Part shown: positions 1-64,000 of the stretch, piece after piece
How the letters are laid out: each line of letters opens with the position of its first letter
Position numbering within the stretch: the first letter of the stretch is position 1
Source of the DNA: an uncultured Nitrospiraceae bacterium
GTDB taxonomy: Bacteria > Nitrospirota > Thermodesulfovibrionia > Thermodesulfovibrionales > UBA6898
Length of the DNA: 64,000 nt
NCBI GenBank assembly: GCA_963811165.1
Contig: CAWEQH010000010.1
Coordinates: 224,001-288,000, forward strand
Direction of reading: 5' to 3'
Translations under genes and position numbers: made by a program
The notes under the pieces: generated by a model
Database searches by the model: none
Told to the model about the DNA's origin: nothing
Seen by the model: the letters and a program-made list of their open reading frames with translations, nothing else

Positions 1-539
1 CCAGCGCCGCGAGCAAGCTTGCGGAATCTCCGATCTTTATCGACGACACCTCCGGTATGAGCGTACTTGAGATGCGGGCGAAGGCCAGGAGGCTTAAGGC
101 GGAACACGGCCTGAGCCTGGTAGTTGTGGATTATTTGCAGCTCATGCGCGGCAGAGGGAATGTAGAAAGGCGCGAACAGGAGATATCGGAGATATCTCGC
201 TCCCTTAAAGGACTGGCAAAGGAGCTTCGCGTGCCGGTCATCGCCCTGAGCCAGCTGAACCGTGGAGTGGAGACAAGGGGCGGCAATAAAAAGCCTACCC
301 TTGCCGACCTGAGGGAGTCAGGCGCCATAGAACAGGACGCTGACGTGATCATCTTCCTTTACAGGGACGAAGTGTACAATAAAGACAACCCGGACAACAA
401 GAACAAGGCCGAGATCATCGTTGCAAAACAGAGAAACGGCCCGACCGATTCATTGAGACTGAGTTTCCTCTCACACTGTACCAGGTTCATGGATTACACG
501 GACCGTGAGTTTCGTGACATAGAGGATGATGCGTTTTGA
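1..539 (+). CDS. dnaB: Replicative DNA helicase, C-terminal part (begins upstream of window)
   Basis: Motifs [39 protein letters not shown]; frame open from window start. Confidence 0.97.
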
Positions 540-607
540 TCCTGTGAGGCCGCTCAAGGTCTCCTTAAGGGGTTAAATTTCGTCCGGGAATATCCGAAGG
601 AGGACCA

Positions 608-1411
608 ATGATAAGGAGACCGGCTGTTGCGGGACAATTCTACCACGGCTCGAAAGAAAGGCTTATCGAGCAGGTCGGCAAGTATATCGATCCGCTTTCT
701 GCCAAGGAAACGGTAACGGGCATAGTTGTGCCCCATGCGGGGTTCATCTACTCGGGACCAGTGGCGGGGGCGGTCTACTCCGCGATTAAATTCCCGGACA
801 CGTTTGTCCTTCTCGGCCCCAACCATACCGGTCTCGGTCCGGGCATTTCACTGATGGATGACTGCGAATGGGAAATCCCGCTATGCACTTTCGAGGTCGA
901 CAAGAAACTTGCGGCGAGGATCGCCGTGAATTCACCGCAGGTCGTCAGGGACAGTCAGGCGCATATGTTTGAGCATTCCCTTGAGGTACAGCTGCCTTTT
1001 ATCTCGTATTTTTCCAACACCGTAAAGATAGTCCCGATCTCCCTGCTTTCCGCCTCCTTGTTTGACTGTCTCGAACTGGCCAAAGGTATCGCAAAAGCGA
1101 TCAAGGCTGTCGACTATCCGGTCGTAATTGCCGCCAGCTCGGACATGAGTCATTATCTGCCTGATAAAACAGCGAGACAGAAAGACAAAATGGCAATTGA
1201 CAGGATGCTTGATGTCGATGCGGAGGGACTCTACGAAACTGTCATGAAGGAGAGGATATCGATGTGTGGTGTATTGCCTGCAACCGTGATGCTTGCGGCG
1301 GCCAAGATACTGGGAGCTAATTCAGCGCGCCTCATAAAGTATGCGACCTCGGGAGAGGTGAGCGGGGATTACGACAGCGTCGTCGGATATGCAGGGATTG
1401 TGGTGAGGTAG
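608..1411 (+). CDS. amrB: AmmeMemoRadiSam system protein B (MEMO1 family)
   Basis: RRPAVAGQFY, PHAG.IYSG, GPNHTG, EHSLEVQLPF, SSDMSHY, SMCG; AGGAGG RBS. Confidence 0.93.
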   Translation: MIRRPAVAGQFYHGSKERLIEQVGKYIDPLSAKETVTGIVVPHAGFIYSGPVAGAVYSAIKFPDTFVLLGPNHTGLGPGISLMDDCEWEIPLCTFEVDKKLAARIAVNSPQVVRDSQAHMFEHSLEVQLPFISYFSNTVKIVPISLLSASLFDCLELAKGIAKAIKAVDYPVVIAASSDMSHYLPDKTARQKDKMAIDRMLDVDAEGLYETVMKERISMCGVLPATVMLAAAKILGANSARLIKYATSGEVSGDYDSVVGYAGIVVR

Positions 1412-1758
1412 AGGACCAAACGGCTTTGACAAACTGTTTTAGAAAAATAAAGTCGGAAACTGGCAAATAGAGTGGGAAACTCATTTGGCTGATAAACTCA
1501 TCTAAGACGTGCACGTGGTCGATAAATGACAGAAAGTTCCTCACAGAAACAAACGCTCGCCGTGACCCTGATTGCGCTCCGAGTTACCATCCGAAATATA
1601 GTCCGCTCAGTGTTTAATACTTCCCGTACAAAACGTATTTAGAGAATTTGTAAGGGTGTGCAGAAAGCAACACGAATAATCATTGCCAATTCCAGGGTAA
1701 ATCGGACTTCGCTGCTATACCCCGCTCCGAAATTGTTAGCTCCTGTTTGTCTCACACG

Positions 1759-1787
1759 TTGACATCAATACGTCCTACATTTAAAAT
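1759..1787 (+). promoter_or_regulatory. sigma70-type promoter of the MFS gene (probably leaderless)
   Basis: TTGACA 1759-1764, 17 bp spacer, TAAAAT 1782-1787, ATG 6 nt downstream at 1794, no SD. Confidence 0.7.
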
Positions 1788-1793
1788 TCTCAA

Positions 1794-3377
1794 ATGAGCT
1801 ACCGGGAGGCAGATGAAAAAGAAACTCCTCAGGGAGAATGGCGCCCGAGCGTAAACCCGTGGCTCATCACCCTCGCCGTGATGCTCCCCACGTTTATGGA
1901 AGTGCTTGACACCACTATCGTCACGGTGGCTGTCCCGCACATCGCGGGCAGTCTTTCCTCTAGCAACGAAGAGGCTACATGGGTGCTGACAAGCTATTTG
2001 ATCTCTAATGCGGTAATACTTCCGGCAAGCGGATGGCTTGCCCTTTATTTCGGGCGGAAGCGGTTTCTCTTGACCTGTATCGTGCTATTCACCATCTCCT
2101 CGGTCTTCAGCGGGGTAGCCTCGAGCCTTGGGATGTTGATAGCAGCCCGAGTGCTCCAAGGGGTGGGCGGCGGCGCACTTCAGCCAATCTCGCAGGCCAT
2201 CCTGCTTGAGAGCTTCCCGCCTCAAAAACGTGGGATGGCAATGGCGGCGTTCGCCCTAGGGGTGGTCGTCGCACCGATTGTCGGACCTACCCTAGGCGGC
2301 TGGTTAACAGACAATTACTCATGGCGATGGACTTTTTATATAAATATCCCCATTGGGGCGATTGCGATGGTCATGATACAGACATTCATTGAAGACCCTC
2401 CTTATATAAAAGGCCGCAAGCCGAAATACATCGACTGGACCGGTTTCGCACTCATGGCGGTTGCGCTTGCCACCCTTCAAGTGGTCCTCGACAAGGGGCA
2501 GCAGGACAACTGGTTTGAGGCCTCCTGGATAAGATGGTTCACGGCCATAAGTGCGATTGCCCTCGTTGCATTTTTGATCTGGGAACTGCGGGTACGGGAG
2601 CCTATCGTTCACTTGAGGGTGTTCAAAAACCGGAATTTTGCAGTGGGAACATTCCTTATAACCCTGGTGGGATTATCTCTCTACAGCGCGATAACTTTGA
2701 TACCGCTTTTTCTCCAGACCCTTATGGGATACCCGGCATTTAACAGCGGTCTGGCTCTTAGCCCCCGCGGTGTTGGCGCGCTTATAACAACTCCCCTCGT
2801 CGGATATCTTACCGGCAAGGTCGATTTTCGAAAATTGATAGGGCTAGGGTTCTTCCTTGTGGCCATTTCTTTGTGGCTTTTAAGCGACATCAATCTGGAA
2901 ATATCGGTCTGGAACATCGGATTGCCGAATATCTTACAGGGCATTGGGCTTTCGATGTTGTTTATCCCCTTGGCGACAGTCTCAATGGGCACGCTTGAAC
3001 AAAAAGAGATAGGAAACGCAAGCGGGGTTTTCAACCTGATGAGAAACGTGGGCGGAAGCGCCGGTATCTCGCTGATGATAACCTATCTGGCGCGCCACCA
3101 ACAGTCAAACCAGATGGTTCTAGTCTCACGTCTGACTCCGTTGGATTTACCCTACCAGTTCAGGCTCGGAGCCGTTCAGGATTTTTTTATGGCGCGAACG
3201 GGCGTAGCAGATTCGTACAGGAGAGCGCAGCTTTTCATTTACAATTCATTGCAGAAGCAGTCACAACTCCTCGCTTTTATCCAGAGTTTCAGGTTTCTTG
3301 TCATCGTGTGCCTCATCTGCGTAGCCGCTGCTTTCCTATTTAAGAAAGTAGAACGCGCTCGGGTACCGGCCGACTAG
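1794..3377 (+). CDS. DHA2/EmrB-family MFS efflux permease
   Basis: MEVLDTTIV, WVLTSYLISNA, RVLQG.GGG, GPTLGGWLTDN.SWRW.FYINIP; many TM segments. Confidence 0.92.
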   Translation: MSYREADEKETPQGEWRPSVNPWLITLAVMLPTFMEVLDTTIVTVAVPHIAGSLSSSNEEATWVLTSYLISNAVILPASGWLALYFGRKRFLLTCIVLFTISSVFSGVASSLGMLIAARVLQGVGGGALQPISQAILLESFPPQKRGMAMAAFALGVVVAPIVGPTLGGWLTDNYSWRWTFYINIPIGAIAMVMIQTFIEDPPYIKGRKPKYIDWTGFALMAVALATLQVVLDKGQQDNWFEASWIRWFTAISAIALVAFLIWELRVREPIVHLRVFKNRNFAVGTFLITLVGLSLYSAITLIPLFLQTLMGYPAFNSGLALSPRGVGALITTPLVGYLTGKVDFRKLIGLGFFLVAISLWLLSDINLEISVWNIGLPNILQGIGLSMLFIPLATVSMGTLEQKEIGNASGVFNLMRNVGGSAGISLMITYLARHQQSNQMVLVSRLTPLDLPYQFRLGAVQDFFMARTGVADSYRRAQLFIYNSLQKQSQLLAFIQSFRFLVIVCLICVAAAFLFKKVERARVPAD

Positions 3378-3889
3378 AAATCCAATCCCTGAATCAACTT
3401 ATTGTGCGCTCCTTATTTTTCAGTGCTACACGTAACCTTGAACGGTAAGATTTCCGCTGACCAAACCTTATGCTGTTGCAAGAAAACGGCAGTGTTGGCT
3501 TCAGGAAGGCATTGAGGGGACCGAGAGTCGTTCAGATCGATTGAACTAACTGATAGGTTTCGCACTGTATTGCGCTGGGAAGAGGGATGCTTAAATGTCA
3601 GACAACTTTTTTCGTTCCTTCCTGTACATCGGAATAGTTTCAGATTGTAAAAACTATTTTATACCATGGTAATTAACGGATTTTGGGAGACAACGAGTTT
3701 CTCCCTTCCTCCCTCCTAAAGTTGGTATTCGTACAGCGTCAGCGGGAAACTGGAATACACCTGCTAATAACCAACAGATCCAAGAAGATGCAACTGAGGA
3801 AGACATCCTATATTGCCTCCTGTCAAGATAAAAAACATCTGGGGAATTTACTTTAAGTATCAATGATCATTTTCCGAGATCTTACAAGA

Positions 3890-4112
3890 ACAATAGTCCG
3901 CCGTACGTCCATCTGGACGATAGTCTTTTTTCCTGACGCGCTCTCTCACTTCGAGGGAACCTGATCTCTGATAGTTACGTTTATCCGACGTGTTCCGGAG
4001 TGAGCGAACCGCCCATCATCCCTTATCCAGATTCTCAAGTTCAGTGAGAGGCCCTGTATTGTCTTCACGAGGTCATTCGCCTCAACTTTGTCCCTCGGGC
4101 TCTCTGCGTCAA
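3890..4112 (-). ncRNA. Candidate IS110 bridge/seek RNA
   Basis: Non-coding region directly 3' of recombinase with nested complementary segments: 3943-3950/4043-4050 (8 bp), 3957-3964/4035-4042 (8 bp, one G-U), CGAGGGA/TCCCTCG, GACGC/GCGTC; boundaries approximate. Confidence 0.55.
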
Positions 4113-4184
4113 AATCGATTTTTGGAGGCTTCCAGAACAAAAAGGCTTCACAGGAAGCTCTCAGTTAAGTTATTTCGATCCGGC

Positions 4185-5437
4185 TTATACTGTGGTATCC
4201 TCCACATTGAGATATTTTGGATCAAACAGCTCTTTCTTCTTCATCAAGGTCCATGCGATAACCAGAAGCTTTGCGGCTATCTTTACACGCATCTTCGTGC
4301 CGATTCCCTTTTCTCTCTGCCTACCTCTAAGCTTGTTGGTGTAATAAGTCATGAAATCTTTGTTACTGAATGGAAGCGGTGAGAGCAGCCTGATATAAAG
4401 CATAGCGAAGATCAGCTTTGCCTTGCTTGGAAATAACCGGCGATTGCGCTGTTTGAAGTCTTTCCGCTACGGTTTGCGCAAAGATCGAACCCAGCCATCT
4501 TCAGTACCTGCTTGCCGCTTATAAACCGAAAGGGATCACCTATTGCCCCAAGGACCATTGAAGAGACATCCGGCCCAAAACCGGGGATACTCAACAGGTA
4601 TGGATATTCCGGAAACTGCATGCACAGATCTTCAATCTTACCCTTTACCTCCTTGATCGTCTCTCGCACCTGATGAAGCATCGATACCATCACCTTTGCC
4701 TCAAACAGCACCTCATCGCCTACATGACATCCAATGGACTCAGGGGCTGCCCGCCAGATCGACTGCAGCAGCTTTTGCTGTGCACTATTCGTCCTGCCAG
4801 GGGCAACGCTCCGGCGGAACTCATCGAACTCCATCCCGGCGATCATCGAGGGATCAAGACAGCGCCCCACTACGGCCAGGCTTACCACCGAGCCGAAGTG
4901 TCGATCCATTTCAGGGAAATACTGGGCCAGGAGCTGATTGCGGATGCGCACCTGGAGGCCGTGTTCCTCCTTCGTGAGCCGCCTCTTCAACGCAAGGAGA
5001 TTCCTCAGATCCTGCCTCTTCGGGTCCGGGTACTCATAGTAGAGGAATTTTCCCTGACAGATGAGGTCGGCTACGTTTGCGGAATCCTTGGTGTCGTGTT
5101 TGTCCCATCTGCCATCCAGAAGCGGCCGGTTGTGCTTTACTGCTGCCCCCGCTACCAAAACTACCAGATGCCCGCACTTAATGAGATGCTCTCCCAGAGG
5201 CTTATGGTAATTGGCTGTGGGCTCAAGACCGAAGACCACCTTTGTAAGGTCATGTTGAACCTTAAGCGCTTCTGTCATCGTCAGCAGTTTCTCGAATCCT
5301 TCAATCGTGTTGTCAAAGAACAATCCCTTGTGCAGCGTTTTGCCGGCTGCCGTGCCGAAAAAGGCATTGTGCCTCTCTTTGGCCACGTCGATGCCGACAA
5401 TCAAATACCCCTCGGATCCACGTATCTCGTTCTTGAG
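4185..5437 (-). pseudogene. IS110-family DEDD recombinase/transposase, main part (two apparent frameshifts near 4440 and 4370)
   Basis: VGIDVAK (D), GLEPT (E), KHDTKDS (D..D), SIPGFG, NRSGK, then ISKQGKADLRYALYQAA and AAKLLVIAWTLMK in shifted frames. Confidence 0.9.
5422..5437. repeat. 16-bp target site duplication, left copy
   Basis: GTATCTCGTTCTTGAG identical to 6763-6778. Confidence 0.95.
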
Positions 5438-6762
5438 TGTTGTCAACAAATAGAATTGTCCGGTTATAGAGCACATAAACTGTCCGGTCAGTAGCTATTT
5501 GATATCAGGCAACTTTTTTATTTAGTTTGGAGACCTCCTTCCCCTTGGAATTAAAGGATGCCAGTTTTCTGTGCCCATGGAATATGGCCAGGTTCCGTTT
5601 GGATAGCGATGGACACGGACCTTCACTTTGACGTAGTGAAAGCGGTACTTATCGGCTGGAATCTGAAGGGTCATACCATCGAATTTGACACAGTTGTCAT
5701 TACCGACCGTACGCTCATACTGTTCGCAGAGGATGTCTTGAAGAGGTGTTCCGGCCCAAGGCACGAACATGCTGGCTGACTCCTCTGGGGACACAGCAAA
5801 CTCATCGTTAAAGGCAGGCATATAAACATCACGGATATAGGCATTGGCCTGTTTCATCTCAGTGATGCCGGCAAGTGGCGAGTTCCTTTACAAGCCTCTC
5901 CTGATGGGTACGAAAGGCGCGTTCAGAGCGTCCCCGGGCCTCAGGAGAATAAGCCGGAATCATCTCAATCCCTAACTGCCTCATGGCACGACCAAATTGT
6001 GTCAGATTCTCCTTGTCCACTTTCCCCCCAGCCTCTGGGGTATTCCAGTAGTGGCTGCCGCGATCAGTATAAAGTGAGGCAAATACTCCATGCTTGTCGA
6101 TGACCTCATTGACTCCCTGAAAACTGCTCTGAGTCCCTTCTTCATCGACAAAGAACATCGAGTAATGTTCACTGGTAGCATCATCCATCGTCACGATCAG
6201 ATCCCATAACTTCCCTGGTACCCACTCATGCTTGGAGCCGTCCTGATGCAGCATCATGCCAATATACGGAGCTCGTGGACGCTGTTTCCGGTGAGCTCCT
6301 TTTCGGGAACCCTTGGGCACAAGCCCCTTGCCCTGAAGGGTATTCTTTACCCATGTGTAGCTCCTACTGCCCTCGTGAGCCCGCCGATACCAACTGTAAA
6401 AGTGTTTAACCGTAAATCCCTGATACCGGTGGTTGTATAAATCTGCCAGGGCTATTATCTCATCAACCGGCGCACTGCGGTGTGATATTTGTCCTAAACG
6501 CCTATCTACAAGCCCCTCCATCCCCTGCTCCTCATATCTCACCAGATATCGTCGATACGTGCGATCGCATACTCCAAGCAGCCTTGCCGCCTCCTCCTGC
6601 GTCAATCTCCCCTTTTTCCATCCTTCATATGCTTCCTCAAATCTCATCTTCCGTACCTCCTGTAGTAGTGCTGTCCTTTTCATGAATGGCTCCTCCTTGC
6701 CATCCAATTTTAACCGGACAGTTTATGTGCTACAGATACGGACAGTTTACTTGCTCGCTACA
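5438..6762 (-). mobile_element. IS1202-family (formerly ISNCY) insertion sequence, 1325 bp
   Basis: TGT...ACA ends; imperfect terminal IRs with internal repeats (AGCACATAAACTGTCCGGT at both ends); DDE transposase; 16-bp TSD. Confidence 0.9.
5505..6683 (-). pseudogene. IS1202/ISNCY DDE transposase, frameshifted near 5877 and 5590
   Basis: N-terminal HTH (EAARLLGVCDRT), HQDGS.H.W, TMDDATS, YTDRGSHY, AYSPEARGRSER; continues in ORF 5522-5857. Confidence 0.9.
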
Positions 6763-6778
6763 GTATCTCGTTCTTGAG
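6763..6778. repeat. 16-bp target site duplication, right copy
   Basis: GTATCTCGTTCTTGAG identical to 5422-5437. Confidence 0.95.
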
Positions 6779-6820
6779 TTGCCGAAACTCCTGAAGTCTG
6801 ATACCATCTAATTGTTCCAT
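6763..6820 (-). pseudogene. Native N-terminus of the IS110 recombinase (MEQLDGIRLQEFRQLKNEI), cut off by the IS1202 insertion
   Basis: ATG at 6820-6818 with GGAGG RBS at 6826-6830; joins in frame to RGSEGYLIVGID across the TSD. Confidence 0.88.
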
Positions 6821-6882
6821 AGAGACCTCCTGTTGATGAATTTTGTTTCTCCATAAACTAATTCTTAACAGGAGGTTTCTAT
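6819..6882 (-). promoter_or_regulatory. Hairpin covering the RBS and start of the IS110 gene
   Basis: ATAGAGACCTCCTGTT (6819-6834) versus AACAGGAGGTTTCTAT (6867-6882), 15/16 complementary. Confidence 0.75.
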
Positions 6883-7078
6883 TTTGGATAGTCTACAAAA
6901 TCAGTTCTCCCTATGATTTAATGGGGAGATCTAACTTCATGTTCTATTCATATATAACTTTGTCCCGACTTGACTTGTCTTAACGTTCATGATAAGCAAT
7001 TAAGTAAGAGACAATGGGATCTCAAAGGAAAAGGAGGCTGGCTCATAAAAAAAAGTTTTATTAAAAAAGGAGGATGAC

Positions 7079-7255
7079 ATGAACTTAGCACTAACAGACA
7101 AAGAAAAAGATATGCTTATGGGAGTACTTAAGGACTATATACCAGAACTTAGGGGTGAGATTGCTTCGGGTGCTAAACACGATTTTAAAGTGGAACTAAA
7201 GGAGGAAGAGGCAGTACTAAAAGGAATATTGGAGAAATTGCAGGCGCTGAAATAA
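7079..7255 (+). CDS. Small helical hypothetical protein, 58 aa (below ORF-track cutoff)
   Basis: AAGGAGG RBS at 7067-7073; MNLALTDKEKDMLMGVLKDYIPELRGEIASGAKHDFKVELKEEEAVLKGILEKLQALK. Confidence 0.75.
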   Translation: MNLALTDKEKDMLMGVLKDYIPELRGEIASGAKHDFKVELKEEEAVLKGILEKLQALK

Positions 7256-7730
7256 GTATATTTTCCTCGGACCTGCCCCAAGGTATTTCGACTGCTGCAC
7301 TTAGTGGCTGAAGTCCTCGCCTTCAGCTGTTCCTGATGGTGTTTTATCCTGGTAGTAATCTTGATAGAGTTTCGTCCGCCTGAGAGAATCAAGATGTCGG
7401 TGTTACCAATATCTCAGCTTGCTTTATTCATGGTCTTGTCACAGCGCGTACTCCGGGGCGAAACTAATTTTCTACGTAGTGATGACCATCCTGCGTCAAT
7501 TATCGGAAGAAACTGCCGCCGACCTCCGTTGTGTAAATTCTCAAGACAGTTTCTTTGGAGGTGAAAGAAACAAAAATACTATGTGTATTGCGGGTCGCAA
7601 CAATGCGAATCAGTCTTTCAGTGTACAACTTTATTTCTTGCGCCGATAGACTGAAAAGTGCTACGTTATTGTTAATATTGGGAATGCAGGTGTTCAACTT
7701 TATTCTAGATGGGCAACAAGGAGACATATC

Positions 7731-8303
7731 ATGAAAGTTATAGCCTTTAACGGAAGCGCCCGCAAAGACGGTAATACTGCAATACTCATAAAAAATGTTT
7801 TTGGACCGCTCAACGATGCCGGGATAGAAACCGAGATGGTACAGCTGTCCGGAAAAAAGATCAGGGGCTGCACAGCCTGTTTTAAATGCTGGGAGAATAA
7901 GGATCGGCGGTGCGCCGTCAAGGGCGATTACCTCGATACCTGCATAGAAAAAATGATCGGAGCCGATGGAATTATCTTGGGTTCCCCCACATATTTTGCC
8001 GATGTATCCGCGGAGCTCAAGGCCCTCATCGACAGGGCCGGTATGGTCTCAAGGGCAAACGAGGACATGCTTAGACGTAAGGTCGGGGCCGCCGTAGTTG
8101 CGGAACGAAGGGGCGGGGCGATTCATGTTTTTGATACCATAAACCATTTTTTCCTGATTAGCCAGATGATTGTCCCCGGCTCGATCTACTGGAACATGGG
8201 AATTGGGAGGGAAAAGGGGGATGTCGAAAAGGATGAGGAAGGCCTCCGCACGATGAAGGTCCTCGGCGAAAACATGGCGTGGCTTTTAACGAAGCTGAGG
8301 TAG
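7731..8303 (+). CDS. Flavodoxin-family iron-sulfur flavoprotein (Isf-like)
   Basis: FNGSARKDGNT, GCTACFKC...C, ADGIILGSPTYF; AAGGAG RBS. Confidence 0.92.
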   Translation: MKVIAFNGSARKDGNTAILIKNVFGPLNDAGIETEMVQLSGKKIRGCTACFKCWENKDRRCAVKGDYLDTCIEKMIGADGIILGSPTYFADVSAELKALIDRAGMVSRANEDMLRRKVGAAVVAERRGGAIHVFDTINHFFLISQMIVPGSIYWNMGIGREKGDVEKDEEGLRTMKVLGENMAWLLTKLR

Positions 8304-8433
8304 CAAGTCGGGATTGCTGTTTATTGAATAGTATTGTCTGCCTGAAAAAGTTAGATACATTTTCGACGAGGCAATTGGCAAATTTGACAAGGTAGGAATC
8401 GATGGCTAAGATTTATTTAGAGGGAGTTTTTAA

Positions 8434-8733
8434 ATGGGAAAACTTAACTGTTGGGAATTTAGCAAGTGCGGAAGACAACCCGGCGGTCCTCATGTACATG
8501 AGTTGGGGATATGTCCTGTCACATCAGAAAAAAAGCTTGATGGAGTGCATGGAGGCACGAATGCCGGAAGAGCATGTTGGGTCATAGGAGGAACTCTGTG
8601 TAATGGGAAGGTACAAGAGTCATTTGCTAAGAAATATTTCGATTGTGTAGAGTGTGATTTTTATAAAAAAGTAAAGAATGAAGAAGCTTCATTTTTTAGA
8701 CTTTCAGCGGGTCTTTTTACGATGCTGCATTAA
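8434..8733 (+). CDS. Cys-rich two-CW domain protein
   Basis: NCWEFSKC...CP...GG.NAGRACW.IGGTLC...CVECDFY. Confidence 0.82.
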   Translation: MGKLNCWEFSKCGRQPGGPHVHELGICPVTSEKKLDGVHGGTNAGRACWVIGGTLCNGKVQESFAKKYFDCVECDFYKKVKNEEASFFRLSAGLFTMLH

Positions 8734-8851
8734 TGCGATCAAGAGGTCCCCGCGGCGAAACCTCCGTTTGTTGTAAAATTTCAGTAGAAAGTTCAAATCA
8801 AATCCATTTCGGATGGATGTTTTAAACACTTTGTGAGAAGGCAATGCCGGA

Positions 8852-9457
8852 TTAGGCATACCTGCAGCTCCTTGCAGCCTTAATGACTTTCTCTGCCGAA
8901 TCAATTCCGAGTGCCATCATTTCCCGCATCTGTATCTGAAAGATCTGGGCGGCAAAGAAGGCATCCGCAGCTGCATTATGGCGGTAATGCTGTTTCAGGC
9001 CATACGTTGCCATCATTCCATCAAGGCTGAAATTATTTTCCTCGTTTTTCCGTTTCAGCATCAGCCATCGCTCTACCATTGCTATGTCAATAAGATCCCT
9101 TTTAAATCGCACTCCCAATGACTTGAAGTGAGTTTTCAAAAATGTGAAATCGAACTCGACAGTATGACCTACGAGGATACCATCCAGAGCATTCCGGATT
9201 CGGTCAGAGACCTCCTCAAATACCGGCGCATCCATAAGATCATCCTTGCTAATGCCGTGGTACCTCATTGCCTTATAGTGGTAACTCTTAGGTTTAATCA
9301 GGGTATAAAAAGTGTCCCGCACAAGGATTTTTAAATTAATAATAGGCACACAGGCAAATGATATAATCTCATCCTTGTCAAAGTCTAAACCTGTGGTCTC
9401 AATGTCAATGGCATAAAATTTGGCAGCTTTCAGGTCCGTGGGACGAAATATTCTCAT
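8852..9457 (-). CDS. DEDDh 3'-5' exonuclease (DnaQ-like)
   Basis: IDIETTGL, GHTVEFD, HNAAAD; ATG immediately after the stop of the upstream DUF294 gene. Confidence 0.92.
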   Translation of the reverse strand: MRIFRPTDLKAAKFYAIDIETTGLDFDKDEIISFACVPIINLKILVRDTFYTLIKPKSYHYKAMRYHGISKDDLMDAPVFEEVSDRIRNALDGILVGHTVEFDFTFLKTHFKSLGVRFKRDLIDIAMVERWLMLKRKNEENNFSLDGMMATYGLKQHYRHNAAADAFFAAQIFQIQMREMMALGIDSAEKVIKAARSCRYA

Positions 9458-11275
9458 CTATAATTGACTATAAATGACAGTTCTACTGACGCCATATTTT
9501 TTCATCAGGAACTCCTGAAATTCTGAGACGATCTTGAGCGACTCCTTTAATATGAGCAAATCGATATGCGAGAGTTCCTTAGCAGTTATCAAGTTGTTTG
9601 TCTGGGATTTATTCAGCACTGCCCGTGCGTGATGTCTCAGCCTTAAATCCTGCAGAAAGCCATACGACTCGATAAGATCGTGGCACAGTTCATTGCTGAT
9701 CGTCATATTGGCACTCAGCGCCTCCAACCTTTCCTTGGTGTTGGTTATCCCCCACACTCCACTGTCTATGGCGAGAACCCTCGCACCGTTTACAATGGGA
9801 TAAATAGCATAGGTCTTCAGGTCCACACCCTGATGCAGACCCAGGATTCCGAATATCCCAAGTGGCGGCCTGATTTCAATGGCATCCTCAGCCATCAGTT
9901 TTACCGCCTCGGCTTTTACTGCCGGTTTTATAGATTCCAGCAATTCATTGTATAAGGCTGTCTCTCCGTATACCGGTCTCATGTCCAGAAACAAAGAGAG
10001 GTATCGGAGATGATAAGGAATCGGGTCTGAAAACCACTGTGTGAAGTACTCTTTCCATACCGGTAGGGGCTGGTTCCACATGCTGTTGGATGCCATGTAG
10101 TTTCCACGGCACTTGGGGAGGCCGATTTCGGCCAGCGACTCATTGATAGTATTGGCCAGTGCAGCAGGATTATCTCCCAGGTAGATTAAGGCGTTGTCCT
10201 GATCAGTAGCGATGATCTCTTCCTTTCTGCCGGAACTGCCCATATGAACCCATAGGAACTGAGCAGGGGCATGTTCAGCGATAAGGATCTGAATGACCTT
10301 GCATACTACGGCATCATGAACTGAGCATAACACCCTGGTCAAGTCGAAGAAATTCGGACCGGTCATCGCAATCTTCGAGACCGATACCATGAGACCTTCG
10401 AAGACTGTTTTAAGCTCGTCGATGGAAGCCGCCTTGAGAACCTTTCTGAACAGTTTGACTATGGAAAAGGAGGGTTCGAGGTGGATCTGAATGTCCTTCC
10501 TGGTGATTATGCCAAAGACTTTATCATTCTTAGTGACAACGAGGTGGTCTATTCCGGCATCGATCATTTTTGTATACGCTTCGAATATCGTCGTCTGCAG
10601 ATTGATTGTCTTAACCGGAGATGACATGAACTCCGTAACCGGGTCTAATCTGTCGCCGCCGATTAAGACCTTCCTCAGGTCCTTATGGGTCAATATGCCG
10701 ATCGGTTTTATATTGGTGTCTACAACTACGATCGAACTTACCGAATTCTTATCCATCTCAGAAGCTGCGCCGGCTATCGTCAGTTCAGGGCCGCCAATAA
10801 CAGGCTTTTTGTATAGTATCTTCTCAACCTCAAGAACGAATGAGGCCTCCTCAAGAATCTTCTTGTCCGAAGCGATGGTCTTGAACGAGCGGAATCTTCT
10901 GTTGAGTAAAGTAGAGAAAAACGATGCGAATCTTTCATTTGAATCAAAGATCGTTTTGAATTGCGGATAAGCCACTGCATAGCAGACAGTATCCTCGATG
11001 GCCTTGACAGTCGAATTCAATAGATTGCCATAAAGTGATATAACGCCGAATATTTCACCTTTGGAAAGGTAATCAATGGCCGCCTCATCGTCAAAAAGGC
11101 CGATGAGTCCGGAGAATATCACATACACGTATTCCGAGGCCTGCCCCTTCTTATAGATTGTCTTTCCTTTTTCGAACAGATCGACTTCCAATCCGGATAC
11201 TATGATGTCCAGATCGTCTTCCGATAAAAAGGAAAAGGGGCGGATCTTCCGTATAAATTCCTTGGGCGGGATCAT
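9458..11275 (-). CDS. cNMP-binding + CBS pair + DUF294 (GlnD/GlnE-like nucleotidyltransferase) protein, paralog 1
   Basis: N-terminal cNMP domain (GEIFG), CBS pair (GILTHKDL, GIITRKDI), MGSSGRKEE..ATDQDNAL, C.GNYMASN. Confidence 0.92.
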   Translation of the reverse strand: MIPPKEFIRKIRPFSFLSEDDLDIIVSGLEVDLFEKGKTIYKKGQASEYVYVIFSGLIGLFDDEAAIDYLSKGEIFGVISLYGNLLNSTVKAIEDTVCYAVAYPQFKTIFDSNERFASFFSTLLNRRFRSFKTIASDKKILEEASFVLEVEKILYKKPVIGGPELTIAGAASEMDKNSVSSIVVVDTNIKPIGILTHKDLRKVLIGGDRLDPVTEFMSSPVKTINLQTTIFEAYTKMIDAGIDHLVVTKNDKVFGIITRKDIQIHLEPSFSIVKLFRKVLKAASIDELKTVFEGLMVSVSKIAMTGPNFFDLTRVLCSVHDAVVCKVIQILIAEHAPAQFLWVHMGSSGRKEEIIATDQDNALIYLGDNPAALANTINESLAEIGLPKCRGNYMASNSMWNQPLPVWKEYFTQWFSDPIPYHLRYLSLFLDMRPVYGETALYNELLESIKPAVKAEAVKLMAEDAIEIRPPLGIFGILGLHQGVDLKTYAIYPIVNGARVLAIDSGVWGITNTKERLEALSANMTISNELCHDLIESYGFLQDLRLRHHARAVLNKSQTNNLITAKELSHIDLLILKESLKIVSEFQEFLMKKYGVSRTVIYSQL

Positions 11276-11359
11276 TTATAAAAAGTATATCACACGTGCG
11301 GAATACAGGAAACGCAACATCGAGTCCTTTGACCTCGATGCCGCGGCCGAGAAGGGCGA

Positions 11360-11491
11360 AAGCTCGCCTATTCCAGGGCCCTTCAGGGTTTCGATGAACT
11401 CAGAGACCGGACGGCTGGAATGTCCGATGGTAAATAGTGAGGTCACGGGTTTATTCGCAGTTTGCGTAAGATGATGGTCTTCATTTTTCAT
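11360..11491 (-). pseudogene. Truncated remnant resembling the N-terminus of a DUF488 protein
   Basis: LFTIGHSSRPVSEFIETLK matches the DUF488 N-terminal motif, after which similarity is lost. Confidence 0.6.
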
Positions 11492-11601
11492 ATATTCTCA
11501 ATTAGCACGGAAGACGCCGGGCAGTCAACCCGCGTCGGGGGACGTCGGGGGACAAGTAAACGATATTGATAAGTTGGGGCCCGGCGTGATACATTTGAGT
11601 A

Positions 11602-11784
11602 ATGGGTAATAAAGAGTTATGGTTTTCCCTCTTTTTTTTCGGAGTACTTCTTTTTAACTGGCCTTTCCTCGAGATCTTCGACCTTTCCCTCCCGCAATAT
11701 CTGTTCATTGTCTGGGGGGCCTTTATCATCGTCGTCGGCACGGTCATAAAAAAGATGAATAAACAGGGCAGCGGGCGTGTTTAA
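11602..11784 (+). CDS. Small two-TM membrane protein coupled to the SLC5 sensor kinase
   Basis: LFFFGVLLFNWPFL...YLFIVWG; overlaps kinase start; extended -10 TGATACATT ends 6 nt upstream of ATG. Confidence 0.8.
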   Translation: MGNKELWFSLFFFGVLLFNWPFLEIFDLSLPQYLFIVWGAFIIVVGTVIKKMNKQGSGRV

Positions 11785-14700
11785 GGGCTGGCTCCTTTTC
11801 ATCTTTATTTTGGGCTATCTGAGCCTTCTTTTTCTGATCGCGTATTATGCCGACAGGAGAGAGAAGTCCGGCAGGAGCATAGTATCAAACCCCTACGTAT
11901 ATGCGTTATCGATGGCCGTATATTGCACTTCATGGACCTTTTACGGAAGCGTGGGCAAGGCCGCCACATCAGGTCTGTCTTTTCTTACTATTTATCTGGG
12001 ACCGACTCTCATGGCCTCTTTATGGCTGGTCGTCCTGAGAAAGATCATTATTATCGCAAAGGAAAACAGGATAACTACGATATCCGATTTCATCGGGTCC
12101 CGCTACGGCAATTCCATTTTTCTATCGGCCCTCGTCGCGATTGTTGCCCTGGTGGGAATCACCCCTTACCTCGGGCTTCAGATTAAGGCCATTATCAAGA
12201 CCTTCACCATACTGTCGGGAGAGACGAAAGGGAGTGCAGTGGCAGGATGGTTTATCACGCTCATCCTCGGAATATTTGCGATCATTTTCGGGGCGAGAAG
12301 ACTCGATTCCTCTGAGAGGCATGAAGGTCTTATCTTTGCCGTTGCCTTTGAATCCATCGTCAAGCTCCTTGCCTTCCTTCTCGTCGGGATCTTCGTTACC
12401 TACGGCATGTTCGACGGTTTTTCTGACATTTTCGCGAGGATAAAAGGCTCGCAATACCGCGAACTGCTTCATCTCGGCACTACCGTCAGTTACAAGGAGT
12501 GGGCCTCGCTTCTTTTTTTGTCGATGATGGCGATCATGTTCCTGCCGAGGCAGTTCCATGTTGCCGTGGTCGAAAACTCCGATGTGTCTCATGTATCGAA
12601 GGCGATGTGGCTGTTTCCTCTGTATCTCTTCCTTATTAATATTTTTGTGATCCCCGTTGCCTTCGGCGGCCTTCTTCTCGGCGGAAGCCAGACGAACGCG
12701 GACAATTTTGTGCTTTCTATTCCTCTCGGGCAGAATGCGTCCGTCCTTGCCCTGATTGTCTTTATAGGGGGTTTTTCTGCTGCAACGGGCATGGTGATTG
12801 TAGAGTCCCTGGCTTTGAGCACGATGGTGATGAACAATCTGGTGATGCCTGCAATTTACAGGTTCAACACGATGGAAGGGTTCCCGGCCATTATACTGAA
12901 CCTAAAGAGGGTTATAATCCTTGTGTGCGTTTTTTTAGGCTATTTTTTCGCGATTTCGATTGGTGAATTCGAAAGTCTTGTCGATATTGGCCTGAAGTCT
13001 TTCGAGGCCGTGACGATATTTGCGCCGGCGATGATCATCGGGCTTTTCTGGAAGAGAGGAAACAAGAACGGGGCCTCAGCCGGGATCATCGCTGGTTTCA
13101 CGATATGGTTTTATACCCTCTTGATGCCTGCGCTCTTAAAATCAGGCGTTATCACCGAAAAAGGCCTGTTCGGCTATTTGCTTCATTCCGAGATGCTTAA
13201 CCCCCATGCGCTTTTCGGGGTAAAAGGGTTCGATAAGTGGAGCAATTCGCTCTTCTGGGGCCTCTTTTTTAATCTGGCTTTTTACGTTGGGATTTCTATT
13301 TTTACGCGGCAGAATGAGGAGGAGCAGAAACAGTCTCTCCTGTTCGTTGAGTTCTATTCCCCGAAGATGCTGCCTTCAAAAGGCAACTATAGTATCCAGC
13401 AGATCACCGAGGTCCTGGGGCAGTATATGGGGAGAAGGGAATCGCTGGAAATCGTGGACCATTTTATTGTTCGCAACGGTATACGGAAGGAATCCATCTC
13501 CAGCGAGGAACTTATCAAGCTCAAAGATGAGGCTGAGAGAGTGTTGTCGGGGGCGCTCGGCTCTGCGATAGCGACGATTATCTTCGAGGATAAACTGACC
13601 CTGACGGAAAGTGAGAGGGGGGAGCTTTCGAGCTCGATAAAACAGATGACCGAGACGCTGAGATTGTCCCGGCAGGAACTCGCCGAGGCAAACAGGAACC
13701 TGGCTTACCTAAAGGAGTTCAGCGAAAATATTATCGAGAGCGCTCCCCTGGGGATCGTTACAATTGATTCGGCATTGATGGTGAAGTATTGGAACAAAGA
13801 AATCGGCAATATCACGAGGATAAAAAAGAGGGAAGCCTTCAACCGGCCGGTGACTGAACTTATGCCCTGGGTGCCGAAAAAGGCTTTTCTGCAAAACGAA
13901 CAGGGTGAATTGACCGTTCAAACGCCTTCTCTGCAGACTTTTAAGATAAACATCAGCCCTTTCAAGGACCCTTCGGGAGGGTTTGTGGTCATCCTTGAAG
14001 ACATTACGGAAAAAAAGAAGATGGAGGAACAGCTCCTTCAGTCGTCCAAACTTGCGAGTATCGGAAAGTTGACCGCCGGCATTTCACATGAAATCGGCAA
14101 TCCCCTTGCCTCGATATCTTCTCTCGTGCAGGAGATCAGGTCTTTAAAGATAGGTATTTTCAGCCACGACACGTACGAAGGAAACTGGGCGGCGACTGCA
14201 AACGACAGCAAAGCGGCAGAGGCGTCTGAGGACGGAATTTTTCTCGCGGAATCTCTCAAGACAATCAACAATCACATAGAGCGGATAGCCAAGATAGTCC
14301 GCAGCCTCGCCGATTTTGCCAGGACATCATCGAGGGAAAAGGTCAGATCGAACGTTTCAGAGATCCTGGACAGGACGATCAATCTGGTTAGATACGACAA
14401 GAGGTTTAAAAACATCCAGCTTGTTTCAAACATCGACGAGACTATCCCTATGCTGAGTATAAATCCCGATCGCGTGCAACAGGTGTTTCTGAACCTTATG
14501 CTCAATGCAATAGACGCGATGCCCGAGGAGGGGAAGCTCATCGTGTCGATGAAGCGCAAAGGAGACTCCGTCGAAATTGTCTTCAGCGATACCGGCGTCG
14601 GAATAGACGATGTGATCATCGACAGGATATTCGATCCCTTCTTTACTACAAAGCCGTTTGGTAAGGGCACCGGCCTCGGACTGAGCATATGCTATGGCAT

Positions 14701-14800
14701 AATCAGGGAGCATAACGGCACTATTTCAGTGACGAGCAAAAAGGGCAAGGGAACGACCTTTACGATCGATCTTCCTGTGGAGGAACAGGCTTCTTCCTGA
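11777..14800 (+). CDS. Na+/solute symporter (SLC5)-STAC-PAS histidine kinase (CrbS/CbrA-like)
   Basis: YALSMAVYCTSWTFYGSVG, LPRQFHV.VVEN, STAC-like AERVLSGALGSA, PAS, SHEIGNPL, NAIDA, FFTTK...GTGLGL. Confidence 0.93.
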   Translation: MFKGWLLFIFILGYLSLLFLIAYYADRREKSGRSIVSNPYVYALSMAVYCTSWTFYGSVGKAATSGLSFLTIYLGPTLMASLWLVVLRKIIIIAKENRITTISDFIGSRYGNSIFLSALVAIVALVGITPYLGLQIKAIIKTFTILSGETKGSAVAGWFITLILGIFAIIFGARRLDSSERHEGLIFAVAFESIVKLLAFLLVGIFVTYGMFDGFSDIFARIKGSQYRELLHLGTTVSYKEWASLLFLSMMAIMFLPRQFHVAVVENSDVSHVSKAMWLFPLYLFLINIFVIPVAFGGLLLGGSQTNADNFVLSIPLGQNASVLALIVFIGGFSAATGMVIVESLALSTMVMNNLVMPAIYRFNTMEGFPAIILNLKRVIILVCVFLGYFFAISIGEFESLVDIGLKSFEAVTIFAPAMIIGLFWKRGNKNGASAGIIAGFTIWFYTLLMPALLKSGVITEKGLFGYLLHSEMLNPHALFGVKGFDKWSNSLFWGLFFNLAFYVGISIFTRQNEEEQKQSLLFVEFYSPKMLPSKGNYSIQQITEVLGQYMGRRESLEIVDHFIVRNGIRKESISSEELIKLKDEAERVLSGALGSAIATIIFEDKLTLTESERGELSSSIKQMTETLRLSRQELAEANRNLAYLKEFSENIIESAPLGIVTIDSALMVKYWNKEIGNITRIKKREAFNRPVTELMPWVPKKAFLQNEQGELTVQTPSLQTFKINISPFKDPSGGFVVILEDITEKKKMEEQLLQSSKLASIGKLTAGISHEIGNPLASISSLVQEIRSLKIGIFSHDTYEGNWAATANDSKAAEASEDGIFLAESLKTINNHIERIAKIVRSLADFARTSSREKVRSNVSEILDRTINLVRYDKRFKNIQLVSNIDETIPMLSINPDRVQQVFLNLMLNAIDAMPEEGKLIVSMKRKGDSVEIVFSDTGVGIDDVIIDRIFDPFFTTKPFGKGTGLGLSICYGIIREHNGTISVTSKKGKGTTFTIDLPVEEQASS

Positions 14801-15066
14801 AAGTTTCTGCGGGAAATAGGCGCAAGGCGGCCCCTGCCTTTCCTAAACGTACAGTACGCGGTCGGCACTATTTCCCAACAGACGGACAATGCTTTATAAT
14901 ACCCGCACTCATGGGAAGCTTGACTTGCCTTCCGCTGGGTAGTGTGCTATCGCCTGGTGCGATAAGACAGGACATCTATTTTGGGATAGTACTGGTTTCA
15001 TTGCTGACTACGATACTTTCTCCGGTTATAATAAAAAACCTCAGATGGAAGTGAGAAGGGACAACG

Positions 15067-16413
15067 ATGGCTGAAAGATTATTGATAATCGAAGACGAAG
15101 AGACTTTGCGGGAGTCGCTGAAACGCGTCTTTCTTCGGGAGGGGTACGAATCGGATGTGACCGATAATGCCGAGACGGCGCTGAAGATGGTGGATGGCAG
15201 GATATACGACCTGATTATCAGCGATATCATCCTTCCCGGGATGAACGGCATCGAGCTCCTCAAAAAGTGCAGGGAGCAAAATCCGGAACAGATAGTGATT
15301 ATTATGACGGCGTATGCCTCACTTGAGACAGCGGTCGAGGCGTTACGGGCAGGCGCTTACGATTATATAGTCAAGCCGATTATCCACGAAGAGATCAAGA
15401 GGATAGTAAGAAACGCCCTCCGCGAGAGGTCCTTGCGTTCGGAGAACGCTATTTTGAAGAAACAGATAGAGGAGCGTTACGATTTTGAAAAAATTGTAGG
15501 GGAAAGCAGGGTGATCACCCACTTGATCGAAGAGGTAAAGAAGTATGCCGACGCAAGAAGCAATGTGCTTATACTAGGGGAGACCGGAACGGGAAAGGAA
15601 TTATTTGCAAGGGCCATACATTTCAACGGGTCCAGGAGAAATAATCCTTTTGTCCCTATCAATTGCAGCGCTATCCCTGAAAACCTGGTTGAATCTGAGC
15701 TCTTTGGCTATGTAAAGGGGGCCTTTACAGGTGCTGTCAGTTCAAAAAGGGGGCTCTTTGAAGAAGCGGATGGCGGTACCGTATTTCTCGATGAGATCGG
15801 GGACCTCGATCTTTCTCTTCAGGCGAAGCTCCTGAGAGTGATCGACGACCGTGAAATCAGACCTCTGGGCGGTGTGCAATCCAGAAAGGTTGATATAAGA
15901 TTCATCACCGCTACAAATAAGGACATCGCAAGGGTGGTCAGGGAGGGCACATTCAGGGAAGACCTTTTCTTTCGGATCAATGTCATGACGCTCACCTTGC
16001 CTCCCTTAAGGGAGAGAAAGGAGGACATAATAATCCTCGCGAGGCATTTCCTGAGCAGATATGCCGGTGATATAGGCAAGAACGTGAAGTTTATCGACGA
16101 TGCCACCTTCAAACTTCTTACAGGGTACTACTGGCCCGGGAATGTGAGGGAGTTGCAGAATATTATAGAGCGGGCCGTGCTTATTACGGACAGTAATACT
16201 ATCTTTCCCGAGCACCTGCCGGAGGGGATGAAGGGGGTCTCCACTTTTTCTTCTGAATCGATCGAAAAGGTACTTTCTATTGAGGATTACACCAAGGAAT
16301 TCATATTGAGGTACCAGCATAGCTATGGCGAACAAAAGCTTTCAAACTTGCTCGGAATTACGAGAAAGTCTTTGTGGGAGAAGAGAAAAAAATGGGGAAT
16401 TTCAAGAAGATAG
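15067..16413 (+). CDS. sigma54-dependent response regulator (NtrC/CbrB-like)
   Basis: REC domain (EDE, SDIILPG), [30 protein letters not shown]-terminal HTH. Confidence 0.95.
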
Positions 16414-16418
16414 AGATA

Positions 16419-16466
16419 TGTTACTTTATTATACGTTTAAGAGGCTTGCTGTAACCTTTCGTGACA
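16419..16466. promoter_or_regulatory. Two candidate enhancer-binding-protein sites
   Basis: TGT-N11-ACG at 16419-16435 and TGT-N11-ACA at 16450-16466, ~190-230 bp upstream of the sigma54 site. Confidence 0.55.
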
Positions 16467-16650
16467 TGACAAAACACGTTGAACTTAAATGCTTTTTTAG
16501 TCTATAAATTGGCTGCGCTACATAAAGTAGCATAGCTTTCGTGGTCTAAATCCCAGACTTTACCCCACCTTGAGAAGATAACTTTGCTTGTCTTCTTTAA
16601 CCCTTCTGAAATAAAAAGAAATCTCACTTTTTATGTTTCCTCGTGACCTT

Positions 16651-16666
16651 AGGCACGTTGATTGCA
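16651..16666 (+). promoter_or_regulatory. sigma54 (-24/-12) promoter
   Basis: AGGCACGTTGATTGCA versus consensus TGGCAC-N5-TTGCW. Confidence 0.75.
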
Positions 16667-16679
16667 TTTTCCAGGTACG

Positions 16680-18581
16680 TTGATTACGGAAGATGTAATA
16701 AATTTCTTGAAGAATCTGCCGCCTTTTCAGTTTCTGGACGACGGCTCATTGCGCAACATCGCCGAAAACGTCTCGATGGAGTTTTACCCTAAGGGAACAA
16801 CTATTCTTCACCAGGACGGGCCCCCCAGTGAGTATCTCAGGATTATCAAAAAAGGGCGGGTCAAGGTCTTTATTAGGCCTGACAAAGACGAAGAGGTGCT
16901 TATCGATTACAGGGGTGAGGGAGATCCTTTCGGTCTGCTGTCCCTGATCGGAGGCGACAAATCGAGGGCCAATGTCTTTGCCGTCGAAGATACCGTCTGC
17001 TATCTGATCAGCAGGGACGTTATGCTGAAACTGGTTGATTCCCACGCCTTCTTTACGGAATTTTTTTTAAAGTCTTTCTTAAATAAGTTTATCGACAAGA
17101 CGTATGAGGAGATGCATAACAAGAGTCTCCTTTATGGGGGGGGCGACAAACCCCTCTTTACGACCCCCGTAGGAGAGGTCGCCACAAAGAAGGTCATGAC
17201 CGCACCCCAGGAAATCACTATTAGAGAGGGTGCCGAGATGATGTCTCATAACAAGAACAGTTCGCTTGTACTGGTCGATGCAGATGGGGTGCCGACCGGT
17301 ATCGTCACTGACAGAGACCTCAGAGACAAGGTGGTGTCCAAGGGCAGGTTGGTGACGGACACGATAAGCAGCATTATGAGCGTCTCTCTCATAAAAACGG
17401 AGGCGCGTGATTACTGCTTTGAGGCATTGCTTAAAATGATACGGTATAACATACACCATCTTCTTGTCGTCGACGAGGGGAGGCTCAAAGGGATCGTGAC
17501 GAACCATGACCTTATGATGCTTCAGGGGAATTCTCCGATCTCGCTTGCGCGGGAAATAGAGAGCCGGCAGACGATCGAAGACCTAATTGCGGCGGCCAAG
17601 AAGACGCATGAGATCGTGGGATTGCTTCTGAAAGAGGGGGCGAAGGCGAGCAACATCGCCCGTATCATTAGCGAAATCAACGACCGGCTTGTAAAAAAGA
17701 TAATTAAGAACGCGGAGAAGGAATTTGGCAAACCGCCATTGCCCTACTGCTGGATCGTCTTCGGGAGCGAGGGGAGGAAGGAGCAGACGTTTAGGACTGA
17801 CCAGGACAATGCGATCATTTACGCAGACCCCCTGACTGAGGGCGAAGAGGCCGAAGCCAGGACCTATTTCACTGTTTTTTCGGCCTTCGTCCGGGACAAT
17901 CTTTTGAAATGCGGTTTTCCCCGCTGCCGTGACAATTACATGGCGAGTAACCCCGAATGGTGCCAGCCGCTTAGGGTATGGAAGAGATATTTCTCCACGT
18001 GGGTGTATTCACCTACGCCCGAGACGGTCTTGAAGTCCCTCATATTTTTCGATTTCAGGCCGCTCTATGGTGACTTCAGCCTCGCCGAATCTCTTTGGGA
18101 CTCTCTCAGCTCTCTCCTGGAAGGACAGATGATATTTCTTGGATATATGGCCAACATGATCATAAAAAACACGCCGCCGGTGGGGTTCTTTAAGTCTTTT
18201 ATCGTTGAGAAAGGCGGGGATCATAAGGATGAGCTAAATCTGAAGGTCAAGGGCATAGCCCCTCTCGTAGATATGGCGAGACTTTTTAGTCTTGAAAAGG
18301 GTCTCACGGAGACGTCGACTCTCGAAAGACTGTCGGCGCTTAGGGAAAGGCATACGATCGTGAAGGAATTCGCCGACGAATTTGTGCATACTTTCGAGTT
18401 CATGATGCTCCTTAGGATACAGCACCAGTTTGCGCAGATCGAGTCCGGAAAGGAGCCGGACAATTTTATCAACCCTAACAGTCTGAGCAATCTCGAAAAG
18501 ACGATGATGAAGGAATCCTTTCACTTTATAACCAGACTGCAAGGCATCATCATTGAGCGGTATAAGCCGCTCATCTGGTGA
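16680..18581 (+). CDS. cNMP-binding + CBS pair + DUF294 nucleotidyltransferase-like protein, paralog 2 (start probably TTG 16680)
   Basis: PPFQFL, cNMP domain, CBS pair (GIVTDRDLR), FGSEGRKEQTFRTDQDNAI, NYMASNP, IFFDFR, LLRIQHQ. Confidence 0.93.
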   Translation: MITEDVINFLKNLPPFQFLDDGSLRNIAENVSMEFYPKGTTILHQDGPPSEYLRIIKKGRVKVFIRPDKDEEVLIDYRGEGDPFGLLSLIGGDKSRANVFAVEDTVCYLISRDVMLKLVDSHAFFTEFFLKSFLNKFIDKTYEEMHNKSLLYGGGDKPLFTTPVGEVATKKVMTAPQEITIREGAEMMSHNKNSSLVLVDADGVPTGIVTDRDLRDKVVSKGRLVTDTISSIMSVSLIKTEARDYCFEALLKMIRYNIHHLLVVDEGRLKGIVTNHDLMMLQGNSPISLAREIESRQTIEDLIAAAKKTHEIVGLLLKEGAKASNIARIISEINDRLVKKIIKNAEKEFGKPPLPYCWIVFGSEGRKEQTFRTDQDNAIIYADPLTEGEEAEARTYFTVFSAFVRDNLLKCGFPRCRDNYMASNPEWCQPLRVWKRYFSTWVYSPTPETVLKSLIFFDFRPLYGDFSLAESLWDSLSSLLEGQMIFLGYMANMIIKNTPPVGFFKSFIVEKGGDHKDELNLKVKGIAPLVDMARLFSLEKGLTETSTLERLSALRERHTIVKEFADEFVHTFEFMMLLRIQHQFAQIESGKEPDNFINPNSLSNLEKTMMKESFHFITRLQGIIIERYKPLIW

Positions 18582-18758
18582 GAAGACAGGAGATGAGTAC
18601 TCTGACGTTCGAAGGGATGCTAAGGAAAGGGGGATATGGTAAGATTGACTGAGAATTTGAAAGGAGGTGGTGATACGGGAAGGGTTCGGTATGAATATTT
18701 TAGAGTGCTTTGGGCAGAAGGATGAGGAATCACTATAACATTCTCTAAGGAGGATAAG

Positions 18759-20084
18759 ATGGCAGAACAAGAAAACAAAGTTCCGGGGAGGGCATGGGTC
18801 GTTACCTTTGCCGGCACCGCGATTAACCTTTGTCTAGGCATTTTGTATGCCTGGAGCGTCTGGGCAAAGGCGTTGATCAATGTAAAAAATGCAGGCAGTC
18901 CCATGACCGGAATCAACGAGGGATGGACCTTTCTCACCAACGCTGAGGCCGCAACCCCATTTTCTCTCTGTGTCATTATTTTTGCGTTGTTCATGATACC
19001 CGGGGGGCGCATCCAGGACAAATACGGTCCTAAAGTCGGCGCTACTCTCGGCGGGCTGTGCCTTGCTGCCGGTTGCATACTCTCGGGTCTAATGAAAAGC
19101 TATACGGGTCTTATCATCGGATTCGGGATCCTGGGTGGAATCGGTATGGGTATCGGGTATGCCGCTCCGACTCCGGCTGCCCTGAAATGGTTCGGTCCTC
19201 ATAAACGCGGGCTTATTGCCGGCCTGGTTGTGGGAGGGTACGGAGGCGCGGCCCTTTACATCTCCCCGCTCGCTACATACCTTATAGACAATTACGGGAT
19301 TTCCGGCAGTTTCATCGGATTGGGCATTATGTTTGCCGTTGTCGTCATCATAGCAGGTCAATTACTCTCCTGGCCGCCTACCGGCTATGTACCGCCCGGT
19401 GGGGGCGCGGCTGCAGCTGCCCAAGCGAAGAAGCAGACGACACATAACTGGAGCGCTGGGGAAATGACCAAGACATGGCAGTTCTATGCGCTCGTCGTCC
19501 TGTTCATCGGTTCGGTGCAATCCGGCCTTCTCATCATTGCAAACGCAGCGGGCATACTGGCCTCAACCGCCAAAGGCATACCTTTCCTTGTTGCGAATGC
19601 CTGGATACTCGCCTCTTTCGGCGGTGCGATCAATGCCTTGGGAAGAGTTGGGACCGGTGTGTATTCTGATAAATTAGGCAGAGCGAATGCATATACCGTC
19701 AACTGTGTTGTTTCGGCCCTCTGTCTCTTTGCGATGCCGAGCATTATCGCATCCAAGAGTGTCTTTCTGCTGTTCCTGGCGGTAGGCATTGCATACTGGC
19801 AGTACGGCGGCGGACTTGCGCTGCTGCCGGCCATGACTGCAGATTTCTACGGCTCAAAGAACCTCGGCATGAATTACGGGCTGGTGTTTCTGGGATGGGG
19901 GCTCGGCTTTTTTATGGCAAGACTGGGCGGCACCATTAAAGACGTTACCGGCAGTCTTGATTATGCATTCTATATGTCGGGTGCAGTGCTGATAATCGCG
20001 GTCATTCTTGTCAGGATTACTGCAAGACCCATCTGGGATTCTAAACTTGAAACGGCAGCAGAAATTCCGAATAGGAATCTTTAA
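18759..20084 (+). CDS. OFA (oxalate:formate antiporter)-family MFS transporter, probable monocarboxylate permease
   Basis: LCLGILYAWSV, GGRIQDKYGPK, KWF.PHKRGL.AG, DFYGSKNLGMNYG; AAGGAGG RBS. Confidence 0.88.
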   Translation: MAEQENKVPGRAWVVTFAGTAINLCLGILYAWSVWAKALINVKNAGSPMTGINEGWTFLTNAEAATPFSLCVIIFALFMIPGGRIQDKYGPKVGATLGGLCLAAGCILSGLMKSYTGLIIGFGILGGIGMGIGYAAPTPAALKWFGPHKRGLIAGLVVGGYGGAALYISPLATYLIDNYGISGSFIGLGIMFAVVVIIAGQLLSWPPTGYVPPGGGAAAAAQAKKQTTHNWSAGEMTKTWQFYALVVLFIGSVQSGLLIIANAAGILASTAKGIPFLVANAWILASFGGAINALGRVGTGVYSDKLGRANAYTVNCVVSALCLFAMPSIIASKSVFLLFLAVGIAYWQYGGGLALLPAMTADFYGSKNLGMNYGLVFLGWGLGFFMARLGGTIKDVTGSLDYAFYMSGAVLIIAVILVRITARPIWDSKLETAAEIPNRNL

Positions 20085-20131
20085 AATTACTCATATGAGC
20101 AAAATACAAATCTGATGGAGGAATGATTGCA

Positions 20132-22207
20132 ATGGCAGAAATTAAGAAAAAAGAGAAAGACCTCATGAAGGAGGGTGTAGAAACATCCGAAGCCGAGATT
20201 GCGGTGCATTGGGGGGAAGAGCAATTCTTCTATCCTTCCACAAAATTCATTGCCCAGGCGAACATGACTGATGAAACGGTTTATGACCGGTTCAGTCTGG
20301 AGAACTTTCCAAACTGTTTCAAGGAGTATGCAGACCTTTTGACATGGTATAAGTATTGGGATGAGATACTCGATACCAGCGATGCCCCTTGCTTTAAGTG
20401 GTTCAAAGGCGGGTTGATCAATGCAAGTTACAACTGTGTTGACAGACATCTTGCAAAGAATAAAAACAAAACAGCGATCCACTTCGTACCGGAGCTTGAG
20501 ACTGACAAAGTGGAGCATGTCACCTACCAGGAGCTGTATGTGAGGGTGAATGAGTTCGCAGCAATCCTTAGGGATTACTGCGGTCTTAAGGCAGGAGACC
20601 GGGTAACGCTCCATATGCCGATGGTGACCGAACTCGCTGTCACCATGCTCGCCTGCGCGCGACTCGGCATTATACACTCACAGGTCTTCGGCGGGTTCAG
20701 CGGCAAGGCCTGCGCTGACAGGATTGTTGACTCAGGGAGCGAATACCTGATAACGATGGACGCGTATTTCAGGGCCGGGAAGATTCAAGATCACAAGGAA
20801 AAGGCCGATATTGCTATTGAACAGGCAGCAATAGATGGACAGAAGATCAAAAAGGTCTTGATATGGCAGCGCTACCCCGGCAAATATTCAGCTGCGACCC
20901 CGATGGTAGAGGGCCGTGATTTCATTATCAACGACCTGCTGAAAAATTATTATGGCGTAAGGATTGCCCCGGTCCCAATGCCTGCCGAAGCGCCGCTCTT
21001 TCTTATGTACACCAGCGGCACCACCGGAAAGCCCAAGGGAGCACAGCACAGCACCGGCGGTTATCTTGCTTATGTAACCGGGACATCGAAATACATTCAG
21101 GACATCCATCCTGAAGACGTATACTGGTGTATGGCCGACATCGGCTGGATCACAGGTCATTCTTATATCGTGTACGGTCCGTTGGCATTATGTGCATCCA
21201 GCGTTATTTTCGAAGGCGTCCCCACATATCCGGATGCAGGAAGAGCGTGGAGGATTGCCCAGGACCTGGATGTCAACATCTTCCATACCGCACCTACCAC
21301 CATCAGAGCGTTGAGGAAGGTCGGTCCCGACGAGCCCGCAAAATACAATTACCACTTCAAACACATGACAACCGTCGGTGAGCCGATTGAGCCTGAAGTC
21401 TGGAAATGGTATTATCACGAGGTCGGCAAAAACGAAGCTGCCATCGTGGACACATGGTGGCAGACTGAAAACGGCGGTTTCCTATGCAGCACAATCCCTG
21501 CACTTAAACCCATGAAGCCAGGCAGTGCCGGCCCCGGCGTGCCGGGTATCCATCCGATTATTTATGACAACGACGGCAACGTAGTCCCGGCGGGATCCGG
21601 CAAGGCAGGCAATATCTGTATACAGAACCCGTGGCCCGGCATGTTCCAGACCATATGGGGAGACCGCGACCGTTTTGTCAAGGTCTATTTTGAAAGATAC
21701 TGCAAAGACCCCAAGAGCAAGAGGTGGCAGGATTGGCCGTATCTTACCGGTGATGCCGCGGTTATGGCTGCGGACGGCTATGTCCGCATCCTCGGCAGAA
21801 TCGACGATGTTATCAACGTTTCCGGTCACAGACTCGGCACCAAAGAGATTGAATCCGCTGCTCTGACCCACCCGGATGTTGCGGAAGCGGCTGTTGTGCC
21901 TGTTAAACATGAAATCAAAGGCAAGGAGCCGGATCTGTATATTGCGCTGAAACCGGGAAAGAAGGCGAGCAGCGAAATCGCAAAGGCAATATCACAGTGT
22001 GTGGTCAGGGAAATCGGCGCCATCGCAAGGCCGAGGAAAGTCTGGATTGTGCCTGATATGCCCAAGACCCGTTCGGGAAAGATCATGCGTCGCGTACTTG
22101 GGGCTATTTCCAACGGCACGGATGTAGGCGATGTGATGACATTGGCAAATCCGGAGATTGTCGAGGCGATAATGAAAATGGTAGCTGAAAGCCCAGTAGA
22201 GTTTTAG
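20132..22207 (+). CDS. acs: AMP-forming acetyl-CoA synthetase
   Basis: WFKGG.INASYNCVDRH, YTSGTTGKPKG, ADIGWITGH, VGEPI, DTWWQTE, PKTRSGKIMRR. Confidence 0.97.
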   Translation: MAEIKKKEKDLMKEGVETSEAEIAVHWGEEQFFYPSTKFIAQANMTDETVYDRFSLENFPNCFKEYADLLTWYKYWDEILDTSDAPCFKWFKGGLINASYNCVDRHLAKNKNKTAIHFVPELETDKVEHVTYQELYVRVNEFAAILRDYCGLKAGDRVTLHMPMVTELAVTMLACARLGIIHSQVFGGFSGKACADRIVDSGSEYLITMDAYFRAGKIQDHKEKADIAIEQAAIDGQKIKKVLIWQRYPGKYSAATPMVEGRDFIINDLLKNYYGVRIAPVPMPAEAPLFLMYTSGTTGKPKGAQHSTGGYLAYVTGTSKYIQDIHPEDVYWCMADIGWITGHSYIVYGPLALCASSVIFEGVPTYPDAGRAWRIAQDLDVNIFHTAPTTIRALRKVGPDEPAKYNYHFKHMTTVGEPIEPEVWKWYYHEVGKNEAAIVDTWWQTENGGFLCSTIPALKPMKPGSAGPGVPGIHPIIYDNDGNVVPAGSGKAGNICIQNPWPGMFQTIWGDRDRFVKVYFERYCKDPKSKRWQDWPYLTGDAAVMAADGYVRILGRIDDVINVSGHRLGTKEIESAALTHPDVAEAAVVPVKHEIKGKEPDLYIALKPGKKASSEIAKAISQCVVREIGAIARPRKVWIVPDMPKTRSGKIMRRVLGAISNGTDVGDVMTLANPEIVEAIMKMVAESPVEF

Positions 22208-22271
22208 TCTCGAAAAAGATACAATAGAGGAACAGTTCCAAAGGTAGTTACTGGGTGCTAAAATGCAAGGG

Positions 22272-22306
22272 AAGGGGCTGGAGAAGTTTTTCCAGCCCCT
22301 TTATTT
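22272..22306 (+). terminator. Intrinsic terminator after acs
   Basis: AAGGGGCTGGA / TCCAGCCCCTT stem followed by T-rich tail. Confidence 0.75.
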
Positions 22307-22422
22307 AAAACATGAGGGGCGTTCCCGTCCAGGAGCAATGCGTGCCGCGACTCCTCACAGGTATCGCTGCCTAAGGCTTTCGGTCCAGCCATTTTCCGAT
22401 TCGGGAAGGAAACGTGTTTAAC

Positions 22423-23379
22423 ATGAGAAGGACAGGGTTTCTCTACGATGAACGCTTTCTTCTGCACATTACGGGACCCGAACATCCGGAATCGCCCGAA
22501 CGGCTCCGCTCAATTTACCGGGGAGTTAAAGATACTGGTCTTCTTTCTAAAGTGACCCTCATAAAAGCCAGCCGGGCCAGGCAGGAATGGATTGAAGCTG
22601 TCCATAGCGTCAAACTCATTATGCGCTTTGAAGAGGCGTGTGTTTGGGGGATGGATATGCTTGATCATCCTGATAACAGGATATGCAGGGAAACCTTTGA
22701 AACCGCGCTGCTGGCAGCGGGCGGCATTCTCGATACAGTGGATCTCGTTATGGGGGGAAAACTCGACAATGCCTTCTGTGCGGTGAGACCCCCCGGGCAT
22801 CACGCTGAGGTCAACAGGGTAATGGGCTTTTGTTTTTTCAATAATGTCGCTATTGCGGCCAGATATCTCCAGAACAAATGGGGGGTCCGGCGAATAGGTA
22901 TTGTTGATTTCGATGTCCATCACGGCAACGGCACCCAGACTATTTTTGATGATGATCCCTCGGTGTTCTATTATTCCATCCATGAGCATCCTTCATTTGC
23001 CTATCCCGGCACCGGCAGGGAATTCGAAAAAGGCTCAGGCCCGGGTTACGGATTCACTCTGAACTCGCCGGTATTGCCCGGACAGGGAGACAGGGAGTAT
23101 AAGGAATTGCTTCAAAGAGACCTGTTCCCGGCATTCCAAAGCTATGCGCCTGAAGTGATTCTTGTGTCTGCGGGCTTTGATGCCCATATTGACGATGACA
23201 TGTCCGATATAAAGCTCTCGACGGAGTGCTTTTCGTGGATTATGGAAAATATTGTCGGCATGGCCGGCAAATATTCGGGCGGCCGGCTTATCTCTGTTTT
23301 AGAAGGGGGATACGCAGTGGACCGGTTACCTGAACTGAGTGCAAATCATGTCGAAATCTTGTTAGGCAGTAAAGCCTGA
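22423..23379 (+). CDS. Zn-dependent histone-deacetylase-family protein (AcuC-like)
   Basis: HPESPERL, RPPGHHA, GFCFFNN, DFDVHHGNGT, SAGFDAH, LEGGY. Confidence 0.95.
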   Translation: MRRTGFLYDERFLLHITGPEHPESPERLRSIYRGVKDTGLLSKVTLIKASRARQEWIEAVHSVKLIMRFEEACVWGMDMLDHPDNRICRETFETALLAAGGILDTVDLVMGGKLDNAFCAVRPPGHHAEVNRVMGFCFFNNVAIAARYLQNKWGVRRIGIVDFDVHHGNGTQTIFDDDPSVFYYSIHEHPSFAYPGTGREFEKGSGPGYGFTLNSPVLPGQGDREYKELLQRDLFPAFQSYAPEVILVSAGFDAHIDDDMSDIKLSTECFSWIMENIVGMAGKYSGGRLISVLEGGYAVDRLPELSANHVEILLGSKA

Positions 23380-23390
23380 AGGGTGGAACT

Positions 23391-24065
23391 ATGTTTATAG
23401 ACAAGTCGATGACGAGAAGGGTCATTACAATTCGGCCAGAAGCCGGTTTGCTTGAGGCAAGGGGAAAGATGGACGAAAATGCTATCAGGCATCTGCCCGT
23501 GGTTGATGAGGATAATACCTTGATAGGGATTATTACCGACCGTGATGTGCGAAGTGCTTTGCCGTCTGTGTTCTCGACCTGCCTGGCGGACCCAAAGGAG
23601 ATGGAACGCTTTTCCAGGCTAACGGTTGGGGATTTTATGACGAGAAATCCGATAACCATTTCCCCCATGAACACGCTTGAGGATACACTTTTGTTGATGC
23701 ACAAGATGAAAAAGGGAGCATTCCCGGTTGTTGATCAGCAGGGGAAATTGATAGGGATTATCTCGACCCGCGACCTGCTGCGCGCCTTTATTAGTGTGCT
23801 GGGTATCGAACAGCCCGGAACTCTCCTGTGTCTTGTTGTGGATGACAGTGTGGGGCAAATGAAGAAAATCGTGGATGCCGTTACCGAAGAGGGCGTATCT
23901 TTTGGGAGCATACTTGTTGCCAAGCATTGGGAAGATGGGAAACGGGCTGTTTTCCCCTACTTGTTAACCGTCAATGCGGCCAAAGTGAAAAGAAAACTGA
24001 AGGACATGGGATACACGCTGCTCAGCCCCATGGAATGGTCTCTGGACAACCTGCCGAAGAGTTGA
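23391..24065 (+). CDS. AcuB-like CBS-pair protein with ACT-like C-terminal domain
   Basis: IRHLPVVD, GIITDRDVR, GIISTRDLL; follows the deacetylase directly. Confidence 0.85.
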   Translation: MFIDKSMTRRVITIRPEAGLLEARGKMDENAIRHLPVVDEDNTLIGIITDRDVRSALPSVFSTCLADPKEMERFSRLTVGDFMTRNPITISPMNTLEDTLLLMHKMKKGAFPVVDQQGKLIGIISTRDLLRAFISVLGIEQPGTLLCLVVDDSVGQMKKIVDAVTEEGVSFGSILVAKHWEDGKRAVFPYLLTVNAAKVKRKLKDMGYTLLSPMEWSLDNLPKS

Positions 24066-24206
24066 GGGAGCAAGGAACCTACTCATTAAACACAAGGGAC
24101 AGGTGGAGGAACTGGGTGACACTTCGACGCTTGCTGACCCTTCGGTAGTCGCTGATCTTGTGAAAGAGAGATTGTAAGGTTTTTTCAGGATGCACCTATG
24201 AGGGCA

Positions 24207-24234
24207 GCAGGCCCAAAGGCCTGTTTCCTTTTTT
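24207..24234 (+). terminator. Probable intrinsic terminator after the acuB-like gene
   Basis: CAGGCC-CAAA-GGCCTG followed by T-rich tail. Confidence 0.5.
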
Positions 24235-24277
24235 ATTGGCAGATTGTTAGAATATCGGGCGATAATGCGAGGTGAAG

Positions 24278-24829
24278 ATGGACAAGTTTTTTCTTGAAAA
24301 GAGTGAAGCTGTTTTGGTTATCGTCGATATTCAGGAGAGGCTGGCTGCGGTGATGGGGGAGAGGAAGAAGGTCGTCGACAATTGCCTGCACCTGATCGAG
24401 TTGTCGAAACTCCTCGATATCCCCGTTATCCTTAATGAACAGTATCCGAAGGGACTCGGTCCCACTGTTAGCGAGATTAAGGAGGCCCTTCACCCCTATG
24501 AGCCGCTTGAGAAGGTTACCTTTAGCTGCTGCAAGGGTCCCTCATTTATAGACAGGCTCTCCGCAACAGCAAAGAAGAAAATCATCCTCGTAGGAATGGA
24601 GACACACGTCTGTGTCTTACAGACATGCATCGGTCTATTGGAGGCGGGATATAGGGTCCACGCCGTAAGCGATGCGACCTGCTCGAGGACAAAGGAGGAC
24701 TTCGATACGGCCATCGAGTTCATGCGGGACGCCGGTGCGGTCATTACCTGCACAGAGACCGTGCTTTTTCAACTTCTTGAAAAGGCAGGGACAGAGGAAT
24801 TCAAGATAATTTCTAAGAGGATTAAGTAG
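24278..24829 (+). CDS. Isochorismatase-family hydrolase (YcaC-like)
   Basis: IVDIQERL, EQYPKGLGPT, K.TFSC, GMETHVCVLQT. Confidence 0.92.
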   Translation: MDKFFLEKSEAVLVIVDIQERLAAVMGERKKVVDNCLHLIELSKLLDIPVILNEQYPKGLGPTVSEIKEALHPYEPLEKVTFSCCKGPSFIDRLSATAKKKIILVGMETHVCVLQTCIGLLEAGYRVHAVSDATCSRTKEDFDTAIEFMRDAGAVITCTETVLFQLLEKAGTEEFKIISKRIK

Positions 24830-24947
24830 GTCTTTCCGCGGACTTTTTTTGTATTGTCTCTGTTTTGAAGACCTCCGGAGATTTCTCATTTCATCTTCCT
24901 TTCAAAAAACTCTGTATGATCCAGCCTTAATCCTGTATAATATCCCT

Positions 24948-25187
24948 ATGTGTTTGGCTATTCCATCGAAGATCGTCAGAATCGACGACATGATTGCAAC
25001 GGTCGATGTGTACGGGGCGCGCAGGGACGTGAACCTTATGCTTCTGCCGGAAGATGTCCGGATCGGAGACTATGTGCTAGTGCATGCCGGTTTCGCCCTC
25101 CAGAAGGTTGAACAGGACAGTGCGGAAGAGTCCCTCAAGCTCATCAAAGAGACCTTCGAGCAATCTCCCGACGAATCTTTCCTCTGA
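24948..25187 (+). CDS. hypC: Hydrogenase maturation chaperone HypC
   Basis: MCLAIP N-terminus at ATG 24948, GDYVLVHAGFA. Confidence 0.93.
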   Translation: MCLAIPSKIVRIDDMIATVDVYGARRDVNLMLLPEDVRIGDYVLVHAGFALQKVEQDSAEESLKLIKETFEQSPDESFL

Positions 25188-25190
25188 GAT

Positions 25191-25736
25191 ATGGTCAAAA
25201 ACGACCGCTGGATAATAGAGATGGCAGAGAAGGGCATGATAGAACCCTTCAATAACGAGCAGGTCAGGAAGGGCGTAATATCCTTTGGTGTAAGTTCTTA
25301 CGGCTACGATATACGGATATCGGACGAATTTAAAATGCCGAGTCCCGGTGGCGGCATTATCGATCCCAAAAACTTCAATGACTCTCAGTTCCGTGATTAC
25401 AAGGGTGACGTCTGTGAGGTCCCGGCCAATTCATATGTTATTTGCAGGTCCCTTGAATATTTCAGGATACCCCGGGAGGTCCTCGTCTTCTGCTTTGGAA
25501 AATCCACATATGCCAGGTCGGGTGTTATCGTCAACATTACCCCCCTTGAGCCTGAATGGGAGGGCAATATCACAATCTCTGTCTCCAACACTTCTCCCTT
25601 TCCGGTGAGGATATATGCCAACGAGGGTATTGCGCAGATCGTCTTTCTCGGGGCAAAGGACCTCTGTGAGACTTCCTATGCCGACAAGAAGGGGAAGTAT
25701 CAGGCGCAGAAGGGGATTGTCCTTCCGAAGATATGA
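25191..25736 (+). CDS. dcd: dCTP deaminase
   Basis: SSYGYDIR, GKSTYARSG, TPLEPEWEG, YANEGIAQ, GKYQ.Q. Confidence 0.96.
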   Translation: MVKNDRWIIEMAEKGMIEPFNNEQVRKGVISFGVSSYGYDIRISDEFKMPSPGGGIIDPKNFNDSQFRDYKGDVCEVPANSYVICRSLEYFRIPREVLVFCFGKSTYARSGVIVNITPLEPEWEGNITISVSNTSPFPVRIYANEGIAQIVFLGAKDLCETSYADKKGKYQAQKGIVLPKI

Positions 25737-25833
25737 CCGAGTTCCCTCGGAAGACTTGCTTTTGGGGTTGTTTTCCTTTCATAATAAGTAGCTTCAGGAG
25801 TTGTCTTTAAGCATTTCATTAGGGATGGGAAAG

Positions 25834-26553
25834 ATGGAGATTAATGAGAAATTAATTCTTGCCCTTGACGTTTCAGATGTAAATTATGCGATAGATCTTG
25901 TCAATAAATTAAGTAGTTATATAGGTATATTTAAAGTTGGTCTTGAACTATTTACGGCGGCCGGTCCTTCCATTATTCGTGAGATACACAAAAGGGAAAG
26001 AAAGGTATTCCTCGACCTTAAGTTCCACGACATACCGAATACCGTTTCAAAGGCCGGTATCACCGCTGCAAGATTAGGGGTCTTCATGTTCAACGTGCAT
26101 GCATCGGGCGGGCTTGACATGATGAAGAAATGCAGGGACGATGTGGTGAATGTCTGTCTCAGGGAGAACATCGACAGACCGAGAATTCTCGGGGTGACCG
26201 TACTTACAAGCATGTCGCGCGAAGTCCTGAGGGATGAGGTCGGCATTCAGCATAGCCTAAATACCCATATCAGACATCTCTCGGGACTTTCTCTCAAGGC
26301 CGGTCTTGACGGTGTCGTTGCCTCCGGCAGGGAGGCTGCGATGATAAGGGGCCATTGCGACAGAGGGTTTCTTATCATTACACCGGGCATCAGACCTTCA
26401 TGGGCTGCTATAGACGATCAGATGAGGACGATGACCCCGCGGGAAGCCCTAAGAGAAGGCGCCGATTATATTGTGATGGGCAGGGCGATATTGAGCCGGC
26501 CCGATCCGATTAAAGCGATTGAACTGATTACTGCAGAAATGCAGTCGGCGTAG
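25834..26553 (+). CDS. pyrF: Orotidine-5'-phosphate decarboxylase (start could be 25825)
   Basis: LILALD, FKVGLEL, FLDLKFHDIPNT, VTVLTS, TPGIRP, VMGR. Confidence 0.96.
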   Translation: MEINEKLILALDVSDVNYAIDLVNKLSSYIGIFKVGLELFTAAGPSIIREIHKRERKVFLDLKFHDIPNTVSKAGITAARLGVFMFNVHASGGLDMMKKCRDDVVNVCLRENIDRPRILGVTVLTSMSREVLRDEVGIQHSLNTHIRHLSGLSLKAGLDGVVASGREAAMIRGHCDRGFLIITPGIRPSWAAIDDQMRTMTPREALREGADYIVMGRAILSRPDPIKAIELITAEMQSA

Positions 26554-26568
26554 ATCTTTCCCACTGCC

Positions 26569-28021
26569 ATGCCGAAAGATATTCTCCCCCCTGTTCAAAG
26601 AGATACCCTTCGAGAACCCGGACATTGTCTACCGCAAGCTGCGAACGGCAAACAGTTTCCTTCTCGAAAGTGTCAAAGGTTCTTCACAGACGGCCAGGTA
26701 TTCTTTTGTCGGCTTCGAGCCCTACTTGACAGTGCAGGTCAAGGATGGCATTATCGGGATAGAGTTCGGGGGGAAAAAGACCGTATCTTCCAGAAGACCT
26801 TTGTCCCGGCTCCGGGAACTGCTTAACGGCTACAAGCAGCATCCAATTGCCGGCCTGCCTCCTTTTCAAGGCGGGGCAGTAGGGATGTTTACCTACGATT
26901 TTGTGAAGTATTGTGAGAATCTGCCGCACAACGCAAAAGACGATCTTCATCTGCCCGAGGCGCACTTCTTTATGATTGACAGGCTTGTGGCCTTTGACCA
27001 CCTGAAACACAAAAGCTGGATAATACTCTGCCCCGGCGCAAGGAATACCGCCCTGGGATATTCGGAAATCGGGGTGGACAAAAACCAATGCATAAAAGAG
27101 GCGCAAGAAGTCCTCGACACGATAGAGGCAAGGATTAGACAAAAAGCCCTTTCCGATGAGGAAAGGGTCACGACCTCGTGCGCTCACGACCCGGCGATAG
27201 AGATCGTGCATGACACTGGAAGAGACCGGTACGTGGCGATGGTAAAGAGGGCCAAGGAATACATCGCAGCAGGGGACATCTTTCAGGCAAACTTGTCTCT
27301 TCGTCTCAGCGCTGAAATAGGGAGCAGGGACCCCTGGAGCATATATGAAATTCTCAGGGAGATCAACCCGTCACCCTTTGCTTGCTTTATCGATTTCGGC
27401 GACTACCAGATCGCCGGTTCCTCTCCGGAAAGGCTTGTGAGGGTAAGGGAAGGTGTGATCGATACGAGGCCGATAGCGGGAACAAGGCCGAGGGGCGACA
27501 CTTCGGCAGGGGACGAGATGATGCGCGCTGAACTACTGCTCAATGAAAAAGAGCGGGCCGAGCATATCATGCTGATAGACCTGGAAAGAAACGATATAGG
27601 AAAGGTGTCCGATTACGGCACGGTCCGGGTCGATGAGTTTATGGCGACAGAGGACTATTCACATGTCATGCACATTGTCTCAAACGTGACGGGACGTCTT
27701 GCAGCCGGTAAAGATTGTTTCGATGTAATACGGGCGACATTCCCCGGAGGGACGATAACCGGTGTTCCAAAAGTCAGATGTATGGAGATCATAGATGAGA
27801 TCGAGCCGGTCAGGAGGGGGCCATATACCGGCTCGATAGGATATGTGGGTTTTAACGGGGCCATGGACCTTAATATTGTAATAAGGACTTTCCTCATAAA
27901 AGACCGGAAGGCATATATACAGGCGGGTGCGGGTATCGTTGCCGATTCGGACCCTCTGCGTGAATACATGGAGAGTTTAAAAAAGGCCGAGGCCCTCATG
28001 AGGACGCTGGAACGAATCTAG
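26569..28021 (+). CDS. Chorismate-binding enzyme, anthranilate/aminodeoxychorismate synthase component I (one apparent frameshift near 26576)
   Basis: FLLES....ARYS upstream of ORF-track start in the same frame; GDIFQ, SSPERL, RPIAGT, EHIMLIDLERND, FPGGTITGVPK. Confidence 0.9.
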
Positions 28022-30864
28022 ATCCCCGGCCTATCGGCTACCCATTGTGTTCCGCACATATACTGGAAGTCGCACTTCGGACAACTTTTCTTTCTGTTCG
28101 AGGTGGCGGCAAATGGGACCGCCGAGTCAACGATCTCTTCCAGAAGGCCCAAGATCACCGTTCTTAATCCATCAAATTTCGAAATCTCATCATCCGTATC
28201 GAACAAAGGAAGTTCAATCTCTTTGTTTATCAATGACCGGCCGAGAAGCAAAAACATTCCTCTGAGGTCCTCTATTTTTGTGCCGTGGCGCATAGAATAG
28301 AGGATGAGATAAAAAGGGAGCTGGAGGCTGCCGACGGCCCCATCCCAGGAAGCCCTGTCCTTAGGATCAAGCTTGTTGAAATTGATCTTCAGGTTCTTTG
28401 CATAGGAACCACTTTTATAATCGACTATGCAGATCTTATCGTCCCTTTTTTCGATTAAGTCCAGCCGGCCTTTGAGCTTGTAGGAGCTGAGAGTTGCTTC
28501 GATAGGCTCTTCCACCCCGATAAGCGTCACCTTCTTTTCCTTGATGGAGGGTATGCGGTATTTGCTGAGATAGTCTCTCAGGTGTGCTTTGATCTGGGCC
28601 TTCAGAAGGTACACGGCGCCGGTAAGGTTAGTGCCATATTCCCTGCCGAAAAGGACGCCGATCAAATTGTCCATCTCCTCCAGATCGATATCCGCTTCTT
28701 TGAGAACTCTATTGAGCCTTCTTGAGAAATATGATGAAAGAACGCGGTGGACGAACTTGCCGACATCGGCCCTTTCGATTTCCCCCGTGATCTCCTCCTT
28801 CTTCCCGAGATCAAGCACGTAACGGTAGTAAAACTGAAGCGGGCAATTGAGATATGTGTCAAGGGTCGTGGCACTGTAGGTGAAATCTTTCAAGAAGCTC
28901 GACTACCCTGTCGGTTTTAGGAATGCTCGTAGGGGTATCGTTCCCGAGCTTTACTTTGTACTGGACAGCCTGCACATAGTCGCTTGCTCTGGTAGATCTG
29001 TCCCTTTTCTGTCTTTCCCATAGGAGACTTTCTACGAAGCGCGATCTCTCCTTGGTATCATTCTCTACAAAGAAAATATGGACTTCCTTGGCGCCTCTCA
29101 CGAGATTATCGAAATAATAGGCCGACAGTTTGTCTCTGTCCAAATAGGTAGGCAGTTTCAGGATCTCCCGTGCCTTGAAAGGCAGAAGCGTATCCTCTTT
29201 AGAGGTGTCCGGGATCACCTCTTCATTAGCATCGAGAATAAACACAGTGTCGAACCTGATGTTTCTCGTTTCAAGGAACCCGAGGATCTGGACACCCTTG
29301 AGCGGGGTGCCGGGAAAGGGCACATGACCCATCATAATGTATTTTCTCACAAAGGTGAAGTAGCTTGTCCTGTCCGCAAACGACATGTCCTTCATCAAGG
29401 ATTTGGAGACTGTGTCCAAGGCCCTTATGAAGGACTCCGAAAAAGGGTAGAAGAGAGGATGAAGTCTCGCGGTACTGTTATTGAGGACAAATGTGAGAAG
29501 TTCGGTGCATTTTGCGGCGAAGTCCCCGATGTCCCTGAAGGAGAGAAATTTCTCAATTGTATTGAGATGGACCATCCTTAAGTGTCCCCTGATCTCAGCC
29601 CTGGTCATGCCTTCCTCTTCCTGGCGAAGCTTGCCCTCGATACCGTTGAGTATCCTTTCGTCGTTCTCCATCTCCGACAGGGTCGCAAACATTCTGGTCC
29701 TCGATTTTTGGAGTATCTCCTCTACGGTGTGAAATATGATCCTTGTGATCTCGGCGTTCCCCTTGCAGTAAATATTCTTCATGTACGGGTGCAGCACGAA
29801 TTTCATATAGTCGGGGACGTAAATACGGTCGTCTTCCATGGAGCCGATCAACTCCATGAGATTGTTAAGAAAGCCGAAGACCGGCGTCCTGTGCAATGGA
29901 TATCCAAGCGAAATGTTAAAAGCGTCCTTGTCTATACAGGTCATTCCCTGCCGGAGAAGGGGGAATAACGTCTCTGAAGACGGCAGTACGATTGTGGTTC
30001 TTTCGTCGGACAATATTTTTTTCTCCGAGTTTCCCCTGAGAATACTTCCAAGGGCGAAGACCTGGCCGTGGGTATCGGGGCTGCTGTAAAAATGGATTTC
30101 CGGCTCAGGGTCGAGACGGTCCGGCATTCCCGGTTTCTATTCCCAGTTCCGAGAGCCGATCTCCTAGGCCGGGGCCGTCCTGGAATATGAAGAGTACTTT
30201 TTTGTTCGGCAGCAGCTTCCTGAAGAGGTCCTTCTCGCTTCTGGTCAACGCATAGAATCCCGCGAATACCACCTTTTCAAACCTGTCAATGCCGCTTTCG
30301 AGGACCCTCTCTGCCATGCGGTATCTCATAGATCTGGTCGCCATGCCCAATTGGGACATTTTCTCGTAAAAGGTCTCGTAGAAAAAATGCAATGATTGAA
30401 GTCTCGCCAGCGCATGTTTGGGTATCACTTCATCGGTGAAGGGCTGGATTTCCTTTACCATGGCAGGAGGCACCCCCTCGATATAGAGCTCCTCAATGTC
30501 CGTGAAAAGCTTTATTCCAAGGGAAAAGAAACTATCGAGGGTGAGGAACATCTCTCCCCCAAGGGGTTTCGGGGCGCTCTTATGGATCTGGTAGAGGATG
30601 GCAATGGCATCGACCGTCTCCACATCCCTCGCGGGGTATACGGCTTCCGTAACGAAATCCATGAATCCGTCTATGGAAAGGATCAGGGGAGGTATGAAGC
30701 TGCCTTCTCCCTTTTGTGCTAATTCCCTTCGAAGGAAATGTGCCGGTCTTCTGCCTGGAAACACGACAAGGTTCCGAGAGTAGTCTTTCCCGTGAGGGCC
30801 AATAAGGCCTGCTGTCTTTTCGATAAGGTTTTCCTGCAGGACCTACGATCAGCGTGTTACTCAT
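28018..30864 (-). CDS. AddB-like PD-(D/E)XK nuclease subunit, split by ~3 apparent frameshifts
   Basis: ORFs 30105-30764, 28859-30127 and 28018-28893 are colinear; GFLETR, YLNCP...GRLD...DYKSG...QL..Y...CPKC....C (four-Cys Fe-S staple). Confidence 0.85.
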
Positions 30865-33800
30865 GTGCCCTGATTTCTCCGAGGTCTATATAAACGATCC
30901 TGCCTTCCAGGAGTCTGCCGGGATAAATGTCCTTCGCGATCTTCATATATTTTCTCATTTGTGCGCTGTATTTCTCCTCAGCCCAACCTTCTCCCCCGGT
31001 CTTGAAATCCAGGATCGTGACCCTTTCGGGGTCGATCACGACTCTGTCCATCCTAAAGAGATGTCCCTCCTCATCCGAGAATTCCTGCTCCCTTTTCACC
31101 TCTCTCCCGAAACGGGGCTCGAAGTAGGTCGCAATCTCCTTGCGTCCGAATAGGCGAAGAAGAAGGTCTTTCACTCCCTCCGCGTCTGACTCTGACGCTG
31201 TTTCTACGGTTACTTTTCTGATGATCTTCTCAAGCACGCTTTCCATGTCATCATGCAGATACTCCACATGGGAAATGACCCTGTGGATGAATTCTCCCCT
31301 CGCTCTCTCCTCGGACGCTTATCATCTCGTCCGTTCTGAGCCCTGCTTCTACTTGTTTAGGGTGATGTCTTACACTGAAGACCTCGGAAGATTTTGCGGC
31401 AGGAATGTCACACCTGTCAGGTTTTAGCGCGGCCGCAAAGTCGCTTGCGGGAAGGAGATCGAAGGGAAATGTCTCGCTTCCGCCCTTTACCCCGATTACG
31501 TAGAGCTCTTCTTTTGCCCGCGTGAATCCTACGTACAGGTTGTTTAGCCTGTTCACATTTTCCTTTGTCGCTTCCTCCTCATACAACCTCTCGAACGCGG
31601 GATCGCTGACCATGGTCTTCTTGTTGATCTTGAGCAGCCGCACTCCATCTTCCTCCTCCTCTATGATATAGTCAAACCCCCTGTTCCTGCCTTCATAGAG
31701 AAGTACAATAACTGCGGGGAATCCGAGCCCCTTTGCCTTATGGATCGTCATCACCTTGACAGCGTCAAGGGCCTTGGGGACATCCATATTCCACTCTGAC
31801 TCGCCGCTGTCGCTGTCGCCTGCGAAGTCAAGGAAGTCCCTGATGCTGTTGTATCCGGCCCCTTCGAACTCCTTGACCGCTTCGAGGATCTTTACCAGGG
31901 CCGCCTCTTCGTCCCCCAGTGTCTCAAAGACCCTGAAGACAGCGTAAGCCTCTGTCACAAGGTCGTAGATCGGAAAATACCCGGAGACCTTGAAAAGTCC
32001 GGCGAAGTATTTCTCCCATAAAAAGGAGAACTCCTTCTGGAACGCCTTGTAAAACGGAGGGTCCTGTCGATATGCAAAAAGAAACTCCCGGAGTCTGTCG
32101 GGAGTAATGTCAGGATGGTCAGCATGGAGCAAGGCGCCGAAAATATCTCCGTGTATGAAGGTAGAAAAAGAAAGGTCATCCATGGGCGAATCAAGGAAGT
32201 GCAGGAGCGCAACGATCTCGCCGGTTATCTTCCTTCTCCGTATGTCGAGGTTGCTGTATGAAATGAATTCGATGTTCTTTTCATTCAGCCAAAGGGTAAT
32301 CTTTACCACGTCTTCATTGCTGCGGGTCAGTATGGCTATGTCGCCGTAGCTGAACCCCCGCGATCTAAGCTGTGCGACAAGGTCCTGTATGACGCCGCGC
32401 TCCGGAATGGTCTCGTCATCTCTTTCCTGCAGCACCACTTCGCAGTATCCCTGAGAGCTGCCATCCCTGGCGCATTGGACGTAGTCCGTCAACCCGCTCC
32501 TAGACCCCGCCTCCTGGTACTTGCCATTTCCGGCCACAATCTCCTTAAATATTTTCTCATTGAACTCAAGGATCTTCCTTAGGCTTCTGCGACTCGTCGT
32601 AAGTTCTTTTACGTAATGCGCTGCGGAAGGGAAGGGGTTGGTGCGTTCATACTCTTTCATGATCGTGTAGTCGGCGTTTCGGAAGCCGTAGATTGCCTGT
32701 TTAGTGTCGCCTACAACGAAGAGGCTCCCGCCCTGAGACAGGGAGTTTTCGAAAAGGGGGAAAAGGTTGTGCCATTGAATCAGGGAAGTGTCCTGGAATT
32801 CGTCGACCAGAAAGTGGTAGATTGTCTCTCCCATCCTGAAATAGATGTCCGGGACGATCTCCTCGTTAAGGTATTGAGCAAGGTTTCTGCTTATGTCTTC
32901 GATAAATACCTTTCCCTGATGTCTTTTGACGGCTTCGACGATTTCTCTGAAAGATTCATATACCTTAAGATACGGCATGGAACGGGACCGGACGTGGAGG
33001 GCAATGTATTTGTTGATAAGACCGGTGGCCCTCTCCCACTGTCCGACGATCCCATCGAAAGAGGTCTGAAGGTCTGATCGGCCTTTCCCCGGCTTATTGA
33101 CAGGCGGGTTCTTTAGCCCTTTTCCGATCAGGTCCGCGAACCTTCCCTCCCTCACGAGATCGCCGATCGCCTTAAAAGAAGAGTTTGCACGACCCGCGAG
33201 CCCAGACTTGAGGACCGCTTTTTCAAGGTCCTCGACGGCAGTCCTTATTTCCTCTTTTATATCGTCAACGGCCCCTGAGTAGTCCTCTATCATAGGGATC
33301 TTGCCGGTCGCCGAGAGCTTTCCGTAGAGGCTTTTCACTTCTTCGAGCAGCGCTGATGAGGGGTCCCACATATAGGTCTCCTGACCCTGTTTTCCTTCCT
33401 GGATCGCCGCGATTATGTAGAGAAGGAGTTCTGCCTCCTTCGTGCCCTCCCTCACGTTTCTCAGGAAGAGATCGAAGGAGTATGCCATGAGTGGATCGCC
33501 ATTCATAAGGATATCGAACTCAGTGTTGAAGCCAAAGTCGATGGCCGAGGTCTTGAAGATCGACGTCATAAAGCTGTCTATGGTCCTCACCTCAAAATCG
33601 GCATAATCCCGGAGTATCTCCTCCACCATCTGCCCGGCCCGGTCGGCCAGTTTCTCACGGTCGAGGGAGACCGCCTCAAGCATTTGTTCGGTCAATTCCG
33701 GGTCGCGGAAATAAAGCAATTTGAGCCAGTCGATGATCTTTTCCTTCATCTCCTTGGCGGCATTGTTCGAAAAGGTAATTGCGAGAATATTCCGCAGTCT

Positions 33801-33944
33801 GTTCTTCGATATTCTTTCGGAAAGAATGAACTGAACGAACCTCTTCGTCAGCATGTGGGTTTTGCCCGAGCCTGCGGAGGCCTTCAGCACGGTAAAATGA
33901 GGGAATTTCAGCTCAGAGTCCTTTTCTATAATAGGGATTTCCAC
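30857..33944 (-). CDS. AddA-like UvrD helicase-nuclease, apparent frameshift near 31300
   Basis: ASAGSGKT, ITFSNNAA.EMK, TIDSF, VDEFQDT, VGDTKQAIYGFR, MTIHKAKGL, YVGFTRA; C-terminal RMDR...DFKTG in ORF 30857-31267. Confidence 0.9.
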
Positions 33945-34168
33945 GCTATCTCAATAGTACGCTCAAGAGATTTCATTTTTCAACTTTGCATTCCGAAGAA
34001 GGCCTGTCCGAATGCCCCTCCAGTTGAAATTTGTCGTGAAGTTGATAGTATGGAAGATAAGGATCATGCAATACTGCGAGGGGGCGTGGTCCTTTGTAGT
34101 GGCTGTCCACAGGAAAAAGCCGGATAATGTCCGGTTTTATATTTTTAATCAGGGGATAAGATTAAGAG

Positions 34169-35347
34169 ATGAACAGGACCTCAAGATTGATCGATGAGCC
34201 CAGGATGGAAAGGTCGAAAGGGCAGTCTTACGGCGTCGGCAAAGACAAGAAACTGGTCCGGGAAATACTCTCGGCTGCCGGAATTACCATTAACGGGGAC
34301 AGACCCTGGGACATCAGGGTCAGGGAAGAAAGGTTTTATTCGAGAGTGCTGCATAGCGGCAGTCTCGGCCTTGGAGAGTCTTATATGGAGGGGTGGTGGG
34401 AGTGTGAGAAACTGGATGAATTTTTCTCTAGAATTGTGCGAACCGATGCGGAAGAGAAAATAAAGAATTGGAAAGTTGTTCTTCATGCCCTAAAGGCGAA
34501 AATTGTCAATTTGAGCGGCAAATCAAGAGCGTTCGAGATTGGAGAGAAACACTACGATGTTGGCAATGAATTATACAGGGCGATGCTGGATAAGAGAATG
34601 GTCTATAGCTGCGGTTACTGGAAAGACGCTAAGAATCTTGACGAGGCGCAGGAAGCGAAACTCGATCTGATATGCAGAAAAATAGGGCTGCGGAGGGGTG
34701 AGAGAATACTCGATATCGGCTGCGGATGGGGCAGTTTCGCAAAGTACGCAGCGGAAAAATATGGCGTTGACGTGGTTGGTGTAACTGTATCGAAGGAACA
34801 GGCGTTACTCGGAAAAGAATTGTGTCAAGGATTGCCCGTTGACATCAGATTACAGGATTATAGGGAAATTGACGAAAAGTTTGATCACATAGTCTCTGTC
34901 GGCATGTTTGAACATGTTGGCTATAAGAATTACAGAACGTTTATGGACATCGTACACAAATGTCTAAGGGATAATGGGTTCCTTTTATTGCATACTATAG
35001 GAAATAATATCTCAGAAGTTACGACAGATCCATGGATTTATAAGTACATCTTTCCAAACTCATTGATTCCGTCGATGGCTCAGATCAGTAAGGCTGTCGA
35101 AGGGTTGTTCATCATAGAAGACTGGCATAATTTTGGGATTTACTATGATGCCACTTTGACCTCTTGGTACCATAATTTTATTAAGAGTTGGGATAAGTTG
35201 AAGGAATTCTATGATGAAAGATTTTTTCGAATGTGGAAGTATTATCTTTTAAGCAGTGCCGGATCGTTTAGAGGCCGGCATTTGCAAGTTTGGCAGATTG
35301 TGATGTCTAAAAAGGGAGTTTTGGGAGGGTATATTCCGATTTGCTGA
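34169..35347 (+). CDS. cfa: Cyclopropane-fatty-acyl-phospholipid synthase
   Basis: GSLGLGESYM.GWW, HYDVGN, YSCGYW, LDIGCGWG, SVGMFEHVG, YIFPN. Confidence 0.96.
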   Translation: MNRTSRLIDEPRMERSKGQSYGVGKDKKLVREILSAAGITINGDRPWDIRVREERFYSRVLHSGSLGLGESYMEGWWECEKLDEFFSRIVRTDAEEKIKNWKVVLHALKAKIVNLSGKSRAFEIGEKHYDVGNELYRAMLDKRMVYSCGYWKDAKNLDEAQEAKLDLICRKIGLRRGERILDIGCGWGSFAKYAAEKYGVDVVGVTVSKEQALLGKELCQGLPVDIRLQDYREIDEKFDHIVSVGMFEHVGYKNYRTFMDIVHKCLRDNGFLLLHTIGNNISEVTTDPWIYKYIFPNSLIPSMAQISKAVEGLFIIEDWHNFGIYYDATLTSWYHNFIKSWDKLKEFYDERFFRMWKYYLLSSAGSFRGRHLQVWQIVMSKKGVLGGYIPIC

Positions 35348-35436
35348 GTTGAGTCGTCTTTTATGCTGATCGCAATAATGAAAAACTTTGGAACACGAAT
35401 TTATTAGGACCATAGGATAGACGTCGCACTGAAGTT

Positions 35437-35472
35437 AAACGCTGCTGCCCGTCAGACGGGGAGCAGCGTTTT
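35437..35472. terminator. Inverted repeat between convergent cfa and prc, probable terminator
   Basis: AAACGCTGCT-g-CCCGTC-a-GACGGG-g-AGCAGCGTTT. Confidence 0.65.
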
Positions 35473-35659
35473 GGGGGCGTTGCTGCAAGTCGTTGCTTTT
35501 TTTGAGGGGTGGCGCGTCATTTCTTGCGTATTCGGGTTCAAAGCTCTGCCGTCGAGGACTGCGATGTTACAGAAGCCCAGGATATATCCTTGATGTTAGT
35601 TCATAGCAATTAATCAGCTGGACCTCGCTAGCTGTAGTTCTGTCAGCGGATCGGGATGA

Positions 35660-37927
35660 TCATTTGGGCGTGAGGGCGAAACTTGCTGCCGGCGCGTCAG
35701 TGACTGCGCGCCCGGCATTTTCAGAAATAACGTCGGTCAAAACAGCGATCCCCTCCTGGACATAGGGGTCCTTTTCCACTTCCTTCAGCCATAATTGCCG
35801 TCTTTTCTCATCCGAAAGGTTCGAAGCGTCCTGCTCTTTTTCACCGTCTTTTTTGACCGTTGATTTTTTTGCGTCGTGTTTTGCCTTCATTGCCGTCAAT
35901 GTTTTGCGCTCTTTGGCGGCCTCCGATATGTTGAGAGGCTGGAGCGTCTTTTTTTGTCTTTCGAGCAGTTCCCTGCTTTGTTCTGATATGTCCATGAATT
36001 CCTGCTCCGCACTTACCCTCTTATTGCTTCTCGCCCTCAGTTCCCGAAGGTCGATCCGAAAATCAGTCCATCTTGAATAAGGGACCGGCCGTATGGTGTC
36101 CCAGGGGAGGGCAAAATCGAGAAATTGCTCGCCGCTTTTGAGGCCCTGAAACTGGTCGGGCAGTATAATGTCTGGGGTAACACCGCGATACTGGGTCGAT
36201 TCCCCGGTGATCCTGTAAAACTTCTGGGTAGTAAGTCTCAGCGCGCCAAGGGAGCCGTCTTTCTTTATTTCCGCAGCGGTGTTGCCGCTGTGATAGGAAA
36301 AGAAATTGTCGAGATCGATTATCGTCTGGACCGTTCCCTTGCCGTGAGTGTGCTCGCCGCCTATGACAATGGCACGCCCGTAATCCTGGAGCGCTCCCGC
36401 AAGTATCTCGGAGGCCGATGCGCTGAATTTATTTACGAGTATCGCAACGGGTCCGGTGTAACTTATGTCGGGGTCATCGTCTGAGAGGACCGAGATTTTT
36501 CCGTCGCTTGCCTTTATCTGGACGACCGGGCCGGCCTTGATAAATAGTCCGGCTATTTTTACCGCGTCCATGAGGGCCCCTCCGCCGTTGTTCCTTAGGT
36601 CGATGATGAGGCCGCTCATCCCCGCGGTCCCTATCTTTTTTAGCTCCTTGATCACATCATCGGTAGAGTTGCGCCCGGCCCCGCCGTTTTTCGTATTTTC
36701 GAAGTCCCGGTAAAAAGAAGGTATCTTGATATACCCGAAGCTCCTGCCGCTCTTTTGGTCCTTCAAAGAGACGCCTTTTACAGAGGAATCTTCGAGTTTA
36801 ATCACGTCGCGCACGACGGAAACGACCAGTTGGGCGCCGCCGGGTTTTTTAATCGAAAGCGTTACTTCGGTGCCCTTTTTTCCCCTGATCAGCTTTACTG
36901 CGTCCCTGACACCCACAAAGGTGATATCGACAGGTTCCTTGTCCTTCTCGCCGACCTTAAGGATAATATCCTCTGCATGAATGTTTCCAGTCCTGGCCGC
37001 CGGACTGCCCGGAACGACGGACACCACTTTGATATATCCGTCTTCTTCTTTCAGCGAGGCGCCGATACCTTCGAGTGTCCCCCTCATATCGATGTCAAAG
37101 TCCTCTTTATTGGCCGGAGGCATATACTCCGTATGAGGATCGAAGGTCTTGGCGATCGCGTTAAAGAAACGCTCATAATTCTCTCTCTCTTTCGTCTCCA
37201 GGATCCTGGAGAAAAAAGTCTTGTGGCTGCGCAGTACCCGTTGACGCGCCGTCTGCTGAAGCGCCTCCGGATTCTGCGGTGCGTCCTTTCCGTCTTTATC
37301 CTCTGCCGAGGTGTTTTCACTCAGGGACAGATACTGCTGAAGTACCTGCAGTTTGAGATATTTCCTCCATCGTTCCCGTAAGTCTTTCTCAGTGTCGCAG
37401 TAAGCGGTCTTTTCCGGGTCGGTTTCGTAGTATTCATCGGTCGAAAAGTCAAAATCGCCGGCAAGGATCCCATCGGCTATCTTCTCTGCATCGGCAGCCC
37501 TTTTGGCAAGGATAGCGGCTGCCAGCTGTGGCAGCTCGAAGGTGCCGCTATTTATTTCGTCGTCTATTTTATCGGAATAGACCGAGAGCTTCTCTACGTC
37601 CTTTTTCAGGAGCAGGAGTTTTTGGCCGTCGAGTTGCTTGAGGTATTGAGAGAATGCCTCTTTCGAGAGGGTATCGTCGATCTTCTTGTGAGTGAAATGC
37701 AGGTTGCTCAGGTCCTGACGGAGGACGAAGGCAAGGACCTTTGCCCTCAGATATTCATGGTTTTCCGCCCCACTTCCGTAAGCGAGCGTTCCGCCAAAGA
37801 GCGAAAGAATAAGGACAAGGATGAGAAATCCCCTCAGAAGAAGCGATGTATTTGCGGCTCTCAGCGCGTTCGTCAGGGGAGTAGGGGGAACTCTTCTTTC
37901 AGGTATCGTTTCTCTGTTACTTCTCAC
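35660..37927 (-). CDS. prc: Carboxy-terminal processing protease (Prc/Tsp, S41, PDZ)
   Basis: FDPHT.Y, GIGA, PDZ, IDLRNNGGG, SASASEI, GKGTVQ, KFYRITG.STQ..GV.PDI. Confidence 0.93.
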   Translation of the reverse strand: MRSNRETIPERRVPPTPLTNALRAANTSLLLRGFLILVLILSLFGGTLAYGSGAENHEYLRAKVLAFVLRQDLSNLHFTHKKIDDTLSKEAFSQYLKQLDGQKLLLLKKDVEKLSVYSDKIDDEINSGTFELPQLAAAILAKRAADAEKIADGILAGDFDFSTDEYYETDPEKTAYCDTEKDLRERWRKYLKLQVLQQYLSLSENTSAEDKDGKDAPQNPEALQQTARQRVLRSHKTFFSRILETKERENYERFFNAIAKTFDPHTEYMPPANKEDFDIDMRGTLEGIGASLKEEDGYIKVVSVVPGSPAARTGNIHAEDIILKVGEKDKEPVDITFVGVRDAVKLIRGKKGTEVTLSIKKPGGAQLVVSVVRDVIKLEDSSVKGVSLKDQKSGRSFGYIKIPSFYRDFENTKNGGAGRNSTDDVIKELKKIGTAGMSGLIIDLRNNGGGALMDAVKIAGLFIKAGPVVQIKASDGKISVLSDDDPDISYTGPVAILVNKFSASASEILAGALQDYGRAIVIGGEHTHGKGTVQTIIDLDNFFSYHSGNTAAEIKKDGSLGALRLTTQKFYRITGESTQYRGVTPDIILPDQFQGLKSGEQFLDFALPWDTIRPVPYSRWTDFRIDLRELRARSNKRVSAEQEFMDISEQSRELLERQKKTLQPLNISEAAKERKTLTAMKAKHDAKKSTVKKDGEKEQDASNLSDEKRRQLWLKEVEKDPYVQEGIAVLTDVISENAGRAVTDAPAASFALTPK

Positions 37928-38008
37928 AATATTTTTATATTACAAATTTATTGCTTGCATTTGCAAACGGAGGGATGTTTGCGGCGACAATGTGTACTCT
38001 CCCGGGAA

Positions 38009-38089
38009 CACCGCCAAATTGCGGGTAATGGCACACCGTTCCACTACCAAATTTGTTAGTAATGGCACATTGGTCCCACTACCAAATTT
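38009..38089. repeat. Imperfect ~34-bp tandem repeat (about 2.3 copies) in the prc/tetR divergent intergenic region
   Basis: GTAATGGCACA at 38025 and 38059; CCACTACCAAATTT at 38041 and 38076; partial CACCGCCAAATT at 38009. Confidence 0.85.
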
Positions 38090-38093
38090 TCCG

Positions 38094-38147
38094 TTGACAA
38101 TGAAAAGGGGATTGTCCTATAGTAAAATGTAAGTAAGCGCTAACATT
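38094..38147 (+). promoter_or_regulatory. sigma70 promoter and candidate TetR operator
   Basis: TTGACA 38094-38099, TATAGT 38118-38123; imperfect palindrome AATGTAAGTAAGCGCTAACATT 38126-38147. Confidence 0.6.
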
Positions 38148-38156
38148 AATAGAGCG

Positions 38157-38786
38157 ATGACAAAGGACACGAAAGAGAAGATATTAGACGCCGGCCTGAG
38201 CCTTTTTTCCAAGAAGGGCTACCTCGGCGCGACAACGAAGGAGATCGCTAAAAAGGCGGGAGTGGCGGAACTGACGCTCTTCAGGCACTTCTCATCGAAG
38301 GAAAGACTGTTCGAGGAGGCGATAAAAAGGCGGTCTTTTCTTCCCACGCTTAAGGGTCTTTTGCCTGAGCTTAGGGGCCTGGCATATGCGGATGCCCTGA
38401 TCGAGATCGCGAACCGCTATCTCGAGAGGTTGTCAGAGAGAAGGGACCTTATAAAGATCATGCATTCGGAGATACATCTATACCCTGCAAAGGTGAGGGA
38501 GATCCAGCAAAAATTTGTAGGGGAAATAGTCGGTACGCTTGCGCAATACTTCAGAAGCCTTCAGGATAGACGCCTGCTGAAGGAGTTTGATCCTGAACTG
38601 GGAGCGCGGGCGTTTTTGAGTATGTTTTTTTCCTATTTTACCTCTCAGGAATTCATAGCGGACAAGAAACAGAGGTTTTCCGACAAGGATGAAGTGGTCG
38701 GTGAATTCGTAAAGATATTTATTTCCGGAACGATGGTGGCGAACCCAGGCGCTGAAGGCGGCCCCGGTGGCAGATGCGAACATTAA
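38157..38786 (+). CDS. TetR/AcrR-family transcriptional regulator
   Basis: ILDAGL.LF.KKGY..TT.EIAKKAGV...TLFRHF.SKE. Confidence 0.95.
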   Translation: MTKDTKEKILDAGLSLFSKKGYLGATTKEIAKKAGVAELTLFRHFSSKERLFEEAIKRRSFLPTLKGLLPELRGLAYADALIEIANRYLERLSERRDLIKIMHSEIHLYPAKVREIQQKFVGEIVGTLAQYFRSLQDRRLLKEFDPELGARAFLSMFFSYFTSQEFIADKKQRFSDKDEVVGEFVKIFISGTMVANPGAEGGPGGRCEH

Positions 38787-38837
38787 CACTCTCTTATTTC
38801 AAAAAAGATTAGTCACGAAAGGGTCAGGTTTACTGCA

Positions 38838-40041
38838 ATGAAAAAGATTTTTATCGGAATTGCTATTTTGGCAATTATAGGGGTTGGGGTCTTCTTCGTG
38901 CTCCGTGACAAGGGGAACGTTCCTCAATTCAGGACGGAAAAGATCACAAAGGGAGATTTAACAACAGTGATTACCGCAACGGGAACCATGAATGCGGTAA
39001 CGACCGTCCTTGTGGGCACACAGGTTTCCGGTACGATAAAGACGATCCATGCGGACTTCAATTCGCGCGTAAAAAAGGGACAGATGATCGCACAGATAGA
39101 CCCGGCCCTTTTCCAGGCGCAGGTCGAGCAGGCCAGGGCGAGCCTTGTCACCGCAAAGGCCAACCTGGCAAAATCGCAGGTGGCGGTTGTGGACACCAAA
39201 AGGACACTGGAGCGTAACCGCCAGCTTTTTTCGAAGAACCTCATCGCCCGGTCCGACCTCGATACGGCCCAGACCAACTATGACAGTGCAGTCGCCCAGG
39301 TGAATGCGAATAAGGCGCAGGTGGAGCAGGCTGCTGCGGCGCTTAGCACCGCCGAGACAAACCTGGCGTATACGCGCATACTTTCTCCGGTGGACGGCAT
39401 CGTTGTTTCGAGGAATGTGGACGTGGGCCAGACCGTTGCGGCGAGTTTCCAGACGCCCACGCTCTTCACCATTGCTCAGGACCTCACCAAGATGCAGATA
39501 GACACGAGCGTGGCGGAGGCGGACATCGGAAGCATAAAGGTCGGTCAGGATGTTGAATTTACCGTTGACGCCTATCCTGACAGCACCTTCAAGGGCAAGG
39601 TGTGGCAGATCAGGAACGCGCCGATCACGGTCCAGAATGTTGTCACCTATGACGTTGTCATAAGGTGGACAATCCAGAGTTGAAGCTTAAGCCGGGGATG
39701 ACCGCCAATGTTTCGGTCATCATGTGGACGAAAAGAAAGACGTCCTGAAGATACCGAATGCGGCCCTGAGGTTCAGACCGTCCGAAGGAAAAAGGGCGGG
39801 ACGGCTGATCTGACAAAGGAGGTTCGGCTGCGAAGGCTAAAGGCGGAACAGGCGAAAAAGGACCGGGTGTATGGGTCACTCGAAAACGAAAAACCCAAAC
39901 GCATTCCAGTAACTGCGGGCATAAGCGACGGCAGTTATACGGAACTTCTCTCAGGCGGACTCAAGGAAGGACAGGAAATAATAGTGGAGTCCCTTATCAA
40001 GGCAAAACATCAGTCGTCCTTCAGGCCCGAGGATGTTCTGA
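38838..40041 (+). CDS. MacA-like periplasmic adaptor, frameshifted in the C-terminal third
   Basis: VGTQVSG.I, VKKGQ.IAQID, I.SPVDG.V, GQTVAASFQTP; LKPGMTANV and IPNAALRF in shifted frames. Confidence 0.85.
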
Positions 40042-40042
40042 T

Positions 40043-40747
40043 ATGGCACTCATAGAAGCACAGGAGATCACAAGACATACAGGCTTGGTGATATTGAGCT
40101 GCATGCCCTCAATCATGTCTCGCTAGCTATAGAAAAAGGCGAATTTGTTGCGATCATGGGGCCTTCAGGCTCGGGCAAATCTACGTTTATGAATATTCTC
40201 GGATGTCTTGACAAGCCTACAGGCGGAAGATATCTGCTTGAAGGGATCGATGTGGGCAGCTTGGACAGGGATGAACTTGCAGGCATACGGAACAAAAAGC
40301 TGGGTTTTGTTTTCCAGGGATTCAATCTTCTGCCGAGGACATCTGCCGATCGAAAACGTTGAACTTCCGATGCTTGTATGACGGTCTTCCTGCAAAGGAG
40401 AGGACAGAGCAGTTCGCTGAGAGCGCTTCAAAAGTGTCGGGCTCGAAGGAAGGGGGACCACCATCCCAACCAGCTCTCAGGCGGGCAGCAGCAGAGGGTT
40501 GCCATTGCAAGGGCGCTTGGTGAACAACGCTCCCATAATTCTTGCTGACGAGCCGACCGGAAACCTCGACTACGAAGACGAGCGTCGGAGATCATGGAGC
40601 TTTTCGTGAAACTGAATAAAGAATCAAACATCACGGTAATACTTGTGACCCATGAGAATGATATAGCCGCATACAGCAAGACGGATAATCAAGTTTCCTT
40701 GACGGCCGTTGTCAGCGACGTACACGGAAGGATCGTGAAAGTCATGA
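40043..40747 (+). CDS. MacB/LolD-like ABC ATP-binding protein, several apparent frameshifts
   Basis: [58 protein letters not shown] in successive frames. Confidence 0.85.
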
Positions 40748-41981
40748 TCAACATCCCTTCAACTATACGAATATCCTTCAGGGCGCTAAGGGTGAACAAG
40801 ATGCGCTCTGCCCTTACCATGCTCGGCATTATCATCGGCGTCGGCGCTGTCATCGCGATGCTTGCCGTGGGCACAGGCGCAAGCAGGAAGATTGCGGAGC
40901 AGATCTCAAGCATGGGAAGCAACCTGCTCATGATACTCCCCGGTGCGACAACATCAGGAGGGGTCAGGATGGGCGCAGGGACCCAGCCTACGCTTACCAT
41001 GGCAGATGCTGAGGCGATACAGAAGGAATGCCCTGCGGTATCGGATGTGGCGCCTGTGCTCAACGGTGTGGCGCAGATTGTCTACGGCCATCAGAACTGG
41101 TCGACCGGGCGTGCAGCGGGACAACCCCCGGCATGCTTAACGTGAGGGACTGGCCATTGGCGTCAGGGAGGTCTTTTACGCGATCAGGACGTCAAGAGCG
41201 CGACAAAGGTCTGTCTGTCTGGGACAGACAGTTGTGGAAAACCTTTTCGGGGACTATAGACCCCGTCGGCCAGATCATCAGGATCAAGAAGGTGCCTTTC
41301 ACGGTTGTCGGCGTGCTCGCGGCAAAAGGACAGTCTCCCAAGGGCCAGGACCAGGACGATACGATCTATGTCCCTGTCACAACGGCCCAGAAAAAACTTT
41401 TCGGCACTACTTTCCCGGGCATGGTCAGGATTATCATGGTGAAGGCCAAGAGCGCTGAAGACCTCGGTCCGAGCGGAAAAACAGATAACCGAGCTGCTAA
41501 GGCAGAGGCACCACATCGGTCAGAAACAGGAGAACGATTTTACGGTCAGGAACCTTACCCAGATCATGCAGGCTGCGGAACAGTCAACCAAGGTGATGAC
41601 CCTGTTGCTTGGAGCGATAGCCTCTGTTTCCCTTCTTGGTTGGAGGCATCGGCATTATGAACATCATGCTTGTCTCGGTCACTGAAAGGACAAGGGAGAT
41701 CGGCATCAGGATGGCGATCGGCGCAAAGACATGGGACATAAGGCTGCAGTTCATCATCGAGGCGCTCACTCTTTCGTTGATCGGTGGCGTTGCGGGATAA
41801 TCTATAGGGATATCGGGTTCGAAGATAATTGCTATGGTGGCGGGCTGGACCACTGTTGTCTCGCCTTTCTCGGTCGTGATCGGCCTTCGGTTTTTCAGGC
41901 CTGGTTGGGATATTCTTCGGGTTCTATCCGGCATATAAGGCGTCGCTTCTTGACCCGATAGAGGCGTTGAGATATGAATAA
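40744..41981 (+). CDS. MacB-like ABC permease, several apparent frameshifts
   Basis: [62 protein letters not shown]. Confidence 0.85.
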
Positions 41982-43371
41982 GCTATCTAAGATAACGCCC
42001 CCAGCTCCGCTCTCCCCCTCTTTAGCAAAGAGGGGGGCAGGGGGAGTTATGATTCCTGTCCTTCTTTTGTTGATCATTGCGGGCATACTATTTTCGTGCG
42101 CTACCGCATCTGCCGAGGTGTTGACGCTTCCCGAAGGACTGAGGCTGGTCACACAAAACAGCAGGCTTATTAGGATATCCCTCGGCGATGAAAGAATATC
42201 CGAAGCCGATTCGTGGATCGAAAAAGCCAGGCTATATCCCACGGTAAATGCGGCCGCAGGCGGTACCCTTCTTGCGCACCAGCCTGGCGCGGTCTTCGGC
42301 GACATCTCGGTCCCCATGTCGCAGAAGGATTTTTATAACTACAGTTTGAACGTCCGGCAGACCCTCTACGACTTCAGGGAGAACGCCTCCAGATACGGGT
42401 CGTCCATGATGAAAGTGGAGGCGAAGAAACTCGACACGCGAAGGATAAGAAATCTTGCTGCGATCGAGTTCGCGGTCATCTATTTCGACATCCTCGAATC
42501 AGAGAAGATGGTCTATGTGGCAGAGAAGGAGGTCGAGAGGCTCGAATCCCACCTGCGCGATGCCAAAAACCTCTATGATGAGGGCTCAATAACGAAAAAC
42601 GACCTGCTTCAGGCAGAGGTGAGGCTTTCAGACGCAAGACAAAGGCTGCTGATCGCAAAGACCGGCAGGGAGATAAACGCCTCCCGCCTCAATAATTCAC
42701 TTGCCAGGCCGCTTAAGACCCGAGTGGAGGTGGTCGATGTGAGGGAAATTCCCCGGGAGTTCCTCGATGTCAATATGGACATGGAAAAGGCGTGGGAGGT
42801 TGCGGAGAAACAGAGGCCGGAGATACAGATAGTGGATGCAACGCTTAAGTCCCTCGATTTAGACGAAGAGGCGAAGAAGGCCGAATTTTACCCGAAGCTC
42901 TTTGCGGAGGGTTCATATGATTATACCCAGAACCGCTACGCGACCGCCCAGGGGAACTGGGCCGCGACTTTGGGCCTCGGCATCAACCTTTTTAGCGGCG
43001 GAAAGACAAAGGCGGAGGTGGCGAAGGTCAGGTTTCAGAGGGAGAAGCTGATCGAGCAGAGGAACCAACTTGTTGATGAGATAAGACTTGAAGTCGAAAG
43101 ATATATCCTCGATTCAGTCACGGCGCGGGACAGGGTGAAGGTCACAAAGGATGCTGTCCGCCAGGCGGAGGAGAATCTGAGAATAAACAGGGTAAGGTAC
43201 ACGGAGGGAGTCGGCACGGCCACTGAAGTCCTCGATGCGGTGACATTGCTCTCCGTTGCCGAGACGAATTACTATAGATCGGTCTATGATTTAGGGAAAG
43301 TCGGAGATATCGGTGCTCTATGCGATCGGGAAAGACTTGGTGGAGGTATACTGATAACGACCCTCTACTGA
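41974..43371 (+). CDS. TolC-family outer membrane efflux protein (likely indel near the 3' end)
   Basis: Signal peptide, two OEP repeats ([27 protein letters not shown]). Confidence 0.9.
42014..42036. repeat. REP-like palindrome, copy 1 (inside 5' end of tolC ORF)
   Basis: CCCCCTCTTT-AGC-AAAGAGGGGG. Confidence 0.75.
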
Positions 43372-43388
43372 AGCCATAACTCCGCAAA

Positions 43389-43411
43389 CCCCCTCTTATC
43401 TTAAGAGGGGG
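43389..43411. repeat. REP-like palindrome, copy 2 (tolC-emrA intergenic)
   Basis: CCCCCTCTTA-TCT-TAAGAGGGGG followed by small hairpin GTCC-GAA-GGAC. Confidence 0.75.
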
Positions 43412-43464
43412 TGTCCGAAGGACGGGAGCGTTACTTTAAGAATGGGAGTTACTGTGAGGATAAA

Positions 43465-44580
43465 ATGGACGAAATGAAACAGAACGAGGGTAATCAGCCC
43501 CTCAACAATAACCAGAGTAGAAAAAAGACGGCCTTGATTGTCTTTGCCGCCCTTGCAATCATCGGCGCCGTAGTAGTCTATTTTTATCTGCAGTATAAGA
43601 GCACTCATATCACCACAGACGACGCCTTTATAGACGGCCACATCCATACAATAGCGGCAAAGATAAACGGTACGGTAAAGAAGGTCTATGTGGAACATAA
43701 TCAATTGGTAAAGCAGGGCGACATCCTTGTCGAGGTAGATCCGATTGATTACGATGTGAAAGTGAACGAGGCAGCATCTGCAGTCAATGCGGAAAAGGCA
43801 AAGCTTACCGAAAGGGAGGCGGGGATTGAGGCCTCCAAAAAATTACTGGCGGAGCTTGGGGCAAGACTTGAGGCCGCAAAGGCGAACCTGCAACTTCAGG
43901 AGGCCAACTTTAAGCAGGCCGAGATTGATGTGCGCCGGGCAGAGGGGCTTTTCAAAAAAGATACAATCTCGAAAGAAAGACTCGAAAGGGTGCAGACTGC
44001 ATATGATGTTTCAAAGGCACAGGTCAAGTCAGCAAGGGAACTCCTCAAACAGGCCGAGGTTGCGCTAGAAACCCAGCGGGCCATGGTAAAGCAATCAGAG
44101 GCCGCAAGAGCGACGCAATCGGCAACTGTTAAGCAAAAGGAAGCGACCTTAGAAACCGCAACGCTGAATTCCGGCTATACAAAGGTTGTTGCGCCGATAG
44201 ATGGTTATGTAACGAAGAAGTCTGTTGAGGTGGGCAACCAAATACAGGCGGGACAGCCTATCATGGCGGTTGTACCTCTTAGCGATATTTATGTGACTGC
44301 GAATTACAAAGAGACCCAGCTTGAGAAGGTGAGGCCCGGACAGAAGGTGGATATTAAGGTCGATACCTATCCGGGAAAGGTATTTAAAGGCAAGGTCGAA
44401 AGTATTATGGCCGGCACCGGCGCGGTCTTTTCTCTTTTTCCTCCTGAGAACGCAACCGGAAATTTTGTGAAGGTCGTGCAGAGGATTCCGGTAAAGATCG
44501 TGTTCGAAAAGAATGCCGACCCTGATCATGTGCTTAGGATGGGGATGTCGGTGGAGCCGACCGTACTTATTGAGAAGTAA
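43465..44580 (+). CDS. EmrA/HlyD-family membrane fusion protein
   Basis: TDDAFIDG, ANYKETQL, FSLFPPENATGNFVKVVQRIPVKI; GAGGA RBS before ATG 43465. Confidence 0.94.
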   Translation: MDEMKQNEGNQPLNNNQSRKKTALIVFAALAIIGAVVVYFYLQYKSTHITTDDAFIDGHIHTIAAKINGTVKKVYVEHNQLVKQGDILVEVDPIDYDVKVNEAASAVNAEKAKLTEREAGIEASKKLLAELGARLEAAKANLQLQEANFKQAEIDVRRAEGLFKKDTISKERLERVQTAYDVSKAQVKSARELLKQAEVALETQRAMVKQSEAARATQSATVKQKEATLETATLNSGYTKVVAPIDGYVTKKSVEVGNQIQAGQPIMAVVPLSDIYVTANYKETQLEKVRPGQKVDIKVDTYPGKVFKGKVESIMAGTGAVFSLFPPENATGNFVKVVQRIPVKIVFEKNADPDHVLRMGMSVEPTVLIEK

Positions 44581-44627
44581 CGCGCAATGGCGGAGGCTGC
44601 TGCGCATATCTCGGGATAATCTGGCTC

Positions 44628-45422
44628 ATGGACGACTGGAAGCAAAACATCTATTTTGTCCTTGTGGAACCGAAGGAGCCGGGGAATATCGGGGCATCGG
44701 CAAGGGCGATAAAGAACATGGGGTTCAGAAACCTCTGCCTTGTGAAGCCGCCTGCCGAGATGTCCGGGGAGGGGAGGTGGTTCGCCCGCAATGCTCATGA
44801 CGTACTCGATGCCGCGGAGGTCTATGATTCTTTGGGGGAGGCGATAAAGGACAAGGCCTTGGTCGTGGGGACGACGAGAAGGAAAGGGAAAAGGCGCGGG
44901 GTCATTTTGCCGGTAGAAAAAGGGGTGACAAGGGTCTGCGACATGGCGGCCAAGAATAAGGTCGCCATCCTATTTGGCCGGGAGGCAAGGGGTCTTTTTA
45001 ACGAAGAGGTCGAGGAATGCGGTTTCATGCTCAACATCCCAAGCAGCAAGATCCAGCCCTCTTTGAACCTGGCCCAGGCAGTCTTACTTACCGCATACGA
45101 ACTTTCGAAATGCGGATATCTGCCCGGGGACGCGGGCAGCGAAATAGGAAAAAAGAAATTAAACAACTGGTCCCTCAAAGGAGACCTTGCCTCCCATGGA
45201 GAGGTCGATCCTTTATATGAGAGGATATCCGGCGTGCTCGAGCTTCTGGATTATATCCCCAGGGGCGACAGGAACCTAAGCAAAAAAATCATCACGAACC
45301 TCAAGCATTTTATCGGAAGGGCAGGGCTTACCGAGTGGGAGCTTAACATGCTCCACGGCATATGCACCCAGATAGAAAAGAAGGTGCCCAAGAGACAGTC
45401 GATTAAGGACCCTCATGAATAA
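44628..45422 (+). CDS. SPOUT RNA methyltransferase, TrmJ/LasT family
   Basis: VLVEP..PGNIGASARA.KNMG, FGRE..GL.NEE, SLNLAQAV. Confidence 0.92.
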   Translation: MDDWKQNIYFVLVEPKEPGNIGASARAIKNMGFRNLCLVKPPAEMSGEGRWFARNAHDVLDAAEVYDSLGEAIKDKALVVGTTRRKGKRRGVILPVEKGVTRVCDMAAKNKVAILFGREARGLFNEEVEECGFMLNIPSSKIQPSLNLAQAVLLTAYELSKCGYLPGDAGSEIGKKKLNNWSLKGDLASHGEVDPLYERISGVLELLDYIPRGDRNLSKKIITNLKHFIGRAGLTEWELNMLHGICTQIEKKVPKRQSIKDPHE

Positions 45423-46956
45423 ATGGAGTAAATGGATCATCGCTCTGACCGTCATGCTCCCGACCCTGATCGAGATCATCGACACGTCGGTGGTGAACGT
45501 GTCGTTAGACCATATCAGGGGCAGCCTTTCGGCGGGCATCGACGAGTCGACATGGACAATCACCTCTTATCTTGTCTCAAACGCGATCATCATCCCCATG
45601 ACCGGATGGCTGAGCAGGCTCTTCGGAAGAAAACGGTACCTCGTCATTTCAGTAACGCTCTTTACCATTAGCTCTTTCCTCTGCGGTATGGCATGGAGCC
45701 TCCAGAGCCTTGTTATTTTCAGGATACTTCAGGGCGTAGGCGGCGGCGCTTTCCAGCCGATATCACAATCCATATTGCTTGAGACCTTCCCACGAAAACA
45801 GCACGGCATGGCGATGGCCCTTTTCGGGGTCGGCATAATGTTCGGCCCGATAATCGGGCCGGTCCTCGGGGGATGGATCACGGACAACTGGTCCTGGCAC
45901 TGGATATTCTTCATCAACATCCCGATCGGCATCGTTTCGGTCCTTATGATACTTTTATTCATACAAGACCCGCCCTATATGCAGCGGATGAAGATGAAGA
46001 TCGATTACTGGGGTCTTGCACTTCTGAGCGTCGGGCTCGGCAGCCTGCAGATAGTTCTGGACAAGGGCCAAAGGGACGATTGGTTTTCCTCTGAATTCAT
46101 CACGGTGCTTACCCTTGTTTCGGCGGTCTCCCTTTTTCTTTTTGTGATTGTAGAGCGCTATTTTGCCGAGCATCCGATCGTGAACTTCAAGACCTTTAGA
46201 AACATGTCATTCAGCACCGGCAACGCAGTCATGTTCTTTGCCTTTTTCAACCTCTTCGGCAGTATCGTGCTGCTCCCGATCTATCTGCAGACCTTGATGG
46301 GCTATAATGCGACGCTGGCCGGTCTGGTGCTCGGCCCGGGCGGTATCGCTACGCTGATCGCCATGCCTATTGCAGGGCGACTGGTCACAAAGGTGAACCC
46401 AAAGGCCCTTCTTGCCTTCGGCATCACCGTGGCGGCATATTCGACCCATCTCATGTCACAGTTCAGTCTGCTGGCCGATTTCCGCACCGTCATATGGCCG
46501 AGGATCGTTTTAGGTGTCGGTATGGGATTTCTCTTCATTCCGCTTACTACGATGACGATGTCCAGTATCAAAAAGGAGGACATGGGGAATGCATCTGCGA
46601 TATACAATCTCCTTCGGAACCTCGGGGGGAGTTTCGGCGTTGCCTTTGTGACGACGATCATCGCCAGAGGCGCGCAGACGCACCAAAACAGCCTCGTTGA
46701 ACATCTTACCCCGTTTGACAGGGGGTATCAGATAGCGGTTTCGCAGGCGGGGCATGCACTGGCATACTCCGGAATGAATCCTGTGGTGGCCCGTAGCGCC
46801 GGTCCTGAAACGATATATGGGCAGCTCCTTCGTCAGGCGTCGATGCTTTCTTTTAATGAGGCATTCTATCTCCTCAGTATCTTCATGATCCTGATCCTCC
46901 CGCTCGTCTTTCTGATGAAGAAAGCGAAGGGCGAGGCGCAGGCGGGGATGCATTGA
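45415..46956 (+). CDS. EmrB/DHA2-family MFS efflux permease
   Basis: IEIIDTSVVNV, WTITSYLVSNA, GPVLGGWITDN.SW.WIFFINIP. Confidence 0.94.
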   Translation: MNKWSKWIIALTVMLPTLIEIIDTSVVNVSLDHIRGSLSAGIDESTWTITSYLVSNAIIIPMTGWLSRLFGRKRYLVISVTLFTISSFLCGMAWSLQSLVIFRILQGVGGGAFQPISQSILLETFPRKQHGMAMALFGVGIMFGPIIGPVLGGWITDNWSWHWIFFINIPIGIVSVLMILLFIQDPPYMQRMKMKIDYWGLALLSVGLGSLQIVLDKGQRDDWFSSEFITVLTLVSAVSLFLFVIVERYFAEHPIVNFKTFRNMSFSTGNAVMFFAFFNLFGSIVLLPIYLQTLMGYNATLAGLVLGPGGIATLIAMPIAGRLVTKVNPKALLAFGITVAAYSTHLMSQFSLLADFRTVIWPRIVLGVGMGFLFIPLTTMTMSSIKKEDMGNASAIYNLLRNLGGSFGVAFVTTIIARGAQTHQNSLVEHLTPFDRGYQIAVSQAGHALAYSGMNPVVARSAGPETIYGQLLRQASMLSFNEAFYLLSIFMILILPLVFLMKKAKGEAQAGMH

Positions 46957-47157
46957 GACGGGCGGTCACATGCCGGAGAGGACCATCTTTTCGCTCATTC
47001 TCGGCCCCGAAAGTTATCGAGGTCTCCGAGGCAATTTCTCACATCGCCTGCCCAGGCAATGCGAGAAATTGAAGCTGCTCAAAGACGGTCCTCTCCGGCG
47101 TGATAACAAGAGCGTTTAGTAGTATCATAAATTTGGCAAATAAATGCGAAATTTGTT

Positions 47158-47186
47158 TTGACATTTATTTTTAGAATATGTATCAT
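47158..47186 (+). promoter_or_regulatory. sigma70 promoter of cold-shock gene
   Basis: TTGACA 47158-47163, 17 bp, TATCAT 47181-47186. Confidence 0.7.
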
Positions 47187-47314
47187 TCGTACTGAAGTTT
47201 AAGGAGTTTTTGTTTCTGACGAGGCCACAAAGACTTTTAGCTTTGCGGCCTTTTTTGTTGATGCGGTGCAGTCACATCCCGAGACTTTAGTTTATACGTA
47301 AGGAGGTAACCGAT

Positions 47315-47515
47315 ATGGCGAACGGAACAGTGAAATGGTTCAACGAGTCAAAGGGGTTTGGCTTTATCACTACCGAAGACAGCGGCGATGTATTTGTTCA
47401 CTATTCCGCCATCCAAAGCAACGGGTTTAAGTCCCTTGCAGAGGGTGATGCGGTCAGCTTCGACATTGAAAAGGGCCCGAAGGGTCCCAAGGCGATAAAC
47501 GTAGTTAAGGCCTAG
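47315..47515 (+). CDS. Cold-shock protein (CspA family)
   Basis: [35 protein letters not shown]. Confidence 0.97.
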
Positions 47516-47539
47516 TCGAATTTCGATAATTGTTTAGAT

Positions 47540-47568
47540 AAGTCCCCCTGCAAACGGGGGACTTTTTT
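47540..47568 (+). terminator. Intrinsic terminator after csp
   Basis: AAGTCCCCC / GGGGGACTT stem plus T-run. Confidence 0.85.
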
Positions 47569-47721
47569 GTGTGCGGATACGAATCCATTGGCACCGTGAG
47601 AAGACGTTCTCCCTTCTCACAGGGTTGACATTTTCCCCTGGATTATTCTATAAAAAGTAAGGGCTTGCATCATTCACGCCCGTCGCGGCAAAATCTGATT
47701 ACCATCATTGTGAGGTGTGAT

Positions 47722-49638
47722 ATGACTGTGCAAAAATTCGAATTCAAGACTGAAGTTAAAGAACTTCTCAACCTGATGATCCATTCCCTTTATTCCCATA
47801 AGGAGATATTCCTCCGGGAGCTGATCTCAAACGCCTCAGACGCCATCGACAAGGCACGGTACGAGTCCCTCACTAATAGCGGAATCATAGACGCTGCCGG
47901 CCCATGGAAGATCATGATAAAAAGGGACAAGGCCGCCGGGACGCTGACTGTCGGCGACAACGGTATCGGCATGACAAAGGATGAGATGATAGAGGCCCTA
48001 GGCACGATCGCCCATTCCGGAACGACCGACTTTCTCAAGGCTCTTCACGACAAGGACGTCAAGGACAAGCCGGAGCTTATCGGACAGTTCGGTGTCGGTT
48101 TTTATTCTTCTTTTATGGTTGCCGACAAGGTTGTGGTTATCTCGAGAAAGACCGGTGCGGCGGACAAGAAAGCGGTCTCATGGCAATCCGCCGCGGACGG
48201 TCTCTTTACGGTGGATGAAGCCGAAAAAGAGACGGTCGGTACCGACATTGTGCTGTACCTTAAAGAAGAGGAAAAGAAATATCTCGAAGAATGGGAGTTG
48301 CGTTCCGTCATCAAGAAATACTCCGACTACATCGAATACCCGATCGTCATGGAGGTAGAGAGGGAAAAGGAGGACGAGAAAGAGAAGGGCAAAAGGGTAA
48401 AGGTAACGGAGGAAGAGACGATCAACTCCGGAAAGGCGATCTGGCTTAAGGACAAATCCGAGGTTCAAGACAGCGAATACAAGGAGTTTTATAGGCATAT
48501 TTCGCATGATTTCGGAGACCCGGCAAAGATCATCCACTATAAGGCAGAGGGGACCTCGGAATTTACCGCCCTCTTTTACATACCTTCCAAGGCCCCTTTG
48601 GGGATGTTTTACAAGGATTACAAGATCGGTCCGGCCCTTTATGTGAAGAGGGTCCAGATCATGGACCATTGCGAGCAGCTGGTCCCGGAGTACCTTAGGT
48701 TTATAAAGGGCGTGGTCGATTCGTCCGACTTGCCATTAAACGTTTCGAGGGAGATTCTCCAGAACAACAGGCATGTGGAGATCATAAAAAAGAATGTAGT
48801 AAGGAAGGTGCTCGACACCCTCGCTGAGATGAAAAAAAACGATTATCCTCAGTACGTCGATTTTTACAAGGAATTCGGCAGGGTACTGAAAGAGGGCATT
48901 CATTACGATTTTTCCAAGAAGGAACAGATAGCAGACCTTCTCCTTTTCCACTCGTCAAAGACCGGGGCCGATACGTTTACTACCCTCCAGGATTACGTAA
49001 ATGCACTGCCGGCCGGTCAGGAGGACATCTATTATATTACCGGAAAGACGTACGAGGAGGTCTCGAAATCCCCTTATCTTGAGGCGTTCAGGGAGAAGGA
49101 CTACGAGGTGCTTGTCATGCTCGACGATATCGATGATTTCATCATGGGCGACCTTTTTGAATACAAGGGAAAGAAATTGAGGTCCGTGGTCAAGGGCGAC
49201 ATCGATCTGGACAAGGACGGGGCATCGGCAAAGGAAAAGGTAAAAGGGGAATACGAGAAACTGATCGAGTTTGTCAGGGAGATGTTAAAGGACGATGTCA
49301 AGGACGTAAGGCTCTCCGGACGGCTGAAGGACTCTGCCTGTTGCCTTGTTACGGAAGAGGGCGGTCTCGACCCCAATATGGAGAAGATGCTTAAGGCCAT
49401 GGGCCAGGAGGTCCCCCCAACGAAGAGGGTCCTCGAAATAAACCCTTCTCATCCCCTGCTTGAAACGATGAAGGCGGTACTTGAGAAAGAGGGGAGGGCG
49501 CCTGTATTAAAAGAATACGCCGAACTCCTCTATAACCAGGCATTGCTTCTGGAGGGGTCACGGCCGAAAGATCCCGCGACATTTGTCAAGTCCATTTCGA
49601 AACTCATGGTCGATAACGCCAAACAAAAGACCGGGTGA
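47722..49638 (+). CDS. htpG: Hsp90 chaperone HtpG
   Basis: SLYSHKEIFLRELISNASDA, DNGIGM, IGQFGVGFYS, DLPLNVSRE.LQ, LEINP.HP; GAGGTG RBS. Confidence 0.97.
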   Translation: MTVQKFEFKTEVKELLNLMIHSLYSHKEIFLRELISNASDAIDKARYESLTNSGIIDAAGPWKIMIKRDKAAGTLTVGDNGIGMTKDEMIEALGTIAHSGTTDFLKALHDKDVKDKPELIGQFGVGFYSSFMVADKVVVISRKTGAADKKAVSWQSAADGLFTVDEAEKETVGTDIVLYLKEEEKKYLEEWELRSVIKKYSDYIEYPIVMEVEREKEDEKEKGKRVKVTEEETINSGKAIWLKDKSEVQDSEYKEFYRHISHDFGDPAKIIHYKAEGTSEFTALFYIPSKAPLGMFYKDYKIGPALYVKRVQIMDHCEQLVPEYLRFIKGVVDSSDLPLNVSREILQNNRHVEIIKKNVVRKVLDTLAEMKKNDYPQYVDFYKEFGRVLKEGIHYDFSKKEQIADLLLFHSSKTGADTFTTLQDYVNALPAGQEDIYYITGKTYEEVSKSPYLEAFREKDYEVLVMLDDIDDFIMGDLFEYKGKKLRSVVKGDIDLDKDGASAKEKVKGEYEKLIEFVREMLKDDVKDVRLSGRLKDSACCLVTEEGGLDPNMEKMLKAMGQEVPPTKRVLEINPSHPLLETMKAVLEKEGRAPVLKEYAELLYNQALLLEGSRPKDPATFVKSISKLMVDNAKQKTG

Positions 49639-49645
49639 CGCCTTC

Positions 49646-50230
49646 TTACAGTACGTGAACGCCGAATTTCTTGAGGGCCTCTGCCAGGGCGCTCAGGGGG
49701 AGACCGATGACATTGAAATAATCTCCCTCGATTTTTTCAACTATCAAAGAGCCCAGGCCCTGGATTGCATAAGCCCCCGCTTTATCCAGGGGTTCCCCTG
49801 TCCTTACATAGGACAAGATCTCTTTTTTCGTCAATTTTCTGAACCATACTTTTGTCTCGACCGACCTCGAAACGATCTTGCCGGTTTCAGTATCGATGAT
49901 CGTAAGTCCCGTAACGACTGAATGGGACCTTCCGTTGAGAAGTCCAAGCATCCGGATCGCCTCTTTCTCGGTGTGGGGCTTCCCCATCAGGTGATCCCTA
50001 TAAACGATGAAGGTGTCTGCCGCAATAATAAGCGCATCGCGGTATTTTTTTGCCACCGTCTTTGCCTTTTCCGAGGAAAGACGCCGCGCCAGAAAGCGTG
50101 GGTTCATTCCCGGGAGCAACACTTCCTCATAACTGCTGGGATCGACACTAAAAGGCAGCCCTGTTATGGCAAGCAGCTCCTTTCTCCTTGGAGACGAGGA
50201 AGCCAGCACTATCTTCTTTCTGTCAGACAT
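49646..50230 (-). CDS. maf: Maf-family nucleoside triphosphate pyrophosphatase
   Basis: LASSSPRRKELL, ADT, GKP, DKAGAYAIQG, NVIGLP. Confidence 0.95.
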   Translation of the reverse strand: MSDRKKIVLASSSPRRKELLAITGLPFSVDPSSYEEVLLPGMNPRFLARRLSSEKAKTVAKKYRDALIIAADTFIVYRDHLMGKPHTEKEAIRMLGLLNGRSHSVVTGLTIIDTETGKIVSRSVETKVWFRKLTKKEILSYVRTGEPLDKAGAYAIQGLGSLIVEKIEGDYFNVIGLPLSALAEALKKFGVHVL

Positions 50231-51398
50231 ACCGTCCCGCAGCAGAACCCGAGGCCCAGGCCCAATGGAGATTGAATCCCCCCAACTGTCCGGTCACATC
50301 GAGGACCTCACCGATGAAGTAGAGACCCGGAACCTTCTTTGATTCGAATGTCTTAGAGGACAGCTCTTTCGTATCGATACCCCCCACCGTGACCTCGGCC
50401 TGAGCGTACCCGCCGGTGCCCGCAGGTCTAAGAGACCACTGATGCAGTCCCCGGGCGATACCTTCGAGTTCTCTCTGGTTGTACTGATAAAGGGGCCGCG
50501 AAACAAAATGGCGTGAGCAAAACATCCTGCCGAACCTCTTCGGAAGATATCGTGCCAGCAGGGTATGCATCTCCATCCTGCTTTTCGACTCCTGCATGAA
50601 GAGCTCCAGGGCGTCGAGGCCGGGCAGTAAGTCGATTGTGATCGCGTCGCCGCTTTTCCAGTAAAGCGAGGTTTGGAGGATTGCCGGGCCGCTCATGCCG
50701 CTATGGGTAAAGAGGATTTCGCCGCGGAACAGCCTTTTTCCGCAGGAGATGGATGCGTCTAGCGATACGCCGCTTAGTTCCCTGAAAAATGCTGCATCGC
50801 CCGGGGGAAAGGTAAAAGGAACGAGACCGGGATGCAGGGGCGTGGTCCTGATGCCGAACTGGCCTGCGATGCGGTATCCAAGATCGCTTGCTCCCAGTGC
50901 GGGATATGACAACCCTCCGGTCGCAACTACCAGCGACTGGGATTCAAGGACATCCCGGCCGGCCACTATGTTGAAGAGGTCCTTCTTCGCGACGGACTCC
51001 ACTTTTTGATGAAGGCGTATTTCAACGCCCGCCTTCCTACATTCGTTATGAAGCATTTCGACAACGTCAAAAGAGGTGTTCCTGCAGAACAATTGACCGC
51101 TTTCTTTCTCATAGTAAGGGATGCGGTAGCCGTCGAGAAGAGCCATGAAATCTTCGGGGGTAAAACGGGAAAGCGCTGATTTGCAGAAATCGGGGTTGTG
51201 GGACAGGTAATTGCCCGGGCATGCATGGAGATTCGTGAAATTGCAGCGACCGCCGCCTGAGACGCGAATCTTGGACGCGGTCTTCCCTGCGTGATCGATG
51301 AGCAGCACTGAGCGTTTCCTCTTCCCGGCCTCTCTTGCACACATAAGGCCCGAAGCCCCGGCGCCTATGATGATTACATCCGTCCTAAACGACATCAC
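50223..51398 (-). CDS. HI0933/YhiN-family flavoprotein
   Basis: IIGAGASG, SGGGRCNFTN, ATGGLSYP, LFTH.G.SGP, VT.GG, GEVLDVTG.LGGFN. Confidence 0.94.
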   Translation of the reverse strand: MMSFRTDVIIIGAGASGLMCAREAGKRKRSVLLIDHAGKTASKIRVSGGGRCNFTNLHACPGNYLSHNPDFCKSALSRFTPEDFMALLDGYRIPYYEKESGQLFCRNTSFDVVEMLHNECRKAGVEIRLHQKVESVAKKDLFNIVAGRDVLESQSLVVATGGLSYPALGASDLGYRIAGQFGIRTTPLHPGLVPFTFPPGDAAFFRELSGVSLDASISCGKRLFRGEILFTHSGMSGPAILQTSLYWKSGDAITIDLLPGLDALELFMQESKSRMEMHTLLARYLPKRFGRMFCSRHFVSRPLYQYNQRELEGIARGLHQWSLRPAGTGGYAQAEVTVGGIDTKELSSKTFESKKVPGLYFIGEVLDVTGQLGGFNLHWAWASGSAAGRYV

Positions 51399-51483
51399 TG
51401 ATGAGTATTGTACAACACCGCCTTCCCGGAATGTTACTGCGGGGACTTTTTAAACATGCGGCTGAAAATAGTACAATAGGTGC

Positions 51484-52473
51484 GTGAGCTTTTTTGACTC
51501 CTATATAGGGATGTTTGTACTTCAGTCGGTTGTCCACTCGTTTGTTACCCTGCTTATTGTGGAGATGTCGCTTCGGATATGGGAGGTCGATATCGCCCGT
51601 GAACGCTTTCGATACAGGCTTCTTGTGCTCATTCTCCCATTTTTTATGTTCCCGGTCTTCCAGCTGATCAATCCCGACAGGAGTTCTTTTTATTTTATTG
51701 AAGACACCGCCCTTTTCAGCAGTTCACGCTGGTTGGGGATACAGATCCTCGGACTTCGGCCTCTGCTTTACTTTTTCTATTTCGTCCTCGCTATTGTATC
51801 CGGCCTTGTTATTTTGCAGGAGATGGTCCCCATTTTCAGGGACTGGCTCAACAAGCCCCAGGAATACGGCAGTGAAGGCCGTCCGGCGGGTACTGAGATC
51901 GACCGCCTGGTGGGAGAGATCAGCCGGGTACTGAAGACGCCCAAACCCGCGGTTTTTGTCGTCGATGACCCCAACCCGCTCATATTTACGACCGGCACAA
52001 CAAATCATTCAATCATACTGTCGGAACCTCTCTTTTCTGTCTATAGCGCCACAGAGCTGAAAAGCGCACTTGCCCATGAGATCGCCCATATAGTGAGAAG
52101 GAGCAACGTTACCACCCTGCTCGTCTTCCTTGTCAGAATTTGCATGTTCTTTAATCCGATTCCCCTCCTTGAATTCCGAAAGCTCGTTCAGGACGACGAG
52201 CACATATGCGATGATATCACTGTTTCCGTGACGGGCGATCCCGGCGCCCTTGCTTCTGCACTGAGGGTGTTTTGTCTGGACGTACCCCATAGCGATGTTT
52301 TCAAGTTCTCCTTCGTAAAAGAGGCCATCGAGAGTTCCAGCCATAACCTCCTTTTGCAGGAGCGGATAGAAAGGCTCGAGAATAAGGGTAATTTCGATTA
52401 CCATGCGTATGGATGGGGAAGGTACGTCCTGACCCTGACGGTGATCATTGCGGTGAACTACTATGTCGTTTGA
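51484..52473 (+). CDS. Membrane zinc metalloprotease, M56/M48 (BlaR1-like) family
   Basis: Several TM segments, ALAHEIAH (HExxH), FFNP, E..CDD, ERIERL. Confidence 0.85.
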   Translation: MSFFDSYIGMFVLQSVVHSFVTLLIVEMSLRIWEVDIARERFRYRLLVLILPFFMFPVFQLINPDRSSFYFIEDTALFSSSRWLGIQILGLRPLLYFFYFVLAIVSGLVILQEMVPIFRDWLNKPQEYGSEGRPAGTEIDRLVGEISRVLKTPKPAVFVVDDPNPLIFTTGTTNHSIILSEPLFSVYSATELKSALAHEIAHIVRRSNVTTLLVFLVRICMFFNPIPLLEFRKLVQDDEHICDDITVSVTGDPGALASALRVFCLDVPHSDVFKFSFVKEAIESSSHNLLLQERIERLENKGNFDYHAYGWGRYVLTLTVIIAVNYYVV

Positions 52474-52484
52474 GAGGGTATGAG

Positions 52485-53015
52485 ATGAGGGGTTTACGAA
52501 AATATATCATTTTCGGGGCCATGGTCGTTGCAGTCACAGTTGTGCTGAACGTCCTTAACTGGGTTCCGACAATATTTCAGAGGGAAGGGGTAAGGAAATA
52601 CAAGACCGTCGAGGACGCAAAGGTCGAGCTCAAATTAAGTAAAATATTCCTTCCCTCCTATTTCCCGCAATATCTGATGTGGCCTCCTTCGGAGATTTAC
52701 GGCCGCAGGAAGCCGGCCAAGATGGTCTTAATGCATTTCATCAGTTATGACAGAAAGGATGTCGTACTTTCCGTCATGCAGGCTGAATCCAGAGATCCGC
52801 ATCCTCTTAAGTCGAGAATTGAACCTGTAAAGATAAGAAAAAGGGAAGGGATACTCATAAAGGGCAGGAGGGGAGAGCTTTCTCTTGCCCTCTGTGCCGG
52901 AGGAGAGCCTTGCAATTCGGTGACCTGGGAGTCTGAGGGGTATACCTTTACCATTATCGCGAAGGACTCCGTGGAAGAGCTGCTGAAGATCGCTGAAAGC
53001 ACGATTTCCGAGTGA
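52485..53015 (+). CDS. Membrane-anchored hypothetical protein
   Basis: N-terminal TM, IFLPSYFP motif, C-terminal W..EG...I.....EELLKIAES; start inferred. Confidence 0.7.
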   Translation: MRGLRKYIIFGAMVVAVTVVLNVLNWVPTIFQREGVRKYKTVEDAKVELKLSKIFLPSYFPQYLMWPPSEIYGRRKPAKMVLMHFISYDRKDVVLSVMQAESRDPHPLKSRIEPVKIRKREGILIKGRRGELSLALCAGGEPCNSVTWESEGYTFTIIAKDSVEELLKIAESTISE

Positions 53016-53314
53016 GGCTGCCCGTCCTGGCGGACAGGCTGTCTTGTAGCGTAAAATAGGAACTATTCCCGATTGTTTCGGGTTGTCGCATCTGTTAACC
53101 TTTATTGAAGGAAAGAGAAACGGGTGGGCCCAAAGGCAGGGGCGCCAGAAACGAGGGTCTAATATGTTAACATTAAAGCACATAGGCGGCGAGATGAAGG
53201 AAGAGTTAGACGACCAGTATCAAAATGGAAGAATTAACAGATGGGTGAATTCGCGGAAGGGACCGTTTCAAGCGGTACATGACGGCCCTTTGTCCTTGAC
53301 GCCTGGAGGGCTAC

Positions 53315-54700
53315 ATGGTTAAGCGTAATGCATTGTTGCTATTGGCAGTCTTCTGCATCTTCTATGGGTTTTCAAGAGAAAGCCTCGCTGCCCACCCGCA
53401 AAGCGAAGAGGGCTCAGTATGTCTGGGTTGTCATCAGGACAGGGACATGTCACTTGTGTTTAAGAGTGGAGAAAAATTGTCCCTCTATGTGGACGGCGGC
53501 GCGCTCGTGGGGTCGGCGCATAAAGATCTGGCATGTTCGGGTTGCCATGGCTTTTCTGCAGGCGACCACCCGAAGATGCAGTTTAAGAACAAGAGAAGCT
53601 TTATCCTGTCGGTTTCCGACGGCTGCAAGCAGTGTCATTCATTTAAGAAGGGCATCCACCTCAGGATGATAAGCATGCTCAAGCAAGTCGCCTGTGTCGA
53701 CTGCCACGGCTCACATTCCATAAAGACCGTAAAGGAATCCGGGGATTCCTGTTTCGGCTGCCACAAGTACGGTTTTTCGCTGTCTTTCAAAGACGGCGGA
53801 AGGCAGTCCCTTCAGATAGAGGAAGAGGCACTTAAGACCTCGGTCCATGACAAACTGAGATGTGCCGACTGTCACTTCGGCTTTTCTTCGAAGGAGCATC
53901 CCGAGAGGACTTTTCCGGACAAGAGAAACTTCACGATCGTGACGTCCGAAACCTGCAGGCGATGCCACTTCGACAAGTACACAAAGACCCTTGAGGGCAT
54001 CCACTTCAATATGCTTCTTAAAGGGAACCTCAAGGCGCCGGTATGCGTCGACTGTCATGGCTCCCATTCCATTGAATTTGGCAGGAAGGAAAAGATACAG
54101 AGCGCAAGGAGGTGCCAGACGTGCCACCAGGACATTTATGCGACTTATTCGATGAGCGTTCACGGCAAATCCCTCCTGTCTACGAACAACCAGGATGTGC
54201 CGGTATGTTCTGATTGCCACAGGGCGCACGACATTTCGGACCCGAGGATGGCTGATTTCAGAAATAATATTCCCCAGATGTGCAGCAACTGCCACGCCAA
54301 CGAGGAATTGATGAGACGCTACGGCCTTTCGACCGCCGTGCTGCAGTCGTACCTGGAGGATTTCCACGGTGTTACCGTATCGTACTATAAGAAGCAGAAG
54401 ACCTCGGTCAGGCATATCGCAGTCTGTACCGATTGCCACGGGATACATGATATCACGCGAACGAAAGGGCCGGATGCCTCGATCGTAAAAGCGAACCTCA
54501 TCAGAAGATGCAGGAAGTGCCATGCCGGGGCTTCGGAGAATTTCCCGGACAGCTGGATATCGCACTACGAACCTAACTTTAAGAGGGCGCCGCTCGTGTA
54601 CGTCATCAATCTCATATACACGATATTCATCCCGTTTATGATAGTGGGGCTTGTCCTTCAGATAATCCTGCATATCTGGCGCTATGCGGTGAACAGGTAA
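53315..54700 (+). CDS. Periplasmic multiheme cytochrome c, 13 CxxCH motifs, C-terminal TM anchor
   Basis: Signal peptide; CLGCH, CSGCH, CKQCH, CVDCH, CFGCH, CADCH, CRRCH, CVDCH, CQTCH, CSDCH, CSNCH, CTDCH, CRKCH. Confidence 0.95.
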   Translation: MVKRNALLLLAVFCIFYGFSRESLAAHPQSEEGSVCLGCHQDRDMSLVFKSGEKLSLYVDGGALVGSAHKDLACSGCHGFSAGDHPKMQFKNKRSFILSVSDGCKQCHSFKKGIHLRMISMLKQVACVDCHGSHSIKTVKESGDSCFGCHKYGFSLSFKDGGRQSLQIEEEALKTSVHDKLRCADCHFGFSSKEHPERTFPDKRNFTIVTSETCRRCHFDKYTKTLEGIHFNMLLKGNLKAPVCVDCHGSHSIEFGRKEKIQSARRCQTCHQDIYATYSMSVHGKSLLSTNNQDVPVCSDCHRAHDISDPRMADFRNNIPQMCSNCHANEELMRRYGLSTAVLQSYLEDFHGVTVSYYKKQKTSVRHIAVCTDCHGIHDITRTKGPDASIVKANLIRRCRKCHAGASENFPDSWISHYEPNFKRAPLVYVINLIYTIFIPFMIVGLVLQIILHIWRYAVNR

Positions 54701-54712
54701 AGGGGGAGGCAT

Positions 54713-55477
54713 ATGATCGAAGCTGAAAAGAAAAATATCGAATATATAAGAAGGTTCCATCCCCTGCGCATAATAGAGCATCAGGCCAATGCCATCGCCT
54801 TCATTGTGCTCGTCGTGACGGGACTGTCGCAAAAGTTCCATGATTCGTCATGGGCCGAATGGGTGATCATGAACTTAGGGGGGATCGATAACGCCAGACT
54901 CATCCACCGCTACACAGGACTCCTCCTGGGAACCCTCACGCTGCAGCATATATTGATCGCCTCTTACGGCGTCATCAGGAAAAAATGGATGCCGTCCATG
55001 GTCATCAACGTCAAAGACTTTACGGACGCCATAGACAATCTGAAATATTACTTCGGCATTACCGACAGCCCGGCCAGATGCGACCGTTACGACTACAAAC
55101 AGAAATTCGAGTACTGGGGAGTGGTGATAGGCGGGATACTTATGGTCCTGACGGGTCTCACCCTATGGTTCCCGACGAAGGTTTTTCATCTTATACCGTT
55201 TCTTCCCGGCCAGATCATTCCGGCGGCCAAGGCCCTGCATACGAACGAGGCAATGCTTGCCTTTCTCGTTATCGTCATATGGCATGTCTACAATTCAGTG
55301 TTCAGCCCGGACGTTTTTCCCCTCGACACTGCGATATTTACCGGTAAGATTTCCAAAGAGAGGATGATCCATGAACATCCTCTTGAGTACGAGAGACTGA
55401 CTGGGGTAAGACTGCAAGACGAGGATGCTCATGACGCCGGGGAGGCAGAGGAAGATAATGTAAAGAGCACATCATAG
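54713..55477 (+). CDS. Di-heme cytochrome b (FdnI/HydC-like)
   Basis: RIIEH, LVVTGL.QKF, ARLIHR, RYDY.QKFEYW, LHTNEA.LA, IWHVY. Confidence 0.92.
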   Translation: MIEAEKKNIEYIRRFHPLRIIEHQANAIAFIVLVVTGLSQKFHDSSWAEWVIMNLGGIDNARLIHRYTGLLLGTLTLQHILIASYGVIRKKWMPSMVINVKDFTDAIDNLKYYFGITDSPARCDRYDYKQKFEYWGVVIGGILMVLTGLTLWFPTKVFHLIPFLPGQIIPAAKALHTNEAMLAFLVIVIWHVYNSVFSPDVFPLDTAIFTGKISKERMIHEHPLEYERLTGVRLQDEDAHDAGEAEEDNVKSTS

Positions 55478-55552
55478 GACACGGTCTTTTATGGACGGCA
55501 AAGGACGACCTTGTGAACCCCTGAGGAGGGCTGATATAATGCGGCAGAGTCG

Positions 55553-57418
55553 ATGCAGAAGAAAATAATAGTCTCGACGTTGCTGAGCGTTGTCGTTATT
55601 CTCCTAGCCCTCGGGATCATAAGTAACCTCAGTATCAATGACAGCATAGGACACTCCCTTACCGAAAGAAGCGACCTGGCCGCTATCCTGGCGAGCTATA
55701 CCGATTACCGCCTCCAAAACAATCTTACAAGGCTTTACGACATTTCTCTGTCCGGCACAATAGACCTCAACGACAACGACTGGGAACCGGAAGACAACGC
55801 TTTGAATACGGCCTATCAGTATTCGATATTCACGGACGGCATATTTCTTCTCGATCTTAAGGGAAACGTCGTAAGGTCCTATCCTCCGGGGCAGCAAAAA
55901 AGGAACCTCATGAGTATTCCGTACGTAAAAAAGACGATTGAGGAGAACAAAGCGGTCATCTCGAACATTTACACGGAGGAGGGAACGAAAAGAAAGGTGA
56001 TTTATGTCCTCGTTCCCCTGAAAGATAGAAACGGCCGGACTATCGGTGCCGTCGGAGGGGAGATTAACCCCACGAATTACGTTCTGACGAATCTCATAAG
56101 GGCGATACCGACGCGAGGGGACACGATTATAGAACTCGTCGACAGTTTCGGTGTGGTGATCGCATCGAACAATCCCGTGAGGGTGTTTGCCTGCAGCGAC
56201 CGAAACAAGATACTGGGCAATCTTATCGCCACGAAACAGAAGGCGGTGATGAAGTGCCACAGGTGTCATGAAGGGGAAAATCCGCCCGGCACTGCAGAAC
56301 GCGTAAAGACTACCGACATGCTTGCCTTTGCCCCCCTTTCGGAGGCGCCATGGGGTATCTCGGTGAGGGAATCCGAAAAGAGGGTCTTTGCCCCATCCTC
56401 GCAGCTTAGAAAGAAGTTTCTGATATTGGGCCTGATATCGATCGGAAGCGCACTGGTTTTTTCATTGGGAATAAGCAAAAGTATTGTGAAGCCCATCAGG
56501 TCTCTTACGATGGCTACCAAGAAGATTGCGGGCGGCAATCTGAAAGGCGGTCCTGTCACGGTCGTATCCCGGGACGAGATCGGAGCGCTCGGCATGAGTT
56601 TTGAGATAATGAGACGGAGACTATCCGATTCTCTCGATAAAATCCATAAATATAATACCGAGCTTGAGGAGAGGGTGGTAGAGAGGACGGAAGAGCTGCA
56701 ACAAAGCCGCAAGAGACTTTCCATATTGCTTCATGAGGTCATACGGGCCCAGGAAGAGGAGAGAAAGCGTATCGCCAGGGAACTCCATGACGAGACGAGT
56801 CAATCCATAGCGGCGCTCGGCATGTCGATCGAGATTGCGGCAATCGCGCTTAAGGAAAATGCGCTTACCCCGGAAAAAATATACGAACTCAGGGGGAGGG
56901 TGACCCAATTGCTTGAGGGCATCAGCCGCCTTATCCAGGACCTGAGACCCCCGGTCCTCGATGATCTGGGGCTTGAGTCCGGGGTGCGGTGGCTGCTTGA
57001 AAGGCACCTGGCCGTAAAGGGGATAAAATACCGGTTGAACGCCTCTAAGGAATTCCAGGGCCTTATATCGAGTGAGGAAACGATACTGGATGAAAAAACG
57101 GTCTTCAGGCTTTTCAGGATAATCCAGGAGGCCGTGATCAATGTCTCGAAGCACGCGGAGGCATCGAACGTGGAGGTATCGCTTCTTTTCGATGGTCAGG
57201 CGGTCAAGGCATATATTAAAGATGATGGCATCGGTTTCGACGTGCAGACGGTGCTCAGAGAGGCGGATTCCGGCGAACGGTCGGGATTCGGACTGATAGG
57301 ACTCAAGGAGCGTGCCGCCCTTCTTGCGGGGACCGTGGATATCCGTTCAGTCCCAGGCGAAGGGACTGAAATCACCATAAGTATACCGCTAAGTTCCCTG
57401 GAGGTTCAGAATGTCTAA
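55553..57418 (+). CDS. Cache-HAMP sensor histidine kinase (HisKA_3/NarX-type) with a periplasmic CxxCH
   Basis: Two TMs, KCHRCH between them, HAMP (RDEIG.L), ERKRIARELHDE, LRPPVLDDLGL, DDG.GF, GFGL.GLKER. Confidence 0.94.
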   Translation: MQKKIIVSTLLSVVVILLALGIISNLSINDSIGHSLTERSDLAAILASYTDYRLQNNLTRLYDISLSGTIDLNDNDWEPEDNALNTAYQYSIFTDGIFLLDLKGNVVRSYPPGQQKRNLMSIPYVKKTIEENKAVISNIYTEEGTKRKVIYVLVPLKDRNGRTIGAVGGEINPTNYVLTNLIRAIPTRGDTIIELVDSFGVVIASNNPVRVFACSDRNKILGNLIATKQKAVMKCHRCHEGENPPGTAERVKTTDMLAFAPLSEAPWGISVRESEKRVFAPSSQLRKKFLILGLISIGSALVFSLGISKSIVKPIRSLTMATKKIAGGNLKGGPVTVVSRDEIGALGMSFEIMRRRLSDSLDKIHKYNTELEERVVERTEELQQSRKRLSILLHEVIRAQEEERKRIARELHDETSQSIAALGMSIEIAAIALKENALTPEKIYELRGRVTQLLEGISRLIQDLRPPVLDDLGLESGVRWLLERHLAVKGIKYRLNASKEFQGLISSEETILDEKTVFRLFRIIQEAVINVSKHAEASNVEVSLLFDGQAVKAYIKDDGIGFDVQTVLREADSGERSGFGLIGLKERAALLAGTVDIRSVPGEGTEITISIPLSSLEVQNV

Positions 57419-58064
57419 GATAAGAGTCATGATAGTTGACGACCATTCCCTCGTCAGGGAAGGAATTACCGCCCTCTTGAAGTTTTATGAGGACGTTGAA
57501 GTCATAGGAGAGGCATCGGACGGCAAAGAGGCGATCGAAGCTGCCGCGAGGCTCAAGCCCGATGTCATACTCATGGATATCGCGATGCCGGGGCTCGGAG
57601 GACTCGAGGCCACCCTGGAGATTAAAAGACACAACCCCGATATAAAGGTACTTGTCCTGAGCCAGTATGACGACAGGGAATACGTAAGCAGATTTCTTAA
57701 AGCCAATGCCTCGGGTTATATCCTCAAAAGAGCGGTCGGCGGAGAACTTATTTCCGCAATCAGGGCGGTTGCCAAGGGGGAATGTTATCTCCATTCATCG
57801 ATTGCAGCAAAGGTCGTCGACGGCTATATTGGAAAGACCGTGGAGGTTTCCGATCCTTACGAATCTTTGACTGACAGGGAAAAACAGGTGCTGAAACTCA
57901 TCGCCGAGGGTAATACCCATAAGGAAATGGCAAGTACTCTGGGCATCAGCGTCAAGACCGCGATCGCGCATCATACGAACATATGCGACAAATTGGGACT
58001 CAGGTCGAAGGCGGAGCTTATCAAATTTGCCATACAAAAAAACATAATCAGACTCGAGACCTAA
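57411..58064 (+). CDS. NarL/LuxR-family response regulator
   Basis: VDDH..VREG, PDVILMDIAMP, LTDREKQVLKLIAEG. Confidence 0.96.
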   Translation: MSKIRVMIVDDHSLVREGITALLKFYEDVEVIGEASDGKEAIEAAARLKPDVILMDIAMPGLGGLEATLEIKRHNPDIKVLVLSQYDDREYVSRFLKANASGYILKRAVGGELISAIRAVAKGECYLHSSIAAKVVDGYIGKTVEVSDPYESLTDREKQVLKLIAEGNTHKEMASTLGISVKTAIAHHTNICDKLGLRSKAELIKFAIQKNIIRLET

Positions 58065-58307
58065 GGTGAGTTCTCTTAAACAGACGATGAGTAACCCCTG
58101 AACTGGCTTCACTATGTATGTCGGGCTCGTCCGGTCTACCACTCGTAGAGAATCTTTTCTGACTTTTCGGAAGGATTCCCGACCTGCCTGCCTGCCGGCA
58201 GGCGCGCTTCGATTTGTGGGAATAGCACCCGCTCCTTAATATTGTTTTCAAATGAACAATAAGCCGGTCCGCTCTTATGCGTAAATTAGTTGTGATAGAA
58301 TTGTCAT

Positions 58308-60035
58308 ATGAGATTCGAGAGGCACCGGATTCCCCTTAAAATAAGTCTTATTTACCTCTTTGCGGGAGGAGTCTGGATCCTTTTCTCCGATCTTTTCGTA
58401 TCGGCGCTGTTTAGTGACCCCTCGATCATCACACGCCTGCAGATATTCAAAGGATGGTTCTTTGTAGGTGTTACGGCGATCATGCTTTATGTCGCCATAG
58501 AGCGCAACATCAAGGCAATCCAATCGTCGAAGGAGGCGCTTCGGGGAAGCGAGGAGCGTTTTCGTCAGTTGGTCGAGGGGATTACGGATTATGAGATCTT
58601 CATGCTCGATCCGTCGGGGCAAATCATAAGCTGGAACATAGGGGCCGAGAGGAGCAAGGGGTATAGTCCCGAAGAGGTGATAGGAAAACACCATTCGATT
58701 TTTTTTACAAAGGAAGATGTGGAGCGCGGCCTGCCGGAGATGGAACTGAAGATTGCCGGCGACAAAGGAAGGTTCGAGGACGAGGGCTGGAGGGTAAGAA
58801 AGGACGGATCTCTCTTTTGGGCAAGTGTGCTGATCACTGCGCTAAGGGATGAAGAGGGGTATCTCCGCGGGTTCTCTAAAGTGATCAGGGACATTACGGA
58901 GCGAAAAATGGCAGAGGAGACACTTAGAGACAGCGAGGAGCGGTATCGCATCATTGTGGAGACCGCATCGGATGCGATTATTACCATAGATGATATGAGC
59001 AACGTGGTATTTGCAAACCCTGCTACCTTAAAAATTTTTGGGTATATACCGGAAGAGATCGTCGGGGGAAAGCTGACCGTATTGATGCCCGAGCGATTCA
59101 GGGAGGCCCATTTGGCGGGGATGAGACAGCATTTGATGACGGGCGAAAGAGATGTTAAATGGGAGGCATTGGAACTGCCAGGCCTGCATAAGAGTGGCCG
59201 TGAGATACCTCTGGAAATTTCTTACGGGGTCTTCATAAGGCAGGGAAATAGCTTTTTTACGGGGATCGTCCGCGACATCACCGAAAGAAAGCTCGCCGAG
59301 AAAGAGAAGGCATATAAGGGCATGCTGGAGAGGTTTAACCAGGAGCTGGAGACGCTCGTGGCAGAAAGGACGATGAGCCTGATGGCCCTCAGACTGGCCG
59401 ACAGGGTACGGACCCCTGCTTCCATAATAGGGCTTTTGGGGAAAAGGATTTTAGGGAGGGCTGATGCTTCGGACAGGACGCATGAAGCCGTCGGGACCAT
59501 CGTAGCCGAGGCGGAAAAGCTCGATATCATCGTGAAGGAATTTCAGGCGCTGCTTAAGAAGAAATCAGTTTTCAGTTATGAAGACATAAATGACATTATC
59601 AGGGATGTACTTACGATTATAGAGCGGGAGGCCGCCTCGAAACATGTAGAAATGAGGGTAAGGCTGGCACCGCAGCCATTGAAAATCAACGCACAGAAGG
59701 CCCTTTTAAAAATGGCTGTTTTCAATATACTGAGAAACGCCGTCGAGTCCTCCGGCGAGGGCTGCTGTATCACAGTAGAGACGTCGGGTGACAGCGACTA
59801 CGTGCATCTCTCGGTTTCGGATACCGGTCACGGGATACCAAAAGAAATTCTCCAAAAGATATTCGATCCGTTTTACAGCGCTGAGATCTACCGGTTCGGC
59901 ATGGGTCTGCCTCTTATTAAACAGATAATATCGGAGCATCTCGGCGAGATTCAGGTCCAAAGCGAAACAGGCAAGGGCACAACGTTCACAATCACTTTTC
60001 CGATAAGATGGCAGGAAAAGACGGACCATCCCTGA
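58308..60035 (+). CDS. Membrane PAS-PAS histidine-kinase-like protein lacking the canonical phospho-His
   Basis: Two TMs, two PAS/PAC domains, H-box reads LADRVRTP, N-box NILRNAVE, DTGHGI, IFDPFY, FGMGL. Confidence 0.9.
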   Translation: MRFERHRIPLKISLIYLFAGGVWILFSDLFVSALFSDPSIITRLQIFKGWFFVGVTAIMLYVAIERNIKAIQSSKEALRGSEERFRQLVEGITDYEIFMLDPSGQIISWNIGAERSKGYSPEEVIGKHHSIFFTKEDVERGLPEMELKIAGDKGRFEDEGWRVRKDGSLFWASVLITALRDEEGYLRGFSKVIRDITERKMAEETLRDSEERYRIIVETASDAIITIDDMSNVVFANPATLKIFGYIPEEIVGGKLTVLMPERFREAHLAGMRQHLMTGERDVKWEALELPGLHKSGREIPLEISYGVFIRQGNSFFTGIVRDITERKLAEKEKAYKGMLERFNQELETLVAERTMSLMALRLADRVRTPASIIGLLGKRILGRADASDRTHEAVGTIVAEAEKLDIIVKEFQALLKKKSVFSYEDINDIIRDVLTIIEREAASKHVEMRVRLAPQPLKINAQKALLKMAVFNILRNAVESSGEGCCITVETSGDSDYVHLSVSDTGHGIPKEILQKIFDPFYSAEIYRFGMGLPLIKQIISEHLGEIQVQSETGKGTTFTITFPIRWQEKTDHP

Positions 60036-60293
60036 ATGGATATGCACGCTCCATTCTTTTTTTTTGAGGTGACTACCTTTTTTCTGACATGAATGATTCG
60101 CCGGATCGCGACGCCGGAGAGTGAATTACCCGTATGAGTCAAACAGCCGTTTACTGTCGCTTGCAGGACAGGGCTCAACCTTATTTTTTTGCGTCGTTAA
60201 TTTGCATTAAGAGATGTGAATGCCTAAAATATTACAGCTAACGCAGGACATGATTTTTCATGGCCATACAATTACTTTCAGAAAGGAGTTCTC

Positions 60294-60998
60294 ATGAAAC
60301 GGTTATTGGCAGTTGTTGCAGCAGGCACGCTTTTTTTGGCGGTGCAGGTGTATGGGGAGGAGATTTCGTTGAAGGACAAGAAAGACAAGGTGAGTTACGC
60401 CATCGGGTTGGATGTCGGCAACGCGATGAAAAAACAGTCCATCGATCTCAACACCGATATTTTTGTGAAGGGGTTAAAAGACGCTTTATCGGGTGAAAAA
60501 AAGTTGATGACGGACGATGAAATACGCGAAACCATGACCGCCTTTTCGCATGAGATGGCGGAGAAGCAGAAGGAGAAGATGCAAAAAGTCGGCGAAAAAA
60601 ACAAGGAAGAAGGTGATGCGTTCCTGGCCGATAACAAGAAAAAAGAGGGCGTAAAGACACTGCCGAGCGGTCTTCAGTATAAGGTGATCGAGGAAGGCAA
60701 GGGTAAGACGCCGAAGGCGGGCGATACCGTGACCGTTAATTACCGCGGGACACTTATCGACGGGACCGAGTTCGACAGTTCTTACAAACGCGGCCAGCCG
60801 GCAACATTTCCGGTGAGCGGGGTGATCAAAGGATGGACCGAGGCCCTGCAGTTGATGAAGGAGGGGGCGAAGTGGCAGCTCTTCATCCCTTCTGATCTTG
60901 CTTACGGCGACAAAGGTGCAGGAGGCATGATCGGACCGAATGCGGTCCTTATTTTTGATGTTGAACTGATCTCGGTCAAGGAAGCTCAGGCGAAATAG
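60294..60998 (+). CDS. FKBP-type peptidyl-prolyl isomerase (FkpA/Mip-like)
   Basis: Signal peptide, KVSYAIG, LPSGLQY, VNYRGTL.DG.EFDSS, VIKGWTEAL, IPSDLAYG. Confidence 0.96.
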   Translation: MKRLLAVVAAGTLFLAVQVYGEEISLKDKKDKVSYAIGLDVGNAMKKQSIDLNTDIFVKGLKDALSGEKKLMTDDEIRETMTAFSHEMAEKQKEKMQKVGEKNKEEGDAFLADNKKKEGVKTLPSGLQYKVIEEGKGKTPKAGDTVTVNYRGTLIDGTEFDSSYKRGQPATFPVSGVIKGWTEALQLMKEGAKWQLFIPSDLAYGDKGAGGMIGPNAVLIFDVELISVKEAQAK

Positions 60999-61002
60999 AC
61001 AA

Positions 61003-61048
61003 AAAAGAGAAAGGCCGGCTTTTTGATCATAGCCGGCCTTTCTCTTTT
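61003..61048. terminator. Bidirectional intrinsic terminator
   Basis: Perfect 18-bp IR AAAAGAGAAAGGCCGGCT / AGCCGGCCTTTCTCTTTT between convergent genes. Confidence 0.9.
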
Positions 61049-61069
61049 AACCGCGATGCTCGTGCCCGC

Positions 61070-61759
61070 TTATTTTTTCAGGCTCGCTTTTTCCATAATC
61101 ACTTTGTATTTATAATTACTCCCGAAGTCTTTGTCTTTTGCGATGGTGCCGGTGGCGGTAATGATGGTCCCGACCTCTGCGTTTTCTCCGGTCGTGACGA
61201 CCAGGTCATGGCTGCCTTTTTTCGGGTCTCCGCTGCCGTCCTGAAGGTGTATCCAGGTCATATTCATTATCCCCGTCGAGACCTTCACCACCTTTCCCCT
61301 TACGGAGACCGTCTTTTTATCGAGGCTTTCTATGTTTTTGTATATCTCCTCAACAGTATAGGCGTTCGGTCCCGATGCCTTTTCGACCTTGATCTTTTCA
61401 GGAGGTGCGACGATCGCCCCTTTGCTGGGGGCGCTGGCAGCAGCATCGTGGGAAGACTCGCCCGATGCGACCCCGGCGGAAAAGATGATCTTGTCGAACG
61501 TACGGTTCAGTGTCTTACTCTGAAAATTAGCCATTTCAGCCCCGGGCTGAAACGTTACCGTCTGCCCTTTCGCTATTTTTGTCTGGGGGACGGCGACCCA
61601 TATTTTTTTATCGCCTTTTTCGATGAGGGCATAGGTGTAGCCACCACTGCTCATTGTCTCCACAACCTTGCCCGACAGTTCGTCAGAGGCAAAGGCGCCC
61701 GTCACAAATACCGCCAGAAGCGCTGCTATCACCCCTGCTGACGCTAAAAGCTTTTTCAT
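61070..61759 (-). CDS. Exported double OB-fold protein (NrfJ-like)
   Basis: Signal peptide, GKVVETM..GGYTY, W.AVP, SKTLNRTFD.I.F, GKVVK...IM...WIHLQDGSG. Confidence 0.75.
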   Translation of the reverse strand: MKKLLASAGVIAALLAVFVTGAFASDELSGKVVETMSSGGYTYALIEKGDKKIWVAVPQTKIAKGQTVTFQPGAEMANFQSKTLNRTFDKIIFSAGVASGESSHDAAASAPSKGAIVAPPEKIKVEKASGPNAYTVEEIYKNIESLDKKTVSVRGKVVKVSTGIMNMTWIHLQDGSGDPKKGSHDLVVTTGENAEVGTIITATGTIAKDKDFGSNYKYKVIMEKASLKK

Positions 61760-61886
61760 GTATACTCCTTTCGATAATGATGATCTCCGCGGGCATCAGA
61801 TGCCTCAATTCGGTATACAGATATTATAAAGAAGTCGACTCTTTTTTTTCCTCAATTCCGATAAGCAGGTTATAATAATCGGTAGA

Positions 61887-63071
61887 ATGAGGAGGAAAAG
61901 CAAAATAGTGGTCACTTGTCCGAAAGGACTGTCGCCTTTTCTTGCATCTGAGGTTCTTTCACTGGGGTTGCCGGTTGCCGCCGAGACGGTCGCGGGAGTA
62001 ACGACGGAAGGGACCATGGAAGATGTCTTGAGGCTTAACCTGTTCCTGCGGACCGGTCATCGTGTGCTTTACCATCTGGCGGATTTCGTCGTGGCAGGCC
62101 CGGGGGACCTTTACGACAAGATGTCGGGCATACGTTGGGAAGATTATGTCCCGGAGGACGGTTATCTGTGCGTATCGTCGAGTGTGGACCATGAGAGCGT
62201 CAGGGATTCGCGCTATGCCAATATGAAATGCAAAGACGCAATAGTCGATCGGATTAGGGCAAAGAAGGGCCGTCGCCCCGACTCAGGACCCTCAAAAGAA
62301 GGGGTGGTAGTTTTTTTTCATTGGAAAGGGGACAGGTGTGCGGTGTATCTGGATACCTCGGGTGAGTCGCTCTCAAAAAGGGGATACAGAAAAACTCCGT
62401 TGAAAGCCCCTCTTCAGGAAACCCTTGCCGCCGCACTTATAATGTCCACAGGTTGGGACGGAAACGCCCATTTCATAAACCCCATGTGCGGCAGCGGTAC
62501 GCTTGCAATCGAGGCCGCCCTTATAGGACTGAAAAAAGCACCCGGATTAATCAGGGACAATTTCTCCTTCATGCACCTTAAAGGGTTCGATGCAAACGTA
62601 TGGAAGCGGCTCAAAGAAGACGCCGAGAGCGAATCGAATAAGGAGTTAGGGGGCAGGATCATCGCAACAGACTTAAATCCCGAGGCTGTTACCGCTGCGA
62701 AAAGGAACGCTGCGAATGCGGGCGTTGCCGACTTGATCGAATTCAAGGCCTGCGATTTCGCAGAGACTGAGGTCCCAATCGGTGGCGGGGTCGTACTCCT
62801 TAATCCGGAATACGGCGAGAGGATGGGTGAAGAACGCACCCTCTTGGACTTGTACAAGAGGATAGGAGATTTTTTTAAGCAAAGGTGCAAGGGATACTCC
62901 GGATATGTATTTACAGGCAATCCTTCCCTGGCAAAAATGGTCGGATTAAGGGCCAAACGAAGGCTGCAGTTTTTCAACACTACGATAGAATGCAGATTGC
63001 TCGAATACGAGCTCTACGAAGGAAGCAAAAAGAGAAGGAGCGAAAACGATGCAGGAAGCAAACCGAAATAG
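61887..63071 (+). CDS. THUMP-domain SAM-dependent RNA methyltransferase (RlmL-like)
   Basis: KDAIVD, DTSG.SL.KRGY, APLQETLAAA, PMCGSGT.AIEAA, NPEYGER. Confidence 0.93.
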   Translation: MRRKSKIVVTCPKGLSPFLASEVLSLGLPVAAETVAGVTTEGTMEDVLRLNLFLRTGHRVLYHLADFVVAGPGDLYDKMSGIRWEDYVPEDGYLCVSSSVDHESVRDSRYANMKCKDAIVDRIRAKKGRRPDSGPSKEGVVVFFHWKGDRCAVYLDTSGESLSKRGYRKTPLKAPLQETLAAALIMSTGWDGNAHFINPMCGSGTLAIEAALIGLKKAPGLIRDNFSFMHLKGFDANVWKRLKEDAESESNKELGGRIIATDLNPEAVTAAKRNAANAGVADLIEFKACDFAETEVPIGGGVVLLNPEYGERMGEERTLLDLYKRIGDFFKQRCKGYSGYVFTGNPSLAKMVGLRAKRRLQFFNTTIECRLLEYELYEGSKKRRSENDAGSKPK

Positions 63072-64000
63072 CAGTCTGAAGTGGGACCTTGCCAGGCTTT
63101 TCAGGGCCGACGATGATCCGCGAATCGAAGAAGTAATCCGTAATGTCGAGAGAGAAAGCTATCGCTTTATCCGCAAATGGAGGCCGCGCAGGGATTATCT
63201 GTCTGATCCTGCGGTCCTTCGGGACGCCCTGAAGGAGTACGAGCTCTGGAAGAGACGCTTTGGTACCGACGGGGATGCGGGATACTACTTCTGGCTCAGA
63301 ACCGAGCAGGACCAAAACGACCCGGACCTCAAGGCCAGATTCAACAAGATTGAAGAGTTCGGCAGGAAGATAGAAAACGACATACAGTTTTTTTATTTGA
63401 GGTTGGCTAAAATTTCCCGAAAGAAGCGTAACAACTTCCTCCGCTATAAAGGACTGCTCGACTACAGGCATTTTCTTGAGAAGATCTGGGCCGAATCGAA
63501 ATATCTGCTCAGCGAGCCTGAAGAGAAGATACTAAACCTCAAAATGTCGACTTCCTATTCCAACTGGATAAAGATGACGTTCGGGCTCCTGGCAAAAGAA
63601 GAGCGCAGGGTCAGACTGGAAGAAGGCGCTTGGGGCGTTCGGCCTTTTTCCGAGATAACCGGCCTGATAAACAGTAATGACAGGAAGACAAGAGACTCTG
63701 CAGCAAGGGCCTTTAACGACATCCTGGCCGGCAACATTGAGGTGGCTGAAGCGGAAATAAACTCGGTCCTTTCGCATAAAAAAACCGAGGACGAACTCCG
63801 TGCATTTCCGAGACCCGACCTGTCGAGGCATGTCGCAGACGACATAGACAGTCATGTCGTCGATTCACTGATCGCGTCGGTCTCGAAGAGGTTCGATATC
63901 CCCTCACGGTTTTACGGGCTAAAGGCCCGCTTGATGGGTGTAAAAAAACTCAGGTATCATGAACGAAATATCGTCTATGGGAACATCAGGACGAAATACT
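63049..64000 (+). CDS. pepF: Oligoendopeptidase F (M3B family), 5' part, runs off window (absent from ORF track)
   Basis: AAGGAG RBS, ATG 63049, MQEANRNSSLKWDL..., YRHFLE....KYLLSEPEEKIL, FYGLKA.LMG..KL. Confidence 0.85.
   Translation, partial: MQEANRNSSLKWDLARLFRADDDPRIEEVIRNVERESYRFIRKWRPRRDYLSDPAVLRDALKEYELWKRRFGTDGDAGYYFWLRTEQDQNDPDLKARFNKIEEFGRKIENDIQFFYLRLAKISRKKRNNFLRYKGLLDYRHFLEKIWAESKYLLSEPEEKILNLKMSTSYSNWIKMTFGLLAKEERRVRLEEGAWGVRPFSEITGLINSNDRKTRDSAARAFNDILAGNIEVAEAEINSVLSHKKTEDELRAFPRPDLSRHVADDIDSHVVDSLIASVSKRFDIPSRFYGLKARLMGVKKLRYHERNIVYGNIRTKY

Follow-up and report, generated by a model that had tools for sequence, protein, structure and literature searches.

The window analysed here, a stretch of 64,000 nucleotides from contig CAWEQH010000010.1 of an uncultured Nitrospiraceae bacterium (assembly GCA_963811165.1), carries on its minus strand a recombinase gene of the IS110 family followed by a long non-coding region. 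The question raised by this locus is whether that region encodes a guide RNA for the recombinase and, if so, which of its bases would address the target and the donor DNA. An initial annotation, made from the letters of the window only, had noticed about 375 nt of non-coding DNA 3' of the recombinase stop codon (we counted 378 nt) and had taken it for an element-encoded guide RNA; this identification holds, with guides that match the flanks and ends of the element and a fold that covaries among relatives. Based on the comparisons below, minus-strand positions 3934-4111 very probably specify the bridge RNA of an IS110 element lying between two GT cores, which would steer the recombinase as in IS621. 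An Rfam search of positions 3300-7200 returned no matches at E values up to 1.

Two coding features make up the body of the locus:
4185..6820, minus strand: IS110-family recombinase gene, stop codon at 4185-4187, with PF01548 and PF02371 in its main piece
5438..6762, minus strand: nested IS1202-family-like (ISNCY) element with TGT...ACA ends, matching NF033594 at 260 bits (cut-off 250)

Over 325 aa, the main piece of the recombinase shares 91% identity with the 430-aa protein P0001, which scores 162.6 bits against the NCBIfam IS110 model NF033542 (cut-off 140) and whose DEDD RuvC domain and SG serine of the Tnp domain align with the corresponding IS621 residues. Intact relatives of the window recombinase are 430 aa long. 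Here the gene is broken by the nested element and by two +1 frameshifts, seen as extra bases near 4443 and 4371 in comparison with the related locus L009, which may be real mutations or assembly errors. The nested element is flanked by a 16-bp direct repeat (5422-5437 and 6763-6778; 17 letters fit on either side), and exactly 1341 bp of the window, corresponding to this insertion, are absent from the contigs of related elements. Four further copies of it, at approximately 90%, are present in the genome. The ISTde1 subgroup of IS1202 is described as having TGT ends and a direct repeat of 15-17 bp (10.1101/2022.12.17.520857); the nested element matches it in both and is assigned by these features. 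Its transposase lies in two frames here, with an extra base near 5875 relative to the related contigs. Without the nested insertion, the IS110 element measures 1813 bp. The assembly (95% complete) yielded neither a second copy of it nor a solo RNA or end motif, and because the recombinase is split and a second copy is absent from the assembly, the window copy is likely immobile. Outside the element, the approximately 120 bp at 3503-3627, between a transporter gene and the element, have two more genome copies (80-89%). On its other side the element lies upstream of a stretch resembling a promoter (6970-6998), at a distance of about 12 bp; this stretch is conserved before a small gene (approximately 7080-7256) in relatives L163, L165 and L166.

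A search with P0001 supplied 79 loci from genomes (out of the best 80 of 104) and 80 from metagenomes (the best 80 of 528). Identities to P0001 range from 50 to 92% among the matches listed, and those with names come mostly from Nitrospirota and delta-proteobacterial assemblies. A conserved RNA stretch was detected within 260 nt of the stop codon in 125 of the 135 loci that have at least 300 nt after it, with a profile that was itself built from 99 of those loci. Among the ten misses, six have the RNA 1.1 kb further downstream, in L070 it is in its usual position but follows a mis-called stop, and in L038 it lies past another insertion; L049 and L140 have neither RNA nor right-end motif within 2 kb downstream, though recombinase and left end are present, and may be truncated or represent a longer element. 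The alignment used throughout, A1, consists of the window and 101 loci (102 sequences), chosen from 126 candidates by leaving out three without an anchor, near-duplicates above 95% and one truncated row.

The limits of the element were placed as follows:
3803..3804, minus strand: GT core of the right junction; element sequence begins at 3805
6957..6958, minus strand: GT core of the left junction; homolog identity drops directly outside it
6821..6956, minus strand: left end of 136 nt, beginning with the right donor half TATAT
3805..3811, minus strand: left donor half, which is the right end of the element and includes an ATA trinucleotide
3799..3802, minus strand: right target flank, the stretch that the right target guide would read
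6959..6966, minus strand: left target flank, the stretch that the left target guide would read

In 26 homologs (at least 79%) aligned from the start codon, identity was 0.56-0.83 over 6918-6957 and 0.92-1.0 at 6950-6958, and fell to 0.54 or less at 6959-6966. On the right side, identity was at most 0.57 from 3802 outward in 28 homologs, which were chosen by their end motif, so that their identity at 3803-3811 is by construction. Joining the flanks of related elements through a single GT yielded an unoccupied match for 14 of 71 elements; six other junction models yielded 0, 0, 1, 0, 0 and 3 with the same elements. Most of these 14 share the target motif only, and the site of L083 in L056 is a true empty allele, with 29/30 and 28/30 flanking bases alike. 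The ends had initially been sought at an ATAGG shared by 3807-3811 and 6910-6914. Both copies are there, but element sequence runs 44 nt past 6914, leaving 6910-6914 inside the element in a variable stretch (identity 0.42-0.88), and homolog conservation together with the empty-site comparison moves the ends, and with them the site of recombination, to the GT cores.

An empty allele of the exact window site was not found among 54 genomes of the bacterial family. Homologs of the neighbouring small gene occur in 6 of 53 genomes of the family; their similarity ends some 12 nt away from the junction, and right-flank matches are short. Two target sites with two mismatches in the window are at chance level (9 of 100 shuffles), and the contigs of 8 of the 20 listed sequencing runs gave no listed empty-site or circle joint. 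The sole exact unoccupied match in the assembly to the 13-base target of the element lies near position 702260 of G000:C4 and extends to 16 bases; about 0.1 would be expected for a 13-mer, making it a possible free target and not a proof of one. Several relatives (among L084, L016, L004-L006, L003, L085, L086, L089 and L091) insert into palindromic REP-like repeats, and the target of L016/L084 occurs unoccupied 5, 5 and 9 times (at most one mismatch) in three genomes, with 0 for the reversed control.

Within the conserved RNA stretch the following segments match these junctions:
4085..4094, minus strand: left target guide with the GT core, of the same sequence as 6957-6966
4061..4066, minus strand: right target guide, complementing the core and the first four right-flank bases (3799-3804)
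4017..4021, minus strand: left donor guide GGAUG, identical to 3804-3808, which are the final four bases of the left donor plus the first of the core
3974..3977, minus strand: right donor guide UAAC, complementing the core and the first two right-donor bases
3973, minus strand: putative donor-loop handshake base U, complementing target position 7 (6959)
4059..4060, minus strand: putative target-loop handshake bases, the first of which (A, 4060) complements donor position 7

No convincing target guide had been seen by eye in the initial annotation; both halves of one are present. The left guide matches the left flank and core at 10 of 10 positions (1 of 2000 shuffles), and the right guide matches core and right flank at 6 of 6. 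Among the relatives, guides and flanks vary together. A left guide agrees with its own flank at a mean of 5.61 out of 7 positions versus 3.12 after permutation (n=82), a value obtained after seven rows of one branch had been shifted by one base on inspection (unshifted, 5.40 versus 3.17), and the right guide at 3.34 of 4 versus 2.37 (n=95); none of 5000 permutations was as high in either case. The same holds with one row per guide class, at 5.39 versus 2.51 for the left guide (n=23) and 3.42 versus 1.55 for the right (n=12), again with 0 of 5000 permutations each. Counting independent pairs on a FastTree tree of 98 proteins, position T5 changed the same way in 11.3 and the opposite way in 0 of 14 pairs (p 0.001), T4 reached p 0.002, T6 and T3 p 0.016, and T10 6/6 (p 0.03); T2, T7, T11 and T12 had too few independent pairs on this tree.

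One branch (L136, L139, L150, L151, L152, L157 and L024) has an extra base after the left target guide and a guide core of GA or GG. In L139, L150 and L157 the left junction reads GA but the right one GT, and L151 has GA at the right junction as well as in its left-target, right-target and right-donor guides. This branch offers a natural case of core reprogramming and of tolerance for a mismatch at the second core base.

On the donor side, ATA occupies donor positions 1-3 and TAT positions 12-14. The right donor guide complements the core and two bases in 79 of 82 rows, and the left donor guide follows the donor where it changes in 14 rows of three kinds, with three rows against. On the tree this leaves two independent pairs, which is not significant; the donor is nearly invariant and its changes come from few lineages. 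The donor-loop handshake base complements position 7 of the target guide in 99 of 102 rows (G with C in 81, U with A in 16 and A with U in 2) and the actual base of the flank in 78 of 82; here too the tree provides only four independent pairs (p 0.125). The A of the target loop complements donor position 7 in 94 of 96 rows, with both sides nearly invariant and the count therefore uninformative, and the second handshake base shows no pairing pattern across the rows of A1. Handshake covariation has been described for IS110 orthologues (PMC11208158).

The predicted fold that holds these segments consists of two arms and a closing helix:
3934..4111, minus strand: conserved bridge-RNA core of closing helix, target arm and donor arm, in single copy in the genome
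4106..4111, minus strand: 5' arm of the closing helix P1, pairing with 3934-3939
3934..3939, minus strand: 3' arm of the closing helix P1, pairing with 4106-4111
4047..4105, minus strand: target-binding arm, with a stem of 4097-4105 and 4047-4054 and an inner hairpin at 4069-4083 with a bulged invariant A
3947..4046, minus strand: donor-binding arm, with helices 4044-4046/3947-3949, 4035-4042/3957-3964 and 4029-4031/3967-3969
3987..4013, minus strand: inner stem of the donor arm with a variable tip, following the internal loop of that arm

The two helices of the target arm are paired in 99.5% and 99.4% of A1 cells, and both were found unaided by RNAalifold. The donor-arm helices and inner stem are paired in 97.7%, 85.9%, 97.7% and 96.4% of cells, and all six counted pairs of the inner stem show compensatory change. 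RNAalifold alone, applied to A1, predicted 27 pairs, 18 of them compensated, comprising the stem that closes the large internal loop with its inner hairpin, a CAC/GUG helix and the inner donor stem. Its prediction lacks two donor-arm helices and the closing helix, the latter probably owing to a register error of one column in that part of A1. The full model of 33 pairs is paired in 95.3% of cells, with 24 compensated pairs versus 14.7 in shuffles and 0 of 500 shuffles as high; it should be noted that the model was drawn from the same sequences and from RNAalifold, which biases the slid control in its favour, and that related rows are not independent.

The closing helix was assessed separately. 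The two ends of a sequence form on average 6.35 Watson-Crick base pairs with each other, versus 4.40 with swapped partners (maximum 4.84 in 1000 shuffles), through several different sequence pairs, and at least 5 bp are formed in 95 of 102 sequences. In the window this helix has pair probabilities of 0.54-1.0 and is present in the minimum-energy fold. In the predicted fold it would hang both arms from a three-way junction. Taken alone, the sequence of this copy gives the inner donor stem a pair probability of 0.05 and two outer target-stem pairs 0.02-0.03; the functional fold would therefore need protein. The energy of the single-sequence minimum-energy fold is unremarkable (z -1.77 and -1.85) and lends no support by itself. 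Outside the closing helix (4112-4184 and 3812-3933) hairpins vary, one of them terminator-like (4145-4158), and the distance from the stop codon to the target arm is approximately 18 to 91 nt in most relatives. Because the 5' hairpin varies and this distance ranges so widely, the hairpin looks dispensable.

The fold drawn initially from the window sequence agrees with this model in part. The long outer stem drawn there forms the base of the donor arm, and among the 102 sequences the columns of CUCUCACU/AGUGAGAG are paired in 92.7% of cells and those of GAACUUGA/UCAGGUUC in 85.9%; the CUCU half competes with the target-arm stem. The minimum-energy fold of this copy also contains this outer stem and the UGGGCG hairpin of that drawing, but not its ACGU hairpin. 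Neither hairpin is conserved, with UGGGCG/CGCUCA paired in 51.8% of cells and ACGU/ACGU in 61.4% (its last pair in 8 of 97), and the same is true of the suggested pseudoknot (51.8%); the inner hairpins and the pseudoknot were tried together and rejected, having 8 compensated pairs, fewer than the 9.9 of column shuffles. The notion of a fold more complex than that of IS621 survives in the closing helix and three-way junction, and fails as far as multiple branches are concerned, the donor loop being a simple internal loop of IS621 type.

How far do these data favour a bridge RNA over other explanations? Under the earlier reading, recombination would occur at ATAGG, with 4052-4061 serving as the donor guide of a multi-branched or pseudoknotted RNA of IS1111 type. 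The 9/10 match of this segment to the presumed circle junction is real (16 of 2000 shuffles reach it), the single-sequence fold has the outer stem and one inner hairpin of that reading, and many IS1111 RNAs lie 3' with multi-loop donor regions, as PMC11208160 describes. However, this segment starts with the final base of the right target guide and runs through both handshake bases and a linker into the target-loop stem, of which it takes three bases; that stem is paired in 99.5% of cells. The junction 10-mer is specific to this copy, needing a base at 3813 that was found in 0 of 28 homologs, while the RNA segment is unchanged in 43 of 102 rows. With the element continuing 44 nt beyond 6914, empty sites favouring GT, long subterminal repeats absent, and inner hairpins and pseudoknot paired in 52-61% of cells and compensated below shuffles, we regard this reading as refuted and highly improbable. 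Equally improbable is that the match between loops and flanks acts at the DNA level, as end-binding sites or a copied flank, with no RNA acting; G-U pairs and compensatory changes over 33 pairs are signatures of RNA, as is the match of left and right guides to opposite strands, and the pattern is that of IS621.

A somewhat better case, still an unlikely one, can be made for a target arm that guides alone in the manner of a seekRNA, the second loop being a protein-binding scaffold, the ends being read by protein and the likeness to donor guides being incidental. The donor matches are indeed short (5 and 4 bases) and nearly invariant, their covariation is not significant on the tree, and short target-only RNAs are described as supporting transposition steps in other IS110-family elements (PMC11187229, 10.1101/2025.10.25.684509). 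Such a reading sits poorly with a donor loop whose changes accompany those of the donor in 14 rows (three kinds), with a donor-loop handshake base that tracks the target in 99 of 102 rows, with L151, in which the core changes in junction and guides together, and with a closing helix that keeps both arms as one unit. A bridge RNA with both target and donor guides is thus the reading that we retain.

One further feature bears on how this bridge RNA could be expressed:
3821..3826, minus strand: TTGACA, the likely -35 of a promoter that only the circle would complete, since joining of the ends places it 18 nt from TATATA at 6951-6956

This hexamer had been noticed initially as lying 9 nt inside the first ATAGG, and it likely belongs to a junction promoter. 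TTGACA is found in 93 of 95 rows, its spacing to the left end is 16-18 nt in all 95, the left end begins with TATATA in 73 of 76 rows, and the spacing stays at 17 nt in each of the 12 rows that have one more donor base. As a presumed -10, TATATA departs from the consensus in having no final T. A promoter scan of the linear DNA at 3700-4500 gave no sites. By analogy with known systems, TTGACA and TATATA are predicted to form, likely, a promoter across the circle junction. A conserved inverted repeat was also observed in the left end (6825-6834 and 6867-6876 in the window, and in homologs); in transcripts starting upstream it would pair the recombinase ribosome-binding site (6826-6831).

The mechanism that we propose is modelled on IS621 (PMC11208160, PMC11208158, PMC13626964). 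The element would leave as a circle joined at GT, in which TTGACA would stand 18 nt before TATATA and so create a promoter. A transcript from it would pass through the recombinase gene into the RNA, which would be trimmed. A recombinase tetramer would bind the RNA, one loop of which would take up the target and the second the donor, and the top strands would be cut at the GT core and exchanged. The handshake, donor-loop U with target position 7 and target-loop A with donor position 7, would favour insertion, and the recombinase protein likely recognises the conserved ATA and TAT that adjoin the guided donor bases. Transcription, promoter activity, RNA binding and catalysis are all attributed to this element on the strength of IS621. 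Recent work, as described, favours copy-out via single-stranded circles (10.1101/2025.10.25.684509; 10.64898/2026.08.31.748434), and the sequence of this element cannot decide between this and another route.

A sister lineage is of interest in this respect. Seven related elements (L034-L039 and L043), which form one side of a branch with support 78, have a primase-like Toprim_2/DUF3991 gene of 311 aa between recombinase and RNA; the window copy lacks it. Of 11 distinct matches to this gene, 10 have the RNA directly behind and 9 have a recombinase or a remnant in front, one having no recombinase within 5.6 kb and one lying on a short contig. Eight full copies, at different sites and with different guides, are open, with a median dN/dS of 0.22 (0.09 for the recombinase; pairs are not independent). 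Copies were observed at L034, L035, L036, L037, L038/L190, L039 (3395-4366), L043, L178/L189, L180 and L187, one of them decayed and one internally deleted, and the gene has 88 database relatives at E 1e-20. Searching 401 genomes of the phylum and 209 of the class added no new contexts, and our literature search found no primase inside IS110. Cargo in IS110 elements is known from 10.64898/2026.08.14.744561, the main text of which contains 'primase' and 'toprim' 0 times; the sister lineage likewise has an extra gene inside the element, but differs from the elements described there in having one gene, at a fixed position between recombinase and RNA, under purifying selection. As a hypothesis only, the Toprim gene could copy single-stranded circles; a plasmid-derived passenger is as likely. 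A broader proposal would combine a distinct scaffold class of bridge RNAs, in which the closing helix locks the arms together, marks the RNA for excision from the read-through transcript and prevents a target-only split, with recruitment of the Toprim/DUF3991 gene in one branch to make circles double-stranded. We consider this combination unlikely. If true, the Toprim branch would represent an IS110 element with its own replication helper, and it bears on how single-stranded IS110 circles become double-stranded donors.

With a known mechanism and a broken copy, the locus itself is ordinary. What makes it valuable is the family, which supplies some 100 natural elements with mapped ends from Nitrospirota and delta-proteobacterial lineages. 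Their left guides fall into at least 23 natural classes and their right guides into at least 12, the core is GT or, in one branch, GA, and the handshake follows a readable rule; together they form a parts list for a bridge recombinase distant from IS621, with intact relatives L009 and L082 at 92% identity. Through the closing helix one could furthermore test directly whether tethering of the arms is required and how processing of a 3' RNA takes place.

As for its class, the element belongs to the IS110 group and is not IS1111-like, judging by protein length, C-terminal motif and the lack of long subterminal repeats. IS1111 elements have subterminal inverted repeats of 7-17 bp and transposases of 330-350 aa with a GL-P----S(T)G motif (motif as given in PMC11187229), whereas in the IS110 group such repeats are absent or 2-3 bp long, transposases measure 315-455 aa (PMC11187229) and the RNA usually lies 5' of the gene. 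The IS1111-like placement given initially does not agree with a 430-aa protein, with the absence of 7-17 bp repeats (perfect repeats shared by the two end 35-mers reach at most 5 bp here, and at most 4-6 bp, mostly of TATA type, in 68 of 76 relatives), or with the motif before SG, which reads GFDLCANRSG and contains no GL-P. Of the IS110-group features, the ATA/TAT pair beside the donor, described for IS110 in the Durrant preprint, and the protein length are present; the RNA is 3' of the gene instead of in the usual 5' position, and the non-coding right end of 380 nt, against 136 nt on the left, is typical of an IS1111 3' region. Exceptions of IS110 type with a long 3' non-coding end have been published (PMC11187229). 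They have the same transposase class (395-455 aa), short or absent subterminal repeats and a long 3' end, and the element is likened to them by description only, so that it may or may not be of that branch.

With the IS1111 elements and their seekRNAs (ISEc11; PMC11187229) the element shares a long non-coding region with a guide RNA downstream and an expected read-through from a junction promoter; it differs from them in its repeats, protein length and motif, and in donor guides that lie in a simple internal loop. In ISPpu9 the downstream Ssr9 is described as a different, dispensable RNA (PMC12288879). Published consensus folds of bridge RNAs are described as diverse, and a text search of the literature found no IS110 bridge RNA with a three-way junction, a fold that figures or supplements may contain. 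The only solved relatives are IS621 and ISCro4, with which the recombinase shares DEDD and SG (E 7.5e-17 and 5.2e-14). With IS621 the RNA has in common two internal loops, target then donor, the 2-nt core, a 9-nt left target guide over both core bases, a left donor guide that reaches the first core base only, about four reliable right-guide bases, the handshake at position 7, ATA/TAT beside the guided donor and a likely -35 at the junction. It differs in that the RNA lies 3' of a 430-aa recombinase and in that a covarying closing helix joins the arms in a three-way junction. The features of bridge systems that could be looked for were found at this locus or in its relatives, with a junction promoter as a likely one, and the element appears to be a new family member using a known mechanism.
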